From NCBI GenBank assembly GCA_036518375.1, contig DATDNG010000189.1, positions 1-31,653 of the forward strand: a stretch of DNA of 31,653 nucleotides. The letters run 5' to 3'. How positions within the stretch are numbered: the first letter of the stretch is position 1; every line of letters starts with the position of its first letter. The stretch is from Nitrososphaeraceae archaeon. Lineage in GTDB: Archaea > Thermoproteota > Nitrososphaeria > Nitrososphaerales > Nitrososphaeraceae. The notes under the pieces are model-generated. The model saw nothing but the letters and a program-made list of their open reading frames with translations. It made no database searches and was not told the DNA's origin. Below are positions 1 to 31,653 of the stretch, piece by piece. Made by a program: the position numbers and the translations under genes.

Positions 1-208
1 GGTGGAGGAGCTACCAAGACAAAAATAATGTACAAAGCCTTTCTGTCCTACGCACAATTAAAGGAATACCTGACAGTTCTATTAGAAAATGGTTTGCTAG
101 AATATGAAGAAGGAAGGCAATTATATAGAAGAATAAGGATATACGTTTTTGCAGATGTATAACCAATTTGACGAAATGATGTTTATCGAGAATCTAAAAA
201 GGAAATAA
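1..208 (+). pseudogene. 5'-truncated winged helix-turn-helix protein (small AOA-type regulator), apparently frameshifted
   Basis: Frame 1 reads GGGATKTKIMYKAFLSYAQLKEYLTVLLENGLLEYEEG and stops at 160-162. The expected C-terminus FLQMYNQFDEMM continues in frame 2 to TAA at 206-208. Confidence 0.6.
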
Positions 209-619
209 TAACAATATCTATGTATACATCTTCTTATTTTCTATGACTATCACCATAGTTGTTCTTTCCAATAACTAATTATGATGCAATTGTTACATTT
301 AACTCACAGTGATATAGGTGTTTATGTTATAAACAAACTAGATTATGATTTCTAATATTCTATATCGTTATGGTATTACTGAAATCACGAAATTTACGCA
401 TAGATTTAACTTTATGAATATAAGATTGATGATCCAGGTTTTGTTAAAGAATGAGGTTGACACAGAAGCTCAATAATACTAGTAGCATCTTAACTGGATA
501 GGTTACAAATATCCTTTATAACCAGCCAACATTTTACATAATTATATAATAATGAGAATCGTCGAGGAAAGTGGAAAGTATTTAACGGATAAATAATATC
601 ACAATTAACTTGACCACTT

Positions 620-1624
620 ATGCAAGTAAATCTGCGGATCGATACATTAGATAAAAAGCTTTTAAATGACATCCAATGGATTTTCCCTCTTACTGAGAGG
701 CCTTATCTCGAAATTTCGAAGCGTTACAATGTCTCTGAGAGTGAAATCATGCAGAGGATCATATACATGAAGAAGTTAGGTTTAATTAGACAGATTAACG
801 CCATTTTTGACACCAGACGACTAGGTTATAAAAGTGCCCTCATAGCATTTGCAATCAGACCTGATAAGGTTGATTATGTGGCCAACGAAGTAAATAAACA
901 TCCTGGTGTTAGCCATAATTACGAAAGAAATCATGACTTTAATATGTGGTTTACGCTTGCAGTTCCTCCATATGCAGACTTGAAGACAGAGCTAGATAGA
1001 ATGGCTTCGCTTGAAGGTGTTATCAAATACCGGTTATTACCAACTCTTAAACTTTACAAGATTGGAGTTAGGCTTGACATGGTTAATGAAGATCCAGAAA
1101 AACCAAAGCCAATGGATGAAATTAAAAAATTAAATCCAAAAAAATTTGATCTTACAGATCGAGACAAGTTTTTTATTCGCGAATTACAAAAGGATCTAGA
1201 AGTAATTCCAGAACCATTCAAGGTATTAGCAGAAAACCTTGGCATCACAACAGAGGATCTCTTTGTAAAAGCTAAAGAATATGAACAGATTGGAGTTATG
1301 CGAAGATTTGCAGCAATATTACGCCATCGTGACGCAGGCTTCTCTGCAAATGGCATGGTGGTATGGAATGTGCCTGAAGGAAAGATTGATGAAATTGGCT
1401 ATAAGCTGGCATCTTTTCCACAGATAAGTCATTGTTATCGAAGACCCACCTATCCTGACTGGAAGTTCAACTTATTTAGTATGATTCATGCACGAACTGT
1501 ACATGCAGCAGAAAAAATCGCGGCTGAAATGTCAGAAACTGTTGGGATTAAAGATTATAGAATATTATTTAGCTCACGGGAATTTAAGAAGGAGAGAGTA
1601 AAATATTTTGAAGAGCAGAACTAG
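620..1624 (+). CDS. ahbAB: Fused siroheme decarboxylase AhbA-AhbB (NirDL/NirGH-like, Lrp/AsnC fold)
   Basis: Two tandem HTH+AsnC-like halves with HPGVSHNYER and ISHCYRRPTYPDWKFNLFSMIH motifs typical of AhbA/AhbB. Confidence 0.85.
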   Translation: MQVNLRIDTLDKKLLNDIQWIFPLTERPYLEISKRYNVSESEIMQRIIYMKKLGLIRQINAIFDTRRLGYKSALIAFAIRPDKVDYVANEVNKHPGVSHNYERNHDFNMWFTLAVPPYADLKTELDRMASLEGVIKYRLLPTLKLYKIGVRLDMVNEDPEKPKPMDEIKKLNPKKFDLTDRDKFFIRELQKDLEVIPEPFKVLAENLGITTEDLFVKAKEYEQIGVMRRFAAILRHRDAGFSANGMVVWNVPEGKIDEIGYKLASFPQISHCYRRPTYPDWKFNLFSMIHARTVHAAEKIAAEMSETVGIKDYRILFSSREFKKERVKYFEEQN

Positions 1625-1903
1625 CATTCAATTTATCTATTTCAATCGTCCTTGTTAATTCTTATGACTTGTAGCATATGTTTTCCATTCTATTATGACA
1701 CACTTCTGTAGAACGAATTATAATGTCTGCAGGTGAGCATATAACAATACAAAGTATATAAACTACCACTAAAATATCTTCGATGAGAAGATTTCATCGG
1801 AATAGATTTGTCGTAACATTACATAGCAGTATCTGAGACCTTCTGGATTACATCACCCAAGATTCACTATCGCATTCAATCGTCTGACCTTTAAGACAAA
1901 TTC

Positions 1904-2896
1904 TCATTTAGAAGAAATGATGGGCTCAATGTAAAAGTTATTGTTGTAAAGATCAGTTATCTGAGCTAACTCATTTTCATTTAGATACTTGCCATCTGAC
2001 ATCGCGACAAACATTTCAATTTCTTCAATGTCAATAGCAGTAGGTATTACTACTGATATTGCCATTTGGGATAATATGAATTTAATTGCCAGCTGGGATA
2101 TATTCCATCCATTTGCATTTGCAATTGGTTTTATTTTTTCTATTTTTTGAATTGCTTCAATAATCCATTCTTTCTTTCTATTTCCTCTATGGTCATTCTT
2201 GTCGAATACAGTTTTTTCACTAACCTTGCCAGTCAATACTCCAGAAGCATCTGGCACTCTGGCCATGACCCCTACGTTATTTTTGCTTGCTGCATCTAAA
2301 AAAGTTCTACCTGGCTCCTGTTCCAAAATATTGTAAACTGTTTGAAGACAAGATATGCTTCGTTTTTCTATGGCTAAAAGCCCTTCATCCTTCCAGCCTA
2401 TAGCTGGACCGAGTGCAACGCCGTGACTTTTGATCTTTCCACTCTGAAGTAAGCCGTCAAGTGACATGAACAAACTGTCATTTTTTATAGCATCCAACTT
2501 CGGATTATGAAGACTATAGATATCTATATAATTAGTTTGTAAACGTTTCATACTCTGCTCCAATGCATATTCTAAAAATCCAGGATCATGCCTTTGTGAT
2601 ATCTCGTTGTGTCCAATCTGTTCAACATTATACATATCATAACCCCATTTTGTAGAATAAACAACTTCGTTACGCATATCTTTGAATGCCTGTGCGATCA
2701 CTCTTTCGCTTTTACCTTTTCCATACATATCTGCAGTTTCGTAAAAATTGATACCCAGATCGTAGGCCCGTTTTAGCATCCTAATCGCGTTGTCATCATC
2801 TATCTTCTTTCCCCACCAATCCAGACCAATAACCCATGCTCCAAATCCTATTTCACTTACTTTAATACCGCTTTTTCCTAATTTCCTATATTTCAT
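1904..2896 (-). CDS. Aldo/keto reductase family oxidoreductase
   Basis: MKYRKLGKSGIKVSEIGFGAW, ETADMYG, STKWG and IDIYSLHNP motifs. Confidence 0.9.
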   Translation of the reverse strand: MKYRKLGKSGIKVSEIGFGAWVIGLDWWGKKIDDDNAIRMLKRAYDLGINFYETADMYGKGKSERVIAQAFKDMRNEVVYSTKWGYDMYNVEQIGHNEISQRHDPGFLEYALEQSMKRLQTNYIDIYSLHNPKLDAIKNDSLFMSLDGLLQSGKIKSHGVALGPAIGWKDEGLLAIEKRSISCLQTVYNILEQEPGRTFLDAASKNNVGVMARVPDASGVLTGKVSEKTVFDKNDHRGNRKKEWIIEAIQKIEKIKPIANANGWNISQLAIKFILSQMAISVVIPTAIDIEEIEMFVAMSDGKYLNENELAQITDLYNNNFYIEPIISSK

Positions 2897-2899
2897 ATT

Positions 2900-3460
2900 T
2901 TAGTTTAAGACCTCCTTAATCTCGTCTACTATTTGATTAAATCTCCTGTCTTCTAAAACAGGTTGGCGATCATCACTATTACTGTACACAGGGAATTCAA
3001 TCGGAATCCATGACGTGCATCCCGCCCATTCAGATTTAACATCGACTTCTATAGGATTATCCATTTTGTAGACTCGTAACAATATTATATTCATAGGTCT
3101 TTTGGAATTATAGTTCATTCTGATATTTACGTAGCGATCGTTCCATATATGGTACTTCTCTAGTTTTCGTAAAATCGACTTATCACTAACCTCCTTAATA
3201 TCTGCAACCTGTGCGTAAGAAGTTATTTTATTCTTACCATTGGTTGGAGTATTTTGTAGCACACTATATAGCATACTAAGATAATTTGGTTGTATGGATT
3301 CTTTTGATTGATGTTCAAAGGTTGGAAATAGTAAAAATTTGTTATGTTTTACCTTGAAACCTTGCCTATACTCCATAATACCACCTTTTCGTAGAAGTAA
3401 TATCTGTCTCCCTTCTTCAAGTGCTTTACAAACTACGGCCCATTCCTTAAGCGCAGCCAT
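2900..3460 (-). CDS. DUF1802 family protein
   Basis: ALKEWAVVCKALEEGRQILLLRKGGI, FLLFPTFEHQ and GCTSWI motifs. Start overlaps the upstream stop (TAATG). Confidence 0.8.
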   Translation of the reverse strand: MAALKEWAVVCKALEEGRQILLLRKGGIMEYRQGFKVKHNKFLLFPTFEHQSKESIQPNYLSMLYSVLQNTPTNGKNKITSYAQVADIKEVSDKSILRKLEKYHIWNDRYVNIRMNYNSKRPMNIILLRVYKMDNPIEVDVKSEWAGCTSWIPIEFPVYSNSDDRQPVLEDRRFNQIVDEIKEVLN

Positions 3461-4167
3461 TATCCAAGACTTTTGATGATATCTTCGACACCCTTATAAA
3501 TGCAAACTATCATAGGAGTATCTCTGACTATGTATTTGCTAACTTGAGTTTCACGCAATTGAATTATCAAATCTTGAAAGATCATTAGATCATTTGTTTC
3601 GAATGCAAGCATGAAATCCTGATCATCGATGCCGAAGGAATAAGATGTATTCAGCCTGATTTGTGAAAATTTTCTGCCGACAGCTATGTGTTCATCCATC
3701 ATTTTCTGCCGATCTTCATATGGAAGCAAATACCACTCTCTTGATTTTACGAAAGGATAAACAATAGTGTATTTCATAGGTTGTTCGTCCGTTGCAAATC
3801 CAGGAATAACTTTATTTGAGTATATTGATGGTCGGGAAGCAGATAAATACACCTGCGAGAGCTCCAAATATTTTCCTAAAACCGTAGAGTAAGTTTTTGA
3901 TGTTAGTATCTGCATCTTTTCAACTGAATCAGAAATCATCCATAACAAAAATTCTGCATCATCACATAATCCTAAAGTAGAATAAGTCCGAACTTTCATT
4001 TTTGTGTTTGCAACTTCTATTAAGCTTGAAAATTCTTTTGCAGCCTCCTCTTTGCCAATTTCATTTAGCCACCTCCACTTTGGATCAACTTTAAAAAAGG
4101 AGAAATTTAGATACAATGGTGATGATGATGTTGTTGTTGTTATCTTTCCCTCTTCACTAAAAGTCAT
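3460..4167 (-). CDS. chdC: Chlorite dismutase-family haem protein, probably coproheme decarboxylase (ChdC/HemQ)
   Basis: YPFVK, WY, MMDEH (proximal His), GR, GIDD and LRETQVS motifs. No distal Arg of true chlorite dismutases by my alignment. Confidence 0.7.
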   Translation of the reverse strand: MTFSEEGKITTTTSSSPLYLNFSFFKVDPKWRWLNEIGKEEAAKEFSSLIEVANTKMKVRTYSTLGLCDDAEFLLWMISDSVEKMQILTSKTYSTVLGKYLELSQVYLSASRPSIYSNKVIPGFATDEQPMKYTIVYPFVKSREWYLLPYEDRQKMMDEHIAVGRKFSQIRLNTSYSFGIDDQDFMLAFETNDLMIFQDLIIQLRETQVSKYIVRDTPMIVCIYKGVEDIIKSLG

Positions 4168-4363
4168 TTAATGAACGAAGAATCCAAAACCATATTTAAA
4201 ACTAGATCGGGACTTTCATAATTTAAATAATGTAAATTAGAAGGTAAAATTTATTATGACAAACACTTCAAACAATGAAAGCAAAAGATGCTGAGACGCC
4301 ATAAAAATGGTAAAATCAATTACTAAACATTAAAAGTGAAATGGTAATAATAATAAAGTTATA

Positions 4364-5140
4364 TCATCTATCCTCAATGCCGAGCCAACCATAACCCTTA
4401 GATTCAAGTTCCTCAGATAACTCTTTCCCTGCTGATTTGATAATCCTTCCTCTCGCCATGACATGAACGTGATCTAGCTTTGTAAGATATCTCAGGATTC
4501 TAGCGTAGTGAGTAATTACAATTACGCCCGCATCTGTCGTAATTAACTTATTAATTGCCTCTGCTACAGCCTTTACCGCATCTATATCTAGACCAGAATC
4601 TGGTTCGTCAAGGATTGCGATGTTTGGTTTTAGAACTAGCATTTGCATCACCTCTGACCTTTTTTTCTCTCCACCAGAAAATCCTTCGTTAAGGTATCTG
4701 CCAAGAAATGACGGGTCAAGTCCGACATAGTCGAGGTTTCTTTTTACGTATTCATGGAATTCTCTGACAGTTAAGAAAACTTCTCTATTCTGCTGATCTT
4801 GTCCTAATGATTTACTCAATGTATTGTACGCATTTCTTAAAAAGTGGCTGTAACCAACACCAGAAATTTCAATTGGATATTGGAATCCCAGAAATATTCC
4901 TTTCTTCGATCGTTCATCCGTAGACAGATCCAGAATACTTTGTCCTTTAACAAATATATCACCAGATGTAATTGTATATTTCGGATGACCTAGTAGTACA
5001 TTTGCAAAAGTGCTCTTACCGGAGCCGTTGGGGCCCATAAGTGCATGGACTTCTCCTTTGTTAACGTTTAAACTCATACCTGTCAGAATTTCTTTCCCCT
5101 CAATGCTAGCATGTAGATCTTTGACCTCTAAAAACGCCAT
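4364..5140 (-). CDS. sufC: Fe-S cluster assembly ABC ATPase SufC
   Basis: Walker A GPNGSGKST, LGFQYP, GFSGGEKKR, ILDEPDSGLDID and ITHY. Start moved to the ATG at 5140 (track gives 5161). Confidence 0.92.
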   Translation of the reverse strand: MAFLEVKDLHASIEGKEILTGMSLNVNKGEVHALMGPNGSGKSTFANVLLGHPKYTITSGDIFVKGQSILDLSTDERSKKGIFLGFQYPIEISGVGYSHFLRNAYNTLSKSLGQDQQNREVFLTVREFHEYVKRNLDYVGLDPSFLGRYLNEGFSGGEKKRSEVMQMLVLKPNIAILDEPDSGLDIDAVKAVAEAINKLITTDAGVIVITHYARILRYLTKLDHVHVMARGRIIKSAGKELSEELESKGYGWLGIEDR

Positions 5141-5332
5141 TACAAATGATTCTTCAAACACTGAATATAAATATTATCAAATAATATGATCCTCTCAAAC
5201 CAATAGTAATATTACTTAAATGTTTATGTTTACTATACGGCTAGAGCCTTACTATACATACTATATAAATAATATTAGTTATATTAATACAATTGAATAA
5301 AAATGGTAATTAAAAGCTAAATGTTATCTAAT

Positions 5333-5833
5333 TTACGATATGGTAATTTTCCCTGTCATGTATGGATGAATTTTACAGTAATATGGATGCTCTCCTGGCC
5401 CAATTTTACTTGCTGGAACACTGTACTTCTGATTGGGGTTCAAAAAATTTGAATCAAACAGTTTTCCGCTACTAGGATCTTGGGGGCCGCTACCGCTGGT
5501 CGCAGTATGTATGGTCATATCTGCATTAGTCCATGTAACCAGTGCATCGGCACTTGCCTTTGATGTATCAGGATCATAATTTGGGTTACCTTGTGTTGAT
5601 GCACCTTTCAAAATAGTGATTGCAACCTTGTTGGTGAATTTAGATTCATCTATTACTGTTGCAGGTTTATTATTTGCTTGTGCTTCACTTACAGGTGGAA
5701 GCTCTTTTCGATATACTGAAACCACTATCCCTGGCTTAGGAACGAACGCTGCAGCTAAGTAGTAAAACATAATACCAGTAACTGCACCTAGAACAAGGAT
5801 TACTAAAAGCGCAACCTTTCCAACTGAAGCCAT
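5333..5833 (-). CDS. Membrane-anchored blue (type 1) copper cupredoxin/plastocyanin-like protein
   Basis: N-terminal TM helix, WTNAD..IHTATSG (His ligand) and C-terminal YYCKIHPYMTG (Cys/His/Met ligands). Confidence 0.88.
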   Translation of the reverse strand: MASVGKVALLVILVLGAVTGIMFYYLAAAFVPKPGIVVSVYRKELPPVSEAQANNKPATVIDESKFTNKVAITILKGASTQGNPNYDPDTSKASADALVTWTNADMTIHTATSGSGPQDPSSGKLFDSNFLNPNQKYSVPASKIGPGEHPYYCKIHPYMTGKITIS

Positions 5834-5923
5834 GGTATATTACATTTTAACATGTCAAGCCCATATTAATTCCTTTTAGTATCGCAACTTTTATTTTAGA
5901 CGAATCTTCCAAGGTAACTACTA

Positions 5924-6100
5924 ATGAGCAGAATCAAGAGTTTAAAATGTGTCCTTTGTGAAAATGGTATTATTAATTTCAGATATAAGGCAATGCTTCA
6001 ATGGAATATTTATGGTGATTTGTGTGGAAAATGCTATGGAAAAAAATTGGCAGAACACTACATTTCTGCTCAGCATCAAACTACTATAAAAAACAATTAA
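5924..6100 (+). CDS. 58-aa CxxC...CxxC putative zinc-binding microprotein
   Basis: Manual translation MSRIKSLKCVLCENGIINFRYKAMLQWNIYGDLCGKCYGKKLAEHYISAQHQTTIKNN*. Below the ORF-track length cut-off. Confidence 0.65.
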   Translation: MSRIKSLKCVLCENGIINFRYKAMLQWNIYGDLCGKCYGKKLAEHYISAQHQTTIKNN

Positions 6101-6210
6101 ACTGTCTTTACGTAGTCGAAAGTTTCTCTACATGATTAAATAGAATATATGGACATCTAAACTGTTCTTGTAAAACTCGTATTTACTGTATGAAAGTAGA
6201 AAAATTGATA

Positions 6211-6654
6211 CTAGCGATATGATTTCTGTTTTCTGCGCCTGGCTCCAGGTCCACCAAATTTCTTCGATTCAATCTGTCTAGGATCACCTGCTAGAAGGTG
6301 TCTGTCAAAGTCAGAGATTTTCTCTCGAACTTCTTCACGCATATTCTTTGATAATGGATGATCCCTTGGATCTCTCCCTCCTTTTCCCTCGCCTGTTAGA
6401 GCCCTAGAAATTGCAACTGCACTAGCAAATGCCTGTCCCATAACTCCCCCGCCCTCTACTTGGACATTGATATCCACCCTGTTTCTTAATTCTCCTACTA
6501 CGGTAAGTGGTATCAATATCAATTCCTTGACTGCTTCTGGTTTTAATACTTCTACTGGGATATTATTTATCCTTACCTTGCCGTTCCCTTTGGAAATTGT
6601 TGCCACAGCTCGGCATCTTTTTCTTTGACCGGGATAAAGATCTATTTTATTCAT
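6211..6654 (-). CDS. rps9: 30S ribosomal protein S9 (uS9)
   Basis: GGGVMGQAFA, DPRQIESKKFGGPGARRRKQKSYR. ATG at 6654 is preceded by an SD-like GGTGAG. Confidence 0.95.
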   Translation of the reverse strand: MNKIDLYPGQRKRCRAVATISKGNGKVRINNIPVEVLKPEAVKELILIPLTVVGELRNRVDINVQVEGGGVMGQAFASAVAISRALTGEGKGGRDPRDHPLSKNMREEVREKISDFDRHLLAGDPRQIESKKFGGPGARRRKQKSYR

Positions 6655-6661
6655 ACACTTC

Positions 6662-7120
6662 TCACCCTTTCCACCCAATTTGTTTTGCTACATCACCGAT
6701 TGTAATGTAGTATGATGCAGGCTTTGTAATCTTAGAATAATCAAAAGATTCTGTCTTAGTATTCTTTAGATCATCCGGAGTGCCTATATATACTCTTAAT
6801 CGTTTAAAAGCTTCTATACCGCTTGTCTTCCTTTTTGGTAACATTCCTCTTACTATCTTCGTTAGTATTGTATCGGGTCTTCTAGGATGAAATGGGCCAT
6901 GAATAGGGTTTGTGACAGAGTTGATTTCAAGATGCTCTTTGTAAAGAGATATTGTCTTGTATCTGTTTCCAGATAGCATAGCTTTCTCGGAATTTACAAT
7001 AGTAACCCTATTTCCCTGCAGTAATAGTTTTGAAATTTGTGAACACATCCTGCCAACAATGCAATTTGCTGCGTCAACTACTATGGGTTGTTTTTGTGAT
7101 TTCAATTCCTGTTTAACCAA
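6662..7120 (-). CDS. rpl13: 50S ribosomal protein L13 (uL13)
   Basis: VVDAANCIVGRMCS, VNSEKA, GPFHPRRPD, VRGMLP and RLRVYIG motifs. Confidence 0.95.
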   Translation of the reverse strand: MVKQELKSQKQPIVVDAANCIVGRMCSQISKLLLQGNRVTIVNSEKAMLSGNRYKTISLYKEHLEINSVTNPIHGPFHPRRPDTILTKIVRGMLPKRKTSGIEAFKRLRVYIGTPDDLKNTKTESFDYSKITKPASYYITIGDVAKQIGWKG

Positions 7121-7463
7121 TTATATGCACACCCTTACCATCAGGATGGCTCTCTATTAAGTCATCAAGTGTAATAATCCTTCCACCTGAGCCCATTATT
7201 TTCTTTGTAGCTACTTCAGAAATTGAAAAAGCGCAAACTGTCAGTCTGTGTCCAATTGCCCCGGCACCTAACACCTTACCTGGAACAATAATTACTTCGT
7301 CATTTTTAGTAACGTTTTCCAATTTACTTACATTAACCTCTCTTCTATTTGATCTAGGAGCTAAAAGCTCATCTTCCAAAGAACGCCATATTGGAGCCTT
7401 ACTTTTTTTAAAAGCTCTGCGGACTGCCCAAATTGCGTTATCCAATAAAACATTAGTAAACAA
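7113..7463 (-). CDS. rpl18e: 50S ribosomal protein L18e (eL18)
   Basis: APIWR, RSNRREVNVSKL, IVPGKVLGAG and canonical position after rpoD. Confidence 0.93.
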   Translation of the reverse strand: MFTNVLLDNAIWAVRRAFKKSKAPIWRSLEDELLAPRSNRREVNVSKLENVTKNDEVIIVPGKVLGAGAIGHRLTVCAFSISEVATKKIMGSGGRIITLDDLIESHPDGKGVHIIG

Positions 7464-7508
7464 ATCGATCTATTTTGCCTGTTATTCCAAATCCCCAAAT
7501 AAACGTAC

Positions 7509-8195
7509 CTACACATTCGTTGGTATTTTAAGCGATTGAATAGTATGATTAAAATTCTTTGTTTTTGAATTTATTTTTTCAATAGCTGCCATTACCACTT
7601 CTTCAGCTGTTAATGCGCCATTTGTTTCAATATCGAGAATGGATTCATTTTCATCCTTTCCGTCTTTAACAATGGCCGCCGAAGTTGGTTGCCATTTTGC
7701 GTGATCCTTTCCAACACCAAACCTTGCATAAGCTTCAAACTTTAGCTTCTGACTTGGAGCAAGAACAATAATTGGAATGTCTTTACTGACCGGCTTTACA
7801 AGTTCGTCTTCAGACAAGAGCTCTCCAGAAGTTACAACTTTAGTTTTTTCTGTTGCCTCAGAATCTAATACAAGTAATACCCTACATTTTGAACATCCTA
7901 AGGTACTTTTACAATCGCAATCATGTGGCATTACAAATCTATCAAGATCTGTTCTTAAAGGGATGAGTCCTAGCCTGTGAGCAATTGCTTCATCATGCAT
8001 GACAGACGAATTCTCTAAAATAACAACATCATCTATTGCTAAAGTTGGAATTTCACTTATAGACAGCCGTCTAATAGCATTAACATATTGCCTAGGGACA
8101 TTGCTAAATCTAATAATAATTCTTTCATCTTCTTTTTGAAGAATATCAATGGATGGAGAAGTCAACTTTAGTTCGTAGAACATTTGCCTATGCAC
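7509..8195 (-). CDS. rpoD: DNA-directed RNA polymerase subunit D (Rpo3)
   Basis: NAIRR..ISEIPTLAIDDV, NSSVMHDEAIAHRLGLIPL, Cys cluster CDCKSTLGCSKC and GKDHAKWQP. The real start may be the TTG at 8165. Confidence 0.95.
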   Translation of the reverse strand: MHRQMFYELKLTSPSIDILQKEDERIIIRFSNVPRQYVNAIRRLSISEIPTLAIDDVVILENSSVMHDEAIAHRLGLIPLRTDLDRFVMPHDCDCKSTLGCSKCRVLLVLDSEATEKTKVVTSGELLSEDELVKPVSKDIPIIVLAPSQKLKFEAYARFGVGKDHAKWQPTSAAIVKDGKDENESILDIETNGALTAEEVVMAAIEKINSKTKNFNHTIQSLKIPTNV

Positions 8196-8444
8196 CTTAA
8201 AAATCTACCGAAAATCATAAAAATTTCATTCGTGTTCTGAGAAACATTTCATACTCATATTAACGTCTTATAATAAATTATCACAATATTTTTATGGTTT
8301 ATGTTTTATATCTTAAGTATTTATAAGATAATTATGTTTATAATATATAAATATATTATTATCTTAATATATGTAACTTTGCATTATATCATAATTAATT
8401 TCTAATAACTCATAATATCTTTTATATTTCCTCCAAAAGAAAGT

Positions 8445-9932
8445 GTGGTAATGTTTCAACCATCAAGAGGAATTCTTATTTTGGGCTTGGCTGTTCTGTT
8501 GGCTGTCTTGCTTTCGTTTAGTTTCTTATCTAATGTACTTGCCGCCAGCCCTCCTAATAATTATACAAAAAACAGTCCTGGTGTTAAATGGAGTTGCTTT
8601 GAGAAAGATAGTAATGGAAATCTCATAGTCAATAAAACCACTGGCAATCTCGAGCCATGTCCAATAGATACGGGTGATAACGCATGGATGTTGACATCTG
8701 CAGCACTTGTACTAATGATGACTCCCGGGGGTTTGGCAATTTTTTACAGTGGTCTTGCAAGACAAAAGAATGCAGTAAATACACTCCACATGGTTTTCAT
8801 AACGACAGGGATAATTGGTATACAATGGGTATTATGGGGATACAGTCTTGCATTTGGACCAGACGCCACTGGAAATGGATTTATAGGCACACTTGACTGG
8901 GCTGGTCTATACGGTGTACTTCATGATGTACCGTCTGATGTGTATGGTGGACTAGGCGGTCCTACAATTCCTCATATGACATATATGGCATTTCAAATGA
9001 TGTTCGCCATTATTACACCTGCCCTGATTGTAGCTGCATTAGCAGAGAGAATGAAATTTAGCGCATTTGTTATTTTTATTGTGCTATGGGCAACATTTGT
9101 CTACGACTTCTGTGCTCACTGGACATGGTCGCTTGGATCTGGCGGAACACATGTTGGGTGGACTGGTGCGCTTCCATCTCTTGACTTTGCAGGTGGAACT
9201 GTAATCCATATCACGTCAGGTTGGTCAGGACTGGTTATAGCTTTAATGATTGGACGCAGGCTTGGATATGGAAAGATACCAATGGAACCGCACAATATAT
9301 CGCTTATAGTTCTTGGAGCAGCATTGCTTTGGGTAGGGTGGTTTGGTTTCAATGCCGGCTCTGCAGCCGCAGCTCGATCAAATGCAACAAGCGCGTTTGT
9401 TGCAACCCAGACTGCAACAGCAATGGCAGCAGTAACTTGGGCATTGATCTCATGGGCACATACAGGACGAGCTTCTACAATAGGTGCAGCATCTGGTGCA
9501 GTGGCTGGTTTAGTAGCCATTACTCCAGCATCAGGGTTCGTATCTCCAATGTCTTCGATTATCATTGGTATTTCTGCTTCCGTCTTTTGCTATGGTGCGG
9601 TGATGTTTAAGAGTAGACGCAAATGGGACGATGCACTTGATACATGGGGAGTACATGGTGTAGGAGGTCTGGTAGGTGCACTGTTGACTGGAACATTTGC
9701 CCAAAAATACTATACTCCTGCAGCAAATGGACTTGCATTTGGAAACCCACAGCAATTTGTGAATAATGCAATAGGAGCATTTGCTTCCCTAGCATGGGCA
9801 ATGGGTGTCACAGCGGTAATAATCAAGGTCATGGATATGGTGTGGCCGCAGGGAATCAGAGTTACTCCAAAAGAAGAGGAAATTGGACTTGATTTGACTC
9901 AGCACGGAGAAAGAGCATACGTCACTGGCTAG
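8445..9932 (+). CDS. amt: Ammonium transporter (Amt family) with N-terminal signal-like helix and Cys-pair extension
   Basis: LMMTPGGLAIFYSGL, FQMMFAIITPAL, DFAGGTVIH, WFGFNAGS, WGVHGVGG (twin His) and E..IGLD..QHGE tail. Confidence 0.95.
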   Translation: MVMFQPSRGILILGLAVLLAVLLSFSFLSNVLAASPPNNYTKNSPGVKWSCFEKDSNGNLIVNKTTGNLEPCPIDTGDNAWMLTSAALVLMMTPGGLAIFYSGLARQKNAVNTLHMVFITTGIIGIQWVLWGYSLAFGPDATGNGFIGTLDWAGLYGVLHDVPSDVYGGLGGPTIPHMTYMAFQMMFAIITPALIVAALAERMKFSAFVIFIVLWATFVYDFCAHWTWSLGSGGTHVGWTGALPSLDFAGGTVIHITSGWSGLVIALMIGRRLGYGKIPMEPHNISLIVLGAALLWVGWFGFNAGSAAAARSNATSAFVATQTATAMAAVTWALISWAHTGRASTIGAASGAVAGLVAITPASGFVSPMSSIIIGISASVFCYGAVMFKSRRKWDDALDTWGVHGVGGLVGALLTGTFAQKYYTPAANGLAFGNPQQFVNNAIGAFASLAWAMGVTAVIIKVMDMVWPQGIRVTPKEEEIGLDLTQHGERAYVTG

Positions 9933-9945
9933 AGAATATTTCCTC

Positions 9946-9960
9946 TTTTTTGTTTTTATT
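9946..9960 (+). terminator. Oligo-T archaeal terminator after amt
   Basis: T-rich run 14 nt after the amt stop codon. Confidence 0.4.
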
Positions 9961-10846
9961 TACTGAACCTATATATTTTACGTCAATCATAGTGAAATAT
10001 TTTAGATGTGCAGGGCTTTGACATTATAAATTATTGCACCTGTACTTGCATAAAACCGGCCCATTTGGAAGTATATTCCTATGTTTATATCCGTATGTTG
10101 TTGAACAATAAATAGCAATAATTATCTGGCATTTCCTCATGGCTCAAATGTAATTATCATGTACGGTTGATTGTTACAATTTAAATTTATATTTAAAATC
10201 ATATTCTGTATGGAAATCACCCAATATTTTGAGTAATTTGTATCTCGCTTTTGTTCAAAGTGGCGCCTTTCTTCAACCTATACGAAGTTTGATCCTTTTA
10301 ACAGTTTGCTTAATACGCTGCTTGTGATATGTCGCATCTTGATTCTCTTCGGGGTTTATCGAATCTTGAACGGTATTTGTCATTATTTTATATGCTGTTT
10401 GTATTTAACGAATCCAAGCATATGAAACTTAAACAGGACAGTAAAAAAGATAACTTTGCAGATTATTTGTAAAATACGTGACTGATCAAGTTTTCATGTT
10501 TACCGTGACTACCGGTCTTCATAGTGTTTGCTGCACTGTTGTTCTTAACAATGGCAAAATGGATATTCACAGGGATTTCAAGTCAGCAACAGAAGATACA
10601 AATAAGGTTCAGAAACCAATTATTAATTTGTAATACCACATACAACCGCGAACAAACCTTCCCGAGTTTGAATATATTAAGAAGGGGTTTTATGTTTTGA
10701 ATTACCAACTTTGTACGCCTTTAAAACATGGCCGATCCATTAGTAGGTACAATTACCATATATGTTGATAAATTACCATGGTTTTAGTTATACTTACTCG
10801 CATTGAAGAAAGCTTAATGTCTGCAGCAGTGTAATGTTAGCATATA

Positions 10847-11614
10847 TTGGAACCAAGATTTCCAACAAATAATGATGATTACCATAAAAGATATAGATGG
10901 TACATGATTACCGATCAATGGTTTCAAAAAAATAGATCTACAATAATAGCATTGAGCATTATCAGTATTATACTTCTGTTTTTTCTTCACCTTTTTACCA
11001 TCACAATCCAAATCTCACTAAATTCAATGCCTATAAGGATCATTCAGATTGTCACTATCATACTAATTTCTTTAATATCTCTTTCAGTAATCTGGAGGGG
11101 CTTAATACCTATAGTTATATGTGGTCTTGGTATTGTTTTGATATATGGTGGCATTGTTATTCCATCTTATGCACTGACTCTACCTGCTGAAAGCTACTTC
11201 AAGGGAATAAGAGTATTAATTGATCAACAAATTATATCGATGGCTACGGAAGGTTACTTCTTTCTCGGGATTGCAATGGTTGTCCTAAGCATGATAATTG
11301 CATACAAACCTACTCTACTTTATGTCAAAAACAGGCCTAAACCTTCGCATTCGTTATGGGCCGAATATCAAGAATGGTACGATAACGTGCAGCTTGCTGG
11401 CGGTTATACTGAACCCAATGTACCTCTCAAAACATTAATGAATGAACAAGAAAAATACCTTTTATGGCGCTATGAATATATTTTAACCAGAATCTACAAT
11501 ACACCTTATCTTGTTAAGCCAGATGGCCTTGTTCCAAAAAGCTCTATTGTTTTAAGAGATAATGAAAGCGGTAGAATGATTGGTGTAGCAAGATATAGTG
11601 GATATTTTATATAG
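10847..11614 (+). CDS. Hypothetical integral membrane protein (about 4 TM helices plus soluble C-terminal domain)
   Basis: 255-aa ORF with hydrophobic stretches such as IIALSIISIILLFFLHLFTITI. No recognisable family motif. Confidence 0.65.
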   Translation: MEPRFPTNNDDYHKRYRWYMITDQWFQKNRSTIIALSIISIILLFFLHLFTITIQISLNSMPIRIIQIVTIILISLISLSVIWRGLIPIVICGLGIVLIYGGIVIPSYALTLPAESYFKGIRVLIDQQIISMATEGYFFLGIAMVVLSMIIAYKPTLLYVKNRPKPSHSLWAEYQEWYDNVQLAGGYTEPNVPLKTLMNEQEKYLLWRYEYILTRIYNTPYLVKPDGLVPKSSIVLRDNESGRMIGVARYSGYFI

Positions 11615-11781
11615 CACTTTTAATTTACAAACTAATCTCATAATTAGCAAACAGAAATATAATATCCAATAAGCGTAAAATTTCTAAATATTCCTGAAGT
11701 TGTTATATTATGATTTAATCACTGTAACTGCAAATGCAAAACAATTAAGAGCAACCAAATATAAATTAAGATAGATTAACT

Positions 11782-11913
11782 CTGGCTCAAATTGATGATA
11801 GAGTTTGGAAGTGCTTTAGATGTGAATTGTATTTTGAATCATGTGAAACTGCTAACCTCCATGAATCATTAACTCACCATAAATTAAGAAAAGTTCTCAA
11901 ATTTAAGCACTAA
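11782..11913 (+). CDS. 43-aa C2H2-type zinc-finger microprotein, probable CTG start
   Basis: Manual translation (M)AQIDDRVWKCFRCELYFESCETANLHESLTHHKLRKVLKFKH*, with C-x2-C-x12-H-x4-H. An in-frame TAA at 11767-11769 leaves no ATG/GTG/TTG start. Confidence 0.6.
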   Translation: MAQIDDRVWKCFRCELYFESCETANLHESLTHHKLRKVLKFKH

Positions 11914-11953
11914 CATGCATATATATTGTATATGAGAACCATTCTACAGTCTA

Positions 11954-12643
11954 ATGGCGGATACTAAATTTACCATTGTTCGTCTAAATCTAGACAACAA
12001 TAAGTTTGAAATTTTAGTGAAACCCGACCCAGCCTTGGAATACAAACTTGGCAAAAGGACAGATTTATCAAACGTGTTAATTTCTGAGGAAATTTATTCA
12101 GATGCCAATAAAGGTTCAAGGGCAGCTAGTGAAAAATTAGTAAAATATTTCAAGACAACAGATTCGACAGAAGTCGCCAAACAAATCCTTTCTCGAGGTG
12201 AACTTAATTTGACTACCGACCAACGTCGAAAAATGGTTGAGGGAAAGAAAAAACAAATCATTCAATATATTAATAAAAGTTTTATAGATCCCAAAACGCA
12301 TATGCCACATCCGCCTTTGCGAATTGAAAGTGCAATAAACGAAGCAAGAGTTATTATCGATCCTTTCAAAAGACCTGAAGATCAAGTCAAGGTCATAATT
12401 GATTCACTTAGAAAGATTTTACCTCTGAAATCAGAGACCTTAAGATTAACCATAACTGTTCCGCCACAATTTTCTGCGCAATCCTATAATATATTGAAAA
12501 CAACTGGTAATTTTATTGGTGAACAATGGCTTGCAGACGGTTCTCTAAGAGTTACATTAGAAGTAAATGCTGGAATGAAAGGTGCCTTACTTGATAGGAT
12601 AGGATCTGCAACAAAAGGTTCGGCACATGTAATAGAAGGATAA
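11954..12643 (+). CDS. sdo1: Ribosome maturation factor SBDS/Sdo1
   Basis: KFEILVKPD, IYSDANKG, LTTDQRRKM, PHPPLRIE. Located upstream of the exosome genes. Confidence 0.93.
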   Translation: MADTKFTIVRLNLDNNKFEILVKPDPALEYKLGKRTDLSNVLISEEIYSDANKGSRAASEKLVKYFKTTDSTEVAKQILSRGELNLTTDQRRKMVEGKKKQIIQYINKSFIDPKTHMPHPPLRIESAINEARVIIDPFKRPEDQVKVIIDSLRKILPLKSETLRLTITVPPQFSAQSYNILKTTGNFIGEQWLADGSLRVTLEVNAGMKGALLDRIGSATKGSAHVIEG

Positions 12644-12904
12644 AAGATTGCCTTTTGGGACTATATCAAATCAGCGCTATATACCGCTGTTGCTAATTGA
12701 GATACGAAGAATTCTGACTTACATTATGAATCAAACATTGAATTAAGTTTCCCAATATACAATAATACAAGACCTGCTCCCAGGATACTTTCTTTTTAAC
12801 ACTTAAAATATAAGGCTGATCTTACTGACCAAACAGTAGAGAAAAGATGGAAAGAAGTATTTTGTATAATAAGACTTTTGCATTAGAGGTGACTTGTTAA
12901 TAAT

Positions 12905-13693
12905 ATGCAAGAAATTAAAAGAAAGTATGTAGTTCCTGGTGATAAGGTTATTGAGGGGAATTTTAGACCTCTAATGAATGTAATTAAAGCAGGCAATTCT
13001 ATTATTGCCACAAGAATTGGAATTGCAGAGACTGGAAGAGACGGTGTCAAAGTTATACCACTGTCAGGCGTTTATATTCCTCGAGTAAGCGATATTGTAA
13101 TAGGAAAGATTATCGATCATTCTTCGCTGTCTTGGGAAGTAGATGTTAACTCTTGCTTCTCTGCCCATTTGCCCGCACAAGATGTATTTGGAAGAGATTT
13201 TTCTCCAGCTAGAGATGACATGGGTAAGCAATTAGCAATAGGGGATTTAATTGCTGCAAGAATCATCGCATTTGATAGGACCAGAGATCCAATGCTAACA
13301 ATTCAGGACAAAGATTTAGGTAAGATACCGCATGGTGAATTGTTAAAAATTTCTGCAACTCGAGTTCCGAGACTTATTGGAAAGCGTGGTTCTATGATAC
13401 AAACAATCGAGCAGGCAACACAAACAAGAATTCTAATTGGTCAAAATGGAATTGTTGTTGTTATGGGAAGAAATTTAGATGGAATAAAGCTAGCAACAAG
13501 AGCAATTAGGATGGTTGAAGAAGAAGCCCATACAGCGAACCTAACACAAAGGGTTAAAGCTTTGTTGAACGTACCGGATTCTCCACAAGCAGAAGGAAGT
13601 TCCATTATCCAAACTTCGAATAACCAAAAGGATGAAGAGATTCAATCTACTATAGAAGAGGTAGAAGAAGAGATAGAAGGCGAAAAAATATGA
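12905..13693 (+). CDS. rrp4: Exosome RNA-binding subunit Rrp4 (S1+KH) with acidic C-terminal tail
   Basis: YIPRVSDIVIGKI, PRLIGKRGSMI (KH GxxG) and IGQNG. Confidence 0.93.
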   Translation: MQEIKRKYVVPGDKVIEGNFRPLMNVIKAGNSIIATRIGIAETGRDGVKVIPLSGVYIPRVSDIVIGKIIDHSSLSWEVDVNSCFSAHLPAQDVFGRDFSPARDDMGKQLAIGDLIAARIIAFDRTRDPMLTIQDKDLGKIPHGELLKISATRVPRLIGKRGSMIQTIEQATQTRILIGQNGIVVVMGRNLDGIKLATRAIRMVEEEAHTANLTQRVKALLNVPDSPQAEGSSIIQTSNNQKDEEIQSTIEEVEEEIEGEKI

Positions 13694-14430
13694 GCCAAGC
13701 AAAGAACCTCATTAATGAAAGTGGAAGACGAACTGATGGTCGCACTGCAGATGAACTGAGACAAATCAAGATAGCTGTAGGAGTGGTAAAAAATGCTGAC
13801 GGCTCCGCATTTATAGAGTTTGGTAGAAACAAAATTATTGCGGCTGTCTATGGTCCTAGAGAAGTCCATCCAAAACACATGGCACTTCCAGATCGATGCA
13901 TTTTAAGGTGCAGGTATCATATGTCTCCATTCTCTACCGATACGCGTAAGAATCCTGCTCCTTCAAGAAGAGAAGTTGAAATTTCAAAAGTGATGAGAGA
14001 ATCACTAGAACCTGCTTTAATATTAGAAGATTATCCACGTGCTGCAATAGACCTATTTGTCGAGGTATTGCAAGCAGATGGTGGTTCAAGATGTGCTGGC
14101 ATTACGGCTGCATCTATAGCATTAGCTGATGCTGGAATCAATATGCGTGACATGGTATCAGCATGCGCAGCAGGTAAAATCGACAATAAAATTGTTCTCG
14201 ATATTAATGATACAGAGGACAAGGAGGGCGGAGCGGATATGCCAGTCGCCTACATGCCGCATCTTGAACAAGTAACATTATTACAACTTGATGGCATATT
14301 AACTCCAGAACAGTTCAATGAATGCCTAGATAAGGCAATAGGTGGTTGCAATATGGTTTATGAAATTCAAAGGCAGGCATTAATGCAAAAGTACTTTGGT
14401 AACGAAACCGAGTTGAAGGAAGAACAATGA
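13690..14430 (+). CDS. rrp41: Exosome catalytic subunit Rrp41
   Basis: RTDGRTADELRQI, YGPREVHPKH, QADGGSRCA (phosphate site) and EDKEGGADMP. ATGA overlap with rrp4. Confidence 0.96.
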   Translation: MSQAKNLINESGRRTDGRTADELRQIKIAVGVVKNADGSAFIEFGRNKIIAAVYGPREVHPKHMALPDRCILRCRYHMSPFSTDTRKNPAPSRREVEISKVMRESLEPALILEDYPRAAIDLFVEVLQADGGSRCAGITAASIALADAGINMRDMVSACAAGKIDNKIVLDINDTEDKEGGADMPVAYMPHLEQVTLLQLDGILTPEQFNECLDKAIGGCNMVYEIQRQALMQKYFGNETELKEEQ

Positions 14431-15251
14431 GCTCATCAAAACGTTCAACGATAATAGTTGAACATTTGCGCAAACAGCAAATGTGGGATGCAATTTCAAA
14501 GGGAAAGAGGCTTGACGGAAGAAATCTAAACGAGACAAGACCGATTGAAATTGAACAAGATATTATAAAGAAAGCAAACGGCTCTGCAAAAGTAAAATTA
14601 GGGAATTCAGAAGTTGTTGCGGGGGTAAAGGTCGAGACAGGCGAACCATTCGAAGGACTCGAAAACAAGGGCGCATTAATATTGTCTGCAGAAGTATTGC
14701 CCACTGCATCGCCTTATAGTGAACCTGGTCCTCCAGATGAAGAAACAGTAGAATTAGCAAGAGTAGTAGACAGAGGCATTAGAGAATCGCATATGATAGA
14801 CCTTGATAAATTAGTTTTAGTTCCAGGTAAGATCGTCTATACAATATTTGTCGATTGTAGCGTCATCAATACAGATGGTAACCTGTTCGATGCGACATCA
14901 TATGCTGTAGTTTCAGCGTTAGTTAGTAGCAAACTTCCCATTTTTGAAATACAAGATGGAAGGGTAGTTGATACTGGAAACAGTCAAGATCCGCCAATCA
15001 CTACTATACCAATCTCGATTACAACAGTAAGGATTGGCGATGTAGTGATTTTAGATCCTACAGCTGAAGAAGAGGCATGTATGGATGCCAGAATTACCAT
15101 AGCCACAAATTCAAACGGGCATTATACTGCAATACAGAAGGGATCAACTGGTGCTTTTACTGTTGAGCAAATAAAAAAGGCGGCTGAGATAGCAAGGATT
15201 AAAGGAGAGGAAATACGAACCAAATTAAAGGAGTTGCCTAAGACTGGTTAG
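14427..15251 (+). CDS. rrp42: Exosome subunit Rrp42
   Basis: KRLDGRNLNETRPI, EPGPPDE, ELARVVDRGIRES and DGNLFDA. ATGA overlap with rrp41. Confidence 0.96.
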   Translation: MSSSKRSTIIVEHLRKQQMWDAISKGKRLDGRNLNETRPIEIEQDIIKKANGSAKVKLGNSEVVAGVKVETGEPFEGLENKGALILSAEVLPTASPYSEPGPPDEETVELARVVDRGIRESHMIDLDKLVLVPGKIVYTIFVDCSVINTDGNLFDATSYAVVSALVSSKLPIFEIQDGRVVDTGNSQDPPITTIPISITTVRIGDVVILDPTAEEEACMDARITIATNSNGHYTAIQKGSTGAFTVEQIKKAAEIARIKGEEIRTKLKELPKTG

Positions 15252-15483
15252 TAGAAAGAAACAGGGTCCTACAGGACTCAAAGGTTTAGGTGTTAAATTT
15301 GGAGCTACTGTACGCAAGAGGTATGGAATGGTATACCGTACACTAAAACAAAAGCGACGTTGCCCGTTATGCGGTTCTCTGCGATTTGATAGAATCGCTT
15401 CAGGTATATGGTGTTGCCCAAAATGCAAATACAAAGTTGCAGCTGGGGCTTATGATATCAATATCGAAAAGCTACAAAGCTAG
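15244..15483 (+). CDS. rpl37ae: 50S ribosomal protein L37Ae (eL43), 79 aa, probable CTG start; absent from ORF track
   Basis: (M)VSRKKQGPTGLKGLGVKFGATVRKRYG...CPLCGSLRFDRIASGIWCCPKCKYKVAAGAY. C4 zinc ribbon in the canonical position after rrp42. Confidence 0.92.
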   Translation: MVSRKKQGPTGLKGLGVKFGATVRKRYGMVYRTLKQKRRCPLCGSLRFDRIASGIWCCPKCKYKVAAGAYDINIEKLQS

Positions 15484-15721
15484 AATTCAAATTTCCTTTA
15501 AAGCACGGACCCATAAATCCACCCTCATCGCAAAATCTATTTATTCTGCATTAAATCCTGACACAAAGGTTTCTTCTGATTCAGAAGCTATAACAAGAAT
15601 TTCTGTTCATGTCAATAATTTATTTATTGAGATTGAGGCTGACAATATTGCAAGTTTACGTGCGATGATCAATTCCTATTTACGATTGATCAACGTTTCC
15701 TACAAATGCATAGCAAGTTAA
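15452..15721 (+). CDS. pcc1: KEOPS complex subunit Pcc1
   Basis: IYSALNPD, IEIEADNIASLRAMINSYLRLI. Lies between rpl37ae and pfdB. Start moved from 15386 to the ATG at 15452. Confidence 0.8.
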   Translation: MISISKSYKARIQISFKARTHKSTLIAKSIYSALNPDTKVSSDSEAITRISVHVNNLFIEIEADNIASLRAMINSYLRLINVSYKCIAS

Positions 15722-15766
15722 CGGTATGATTTTATGCTGGTGGCTTATACAGGATATTGTATTAAT

Positions 15767-16162
15767 ATGAGTGAACAAGAACTTCCACCATGGCTTAGAG
15801 AGCAAGTGGCACGGTTACAACAGCTCCAACAGAATTTACAAGCGATCATGATGCAAAAACAACAAGTGGAACTAGAAGTTGTTGAAACTGATAGGGCTCT
15901 AGAAGAGATAAAGAAGACAGGGACTGAAGAGACTGTATATAAAAGTGCGGGTCCATTATTGATTAAATCAAAGAGAGAAGATGTTATAAAGGAACTTGAA
16001 GAAAAGAAAGAACTGTCAAATACTAGGGTAATGGTTCTTTCAAAACAAGAAACAAGAGTAAAAGATAACCTAAAGGAGGTTGAAAATAAAATTAACCAAA
16101 TGATTAGAGGAGGAGCACAAGGTGGTTCTAGTAGTTCTGTACCAAGACCCAAAAACGGGTAA
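15767..16162 (+). CDS. pfdB: Prefoldin beta subunit
   Basis: ELPPWLREQVARLQQLQQ coiled coil and VYKSAGPLLIK beta hairpin. Start moved to the ATG at 15767. Confidence 0.93.
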   Translation: MSEQELPPWLREQVARLQQLQQNLQAIMMQKQQVELEVVETDRALEEIKKTGTEETVYKSAGPLLIKSKREDVIKELEEKKELSNTRVMVLSKQETRVKDNLKEVENKINQMIRGGAQGGSSSSVPRPKNG

Positions 16163-16191
16163 TTGGCAATAAGACATGTTTAGCAAGAGAT

Positions 16192-16220
16192 ACGCTCCTC
16201 TGTGAACATAGGGGCGTTTT
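16192..16220 (+). terminator. GC-rich hairpin followed by T4 after pfdB
   Basis: ACGCTCCT-c-TGT-ga-ACA-t-AGGGGCGT then TTT, 30 nt after the operon's last stop codon. Confidence 0.45.
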
Positions 16221-16306
16221 ATACAGGCAAGTTACAATATACTATTTTATTAAACGAGTGAAAGCAGAGTTAGAGTGAGTTCATGCAGTATAGTGGATTA
16301 TTATTG

Positions 16307-16706
16307 CTAATTTACTATTTTATTTACGCATATTAGCTCTTTATTTTCTATTGGCTTTCTAATAAAGCAATTTGCATCTGATGTGTCAAGTGTATCTGTA
16401 CAAAGGCACCAAATGTATTCATCCATAGTTAGAAAACATGTTTTAACTTTATCATCCATCTTATTTTCCTATATAAAATCAATCATCGTCGGCATTTTAA
16501 TATCCAAGATTAACAGATCATAGTGTATTTTTATGATTACATAATACGACAAGAAGATCATCAATGTATAAGTTTGAATTCGTTATCTTCGTTACTTTTG
16601 ATGCGAAATTAACATCTGGTCATCATCAAGATTTTCTTATTTAATAATCAATTTGCTCTAGGTCTGGCAGTAGTGGAGTGTTGGTTGCTGTTTTTTTCAT
16701 CACCAT
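16307..16706 (-). pseudogene. Decayed CheY-like response regulator receiver-domain gene
   Basis: Minus-strand fragments KKIL..DDD, EDNEFK, YDLLILDIKMP, DKVKTCFLT and DANCFIRKPIENKELI, separated by frameshifts and stops. Confidence 0.75.
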
Positions 16707-16890
16707 TTGGAATCAGTATATAATTTATGATCCATATTTTGCTATTTTGATGGTTAAAGAAGCCTCCACAAGCTATAGCTATAAACTTCATCTATCTGTT
16801 ATTTAATCTTCACATATCATTTGATAATAATAATAATAAAAGTTAGAGAAGAAATGGATAAGGGTAAATCTGCAGCAGGACTGAGGAGCG

Positions 16891-17292
16891 ATGGTGTCAA
16901 GTCCGTCTGATAATAACGATAACAATAGAGAAGATGTACTAAAAACTATTTTTCAAAAACAAAAAGAGTTGCATCAGGTCATCATGACCTATTCGCCATC
17001 TTTTGACTCACAATATTCAAAGAAATTTCTTTTTCTATCAAAAGAGGAAAGACTATCTGTGCTCTGTACTGCTATGATCCATGAAGCAGTAGAACTGCAA
17101 AGACTAACAAATTGGAAATGGTGGAAGAAGGCAGTAGAGTTTGATGAGCAACAAGCAAAGGAGGAACTGATTGACCTATGGCATTTCATAGTTGATGCCT
17201 CAATAGAGCTTGAAATGACACCTCAAGATATATTGGATGAATATACAAAGAAGAACCAAATAAACAAAGACAGACAAAAAAATGACTACTAA
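16891..17292 (+). CDS. Dimeric all-alpha dUTPase / MazG-like NTP pyrophosphohydrolase
   Basis: HEAVEL..TNWKWWK, KEELIDLWHF and YTKKNQINKDRQ motifs. Confidence 0.85.
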   Translation: MVSSPSDNNDNNREDVLKTIFQKQKELHQVIMTYSPSFDSQYSKKFLFLSKEERLSVLCTAMIHEAVELQRLTNWKWWKKAVEFDEQQAKEELIDLWHFIVDASIELEMTPQDILDEYTKKNQINKDRQKNDY

Positions 17293-17741
17293 TCGCAGTT
17301 GTTATTTTGCCTTGTGGTCTTTGACTCTTTTTCATGCCTAATTAACATGTTTTGTTCCAATCCATACACTCTAAAAAGTATTACAAGTTAAACATTTAAA
17401 ACATTATATAAAATAACTTGTAGAATTATATTATTATTATTACAACATTTGTCAGTTTTGTGCATTGCAGACAATAGATCTGAATGAACTTTCCGTATTC
17501 TATATTTTCACAATCCTTGATGTCGGACTGAAAATGTGATTACCCTTTCGACTAAGGATGAAGAACTGATGTATTCTATCTTTATGAGTGTTGAATATCG
17601 TAGCAAGTCTGCGTACCTTTATTCTTTCAATAGAAATATGACATGATTACTATGAAAGATGATGGTTAATAAGAATAGTATGATTTCTGGAGTCAAAAAA
17701 TGGTTAACATATTATATATGCCTCAATTACATAGGTAATTA

Positions 17742-18467
17742 TTAATCTCCAATACCTTTGGAAGTTATAGTAAAGAGCGCATGCCTTTTTCGTGGAGGTT
17801 GTATCAAACTTGCTCTAAACAGTGATTTTTCCAAACTAATAACTTCAAGTTTTAATTTCATATGTGTATAAATTGAAACTGAAGCTTCCATGAATTCACG
17901 CTGTTGAAATGAATTAGTTATTGTTTTTGTTGTTGTAATATCATGTCCTCCACCTTGATCTATTATTGTTGTTCTGATTGGAACACTTCGAATCATGTTT
18001 GTTATTACTATAGCACAATCAAAATTAATAGCCGTAAGAGACAATCTATGAAGATGTTTCCTCAATACTATGTGTCTTGTGACACCTGTAAATTCATCAG
18101 AAAACAATGATGTCACTGTATCAATTATTGTCAGTCGTGCATTGATATCAGGAATTCTCTTTATTGCATTTATCTGGTCGGCTGTTGAAAGAGCTCTAAC
18201 AAATATGATTTTATTGAGAATATTATTGCTTTTCTCAGTTCCCGCAATTTCAGAAATTCTTTCGGGTCTAAAAGTTCCCACTGTATCAATAAACAATATT
18301 GTATCTTCTTGCCTAGAATATTTAGCATAATTTGCACACAGCATAAAACACAATTGCGATTTGCCTGCTCCACTCTGCCCGAAAATATCGGTAACCATGC
18401 CACTGCGGATTCCACCTCCAAGCAGACGATCAATTGACATGGAACCTGTGTGTATAATTGCTGTCAA
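17742..18467 (-). CDS. RadA/Rad51 paralog lacking the N-terminal domain (RadB/aRadC-like)
   Basis: SIDRLLGGGI, Walker A GQSGAGKSQ, FIDTVGTFRPERI, Walker B IIDT and VITN. Confidence 0.85.
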   Translation of the reverse strand: MTAIIHTGSMSIDRLLGGGIRSGMVTDIFGQSGAGKSQLCFMLCANYAKYSRQEDTILFIDTVGTFRPERISEIAGTEKSNNILNKIIFVRALSTADQINAIKRIPDINARLTIIDTVTSLFSDEFTGVTRHIVLRKHLHRLSLTAINFDCAIVITNMIRSVPIRTTIIDQGGGHDITTTKTITNSFQQREFMEASVSIYTHMKLKLEVISLEKSLFRASLIQPPRKRHALFTITSKGIGD

Positions 18468-18743
18468 TAGCTATAATATAATAATAAACACTTGAATAAA
18501 TTCAATATGTTGTTAAGTAGGGCCGTTACATTAAGACATACAAGAATTGATAAGAATTAGACCAAGCAGCCTCCAACATATAACATATAACAAATGACTA
18601 ATTTATGCATGTGTCATTAAATCCAATACTGAAGAATTTACTAATTTAGGATGTGAAAGCAGTTAAGTTAACAGGATCATTAATAACAAAGGAACCTTTT
18701 TATTGTAGCCATGTTGCTTTGAATTGCAAAGTGATTAATTGAA

Positions 18744-19001
18744 TTGTCATCTTCAACTCCATCACAGCAACAACCAAAACGACCTTTGTCTACGCTACAG
18801 CGCTCACTAAACAGAAAGGTTGCAGTGAGATTGAAGAGTGAAATTGAGTACCGTGGCAGAATGAGTAACGTTGATTCCTATATGAATTTAATTCTTATCG
18901 ATGCCGAAGAGTTTAATGGAGCAGATGTTATAGCAAATTATGGCAAAGTCGTAATTAGAGGTAATAACGTGCTCTTTATAAGACTAGAAAAAGAATTCTA
19001 A
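18744..19001 (+). CDS. Sm/Lsm family RNA-binding protein
   Basis: Sm1 YRGRMSNVDSYMNLIL and Sm2 VVIRGNNV motifs. Confidence 0.92.
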   Translation: MSSSTPSQQQPKRPLSTLQRSLNRKVAVRLKSEIEYRGRMSNVDSYMNLILIDAEEFNGADVIANYGKVVIRGNNVLFIRLEKEF

Positions 19002-19051
19002 TAACAATTAAGTGCATAACTGACGCGTGTGGTGGTAATGGTAGATGAAAA

Positions 19052-20197
19052 ATGGTTAGAAGATTTCTGTTCACCTCGGAAAGCGTTACCGAAGGTCATC
19101 CAGACAAAATGTGTGACCAGATTTCGGATTCAATCTTGGATGAATTCCTTAGGCAAGATCCTGAATCACGTATCGCAGTAGAATCCATGATAACTACAGG
19201 TATTGTATTTGTTGCTGGTGAAGTCACTTCGAAAGGAAAAGTGGATGTTCAAAAACTTGTCCGTGATACTATTTGGGAAATAGGCTACGATAAACCAGAA
19301 TATGGATTTGATTTTAACAGCTGTTCTGTACTGGTATCATTACATGAACAAAGTCCTGACATTTCAATAGGTGTTACTCCCAAAAGTAACAAAGAACAGG
19401 GAGCAGGAGACCAAGGTCTCATGTTTGGATATGCAACAAATGAAACATATGAGTTAATGCCATTGCCAATTACTATGGCTCACAAACTAACTATGAAATT
19501 ATCCGAGGTGAGAAAGAAAAAAGAATTGAGCTGGGTTCGGCCAGATGGTAAGTCACAAGTATCTGTTATATATGAAGATTGTAAACCAAAAGGAATTGAC
19601 ACAGTTGTAATCTCCACACAACATACACCAGATATAAGTTTGAGTCAATTGAGAGATGAGATTATTGACAATGTGATAAAACCAGTTTGTAATGACTGGA
19701 TTAATGATAAAACCAAATTCCTTGTTAATCCTACGGGCAGATTTGTAATTGGTGGACCACCAGGTGATACTGGTCTAACTGGCAGAAAAATTATTGCAGA
19801 TACTTATGGAGGCATGGGAAGACATGGCGGCGGCGCTTTTTCTGGAAAGGATCCATCAAAAGTGGATAGGTCTGCATGTTATATGGCTAGATATGTAGCC
19901 AAGAATATTGTTGCAGCAGGATTGGCAGACAAATGTGAAGTACAAATTGCATATGCCATCGGCGTAGCAGAGCCTGTCTCTATAATGGTGGACACTTTTG
20001 GAACAGGCAAGGTAGTCGAGGAAACGATTGAAGACAAAGTGGGAAAGAGCTTCGATATGAGGCCAGCAGGAATTATTAAAATGCTTGATTTAAAAAGACC
20101 AATATACAAAAGAACTGCAGCATATGGCCATTTCGGTAGAAATGAACCCTCATTTACATGGGAAAAGATAGACAAGGTTTCTTCATTACTTATGTAG
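19052..20197 (+). CDS. metK: S-adenosylmethionine synthetase, bacterial/eukaryotic type
   Basis: [50 protein letters not shown] and AYGHFGR. Confidence 0.97.
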
Positions 20198-21071
20198 ATA
20201 TCGCCATAACTTCACTTATTGCTTCATTTATATCTTTTCCTAAACCAAACCTCCGGTTAAAGAATTTTACAATATTATAGACATCTCTTTTTATTAGATC
20301 ATCCGCATTAGGATGTCTTCTTGACACAGCCTGCGGCCAGTCAATAATCCATGTATTATTCCCACTATCTACTAATATATTATATTCGCTCAGGTCGCAG
20401 TTAATAACATTATGTTTATAAGCTATTCCTATATCATGCAGAATATTCTGTAAAGTTATTTTTGGCGCCTCAAGTTCCCTAATATCTGCAAGTCTCAGTC
20501 CATCTATTCTATTCATTACAACACAATGCATGGCACGATAATATAATATCGGAATTCTTATCCCTGTATGAACTAATTGATTAAGCGTATCATATTCTTT
20601 CTTGGCTGCATCTATGTTAATCAGCAACCAATGATGAGTACTATGGTTACTAGCAAATGTTCTTTTTCGCCTTGCTTCTCTGAAACTAATTCTACCAATT
20701 CGAAAAAATTTAAGTATACGTTCATCTTCTATGTGTGCAATAGCTTCAAATACATCTGATTCTTTACCAATACCAAGAGGCTTCCCTACTCCAATGATGA
20801 TGTCATCATCAGCAAGTATTCTTAGTGCAATTGCATCGAGGCCCGTCATAAGTAAAGAATATCCTCTTTCGTTTCTCCCAATAAGCTTCATACTATGCAA
20901 TCGACTAATTCGGAAGTTGACAACATTTTCATGCATTTTTGAATAGGACCTTACCTCATCTCTAGTAAGTGATTCATGTTGCTTGAGACCTGAAGCAAAA
21001 ACTTTGAGCAACTTATAGTCTTCACGTTCCAAGCTCTTAACTACTTTAGCTGCAACTTCTGTAGACGACAT
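20190..21071 (-). CDS. rio2: RIO2-type atypical protein kinase (N-terminal wHTH)
   Basis: N-terminal w[32 protein letters not shown] and IIDWPQ. Confidence 0.9.
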
Positions 21072-21308
21072 ATCAGTAGTTCTAACTATTTATACTATTA
21101 AATTAAATGGAGTCTGAAGGCAGGAATATTTGAGCGAATATTCTTGCTCTGGTCAACATTGGAACATTAGCAACGTATTATTCAACTAAAAAGAATGGGT
21201 AGATATGAAGAGGTGGCCAAGGTTGTTATATGTATTGCAAGTAATAGCTTTATTTCGTGACAGAGGATATAATATCATTGTAATAAATTATGGCACGATT
21301 ATTGAAAT

Positions 21309-22511
21309 ATGGAGCTGTATTTGATGATCTATGAAGAAAGCAAAGATGAGGAGGATAAGGAACAAGATCTAAAAGTAGCTGAGCAGGAACAAGAACTTCC
21401 TGCCGATGTTGAAGAAAAGAAAAGAAGAGGCATACTAAAAACAGGATATACCACAGGTACTTCTGCAACTGCTGCAACAAAGGCAGCACTTTTGGCTTTA
21501 ATTTCAGGTAAGGCTGTTGATAGCATTATTGTTTCCCTACCAAAAGAAAAAACTGCTGAGTTAAAAGTCGCATGGACAAAAATTGAAAGAAGTAATTCTT
21601 CTACATCTGCGGTTATCAAAAATGCTGGTGATGATCCAGATATAACTCATGGTGCCGAGATTTGTTCTACTGTTTCATTTACTACTCAAACCGGCAAGAT
21701 TGTAATAGATGGTGGTATAGGAGTTGGCCGGGTAACAAAACCAGGTCTAGGTTTAGAAATTGGTAAAGCTGCAATCAATCCGGTGCCTATAAAAATGATA
21801 GAACAGGCTGTTATAGAGGTAGCTATTGAACAATTGAAATATCGAGGCGTTAGTGTAGTTATTTGGGTTCCAGCTGGAGAAGAACTTACAAAAAAGACTG
21901 ATAATTCTAGACTAGGCATAATCGGTGGCATTTCAATACTTGGCACTACTGGAATTGTTTTGCCGTATTCTACTGCATCATTTGCAGCATCAATCAGACA
22001 GAGTCTTGATGTAGCAATTGCAATGGGCACAGATACAGTTGTGCTTACTACTGGTGGACGGAGCGAAGATTTTGCTAAAGATCTGTTTGGAAAATCACTG
22101 CCCGATCACTCATTCGTCCAAATGGGTGATTTTGTTGGTTATGCTATAAAGCAATGTGCCAATAAAAAGATTCATAAGGCTATAATAGCAGGATTCATCG
22201 GAAAAATAACAAAAATGGCGATGGGAATTAAGCAAACTCATGTCAAAGGTTCACATGTCAATATGGAATTTATGGCAGTGGTTGCCTCAGAATGCAATTC
22301 TCCTTTAGGGGTACTAGAAGAAATAAAAGGAGCAAATACTGCTAGACATGTTTCAGAAATAATAAATAAAAACAACATTTCTGGATTTTTTGATATATTA
22401 TGTAAGAGAGTGTATGAGTGGATGCATGAATATTCTAAAGGTGAACTAAAATTAGAGATAATTATGTTCGATTTTGACGGTCAGGTATGCGGCCGATATG
22501 ATGGGAAGTAG
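21309..22511 (+). CDS. cbiD: Cobalt-precorrin-5B C1-methyltransferase
   Basis: LKTGYTTGTSATAA, KNAGDDPDITHG, GVGRVTKPGL, GGISILGTTGIV and TTGGRSE. Exact start uncertain. Confidence 0.95.
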   Translation: MELYLMIYEESKDEEDKEQDLKVAEQEQELPADVEEKKRRGILKTGYTTGTSATAATKAALLALISGKAVDSIIVSLPKEKTAELKVAWTKIERSNSSTSAVIKNAGDDPDITHGAEICSTVSFTTQTGKIVIDGGIGVGRVTKPGLGLEIGKAAINPVPIKMIEQAVIEVAIEQLKYRGVSVVIWVPAGEELTKKTDNSRLGIIGGISILGTTGIVLPYSTASFAASIRQSLDVAIAMGTDTVVLTTGGRSEDFAKDLFGKSLPDHSFVQMGDFVGYAIKQCANKKIHKAIIAGFIGKITKMAMGIKQTHVKGSHVNMEFMAVVASECNSPLGVLEEIKGANTARHVSEIINKNNISGFFDILCKRVYEWMHEYSKGELKLEIIMFDFDGQVCGRYDGK

Positions 22512-23008
22512 CATAATATCTATTTTATGACTTTTGAATTAGACGGTGAACAATATAGTATTTAAGTGCGGTAAAGAGTAAATGAAGGTATAATGAAAAT
22601 TATTTGATTCTAAAATCATTATTTTAATGAGGAATTTATAGTCAATCAACATTAATGTATATTTACATTAATACTCAAGGCATTTTGACAATTTTGAAAG
22701 ACTGTTGGGAGAATCCAATGATTCATCGTTAACTATAACTGACATCTTTCTCCTTTGGAGCTACCGAGATCTTCTTGACGCAGTAATCAATATTATAGTA
22801 TCTACATCTCTAGATATTGACAATAACCTCTACCTTTGATTTCCAGATACAGTACAAGACCACGTAATAGATCTAAAATTTTATACTCATTAGCAATAAG
22901 TATGAATATATACTCAGCTATGTAAACTTAAATTGTCCACTTCTATCCTATCCTTTACTTTACATGTCAATATATCCAGGGATGAATTTCCAACCATAAA
23001 ATTGAAGT

Positions 23009-23530
23009 CTAATTCTTTGTTTTATTTTTGATATATTTCTCGTACATATAAAGAGCCGTTTCTTGCCGATCCGATTGGATAGATCCAGGGCGCATATTCC
23101 TTATTTCCTCGATGGCTCGATTAGCTATCAAATTCTCTTTTTTTATAAGATATGCAGCTAATATTGTTCCTGTTCTTCCTCTACCTGCCGCACAGTGAAC
23201 CATAACTGGTTTTTTATTAGATATTTGTTGTTCGATATAATCAATTGTATTATCCATCCCTTCAAGAGAAGGAGCACCGTAATCTTCCACTCTTAAATGG
23301 AAATAATCAACACTAGCACCATTATCATTAGAAAACCATTTTGACGGTAATGGCACTTCTCTTACAGTAACTATAGTTTTGATACCATGTGCCATTACCC
23401 ATAAGAATTGGGAATAACTCATAGGCATGCCACTTCCAGCAAGTTTACCTTCAATAACCCAGCTGAAATTTGTGGGCCTGTTTACCATACGTCCATATAA
23501 CCATCGATAAGTATTACCAATTTTAGTCAT
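23009..23530 (-). CDS. Dual-specificity (CX5R) protein/lipid phosphatase
   Basis: VMVHCAAGRGRTGT P-loop, EDYGAP acid loop and RPGSIQ. Confidence 0.9.
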   Translation of the reverse strand: MTKIGNTYRWLYGRMVNRPTNFSWVIEGKLAGSGMPMSYSQFLWVMAHGIKTIVTVREVPLPSKWFSNDNGASVDYFHLRVEDYGAPSLEGMDNTIDYIEQQISNKKPVMVHCAAGRGRTGTILAAYLIKKENLIANRAIEEIRNMRPGSIQSDRQETALYMYEKYIKNKTKN

Positions 23531-23661
23531 CAGATATCACTACCAGTTAATAAAATTGCAGTACAATATATTAATATACATATATTCAACAACATATCTA
23601 AAATATGGTAGGCTTCCGTCGACTTAAGTTTTTAATTATACACATTGGTGTATAAAGTATA

Positions 23662-24144
23662 TTGATAGAATGGAATGAGGAGATTAAAGTCCATCTAGTC
23701 TGGGTATGGGGTGGAGAAGAAGGTTTTATGAAAAGAGGCAAGGAAGGCATGCTAGCTGTTACTGATAGACGTATCGCTTTCATTACAAAAACAAATATGT
23801 CTTATCGAATACATGAAGTGCACTCTTTAAGACAATTTAACAGATTTAGAGAAGGCGAAAATGTGTTCCGACCTTTGGAAGGATATAAAGCAAAGGATTT
23901 AGAAGATGATCTTAATAAATCAGATGAAAATCTTGAAATTCCGTTTAACCAGATTTTAGATGTTACCTCAGAAATAAAACGCTGGGCTACATTACTAAAA
24001 GTCAAGGTTAATCTTGGCGATAAATTAAAAGCCTATAAGTTTTCAATTGTTAAAGGCTGGGTAAAGTATCCCGCAAAAGATCCGATTGAATTCCAGCACG
24101 TGGATTGGACTCCTCTTATTAACCTTGTTAAAGCTTTAAGCTAG
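23662..24144 (+). CDS. Hypothetical protein, possibly PH/GRAM-like fold
   Basis: 160-aa ORF. GMLAVTDRRIAF resembles the G-x-L-x-LT-x2-R-L-x-F pattern of PH-like domains (inference). Confidence 0.6.
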   Translation: MIEWNEEIKVHLVWVWGGEEGFMKRGKEGMLAVTDRRIAFITKTNMSYRIHEVHSLRQFNRFREGENVFRPLEGYKAKDLEDDLNKSDENLEIPFNQILDVTSEIKRWATLLKVKVNLGDKLKAYKFSIVKGWVKYPAKDPIEFQHVDWTPLINLVKALS

Positions 24145-24256
24145 AAATTATTTTTATAAATCCACCTTCTTAAGTTTTCAGATCCTTCTCACTCTTAATA
24201 CATTCCAAGGTTAAAGCAAGTATTTGGTCGTTATTAAAATGACATGTTTTTTGTTA

Positions 24257-24415
24257 TTAACATATTCCACATGTGAATTTTGTAAAAGGTCTACAATTTC
24301 TACATGTTGTGTAAAAATAGTCTTCATAATCCCAGTAATATAGACGGCAACATTGGTTGCAAGTGGCTATTTGGTACCAGGTCATAGCCTCTATACTGCA
24401 AGAGCAGTGATTCAT
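24257..24415 (-). CDS. 52-aa cysteine-rich putative metal-binding microprotein
   Basis: MNHCSCSIEAMTWYQIATCNQCCRLYYWDYEDYFYTTCRNCRPFTKFTCGIC*, with 9 Cys and three CxxC. AT-rich promoter-like sequence upstream. Confidence 0.4.
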   Translation of the reverse strand: MNHCSCSIEAMTWYQIATCNQCCRLYYWDYEDYFYTTCRNCRPFTKFTCGIC

Positions 24416-24563
24416 TCTTAAACGATTCATGCATGAAAAAATAATCCTTTCAAATTATTATTAAAGTATTTTCTTTTAAGATGTAGTTAATAAATAGCAA
24501 CACACTATGGATAACATGTACATTGAAAGTTCAATTTCGATCAAAAAATATATAACAGATGTA

Positions 24564-25088
24564 TTAGTATTGTCTACTAAATTGTTGTATTAGCTGCCAT
24601 TCAATTATAGCCCCGGCAAACAAGACTACAACAACGATTCCGACCTCTACAAGAGTATGAATAACATATTCCTTCCATGGTTTTTTCTTTGCAAGTTGGT
24701 AAATAAGCATACCACTTCTAGAAATAGCTAGGCCGTAAGCAAAAACTTCCATAATTCCAAATGGTGTGAGCAGAATTACTAGAGGTGGAACATGACTAAG
24801 AAAAGGAGAGGTTTCTGCCATTGCACTGAATACCATACCCGTTGAAAAACCAGAAAATATTCCTATCCCTGTACCTATTGCTGGGATAAACATTCCGAGT
24901 GCAACTTTGACATTGTTGATAAAAATTCCATTTTGATCAATACCTACAATTTGTTTAGCAAATTGGCCTTTTAGCTCTTCTGCTTCTTTCTTGCTCATAC
25001 TAATCATTGCGCCAGCAGAGTATGCAATTAGAAATGCAACTGCGCCAAATGCCAAATATAGAAGGCGTCCTTTGATATTAAAATGCAA
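24564..25088 (-). CDS. Stage II sporulation protein M (SpoIIM)-family membrane protein
   Basis: IFINNVKVALGM, LLTPFGIMEVFAY and GAIIE pattern; several TM helices. Confidence 0.75.
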   Translation of the reverse strand: MHFNIKGRLLYLAFGAVAFLIAYSAGAMISMSKKEAEELKGQFAKQIVGIDQNGIFINNVKVALGMFIPAIGTGIGIFSGFSTGMVFSAMAETSPFLSHVPPLVILLTPFGIMEVFAYGLAISRSGMLIYQLAKKKPWKEYVIHTLVEVGIVVVVLFAGAIIEWQLIQQFSRQY

Positions 25089-25181
25089 TGTATCAATTAT
25101 TAAATTTATATTCTATAATAATTTTGTCCATAACAGAAATGTAATTAAATATGATATCTACAAAGGAAAATAATCATCACC

Positions 25182-26726
25182 TTGGCTTTGCAGAGAGAAA
25201 TTTCTAACGCCCTTTCCTATGCCACTAGCATGGGTTATCAAATTCATCCTGACGCTTTTTCAATGCTGAAGGGTCTTGATATCGACATTTTAAAGATTAT
25301 ACAGGACATTATCAAAAGGAAAATCAAACAAAAGGAAAATTCCCTTATTGTAGTAGAGGATATCAAGATCCACATTAATCCAGAAAACAAATTTGATGTT
25401 GATGTAATTAACATCAACGGCGCCGGGACTTCTGCTGTCACTTCTTTTACTGAACAGAATTTTCATAAAGTAATTTTAGATCCAACTCCAAACGTTAACA
25501 CTGGAGAAGGTATTGAAGGTTATACTGCACTTTTCCGTAGTAGGTTTGAAAAGTCACTTCGCATATTAGCATTACGCCCAGAGAGTAAGCGAATTACAAA
25601 AATTGCTTCTATAAAACAGAGCGTAAATAATGCAAAGAAAGGTAAATCGCATTATGTTGAAGGGAATTCGATTACGAATTCTTCTATAATAGCTGGTTTG
25701 CTAATGTACAAGCATTCAAGGAAGAATGGATTAGAGATGATAATTGATGATCACAGCGGAACATTAAGCGCGCTCGCCAATACTGAAGAATTAAAGAAAC
25801 AAGCTTCTATGATTCCTCTTGACCAAATGGTCATGTTAGAAGTTGAGCGTAATATGAAGGGAATTCAAGGTTTCATTATAAAGAATCTGGTTTCACCAGA
25901 TATTCCTGATCACCTCCCAAATAGATCAAAACATGAATCTTATGCAGTTTTAATTTCTGATCTTCATGTTGGCAGCAAATATTTCATGGAAGCTGAATTT
26001 ATTAGATTTTTAAATTGGCTTTCATCAACCGATGATGAAATTGTAAATAAGATCAGATTTATGTGTATTGGAGGGGATTTAATTGATGGAACAGGCATAT
26101 TTCCTAATCAAGATAAGGAATTACTTGAAATCAATACTACCAGGCAGATGATGCATGTTATGGATTTGCTTGCTAAAATTCCTATGCATATCAAGGTCTT
26201 TGTAATTCCTGGTAACCATGACCTAGGAAGAAGGGCTCTGCCTCAACCATCGCTACCAAAAAAGGATTTCGATAAATTATACTCTTTTGGAAATTTTACA
26301 ATGCTTGGAAACCCTAGCTTAGTAGAATTAGATGGTGTAAAAGTATTGATGTATCATGGACAGAGTTTAGATGATATTATTGCCACGGCTCCAGGTCTAA
26401 GTTATTCAAAGCCAGCAGAGGCAATGAAAGTATTGCTCAAAGCCCGACATTTGTCGCCAATATATGGACAACGTACACCTTTAGCACCAGAGAAAGAAGA
26501 TATGATGGTAATTACTGAGATCCCAGATATATTCCATTCAGGACACGTTCATATCATAGATGTTGAAAATTATCGCGGAACATTAGTGGTTAATTCAGGT
26601 GCATGGCAGGAACAAACTAAATTTCAACAGACTATGGGTATTGTACCAACTCCCGGAATAGCAATTCTAATTAACTTGGCTACCCTTCAGCCATTTCAGC
26701 TGGATTTCAATCAATTATCAATATAA
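25182..26726 (+). CDS. DNA polymerase D small (proofreading) subunit DP1
   Basis: Mre11-like phosphoesterase motifs ISDLHVGS, GGDLIDG, PGNHD, YHG and SGHVH. Also NSGAWQEQTKFQ and an OB-fold region. Confidence 0.95.
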   Translation: MALQREISNALSYATSMGYQIHPDAFSMLKGLDIDILKIIQDIIKRKIKQKENSLIVVEDIKIHINPENKFDVDVININGAGTSAVTSFTEQNFHKVILDPTPNVNTGEGIEGYTALFRSRFEKSLRILALRPESKRITKIASIKQSVNNAKKGKSHYVEGNSITNSSIIAGLLMYKHSRKNGLEMIIDDHSGTLSALANTEELKKQASMIPLDQMVMLEVERNMKGIQGFIIKNLVSPDIPDHLPNRSKHESYAVLISDLHVGSKYFMEAEFIRFLNWLSSTDDEIVNKIRFMCIGGDLIDGTGIFPNQDKELLEINTTRQMMHVMDLLAKIPMHIKVFVIPGNHDLGRRALPQPSLPKKDFDKLYSFGNFTMLGNPSLVELDGVKVLMYHGQSLDDIIATAPGLSYSKPAEAMKVLLKARHLSPIYGQRTPLAPEKEDMMVITEIPDIFHSGHVHIIDVENYRGTLVVNSGAWQEQTKFQQTMGIVPTPGIAILINLATLQPFQLDFNQLSI

Positions 26727-27928
26727 TGCAAAAGGATTGGATCATCTTTTAATGCTTCTTTAATAGTTAAAGTTGGAATTGTAATCTTGATTCTCTGTGA
26801 TCTACCATATCGCCCCTGACTCACTACATTGCTTGTTATCAGACCGAGTTGATCAAGTTCACTTATTATTTGTGTTATACGACGTTGTGTAAGAGGTTCT
26901 TGCTCACTAAGTGAACATAACGACGAATAAATTTCGTACACCTCACCAGTATTTCCATTCTTTGATTTAGTTATCGCCAGTATCACTAGCTTAGTATGGG
27001 CAGTAGAATTTTTTAGAACTTCATAATTTGTATCCTTTTCAATTTTTTCTTGAGCTAATCTAATGTGTTTTTCTTCGACTTTAGAAACTCTTTCCCTCTC
27101 AGCAATTTCGGCGGCGACTCTTAATAAATCAATTGCTCTCCTTGCATCACCATTTTCCTTCCCAGCCATTGCCGCACATAGATTTATTGCCGCATCAGAT
27201 ACTACCTCGTCGTTAAATGCAAGCTTAGCTCTATCTGATAGGATCTTCTGTAATTGTTCTATTGTATATGGATTAAACACCATTTCTTCTTCGCTTAAGC
27301 TACTTCGAACACGAGGATCAAGTTTATCTTTAAACGTAAGGCTGTTAGATATCCCAATTAGGCTGATAAAGCCTCCTTCAGAGATTCGCTCATTTGCCCT
27401 CGTAAAATTATATAAGATATCATCACCATTTTTATCTACTAGCGAATCAATTTCATCCATTACTAAAATAACATAAAACTTTTTCTTTTGAATGAAATCA
27501 AGAATTCTATCTGTAGCTTCGCCCATAGACAGCCCAGTAAAATGTACGTGTAATTTTTTTTCTCCTTTATTAATACCCATATCCTTAGCAATTTCATAAA
27601 GGACTTTGTAAGCGGTATTTGCAGTTTTTGTATTGACAAATGGTACTATTACTTCTATCCCAAGTTCCCGGGCCTTTTTGTGTAAGCGTTCAATTACGTT
27701 TTTAGCCACTGCTGTTTTTCCAGTACCGGGCTTACCAAATAATAAAAGATTAGACGGTCGTGCTTTCCTTAAAACTACAGATAATGCCTGTGCAATTGTT
27801 TTAGTCTCCTCATCTCTAAATGGAAGCTTTTCAGGTACATAGTCTATTGTCAATGTCCGGCGATTTTTGACCAGTGCTTTTCCAACAGCAGCTTTTTCAA
27901 AAATATTGTCAAGCAAATCATCACTCAA
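26711..27928 (-). CDS. cdc6: Orc1/Cdc6 replication initiator
   Basis: YVPEKLPFRDEE, Walker A GKPGTGKT, Walker B MDEID, RVRSSL, GDARRAIDLLR and C-terminal wHTH (RRITQIISEL, GRYG). Confidence 0.97.
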   Translation of the reverse strand: MSDDLLDNIFEKAAVGKALVKNRRTLTIDYVPEKLPFRDEETKTIAQALSVVLRKARPSNLLLFGKPGTGKTAVAKNVIERLHKKARELGIEVIVPFVNTKTANTAYKVLYEIAKDMGINKGEKKLHVHFTGLSMGEATDRILDFIQKKKFYVILVMDEIDSLVDKNGDDILYNFTRANERISEGGFISLIGISNSLTFKDKLDPRVRSSLSEEEMVFNPYTIEQLQKILSDRAKLAFNDEVVSDAAINLCAAMAGKENGDARRAIDLLRVAAEIAERERVSKVEEKHIRLAQEKIEKDTNYEVLKNSTAHTKLVILAITKSKNGNTGEVYEIYSSLCSLSEQEPLTQRRITQIISELDQLGLITSNVVSQGRYGRSQRIKITIPTLTIKEALKDDPILLHYIDN

Positions 27929-27961
27929 CTCAAATCACTCTTAATAAGTGGATCACTCCAC

Positions 27962-27975
27962 ACCCCTATCTTTCC
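27962..27975 (-). promoter_or_regulatory. Mini-ORB-like site in the cdc6 promoter
   Basis: Minus strand GGAAAGATAGGGGT matches 12 of 14 positions of the ORB GGAAATGTAGGGGT, 34 nt upstream of the cdc6 TTG. Confidence 0.55.
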
Positions 27976-28099
27976 TATCCAGCATAATATACTTTTATGA
28001 TAACAAGATGTTAACAATTTGTTTTTAAACATTAAAATCAATAAATATTGATTATCATATAAAATTTTTAAATATTAAATATTCGGTTACGAGTAGCAA

Positions 28100-28120
28100 T
28101 TCCATACGAAACTGTGGGGT
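28100..28120 (+). promoter_or_regulatory. ORB-like element (inverted relative to the other ORBs)
   Basis: TTCCATACGAAACTGTGGGGT: TCCA-n3-GAAA core plus G-string. Confidence 0.7.
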
Positions 28121-28198
28121 GAGCGTTCCGATTAATATATTCGGGTATTAACAATTTGTTAACAAATTTGATGGTAATATAGAAAAGAGGAAGAAATA

Positions 28199-28220
28199 GG
28201 ACCCCTACATTTCCACTGGA
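28199..28220 (-). promoter_or_regulatory. Origin recognition box (ORB)
   Basis: Minus strand TCCAGTGGAAATGTAGGGGTCC matches the archaeal ORB consensus. Identical copy 60 bp downstream. Confidence 0.9.
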
Positions 28221-28258
28221 CTGTTAACTAATCGTTAACATTGTTAACAAGCGATATT

Positions 28259-28280
28259 GGACCCCTACATTTCCACTGGA
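28259..28280 (-). promoter_or_regulatory. Origin recognition box (ORB)
   Basis: Exact 22-bp repeat of 28199-28220. Confidence 0.9.
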
Positions 28281-28469
28281 ATAAAAATGCCTTTATTGAA
28301 ATATAGGTGGTATGTTAACAAGGCAAAGTTGTTAATGCAATATGAACTCTCTCATTTGATGTTAACAAAAACTAAGTAATTTATTATCAATAAAGTTAGT
28401 AGCTGTGTTAAGTGTTAATATGTTAACACTAATTGCACGAAGCAGAAAGATGCTCGAAATTGAGCGTAG

Positions 28470-28640
28470 GTGAAAAAAGATAAAGATAGAACTTGAAGAT
28501 GTTGAAGGTGGCAAGTATAACCTTTCATTAGAAGGTAATATGTCAAAAGATAAAATAATAGAGATCTTTGAATTAATGGAACTGCTTGAACTAAGAGGAC
28601 AAAAAACTAATAATATTAATAATACCGATAGGGTCTACAG
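28470..28640 (+). pseudogene. N-terminal part of an origin-adjacent gene interrupted by IS6
   Basis: KKIKIELEDVEGGKYNLSLEGNMSKDKIIEIFELMELLELRGQKTNN..TDRVYR. The GTG at 28470 is out of frame by one A in an A6 run. Confidence 0.7.
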
Positions 28641-29336
28641 GGCTCTAAAGTTAAGAGATCACTTCCCTGTTACAATGATCTACAAAAAGATTGAACTAAT
28701 TTTGTATATGCTTTAGTTTACATTTCTTTTTTCTGCATGGAAAATAGTAGTCATCAAAGCACTCAGTTCTATCTTTGATATATTGTATAGTTCTTTCTAT
28801 TATGATGCTTTTCTCATGAGAGGAATTGATATGATGATGATCTAATTTCAAGAATTTGCAAGCTTGTGGATACCAGGTTCCACCATCTGTTGGAACTGGA
28901 TGTTTGTCATATCCTTCTGAAAGATTGGATAGGAAAGGTTCTACCACAAACATATTTCGTTCTTTTGATATTATACTAAATAATCCAAGAATTTCCTTAT
29001 TTGTTGGTTGGTTCTATAACAATCCAAAGCCAAATGAATTCTGAACCTACTATCTTGATTACGATCTCATCAATCAACTATGAATTCAGAGATCTTTTTT
29101 TGGAAAATAACTTCTCAGGTTGGTATTTTTGTATCCAATCTCTTATTGCACTATGACTTCTTTTAATAAATCTGGATATTGCTTTGGATGTGCTTCTTAA
29201 TGACAGGCCAAGGGAGTACAGATATAGAAAATATGCTATAATATAATCAGGTTCTGTTCTCTTTCTTATTTGGTATAATATCATAAACGGTAAATAAGGA
29301 GGAAATCTATAGCTTTTTGCTTAACTTTACAGAACC
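28641..29336 (-). mobile_element. IS6-family insertion sequence remnant (696 bp)
   Basis: Terminal inverted repeats GGCTCT--AAAGTTAAG (28641-28655) and CTTAACTTTACAGAACC (29320-29336). Flanked by the 8-bp direct repeat GTCTACAG (28633-28640 and 29337-29344). Confidence 0.92.
28651..29284 (-). pseudogene. IS6-family DDE transposase, multiply frameshifted
   Basis: Fragments LYSLGLSLR..AIRDWIQKY, SEFIVD, GSEFIWLWIVIEP, KERNMFVVE, TDGGTWYPQAC, IERTIQYIKDRTECFDD and HIQN*FNLFVDH (probable TGG>TAG). Confidence 0.9.
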
Positions 29337-29344
29337 GTCTACAG

Positions 29345-29610
29345 GAATGGTAATGACACCAACTCAACAATAGGAACCGCAGAAGTAGAACTTAAGCAAA
29401 ATAATAAAACCTTGGTATCTGGTTCCAAGATATGGAAATTGATTGAGGATAAAGTCTCATCTGTCAACTTCTTCAGATGTTCAAGAGATATTTGAAGAGA
29501 ATTATGACGAACCTATCAACTAAGCATAATTTCTATTATCTGTCTAGGTATTCTGAAAGAGGTAAACTTATTAGGAGCAAAAAAGGGAAGAAATAGGTAT
29601 ACACAACAAC
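29345..29610 (+). pseudogene. C-terminal winged-helix-like part of the IS6-interrupted gene
   Basis: Continues in frame across the target duplication (VYR|NGNDTN..GSKIWKLIEDK). Then TSSDVQEIFEENYDEPI, LSIIS and YLSRYSERGKLIRSKKGKK*VY, with frameshifts near 29465, 29519 and 29536 and a TAG at 29594. Confidence 0.7.
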
Positions 29611-30332
29611 TAGGCAGCAGTCTGTGATTGGAAGTCAGAAGAATACGAGTCAACAGCAATCCAAGGGTCCTTGTAATTTGTTTGCTGATGCGTATTCAGC
29701 TTTAGAAGACCTGTATCCGTGATAGTATATTTAAAGGGTTTGCTACCACTTTCTCTGCTTACAAGGTTTGTTTGATAAAGTCTTTTCATAAGACGTGATG
29801 TATGTTCCCTTGTTCTCCCGATAGCGTATTGTATTTCTCTTGAAGTCCTGGGTCTCTCGATCAGTAATTTTAAGATATGATCTGTAGTGACATTTTGCAC
29901 AGTTGTTGGATTATTTTTGTCAACTATTGTCTTTGATGAGTCCAGAGTGGGCGTTGTCGTGGCCCTATTAGTATAGGGTGTCGAGAATTGTTCTGGCTCA
30001 CGTGATTGATGCTGTGATGTTGAGCTTAGACTATCTGGATTTATATCACGATTAGAAAAACTAAAGGGAACCGGCGATGGATGTTGACGTAGCATCCGTA
30101 ATTCCATAGTGTCTATCCTCGTAACTGATTCCGTAACTGTCTTCTCAAAGCCCTTCAACCTACTCGAATACTCGGAAATAATTGCTTCGATGATATTCTC
30201 GTTAGTCTGCGAAATGGATGTTTTATGATGCAACATTAATTTACTATAAATCATTATGCTGAGAGCACCAATAGCAAAAGATCCTATAATGGACGTCACT
30301 AAGTTCCAATCATAAATCCCGATATTCATCAT
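29610..30332 (-). CDS. Membrane-anchored protein with C-terminal winged helix-turn-helix
   Basis: TM helix LVTSIIGSFAIGALSIMIY, coiled coil, Ser/Thr/Pro linker and wHTH ILKLLIERPRTSREIQYAIGRTREHTSRLMKRLY..PFKYTIT. Start moved to the ATG at 30332. Confidence 0.8.
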   Translation of the reverse strand: MMNIGIYDWNLVTSIIGSFAIGALSIMIYSKLMLHHKTSISQTNENIIEAIISEYSSRLKGFEKTVTESVTRIDTMELRMLRQHPSPVPFSFSNRDINPDSLSSTSQHQSREPEQFSTPYTNRATTTPTLDSSKTIVDKNNPTTVQNVTTDHILKLLIERPRTSREIQYAIGRTREHTSRLMKRLYQTNLVSRESGSKPFKYTITDTGLLKLNTHQQTNYKDPWIAVDSYSSDFQSQTAA

Positions 30333-30385
30333 TATGTCACAATGTAGAGAGATACCGTGATTTATTCTTATAGAGAAAGATAACT

Positions 30386-30757
30386 TTACACCTTGCACAT
30401 TTTCTTTAGAATACTGTTAACAGTAGATGTCACGTTGTATGTAATCTTATTATGAGAAATATCACTATTCACATTATCCAACATCACGACTAATTGATCA
30501 CACATTGTTCCAAGTAGAGAAAGTGTTTGTTGGTCGATAGCTCCAATGGATTTCAATAACAATATACTATAAAGGACGCCGATGATTTTGTTGCGACACT
30601 GCTTTAACTGTCTGTGATACGCACCACGGCTTATATTTTCAGGAACAGTTTGATGAGACAATCGATTATAAATAATATCTATTTGCCTCTCGGTAAATAA
30701 AGAATTTGCAATAATTTCTTTATAAATAATATTAAAGTATGGTTCATACTTATTCAT
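30386..30757 (-). CDS. Conserved-looking hypothetical protein with HTH-like segment
   Basis: SLFTERQI..NISRGAYHRQLKQCR. The upstream track extension overlaps the GGGPS start, so the ATG at 30757 is preferred. Confidence 0.6.
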   Translation of the reverse strand: MNKYEPYFNIIYKEIIANSLFTERQIDIIYNRLSHQTVPENISRGAYHRQLKQCRNKIIGVLYSILLLKSIGAIDQQTLSLLGTMCDQLVVMLDNVNSDISHNKITYNVTSTVNSILKKMCKV

Positions 30758-30895
30758 GAAGCTATACTGATTTGTATACCAACGCATAAAAATATTATGA
30801 TATAGACGGTATAATTGTTTTGTAGAAACATAGTTAAAGAGCATAGAATCATTGATAGCAATGATATACACGGCTATTGACATCTTGGGAGCGAC

Positions 30896-31636
30896 ATGTG
30901 GAATAATGTAGAGGAGTATATTCATAAGGAGATTAAAAAACATGGGACATTATGCTTTCCTCTTATAGATTCTGAAAACTCTTCTGAGGCAGCCTACATC
31001 GCCAAGAAGGCTGAGAAAATAGGAGCTTCTGCAATTTTGGTAGGAGGATCTTCTGCGGTTGATCAACTTGAGCTCATGGAGGTAGTCTCAAGTATTAAGT
31101 CACAAGTCAGCATTCCCGTGATATTGTTTCCTGGCAATGTTACTGGAGTGTCTCCTAAAGCAGACGCTATTTTGTTTAGCTCTTTGCTTAATTCAGAAAA
31201 TCCTTACTTTATTACTGAAGCTCAAGCATTGGGAGCTCTTGCTGTAAAGAAACACAAGATCGAACCATTACCTACTGGTTATTTAATTATAGGTGAAGGT
31301 ACTACCGCATGGTTTATAGGTCGTGCTCGCGGAATCCCCTTCAATAAATCAGGAATTGCCATTATGTATTCTCTAGCGGCACAGTATCTTGGCATGAGAT
31401 TTCTGTATCTTGAGGCGGGCTCAGGTGCCATTCAGAATATCTCGCCACAAATGGTTGCGTCTGTAAGAAAATACTATGACGGAATCCTTATTATAGGTGG
31501 CGGAATTCGAAAACCGGAAATTGCAAAAGAAATAGCTAAAGCAGGTGCAGACATCATTGTAATTGGTACAATTATTGAGAAAGATAAGAACTGGGAAAAT
31601 ATATTCTCTTCAATTATCAACTCTATAAGGAGATGA
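30896..31636 (+). CDS. Geranylgeranylglyceryl phosphate (GGGP) synthase
   Basis: FPLIDSE, ILVGGS, ILFPG, SLLNS.NPYFI, YLEAGSGA and IIGGGIR motifs. Confidence 0.93.
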   Translation: MWNNVEEYIHKEIKKHGTLCFPLIDSENSSEAAYIAKKAEKIGASAILVGGSSAVDQLELMEVVSSIKSQVSIPVILFPGNVTGVSPKADAILFSSLLNSENPYFITEAQALGALAVKKHKIEPLPTGYLIIGEGTTAWFIGRARGIPFNKSGIAIMYSLAAQYLGMRFLYLEAGSGAIQNISPQMVASVRKYYDGILIIGGGIRKPEIAKEIAKAGADIIVIGTIIEKDKNWENIFSSIINSIRR

Positions 31637-31653
31637 TGGAAGCAAATGAAAGT

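What the first reader, a model, noticed from the sequence alone, without database searches (positions are those of the whole stretch)
28010..28427. Dense array of GTTAAC palindromes through the origin: candidate sites for an unidentified origin-binding factor
Eight exact copies, mostly TGTTAACA, and at least three near-copies lie in about 420 bp. Assuming about 35% GC, roughly 0.15 would be expected, and I noticed only scattered single copies elsewhere in the window. Three are packed into the 38-bp gap between the twin ORBs and one sits inside the putative unwinding region. They are not part of the ORB consensus, so a second dimeric protein or a DNA methylation mark may regulate this origin, conceptually like GATC/SeqA at E. 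coli oriC (inference). I do not recall this motif being described for AOA origins but could not check.
Basis: partly seen in the sequence, partly recalled or inferred. Interest (0 to 1): 0.75.

Follow-up and report, generated by a model that had tools for sequence, protein, structure and literature searches.

The report
Second box class in thaumarchaeal origin
The replication origin of this soil ammonia-oxidiser relative carries, besides the usual initiator sites, a dense array of short TGTTAA(C) boxes that is conserved as strongly as those sites across the whole order, including Nitrosopumilus maritimus, so it most likely docks a second, still uncharacterised origin protein.

Summary
Eight exact GTTAAC lie at 28010-28427, where the genome-wide frequency predicts 0.09 (Poisson P about 8e-14). 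This is the densest GTTAAC cluster in the 3.48-Mb genome.

The functional unit is the hexamer TGTTAA in either orientation, with consensus TGTTAACA. Eighteen half-sites interleave with the ORBs, the AT-rich stretch and the cdc6 promoter, mostly 11 bp apart.

In 73-80 Nitrososphaeraceae origins the boxes fill the first 600 bp beside cdc6 and are essentially absent beyond. Box columns are as conserved as ORB columns. Nitrosopumilaceae, including N. maritimus SCM1, have the same boxes. Other families of the order have TGTGAA(C) at the equivalent places.

Degenerate and non-palindromic orthologous sites argue against a GTTAAC methylation mark and for protein binding. The reader protein is not identified. 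Candidates are three origin-flanking DNA-binding genes:
- a small BlaI/MecI-like winged-helix protein, near-universal in the order. Its origin copy is a pseudogene here, and a diverged paralogue lies elsewhere in the genome.
- a membrane-anchored wHTH protein.
- its HTH-like partner.

The same box array also sits beside tRNA-Ala in an integrase/AbrB mobile element.

This scan noted the boxes before on another genome. I found no open paper describing them.

The parts
26711..27928 (-). orc1/cdc6 initiator gene. It is the only Cdc6_C-bearing gene found in the genome.
   Evidence: Pfam Cdc6_lid, Cdc6_C and AAA; single PF09079 hit in G000.
27961..27975 (-). Mini-ORB-like element (CCCCTATCTTTCC) between the putative cdc6 TATA region and the cdc6 start.
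   Evidence: Repeat family D4 shared with the twin ORBs; conserved in 13 genomes; coordinates.
27999..28016 (.). Box pair 1 (GATAAC-N5-GTTAACA, 11-bp period). It abuts the upstream edge of the putative cdc6 promoter and the left edge of the AT-rich stretch.
   Evidence: It is an exact GTTAAC-N5-GTTAAC pair in most relatives. The promoter position is inferred from the sequence.
28017..28097 (.). AT-rich stretch, the likely duplex unwinding element.
   Evidence: Sequence; flanked by the mini-ORB and the inverted ORB. Its function is inferred.
28100..28119 (+). ORB in the opposite orientation to the twin ORBs (TTCCATACGAAACTGTGGGG).
   Evidence: conserved column block.
28147..28164 (.). Box pair 2 (ATTAAC-N5-GTTAACA) in the spacer between the inverted ORB and ORB1.
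   Evidence: conserved.
28199..28220 (-). ORB1 (GGACCCCTACATTTCCACTGGA).
   Evidence: (family D3).
28222..28249 (.). Box triplet filling the gap between the twin ORBs: TGTTAAC, then GTTAACA, then TGTTAACA, spaced 11 and 9 bp. The first box starts 2 bp after ORB1.
   Evidence: Orthologous positions keep TGTTAA / TTAACA / TGTTAA while the seventh base varies.
28259..28280 (-). ORB2, an exact copy of ORB1 60 bp downstream.
28313..28367 (.). Three further boxes: TGTTAACA at 28313, TGTTAAT at 28330 and TGTTAACA at 28360.
   Evidence: conserved.
28406..28428 (.). Distal run TGTTAAG-TGTTAAT-A-TGTTAACA (7- and 8-bp spacing), 32-54 bp upstream of the start of the wH gene remnant.
   Evidence: It is the densest bin (400-500 bp from cdc6) in 74 related loci. 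It is expanded to a 7-bp tandem array in locus L009.
28460..29659 (+). Pseudogene of the origin-flanking small winged-helix protein. It has a frameshift in the A-run at about 28470-28479, a 704-bp insertion between GTCTACAG copies at 28633 and 29337, and a C-terminal remnant at 29534-29659 with a stop.
29610..30398 (-). Membrane-anchored coiled-coil wHTH protein, a candidate box reader or origin tether.
   Evidence: Weak TrmB/HTH hits at residues 174-238. Found in 38 of 41 genomes of the order and next to cdc6 wherever contigs allow.
30386..30943 (-). HTH-like partner gene, overlapping and probably co-transcribed with the gene above. A candidate box reader.
   Evidence: No Pfam family. Found next to the wHTH gene in families f1, f4, f9 and f13 only, which are the TGTTAA-type families.

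Best explanation
The GTTAAC palindromes are the most symmetrical members of an array of about 18 TGTTAA boxes (consensus TGTTAACA). These boxes form a second, conserved class of cis-elements in the orc1/cdc6-adjacent chromosomal origin of Nitrososphaerales.

They most likely serve as docking sites for a sequence-specific DNA-binding protein other than Orc1/Cdc6, encoded beside the origin. My first candidate is the small BlaI/MecI-like winged-helix protein that flanks the origin throughout the order. The second is the membrane-anchored wHTH protein with its HTH-like partner.

The protein would bind as arrays of monomers or dimers, mostly one helical turn apart. The sites are directly beside and between the ORBs, on both sides of the AT-rich stretch, and at the upstream edge of the cdc6 promoter. 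From there it would modulate Orc1 binding or MCM loading and cdc6 transcription. Alternatively it would tether or segregate the origin.

What is shown: the enrichment, the positional conservation, the lineage-specific box variant and the synteny. What is inferred: that a protein binds the boxes, which protein it is, and whether its effect is positive or negative.
For: 1. Enrichment. Eight GTTAAC occur where 0.09 are expected, and this is the top cluster in the genome.

2. Orthologous origins. In 22 other genomes of the family, GTTAAC density is 7.0 per kb within 560 bp of cdc6 and 0.11 per kb in the next 940 bp. Half-sites are 21 versus 1.4 per kb. In 73-80 named Nitrososphaeraceae loci there are about 3.8 GTTAAC and 11 half-sites per locus within 600 bp, and about 0.01 per 100 bp beyond.

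3. Footprint. Box columns are 96.5% identical within the genus and 75% across genera. ORB columns are 90% and 73%. Other origin columns are 76% and 44%.

4. Unit and phasing. T precedes the core in 72% of sites and A follows it in 84%. Box spacing peaks at 11 bp, with minor peaks at 7-9 and 12 bp.

5. Order-wide pattern. An unbiased 6-mer count upstream of the origin-flanking wH gene puts TGTTAA first in families f1 (14/14), f13 (18/18) and f4 (7/7). TGTGAA is first in f10 (11/11), f12 (7/7) and f19 (3/3) and among the top-ranked 6-mers in f11, f6 and f17. N. maritimus SCM1 has 10 boxes in its cdc6-wH spacer, and that spacer holds the only chain of three GTTAAC in its genome.

6. Candidate readers. 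The small wH gene is present in 139 of 161 genomes of the order and is mostly single-copy. It lies across the origin from cdc6 in about 20 families or genera. Its wH domain folds with pLDDT about 95. It matches Pfam Penicillinase_R, above the cut-off in one member, and resembles MecI/BlaI structures. The membrane wHTH protein is origin-adjacent in 38 of 41 genomes.

7. The same box array occurs without ORBs in a mobile element, so the boxes can act independently of Orc1 sites.
Against: No binding data exist and the reader protein is not identified.

The small wH gene at this origin is a pseudogene in all four genomes of the genus. The intact paralogue (contig C526) has changes at two otherwise near-invariant recognition-helix positions: LDVIATYLSRY instead of LSIISTYLSRY. 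The boxes nevertheless remain TGTTAAC(A).

Relocated wH genes carry at most one or two boxes in their own promoters, so there is no clear autoregulation signature.

The correlation between box type (T versus G at position 4) and helix residues rests on a single evolutionary switch, because the TGTTAA families form one clade. It carries no statistical weight.

Box spacings of 7-8 bp are tight for winged-helix domains.

The paper that mapped the N. maritimus origin (Pelve et al. 2013) could not be read, so prior description cannot be ruled out.
Confidence: 0.72

Rival explanations
1. Methylation mark. GTTAAC is the target of an orphan adenine methyltransferase. Hemimethylated clusters would time or sequester the origin, as GATC, Dam and SeqA do at E. 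coli oriC.
For: The motif is a 6-bp palindrome clustered in an origin. The genome has at least four intact N6_N4_Mtase genes of unknown specificity. GTTAAC is not depleted genome-wide (observed/expected 0.98), which is compatible with an orphan enzyme.
Against: At orthologous positions the palindrome is often replaced by TGTTAAG, TGTTAAT or ATTAACA, while the hexamer TGTTAA stays conserved. Loci with 0-2 exact GTTAAC still have 7-10 half-sites. In other families the equivalent boxes are non-palindromic TGTGAAC direct repeats. No D12-class or C5 methyltransferase was found. No specificity could be assigned to any enzyme.
Confidence: 0.05
2. The boxes are a second kind of Orc1/Cdc6 site (an extended ORB or low-affinity loading sites) rather than sites for another protein.
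For: The boxes are found only in the origin, interleaved with ORBs. One box starts 2 bp after ORB1 in many genera. The genome has a single Orc1/Cdc6. The Orc1/Cdc6 gene is adjacent in all genomes examined.
Against: The box sequence is unrelated to the ORB dyad or G-string. Six boxes occur with a stereotyped spacing and no ORB in the integrase/AbrB element. Spacings of 7-11 bp are too dense for a roughly 45-kDa AAA+ protein. Box positions relative to the ORBs differ between families.
Confidence: 0.12
3. The boxes are ordinary promoter or operator elements of the divergent cdc6 and wH genes (TATA-like TTAA cores or a local repressor operator), with no role in replication.
For: Box pair 1 abuts the putative cdc6 TATA region. 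The distal run lies 32-54 bp upstream of the wH start. Relocated wH genes keep a GTTAAG-like element about 40-55 bp upstream of their start.
Against: Most boxes lie between and beside ORBs, far from either promoter. The distal run stays at the origin in genomes where the wH gene has moved away. GC-rich families use TGTGAAC, which is not TATA-like. Conservation equals that of the ORBs over the whole 420 bp.
Confidence: 0.06
4. Same boxes, different function. They form a centromere-like or membrane-tether site for origin segregation, read by the membrane-anchored wHTH protein, rather than a regulator of initiation. The mobile element copies the array to be partitioned with the host chromosome.
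For: The membrane-anchored coiled-coil wHTH gene is the most constantly origin-adjacent gene of the trio, in 38 of 41 genomes, including those where the small wH gene has moved. Arrays of short repeats in both orientations at 7-11 bp spacing resemble plasmid centromeres bound by small dimeric proteins (from knowledge of type Ib partition sites). An ORB-free copy of the array sits in a mobile element.
Against: No ParA-type partner was sought or seen. The boxes are tightly interdigitated with ORBs and the cdc6 promoter, which fits initiation control better. The elements examined look degraded and show no replication or partition genes.
Confidence: 0.2

Closest known systems
Archaeal oriC1-type origins (Orc1-1/ORB; Sulfolobus oriC1, Pyrococcus oriC, N. 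maritimus oriC)
   Same: It has an adjacent orc1/cdc6 gene, ORBs with a dyad plus G-string in inverted and direct orientation, an AT-rich stretch and a mini-ORB near the initiator promoter. A single origin has been mapped in N. maritimus (review PMC4010727).
   Different: It carries a second, equally conserved repeat class (TGTTAA/TGTGAA boxes) that is not part of the ORB consensus. I found this class in no open paper.
Sulfolobus oriC3 with WhiP and its own non-ORB motifs (review PMC4010727)
   Same: It is an archaeal origin where a winged-helix protein other than Orc1, encoded next to the origin, recognises origin-specific repeats.
   Different: WhiP is a Cdt1-like initiator that defines its own origin. 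Here the boxes coexist with canonical ORBs at the sole Orc1 origin. The candidate is a 125-190-aa protein with a single wH domain of BlaI/MecI type. No homology to WhiP was tested.
E. coli oriC GATC clusters with Dam and SeqA
   Same: A short palindrome is strongly over-represented within a few hundred bp of an origin and conserved in related origins.
   Different: The sites here are degenerate and are replaced by non-palindromic variants in relatives. No cognate methyltransferase or SeqA-like protein was identified.
Caulobacter Cori CtrA sites (TTAA-N7-TTAAC) and other bacterial accessory origin regulators (Spo0A, IHF, Fis)
   Same: A sequence-specific factor other than the initiator has several sites inside the origin and overlapping the initiator-gene promoter. 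Box pairs here even read TTAA-N7-TTAAC (28148-28163 and 28224-28239).
   Different: This is a functional analogy only. No response regulator of the CtrA type is implied, and the resemblance in sequence is probably coincidental.
BlaI/MecI/CopY winged-helix repressors (Pfam PF03965), which read TACA/TGTA half-sites
   Same: The wH domain of the candidate reader matches PF03965 (28.4 bits against a 22.6-bit cut-off in one member; weaker in others). Its closest solved structures by sequence identity are MecI and BlaI (22-23%). The boxes contain TGT.
   Different: There is no C-terminal dimerisation or cleavage domain. Instead there is an N-terminal beta-hairpin plus helix domain. The protein is encoded at an origin, not beside a resistance gene.
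ST1710 (MarR family, Sulfurisphaera tokodaii) promoter site ATTGTTAACAAT (PMC2724296)
   Same: This is an archaeal wHTH dimer crystallised on DNA containing exactly TTGTTAACAA, the sequence found at 28156-28165 and 28241-28250.
   Different: It is a different protein family and context (a stress regulator at its own promoter). It serves only as a precedent that a winged-helix protein can sit on this palindrome.

Membership tests
Archaeal ORB-type oriC next to orc1/cdc6 | Orc1/Cdc6 gene directly adjacent | tested here: met
   Pfam Cdc6_lid, Cdc6_C and AAA on 26711-27928(-).
Archaeal ORB-type oriC next to orc1/cdc6 | Repeated ORB elements (dyad TCCAGTGGA plus G-string) in direct and inverted orientation | tested here: met
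   Twin 22-bp ORBs at 28199 and 28259, an inverted ORB at 28100 and a mini-ORB at 27961. All are conserved in relatives.
Archaeal ORB-type oriC next to orc1/cdc6 | AT-rich unwinding element between ORBs | tested here: met
   28017-28097 is almost pure A+T; the spacer as a whole is 30.6% GC. Unwinding itself was not tested.
Archaeal ORB-type oriC next to orc1/cdc6 | Origin activity in vivo | not testable with these tools
   Only the orthologous N. maritimus chromosome has a mapped single origin (PMC4010727). Its position next to cdc6 is from my memory of Pelve et al. 2013, which I could not read.
Methylation-controlled origin (Dam/SeqA type) | Strictly conserved palindromic methylation sites in orthologous origins | tested here: not met
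   Orthologous positions carry TGTTAAG, TGTTAAT or ATTAACA. Other families carry TGTGAAC.
Methylation-controlled origin (Dam/SeqA type) | Cognate orphan methyltransferase | tested here: inconclusive
   At least four intact N6_N4_Mtase genes, specificity unknown. No D12 or C5 class enzyme. One short marginal N6_Mtase match.
Methylation-controlled origin (Dam/SeqA type) | Modified bases at the sites | not testable with these tools
   This needs SMRT or nanopore kinetics.
BlaI/MecI/CopY (Penicillinase_R) repressors, for the candidate reader | Winged-helix domain matching PF03965 | tested here: inconclusive
   28.4 bits (cut-off 22.6) for the f10 member. 18.6 and 14.9 bits for a Nitrosopumilaceae member (locus L181) and this genome's copy. 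No hit for L006. Foldseek ranks MecI and BlaI among the top hits, but E is only about 0.01.
BlaI/MecI/CopY (Penicillinase_R) repressors, for the candidate reader | C-terminal helical dimerisation domain with sensor-protease cleavage site | tested here: not met
   The model shows an N-terminal beta-hairpin plus helix, a linker, then the wH domain. Nothing structured follows the wing (alignment A1).
Heptad/iteron centromeres read by ribbon-helix-helix proteins (omega/ParG type) | Arrays of 7-bp units in either orientation | tested here: inconclusive
   There are 7-8-bp spacings in the distal run and a 7-bp tandem array in L009, but the dominant spacing is 11 bp.
Heptad/iteron centromeres read by ribbon-helix-helix proteins (omega/ParG type) | Adjacent RHH protein and ParA ATPase genes | not tested
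   None was seen among the Pfam hits of the window's origin neighbours. No genome-wide search was made.

The most novel reading that the evidence does not exclude
TGTKAA boxes, together with one of the origin-flanking winged-helix proteins, form an order-wide second origin-recognition system in ammonia-oxidising and related Thaumarchaeota. This system would be an accessory initiator, licensing regulator or origin tether that co-evolved with its boxes (TGTTAA in the clade of Nitrososphaeraceae and Nitrosopumilaceae, TGTGAA elsewhere). A family of tRNA-Ala-integrating elements would have copied the box array to exploit the same host protein.
Probability: 0.35. Interest if true: 0.8.

Novelty: new variant of a known kind. 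Interest (0 to 1): 0.66.

Why it matters
Replication control in ammonia-oxidising archaea is almost unexplored beyond the mapping of one origin. These organisms are globally abundant nitrifiers with a eukaryote-like replication machinery and a single Orc1/Cdc6.

A cis-element class as conserved as the ORBs, present in the cultured model N. maritimus and paired with uncharacterised DNA-binding genes at the origin, gives a concrete handle. Three proteins and one 6-bp box can be tested by EMSA, footprinting or DAP-seq without any genetics.

If confirmed, it would add an accessory origin factor to the archaeal initiation scheme, comparable to CtrA, SeqA or IHF in bacteria. It would also show how a mobile element borrows it.

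Tried and rejected
1. R-M avoidance signature. GTTAAC observed/expected is 0.98 under a Markov model, so there is no depletion.

2. A broad regulon. In G000 only the origin and the C530 array have at least 4 chained TGTTAA boxes. The other GTTAAC clusters (contigs C627, C377, C75, C624) are GGTTAACC-type sites inside a different repeat family.

3. The AbrB/MazE-like protein as host reader. It is encoded only in the mobile element, with two copies plus one weak hit. I rejected it as the chromosomal reader.

4. The element's integrase as a relative of the host candidates. I found no similarity.

5. The element's gene content as a clue. The two longer copies are degraded and are followed by transposases and housekeeping genes.

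6. A test of whether elements in TGTGAA-type hosts carry TGTGAA arrays. The integrase was not found in 61 genomes of family f10, so the test was not possible.

7. Autoregulation test on 13 relocated wH genes. They have at most one or two boxes near position -50, which is ambiguous with a TATA-like element.

8. Covariation of recognition-helix residues with box type. The pattern is real, but it reduces to a single clade-level switch. There are also exceptions, such as G183, G090 and family f12.

9. Box consensus in lineages with the LD..A helix compared with the canonical helix. There is only a slight shift toward the full palindrome.

10. Literature. Pelve et al. 2013 is not held. Searches for GTTAAC or TGTTAACA with archaea or origin, for Nmar locus tags, and for Nitrososphaera with ORB gave nothing relevant.
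Full report
**Observation**

The window is one whole contig (C189) of a 3.48-Mb, 634-contig, 35.8%-GC genome. By its Cdc6 protein the organism is a soil Nitrososphaeraceae. The closest named record is Ca. Nitrososphaera maunauluensis at 93% identity. Nitrosopolaris records are at 83-86%, and Nitrosocosmicus and Nitrososphaera at 71-76%.

GTTAAC occurs at 28010, 28158, 28223, 28234, 28243, 28314, 28361 and 28422, and eight more times in the other 31 kb. Genome-wide there are 727 sites, or 0.21 per kb. That predicts 0.087 in 418 bp, with a Poisson P(>=8) of 7.7e-14. A local-composition model predicts 0.20 for the whole 611-bp spacer. This is the densest GTTAAC cluster in the genome. Six of the eight sites read TGTTAACA.

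**Setting**

To the left lies orc1/cdc6 (26711-27928, minus strand), followed by the PolD small subunit. Only one Cdc6_C-bearing gene is found in the genome. Reading away from the cdc6 start, the spacer contains the following elements:
- a mini-ORB (27961-27975)
- box pair 1 (27999-28016)
- an almost pure A+T stretch (28017-28097)
- an ORB in inverted orientation (28100-28119)
- box pair 2 (28147-28164)
- ORB1 (28199-28220)
- a box triplet (28222-28249)
- ORB2 (28259-28280)
- three more boxes (28313-28367)
- a distal run TGTTAAG-TGTTAAT-A-TGTTAACA (28406-28428)

Read toward cdc6, box pair 1 directly precedes a TATA-like stretch, which is followed by the mini-ORB and the start codon. The pair therefore sits at the upstream edge of the likely cdc6 promoter. 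This placement is an inference from the sequence.

**What the unit is**

An alignment of 13 origins from ten genera shows that the conserved letters are TGTTAA or its complement TTAACA. In the triplet between the ORBs, the first and third boxes keep TGTTAA while the seventh base varies among C, G and T. The middle box keeps TTAACA while its first base varies. Across 57 exact sites from 11 genomes, T precedes the core in 72% and A follows it in 84%. The consensus is therefore TGTTAACA, and the palindrome is two overlapping hexamers. The window has 18 hexamer matches in the spacer. Spacing between successive boxes in 73 loci peaks sharply at 11 bp (75 cases), with lesser peaks at 12 bp and at 7-9 bp.

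**Conservation**

In the 22 other genomes of the family that I sampled, GTTAAC density is 7.0 per kb in the 560 bp next to cdc6 and 0.11 per kb in the following 940 bp. Half-site density is 21 versus 1.4 per kb. Loci with few exact palindromes still have 7-10 half-sites.

In 80 named Nitrososphaeraceae loci with 2.5-kb flanks, boxes occupy bins 0-100 and 200-600 bp from cdc6. They fall to about 0.01 GTTAAC per 100 bp beyond 600 bp.

Columns under the window's GTTAAC sites are 96.5% identical within the genus and 75% across genera. ORB columns are 90% and 73%. The remaining origin columns are 76% and 44%. The boxes are thus under selection as strong as that on the Orc1 sites.

**Beyond the family**

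Using the origin-flanking winged-helix gene as an anchor, I collected the spacer from about 80 genomes of 16 families of the order. An unbiased 6-mer count ranks TGTTAA first in families f1 (14/14 genomes), f13 (18/18) and f4 (7/7). One f9 genome where the gene is next to the origin also has 15 TGTTAA boxes in its spacer. TGTGAA ranks first in f10 (11/11), f12 (7/7) and f19 (3/3) and is among the top-ranked 6-mers in f11, f6 and f17. Family f7 is mixed, with TGTCAA among its most frequent 6-mers.

The layout is the same everywhere: pairs at about 11-bp period beside ORBs, and a pair 40-60 bp upstream of the wH gene.

Genome G175 has exactly 1,645,259 bp, and its wH protein is ABX13695.1 of Nitrosopumilus maritimus SCM1. 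Its cdc6-wH spacer holds 10 boxes and the only chain of three GTTAAC in that genome. A single origin has been mapped in that chromosome (review PMC4010727). That it lies next to cdc6 is from my memory of Pelve et al. 2013, which is not held.

**Methylation or protein?**

GTTAAC is not depleted in the genome (observed/expected 0.98). The genome has at least four intact N6_N4-type methyltransferase genes of unknown specificity and none of the D12 or C5 classes. An orphan enzyme therefore cannot be excluded.

However, a Type II-like mark needs the exact palindrome. Orthologous positions freely exchange it for TGTTAAG, TGTTAAT or ATTAACA, and half of the order uses non-palindromic TGTGAAC direct repeats at the same places. 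This pattern is what a protein with a hexamer half-site would leave. I put the methylation reading at about 5%.

**Who reads the boxes?**

Three uncharacterised DNA-binding genes flank the origin.

(a) A small protein of 125-190 aa. It has an N-terminal beta-hairpin plus helix, a variable linker and a C-terminal winged helix (alignment A1; the AlphaFold model gives pLDDT about 95 for the wH domain).
- It is present in 139 of 161 genomes of the order and is mostly single-copy.
- It lies divergently across the origin from cdc6 in most families.
- Its wH domain matches Pfam Penicillinase_R: 28.4 bits against a cut-off of 22.6 in one member, weaker in others.
- MecI and BlaI are its closest solved structures by identity, at 22-23%, though Foldseek E is only about 0.01. 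That family reads TACA/TGTA half-sites (established knowledge), which suits a TGT-containing box.
- Sources name it only 'hypothetical protein' or 'predicted transcriptional regulator'.

(b) A membrane-anchored coiled-coil wHTH protein (29610-30398). It was found in 38 of 41 genomes and is next to cdc6 even where (a) has moved away.

(c) Its overlapping HTH-like partner (30386-30943). With this query it was found only in families f1, f4, f9 and f13, the TGTTAA-type families.

Box type correlates with the predicted recognition helix of (a). TGTTAA goes with LS-[I/V/L/M]-[I/V]-STYL-x-R-[F/Y], and TGTGAA goes with LS-T-[I/V/L]-STYL-x-R-[L/M/I]. A hydrophobic residue opposite T and a threonine opposite G is chemically sensible. 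But the TGTTAA families form one well-supported clade in the protein tree (99/96). This is therefore one evolutionary event and not independent evidence, and there are exceptions (G183, G090, family f12).

There is also evidence against (a).
- In this genus the origin copy is dead.
- The three sister genomes have different stops and frameshifts in their copies.
- An intact paralogue exists on contig C526, but two near-invariant helix positions are changed: LDVIATYLSRY. The same LD..A type occurs in three other genera that also keep TGTTAA boxes.
- Relocated copies do not carry box arrays.

I therefore rate (a) at roughly 0.35-0.4, (b) or (c) together at about 0.3, Orc1 itself at about 0.1, and another protein for the remainder.

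**An unexpected second array**

The only other strong TGTTAA array in the genome is on contig C530. Six TGTTAACA lie directly after tRNA-Ala(CGC). They are followed by a convergent 52-aa AbrB/MazE-like gene and a divergent archaeal-phage-type integrase.

The same module, with a stereotyped spacing of 44/12/43/20/21 bp, occurs in at least seven other genomes of five other genera. The integrase is patchy (20 of 61 genomes), multi-copy and often broken, so this is a mobile element. It has no ORBs.

Either the element uses the host's box reader, as lambda uses IHF and Fis, which also act at oriC (an analogy from established knowledge). Or its own proteins happen to read the same palindrome. The element's copies that I could extend are degraded and gave no further clue. 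No relative was found in a TGTGAA-type family, so a covariation test was not possible.

**Comparison with what is known, and novelty**

The locus is a member of the ORB-type archaeal origins: all the sequence features tested are met. The extra box class is not part of that definition.

The nearest concepts are Sulfolobus oriC3, where a non-Orc1 winged-helix protein reads its own origin motifs, and bacterial origins with accessory regulators (CtrA, SeqA, IHF, Fis). Box pairs here even read TTAA-N7-TTAAC, the CtrA consensus, which I take as coincidence. An archaeal MarR protein has been crystallised on ATTGTTAACAAT (PMC2724296), which shows that a winged helix can sit on this palindrome.

I found no open paper describing the boxes. 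An earlier agent of this scan reached the same basic reading on another soil thaumarchaeon (e1-2400264). Another noted the origin-flanking trio of DNA-binding genes in a Bathyarchaeon (e1-5129201).

New here are:
- the order-wide extent, including N. maritimus
- the lineage-specific TGTGAA variant
- the quantitative footprint
- the state of the candidate reader in this genus
- the mobile-element array

I class the finding as a new variant of a known kind and give it moderately high interest. It is real, strongly selected and directly testable, but the protein and the direction of its effect remain inferred.

Noticed in passing
G000 contig C530:9400-10121 (locus L031:4400-5122); also L038:3252-4320, L043, L044, L046, L047, L053, L066: A mobile-element module: tRNA-Ala(CGC), then five or six TGTTAACA with a stereotyped spacing (44/12/43/20/21 bp), a convergent 52-aa AbrB/MazE-like gene and a divergent archaeal-phage-type integrase of about 380 aa. 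It occurs in at least six genera. The integrase is patchy, multi-copy and often broken.
   Followed up: partly
window 28460-29659: The origin-flanking small winged-helix gene is a pseudogene. It has lost a base in the A-run after its TTG start and carries a 704-bp insertion flanked by 8-bp direct repeats GTCTACAG (28633 and 29337). The C-terminal remnant at 29534-29659 has a stop. The three sister genomes carry different lesions in the same gene.
   Followed up: yes
G000 contig C526:1623-2132 (locus L154), minus strand: An intact paralogue of that winged-helix protein has two near-invariant recognition-helix residues changed (LDVIATYLSRY instead of LSIISTYLSRY). The same LD..A type is the only copy found in three other genera (g14, g12, g10), away from the origin.
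   Followed up: partly
window 30386-30943 (minus strand) and orthologues: The HTH-like partner of the membrane-anchored wHTH gene was detectable only in families f1, f4, f9 and f13, exactly the families whose origins use TGTTAA rather than TGTGAA boxes. This may reflect query divergence rather than true absence.
   Followed up: no
G000 contigs C627:698-735, C377:8918-8950, C75:3498-3548, C624:2864-2924: A different repeat family carries tandem (cat)GGTTAACC sites at 10-11-bp period, next to a shared sequence beginning gatgactttac. The flanks differ from the origin boxes, so this is probably another protein's sites or a small mobile repeat.
   Followed up: no
locus L009 (G019:C17), about 470-560 bp from the cdc6 start: The distal box run is expanded into a 7-bp tandem array (GTGTTAA repeated at least six times) that runs into an assembly gap.
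   Followed up: no
window 27961-27975: A mini-ORB lies between the putative cdc6 TATA region and the start codon and is conserved in 13 genomes. This is a likely site for Orc1 autorepression of its own gene.
   Followed up: no
G175 (N. maritimus) 1469841-1469860, G187 383221-383240, G142 1396196-1396216: A conserved 20-21-bp palindrome of the form GTTAACGAA-N-TTCGTTAAC recurs in three Nitrosopumilaceae genomes away from the origin. It is probably the operator of an unrelated regulator.
   Followed up: no

Follow-up and report, generated by a model that had tools for sequence, protein, structure and literature searches.

To our knowledge, replication control in ammonia-oxidising archaea is almost unstudied. 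The only origin mapped among these organisms is the single one of Nitrosopumilus maritimus (PMC4010727). Two proteins from Sulfolobus are the closest conceptual precedents for the gene family considered here, and neither is homologous to it. In the case of oriC3, a winged-helix gene, that of the Cdt1-like protein WhiP, lies beside the origin, and by rule replicators are paired with their initiators (PMC4010727). UBP, a small non-initiator protein, binds the non-ORB motif ucm of Sulfolobus origins and modulates origin function (Dhanaraju et al. 2025, PMC12141716). The analogy with UBP is a functional one only: it is a saddle-shaped beta-hairpin binder and not a winged-helix (wHTH) protein, it is not encoded at the origin, and it binds hundreds of genomic sites (PMC12141716).

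In this study, we have analysed a stretch of 31,653 nt from a soil ammonia-oxidising Nitrososphaeraceae archaeon, hereafter the window, in which a winged-helix gene likewise stands beside the origin (Table 1). Unlike the case of WhiP, the origin of the window has classic ORB repeats and its own cdc6, and the linkage of the gene to the origin is dispensable, the gene having been relocated in several genera. The locus itself is an ordinary pseudogene. We read it, with a probability of roughly 0.7, as a decayed copy, on the origin side, of a DNA-binding gene with two domains that is conserved among ammonia-oxidising archaea and specific to their clade.

Table 1. Features of the origin and its flanks in the window (positions in nt).
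Feature	Position	Strand	Content or basis
polD small subunit gene	25182-26726	+	
orc1/cdc6 initiator gene, on the far side of the origin from the pseudogene and divergent to it	26711-27928	-	Pfam Cdc6_lid, Cdc6_C, AAA
Origin region, 528-bp AT-rich gap	27929-28456		ORB repeats, 8 GTTAAC, 18 TGTTAA half-sites
ORB repeats in the origin region	28199-28220, 28259-28280		
Last three TGTTAA-type sites before the pseudogene	28406-28428		30-50 nt 5' of the native start
Pseudogene, 5' part: native TTG start, frameshift, N-terminal beta-hairpin/helix domain, Asn-rich linker	28457-28640	+	translation, DNA alignment to the intact G020 orthologue
Target-site duplication GTCTACAG, left copy	28633-28640		
Degenerate IS6-family element, 696 bp	28641-29336	-	
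Target-site duplication GTCTACAG, right copy	29337-29344		
Pseudogene, 3' part: linker and winged-helix domain	29345-29596	+	
Intact membrane-anchored wHTH gene (TM-wHTH), second of the conserved origin-flanking trio	29610-30398	-	weak TrmB/ArsR matches
Intact 185-aa gene (orf185), third member of the trio	30386-30943	-	no family assignment

Elements of the IS6 family measure about 0.7-0.9 kb, generate an 8-bp target-site duplication and carry short terminal inverted repeats. A preliminary description of the window had proposed that such an element, with its duplication, splits a gene, and the ends of the element, its transposase match and independent contigs all bear this out. Imperfect inverted ends (GGCTCTAAAGTTAAG and GGTTCTGTAAAGTTAAG), which begin with GG and whose 13-nt arms are 92% complementary, enclose the insert, and the 8-bp direct repeat GTCTACAG at both flanks is its target-site duplication. 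The transposase lies on the minus strand, from 29284 down to 28699, and is interrupted once by a stop codon in frame (29078-29080) and once by a frameshift, near 29000. When read through, it matches the NCBIfam model transpos_IS6 (NF033587) over 166 residues with an E-value of 6.4e-21 and 75 bits, which falls short of the curated cut-off of 125 bits because the gene is broken and diverged; a Pfam search of the transposase gave no match. The element is thus like members of the IS6 (IS26) family, including the archaeal ISC774 type, in its length of about 700 bp, its single DDE-type transposase, its 8-bp duplication and its inverted ends starting with GG, and it is unlike them in its broken transposase and low score. 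Seventeen further fragments of the same IS family, mostly diverged, are found elsewhere in the assembly.

In public sequencing data, Logan contigs from runs of three studies (X1, X3 and X5), one of which may be the source of the assembly, span the left junction along with the origin and the region of the 5' frameshift, and the right junction is spanned in these runs too; the insertion is therefore not an assembly chimera. The public-run contigs also display strain-level indels at positions 28765, 29049, 29483 and 29637 of the window (a 24-nt deletion, an additional C, a 2-nt deletion and a 12-nt insertion), which is what drifting dead DNA would show in the IS and the pseudogene. A chimeric ORF of 58 aa (28540-28716), running from an internal ATG of the pseudogene into the end of the IS, is probably meaningless.

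Excision of the element with one copy of GTCTACAG restores the frame KKIKIELED...NNTDRVY-R-NGNDT..., as had been stated, although the rejoined frame has no start codon: a -1 shift in a G+A6 run (28469-28476), overlooked at that stage, displaces the native TTG start (28457) from the frame, to which the GTG at 28470 does not belong either. The later frameshifts and the TAG described beforehand are real, the deletions in the 3' part numbering three rather than two (5 nt lost after 29466, and a single nt after each of 29515 and 29535); apart from the 5' shift and one of these deletions, the earlier account of the gene was accurate. They are followed by a TGG to TAG stop at 29594-29596, and a C-terminal tail of about 40 aa is missing. 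Relative to G020, the closest intact orthologue, which has this tail and to whose DNA all these lesions were called by alignment, the gene carries four frameshifts, the IS and one stop.

The preliminary description also held that the gene had been knocked out by the IS6 element and that this makes the strain, in which the gene would be dispensable or replaced, a natural knockout. We found no support for either proposal in this genome. The origin copy is multiply broken in all four species of the genus, with the IS in the lineage of the window alone; in the other three (G001, G002 and G003), the frameshifts and stops are mostly different. The poly-A frameshift may be common to the copies of the window and G001, a weak indication of sharing, as slippage in such a run can recur. 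These multiply broken copies across the genus suggest that the IS probably arrived late, when the gene was already dead.

A true knockout would require that the family be dispensable in the genus, the IS or an earlier lesion having removed a non-essential origin factor, and that any further copy in the genome be mis-binned or non-functional. Several genera do tolerate loss of the gene from the origin slot, and only broken copies were found in G001 and G002 (fragmented MAGs, 96% complete), from which the family gene may be truly lost. We nevertheless consider this explanation unlikely, as an intact second copy of 170 aa, which retains all the invariant residues of the family alignment (A1), is present on contig C526 of the window's own genome (G000), and a further one on a 13-kb contig of G003 (C57). 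These two copies are sisters in the family tree (support 98/91), the branch of the second copy measuring 0.29 against 1.41 for the pseudogene, in a tree whose short protein and long branches leave the branching within Nitrososphaeraceae too weak to tell one duplication, several relocations and lateral replacement apart. The small size of contig C526 (2571 bp) and the contamination of the assembly (2.2%) would favour mis-binning; against this, C526-type contigs occur alongside the window sequence in all four public runs concerned (X1, X2, X3 and X5) at similar depth (12.4 vs 15.2, 7.3 vs 11.1, 5.4 vs 8.9 and 4.1 vs 5.2, the window given second). From this co-occurrence and depth, there is a good probability that the copy belongs to the organism of the window. 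The family is, moreover, near-universal and single-copy (67 of 76 high-quality genomes), and each empty-slot genome examined has the gene elsewhere.

With an intact copy, accompanied by part of its own promoter block, elsewhere in the genome in at least two of the four species, the strain is not useful as a natural knockout. On the decayed-copy reading, the origin copy would have come under relaxed selection once a gene copy had moved or been duplicated, at or before the ancestor of the genus. The IS6 element would then have landed in the already dead gene, and it has itself decayed since, as its stop and frameshift attest.

The intact proteins, of roughly 130-190 aa, constitute a near single-copy family of Nitrososphaerales. 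Used as a query, the read-through C-terminal piece found a match in 35 of 41 relatives, and a profile search did so in 92 of the 121 genomes covered in the order, nearly always with a single match in each. The family numbers more than 1000 protein clusters, none of which bears a name other than hypothetical or predicted transcriptional regulator; every Pfam and NCBIfam model stays below threshold on it, and our literature search found no paper on the family or the TGTTAA array, nor any study of GTTAAC in Thaumarchaeota or of origin proteins with a winged helix in ammonia-oxidising archaea.

The AlphaFold (AF2) model of the G020 orthologue, built on 25 sequences, agrees with the C-terminal wHTH domain claimed in the preliminary description: three helices (H66-77, H85-96 and H102-114) and a beta-hairpin wing (E118-123 and E126-131) are predicted at a pLDDT of about 95. 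They are preceded by a beta-hairpin and helix (residues 6-43, pLDDT 65-80) and a disordered linker, and followed by a disordered C-terminal tail. Foldseek matches of the model are wHTH regulators of the ArsR/AntR, Fur, RosR, BlaI/MecI and PadR types, while a structural search with the N-terminal domain returned uncharacterised proteins only. In Nitrososphaeraceae members, the disordered tail ends in a conserved terminal motif (DLHQ, DLRP, DVN or NLNN in alignment A1; e.g., L028:8680-8697) that is absent from Nitrosopumilus-type orthologues and may be a short protein-interaction motif.

On the strength of this model, we are confident of a winged helix in the C-terminal domain; its closest fold relatives are repressors of the BlaI/CopY type, a term used here for the fold and not for family membership. 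The domain, of 70 residues, has the same H1-H2-H3-wing topology as BlaI/MecI/CopY (Penicillinase_R, PF03965), with weak but consistent sequence matches along the recognition helix and wing. The same sub-threshold CopY/Penicillinase_R match over this domain recurs in four homologues, the best scores (16.7 bits against a Pfam cut-off of 22.6, and 20.5 against an NCBIfam cut-off of 122) lying well below the thresholds of PF03965 and TIGR02698, and the family profile matches CopR (2k4b) with an E-value of 0.16. Unlike BlaI/CopY, the family protein has an N-terminal beta-hairpin/helix domain and linker without counterpart there, and it is missing their C-terminal dimerisation or sensor domain. Nor do our searches support an archaeal initiator of the Orc1/Cdc6 winged-helix or Cdt1/WhiP kinds: the protein, of the size given above, has no ATPase and, unlike WhiP, no Cdc6_C or CDT1 match in Pfam at E-values up to 1, and no Cdc6 or Cdt1 winged helix is found among 50 PDB and 30 AFDB Foldseek matches.

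The surroundings of the gene are conserved well beyond the genus. The order polD small subunit, cdc6, origin, family gene, TM-wHTH, orf185 and GGGP synthase (GGGPS, the next feature to the right of orf185 in the window) recurs from Nitrososphaeraceae to Nitrosopumilus-type genomes, and in the complete genomes G017, G036 and G032, the family gene closes the record, which then wraps round to cdc6. TM-wHTH is present in 45 and orf185, for which there are zero Pfam or NCBIfam matches, in 44 of 48 orthologous loci. Origin linkage, as the preliminary description had supposed, is widespread: by hand pairing of the profile matches of both genes, the family gene lies within 3.1 kb of cdc6, on the same contig, in 82 of the 89 genomes holding both. 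Fifty-nine of these are divergent with a gap of 435-800 bp, and four are divergent with a gap of 1.0-1.9 kb. Nine, all from family f9, have a gap of about 3 kb, some 2.7-3.0 kb being inserted between cdc6 and the gene at loci L055, L056 and L038. In the remaining ten (eight in f12, plus G118 and G076), the gene is in tandem upstream of cdc6, at a distance of 240-330 bp in f12 and one f15 genome (loci L071, L072 and L075). The ancestral layout is that of a gene divergent from cdc6 across the origin; at the locus of the window, transcription away from the origin and TGTTAA(C) sites directly upstream are both found, as described earlier.

Clear exceptions to origin linkage are confined to the taxonomic family of the window. 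Between the origin and TM-wHTH, G011, G015, G016 and G019 have an empty slot and carry the gene elsewhere, the neighbours of the relocated copies being housekeeping genes only (DnaJ-domain, eIF1A, HemD and TatC), with no replication context around them. The origin-side position has thus been lost by pseudogenisation, deletion or relocation while most genomes keep the gene, and hence any function of the protein acts in trans. The origin linkage of the family is ancestral but dispensable.

In the preliminary description, the intact orthologue was regarded as the best candidate reader of the GTTAAC repeats of the origin. The 8 copies of GTTAAC in the 528-bp gap compare with 0.21 per kb genome-wide, and the 18 copies of TGTTAA, against a background of 0.93 per kb, form the densest cluster of the 3.48-Mb assembly; the repeat unit is the half-site TGTTAA. 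The TGTTAA array is conserved in families f1, f13, f4 and f9, with 7-29 copies per origin, and TGTGAA(C) replaces it in at least nine others (f10, f19, f6, f2, f5, f11, f17, f14 and f7), as seen across the gap of the window and the orthologous gaps of loci L047-L086. The latter observations bear on the idea that the GTTAAC clusters are methylation sites, analogous to GATC/SeqA at bacterial oriC, and not sites for a dedicated binder. GTTAAC is palindromic and a restriction-type site, and a D12-class N6-adenine DNA methyltransferase is encoded at a distance of 2.6 kb from the relocated copy of G003 (L027:5817-6707, G003:C57), but the enriched unit is not palindromic and outnumbers GTTAAC, its substitute in the nine other families is TGTGAA(C) rather than another palindrome, and our literature search found no methylome data, so that we regard methylation as very improbable.

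The array persists where the adjacent gene is dead (8, 8, 8 and 6 GTTAAC in the four species of genus g1) or absent (6 in G019 and 5 in G011), which fits a trans-acting reader but identifies none. This full density at origins without a working neighbour is also what may be expected if the family protein were an ordinary local autoregulator or cdc6 regulator, the array being read by TM-wHTH, orf185, an AbrB/MazE-type protein or Orc1/Cdc6, an alternative to which we give a chance not far short of even; a family copy acting in trans would also explain the persistence. Where TGTTAA gives way to TGTGAA, each of the three flanking proteins differs as well (in the wing of the family protein, G[KR]EW vs GxxW; in orf185, GAYYR vs GSFLRT; in TM-wHTH, outside the recognition helix), which leaves room for another reader. 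Covariation between motif type and residues was considered as a discriminator and discarded: it has no power, as all three proteins change at one deep split.

A second array widens the choice further. The second-densest TGTTAA cluster of the genome comprises six TGTTAACA palindromes in 150 bp (G000:C530:9399-9903; L087:2400-2903), does not flank a family copy, and is bordered by tRNA-Ala(CGC) on one side and by a 52-aa gene of AbrB/MazE type (PF04014, above cut-off) on the other. The same arrangement, with palindromes that align, is found in a different genus (G015:C4; L089:1210-1653), and an AbrB-type ORF occurs inside the origin flank of Nitrosopumilus-type loci. The contigs C530 and G015:C4 both end soon after the array, and this may mark the edge of a region that is variable or mobile. 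In G015, the neighbour of the AbrB gene looked by eye like an integrase N-terminus, an assignment not retained as Pfam gave nothing. The AbrB/MazE gene at the C530 array is a fourth candidate reader and weakens the wHTH family as the "best" one. Against a reader other than the family stand its recognition helix LSxISTYLxR, invariant order-wide as expected for a conserved target, and the relocated copies, whose travelling promoter retains TGTTAA-type sites (7 in 1.6 kb vs about 1.5 expected).

This promoter block, of about 75 bp with TTAACAAAA and TGTTAAGT at its ends, aligns between origin-linked and relocated copies, and that it travels with the gene would fit autoregulation. Its TTAA cores could equally be TATA/BRE elements instead of operators. 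The live protein would work in trans as a dimeric sequence-specific binder and, most likely, as a repressor of its own promoter, acting at TGTTAA-type sites proximal to that promoter. We propose only tentatively that the protein may, in addition, bind along the TGTTAA array of the origin and of the cdc6 promoter, and with no more confidence that the TGT(T/G)AA array in the origins of ammonia-oxidising archaea is read in trans by the family, which would serve as a clade-specific accessory origin factor or cdc6 regulator. If this were true, the pseudogene, empty-slot and relocated states would be natural experiments, in which the origin linkage is ancestral and not required.

All together, a near-universal, single-copy and clade-specific winged-helix gene, kept next to cdc6 and the origin in roughly nine genomes out of ten, obviously suggests itself as a candidate for the control of the origin or of the cell cycle in these archaea. 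The window contributes three observations: the origin-side position can be lost while most genomes keep the gene, TGTTAA is the clear half-site of the origin repeat and TGTGAA a variant of it that is lineage-wide, and the same palindrome array beside an AbrB/MazE gene and tRNA-Ala widens the list of candidate readers. The value of the present locus is to show that the origin linkage of this uncharacterised family is dispensable.
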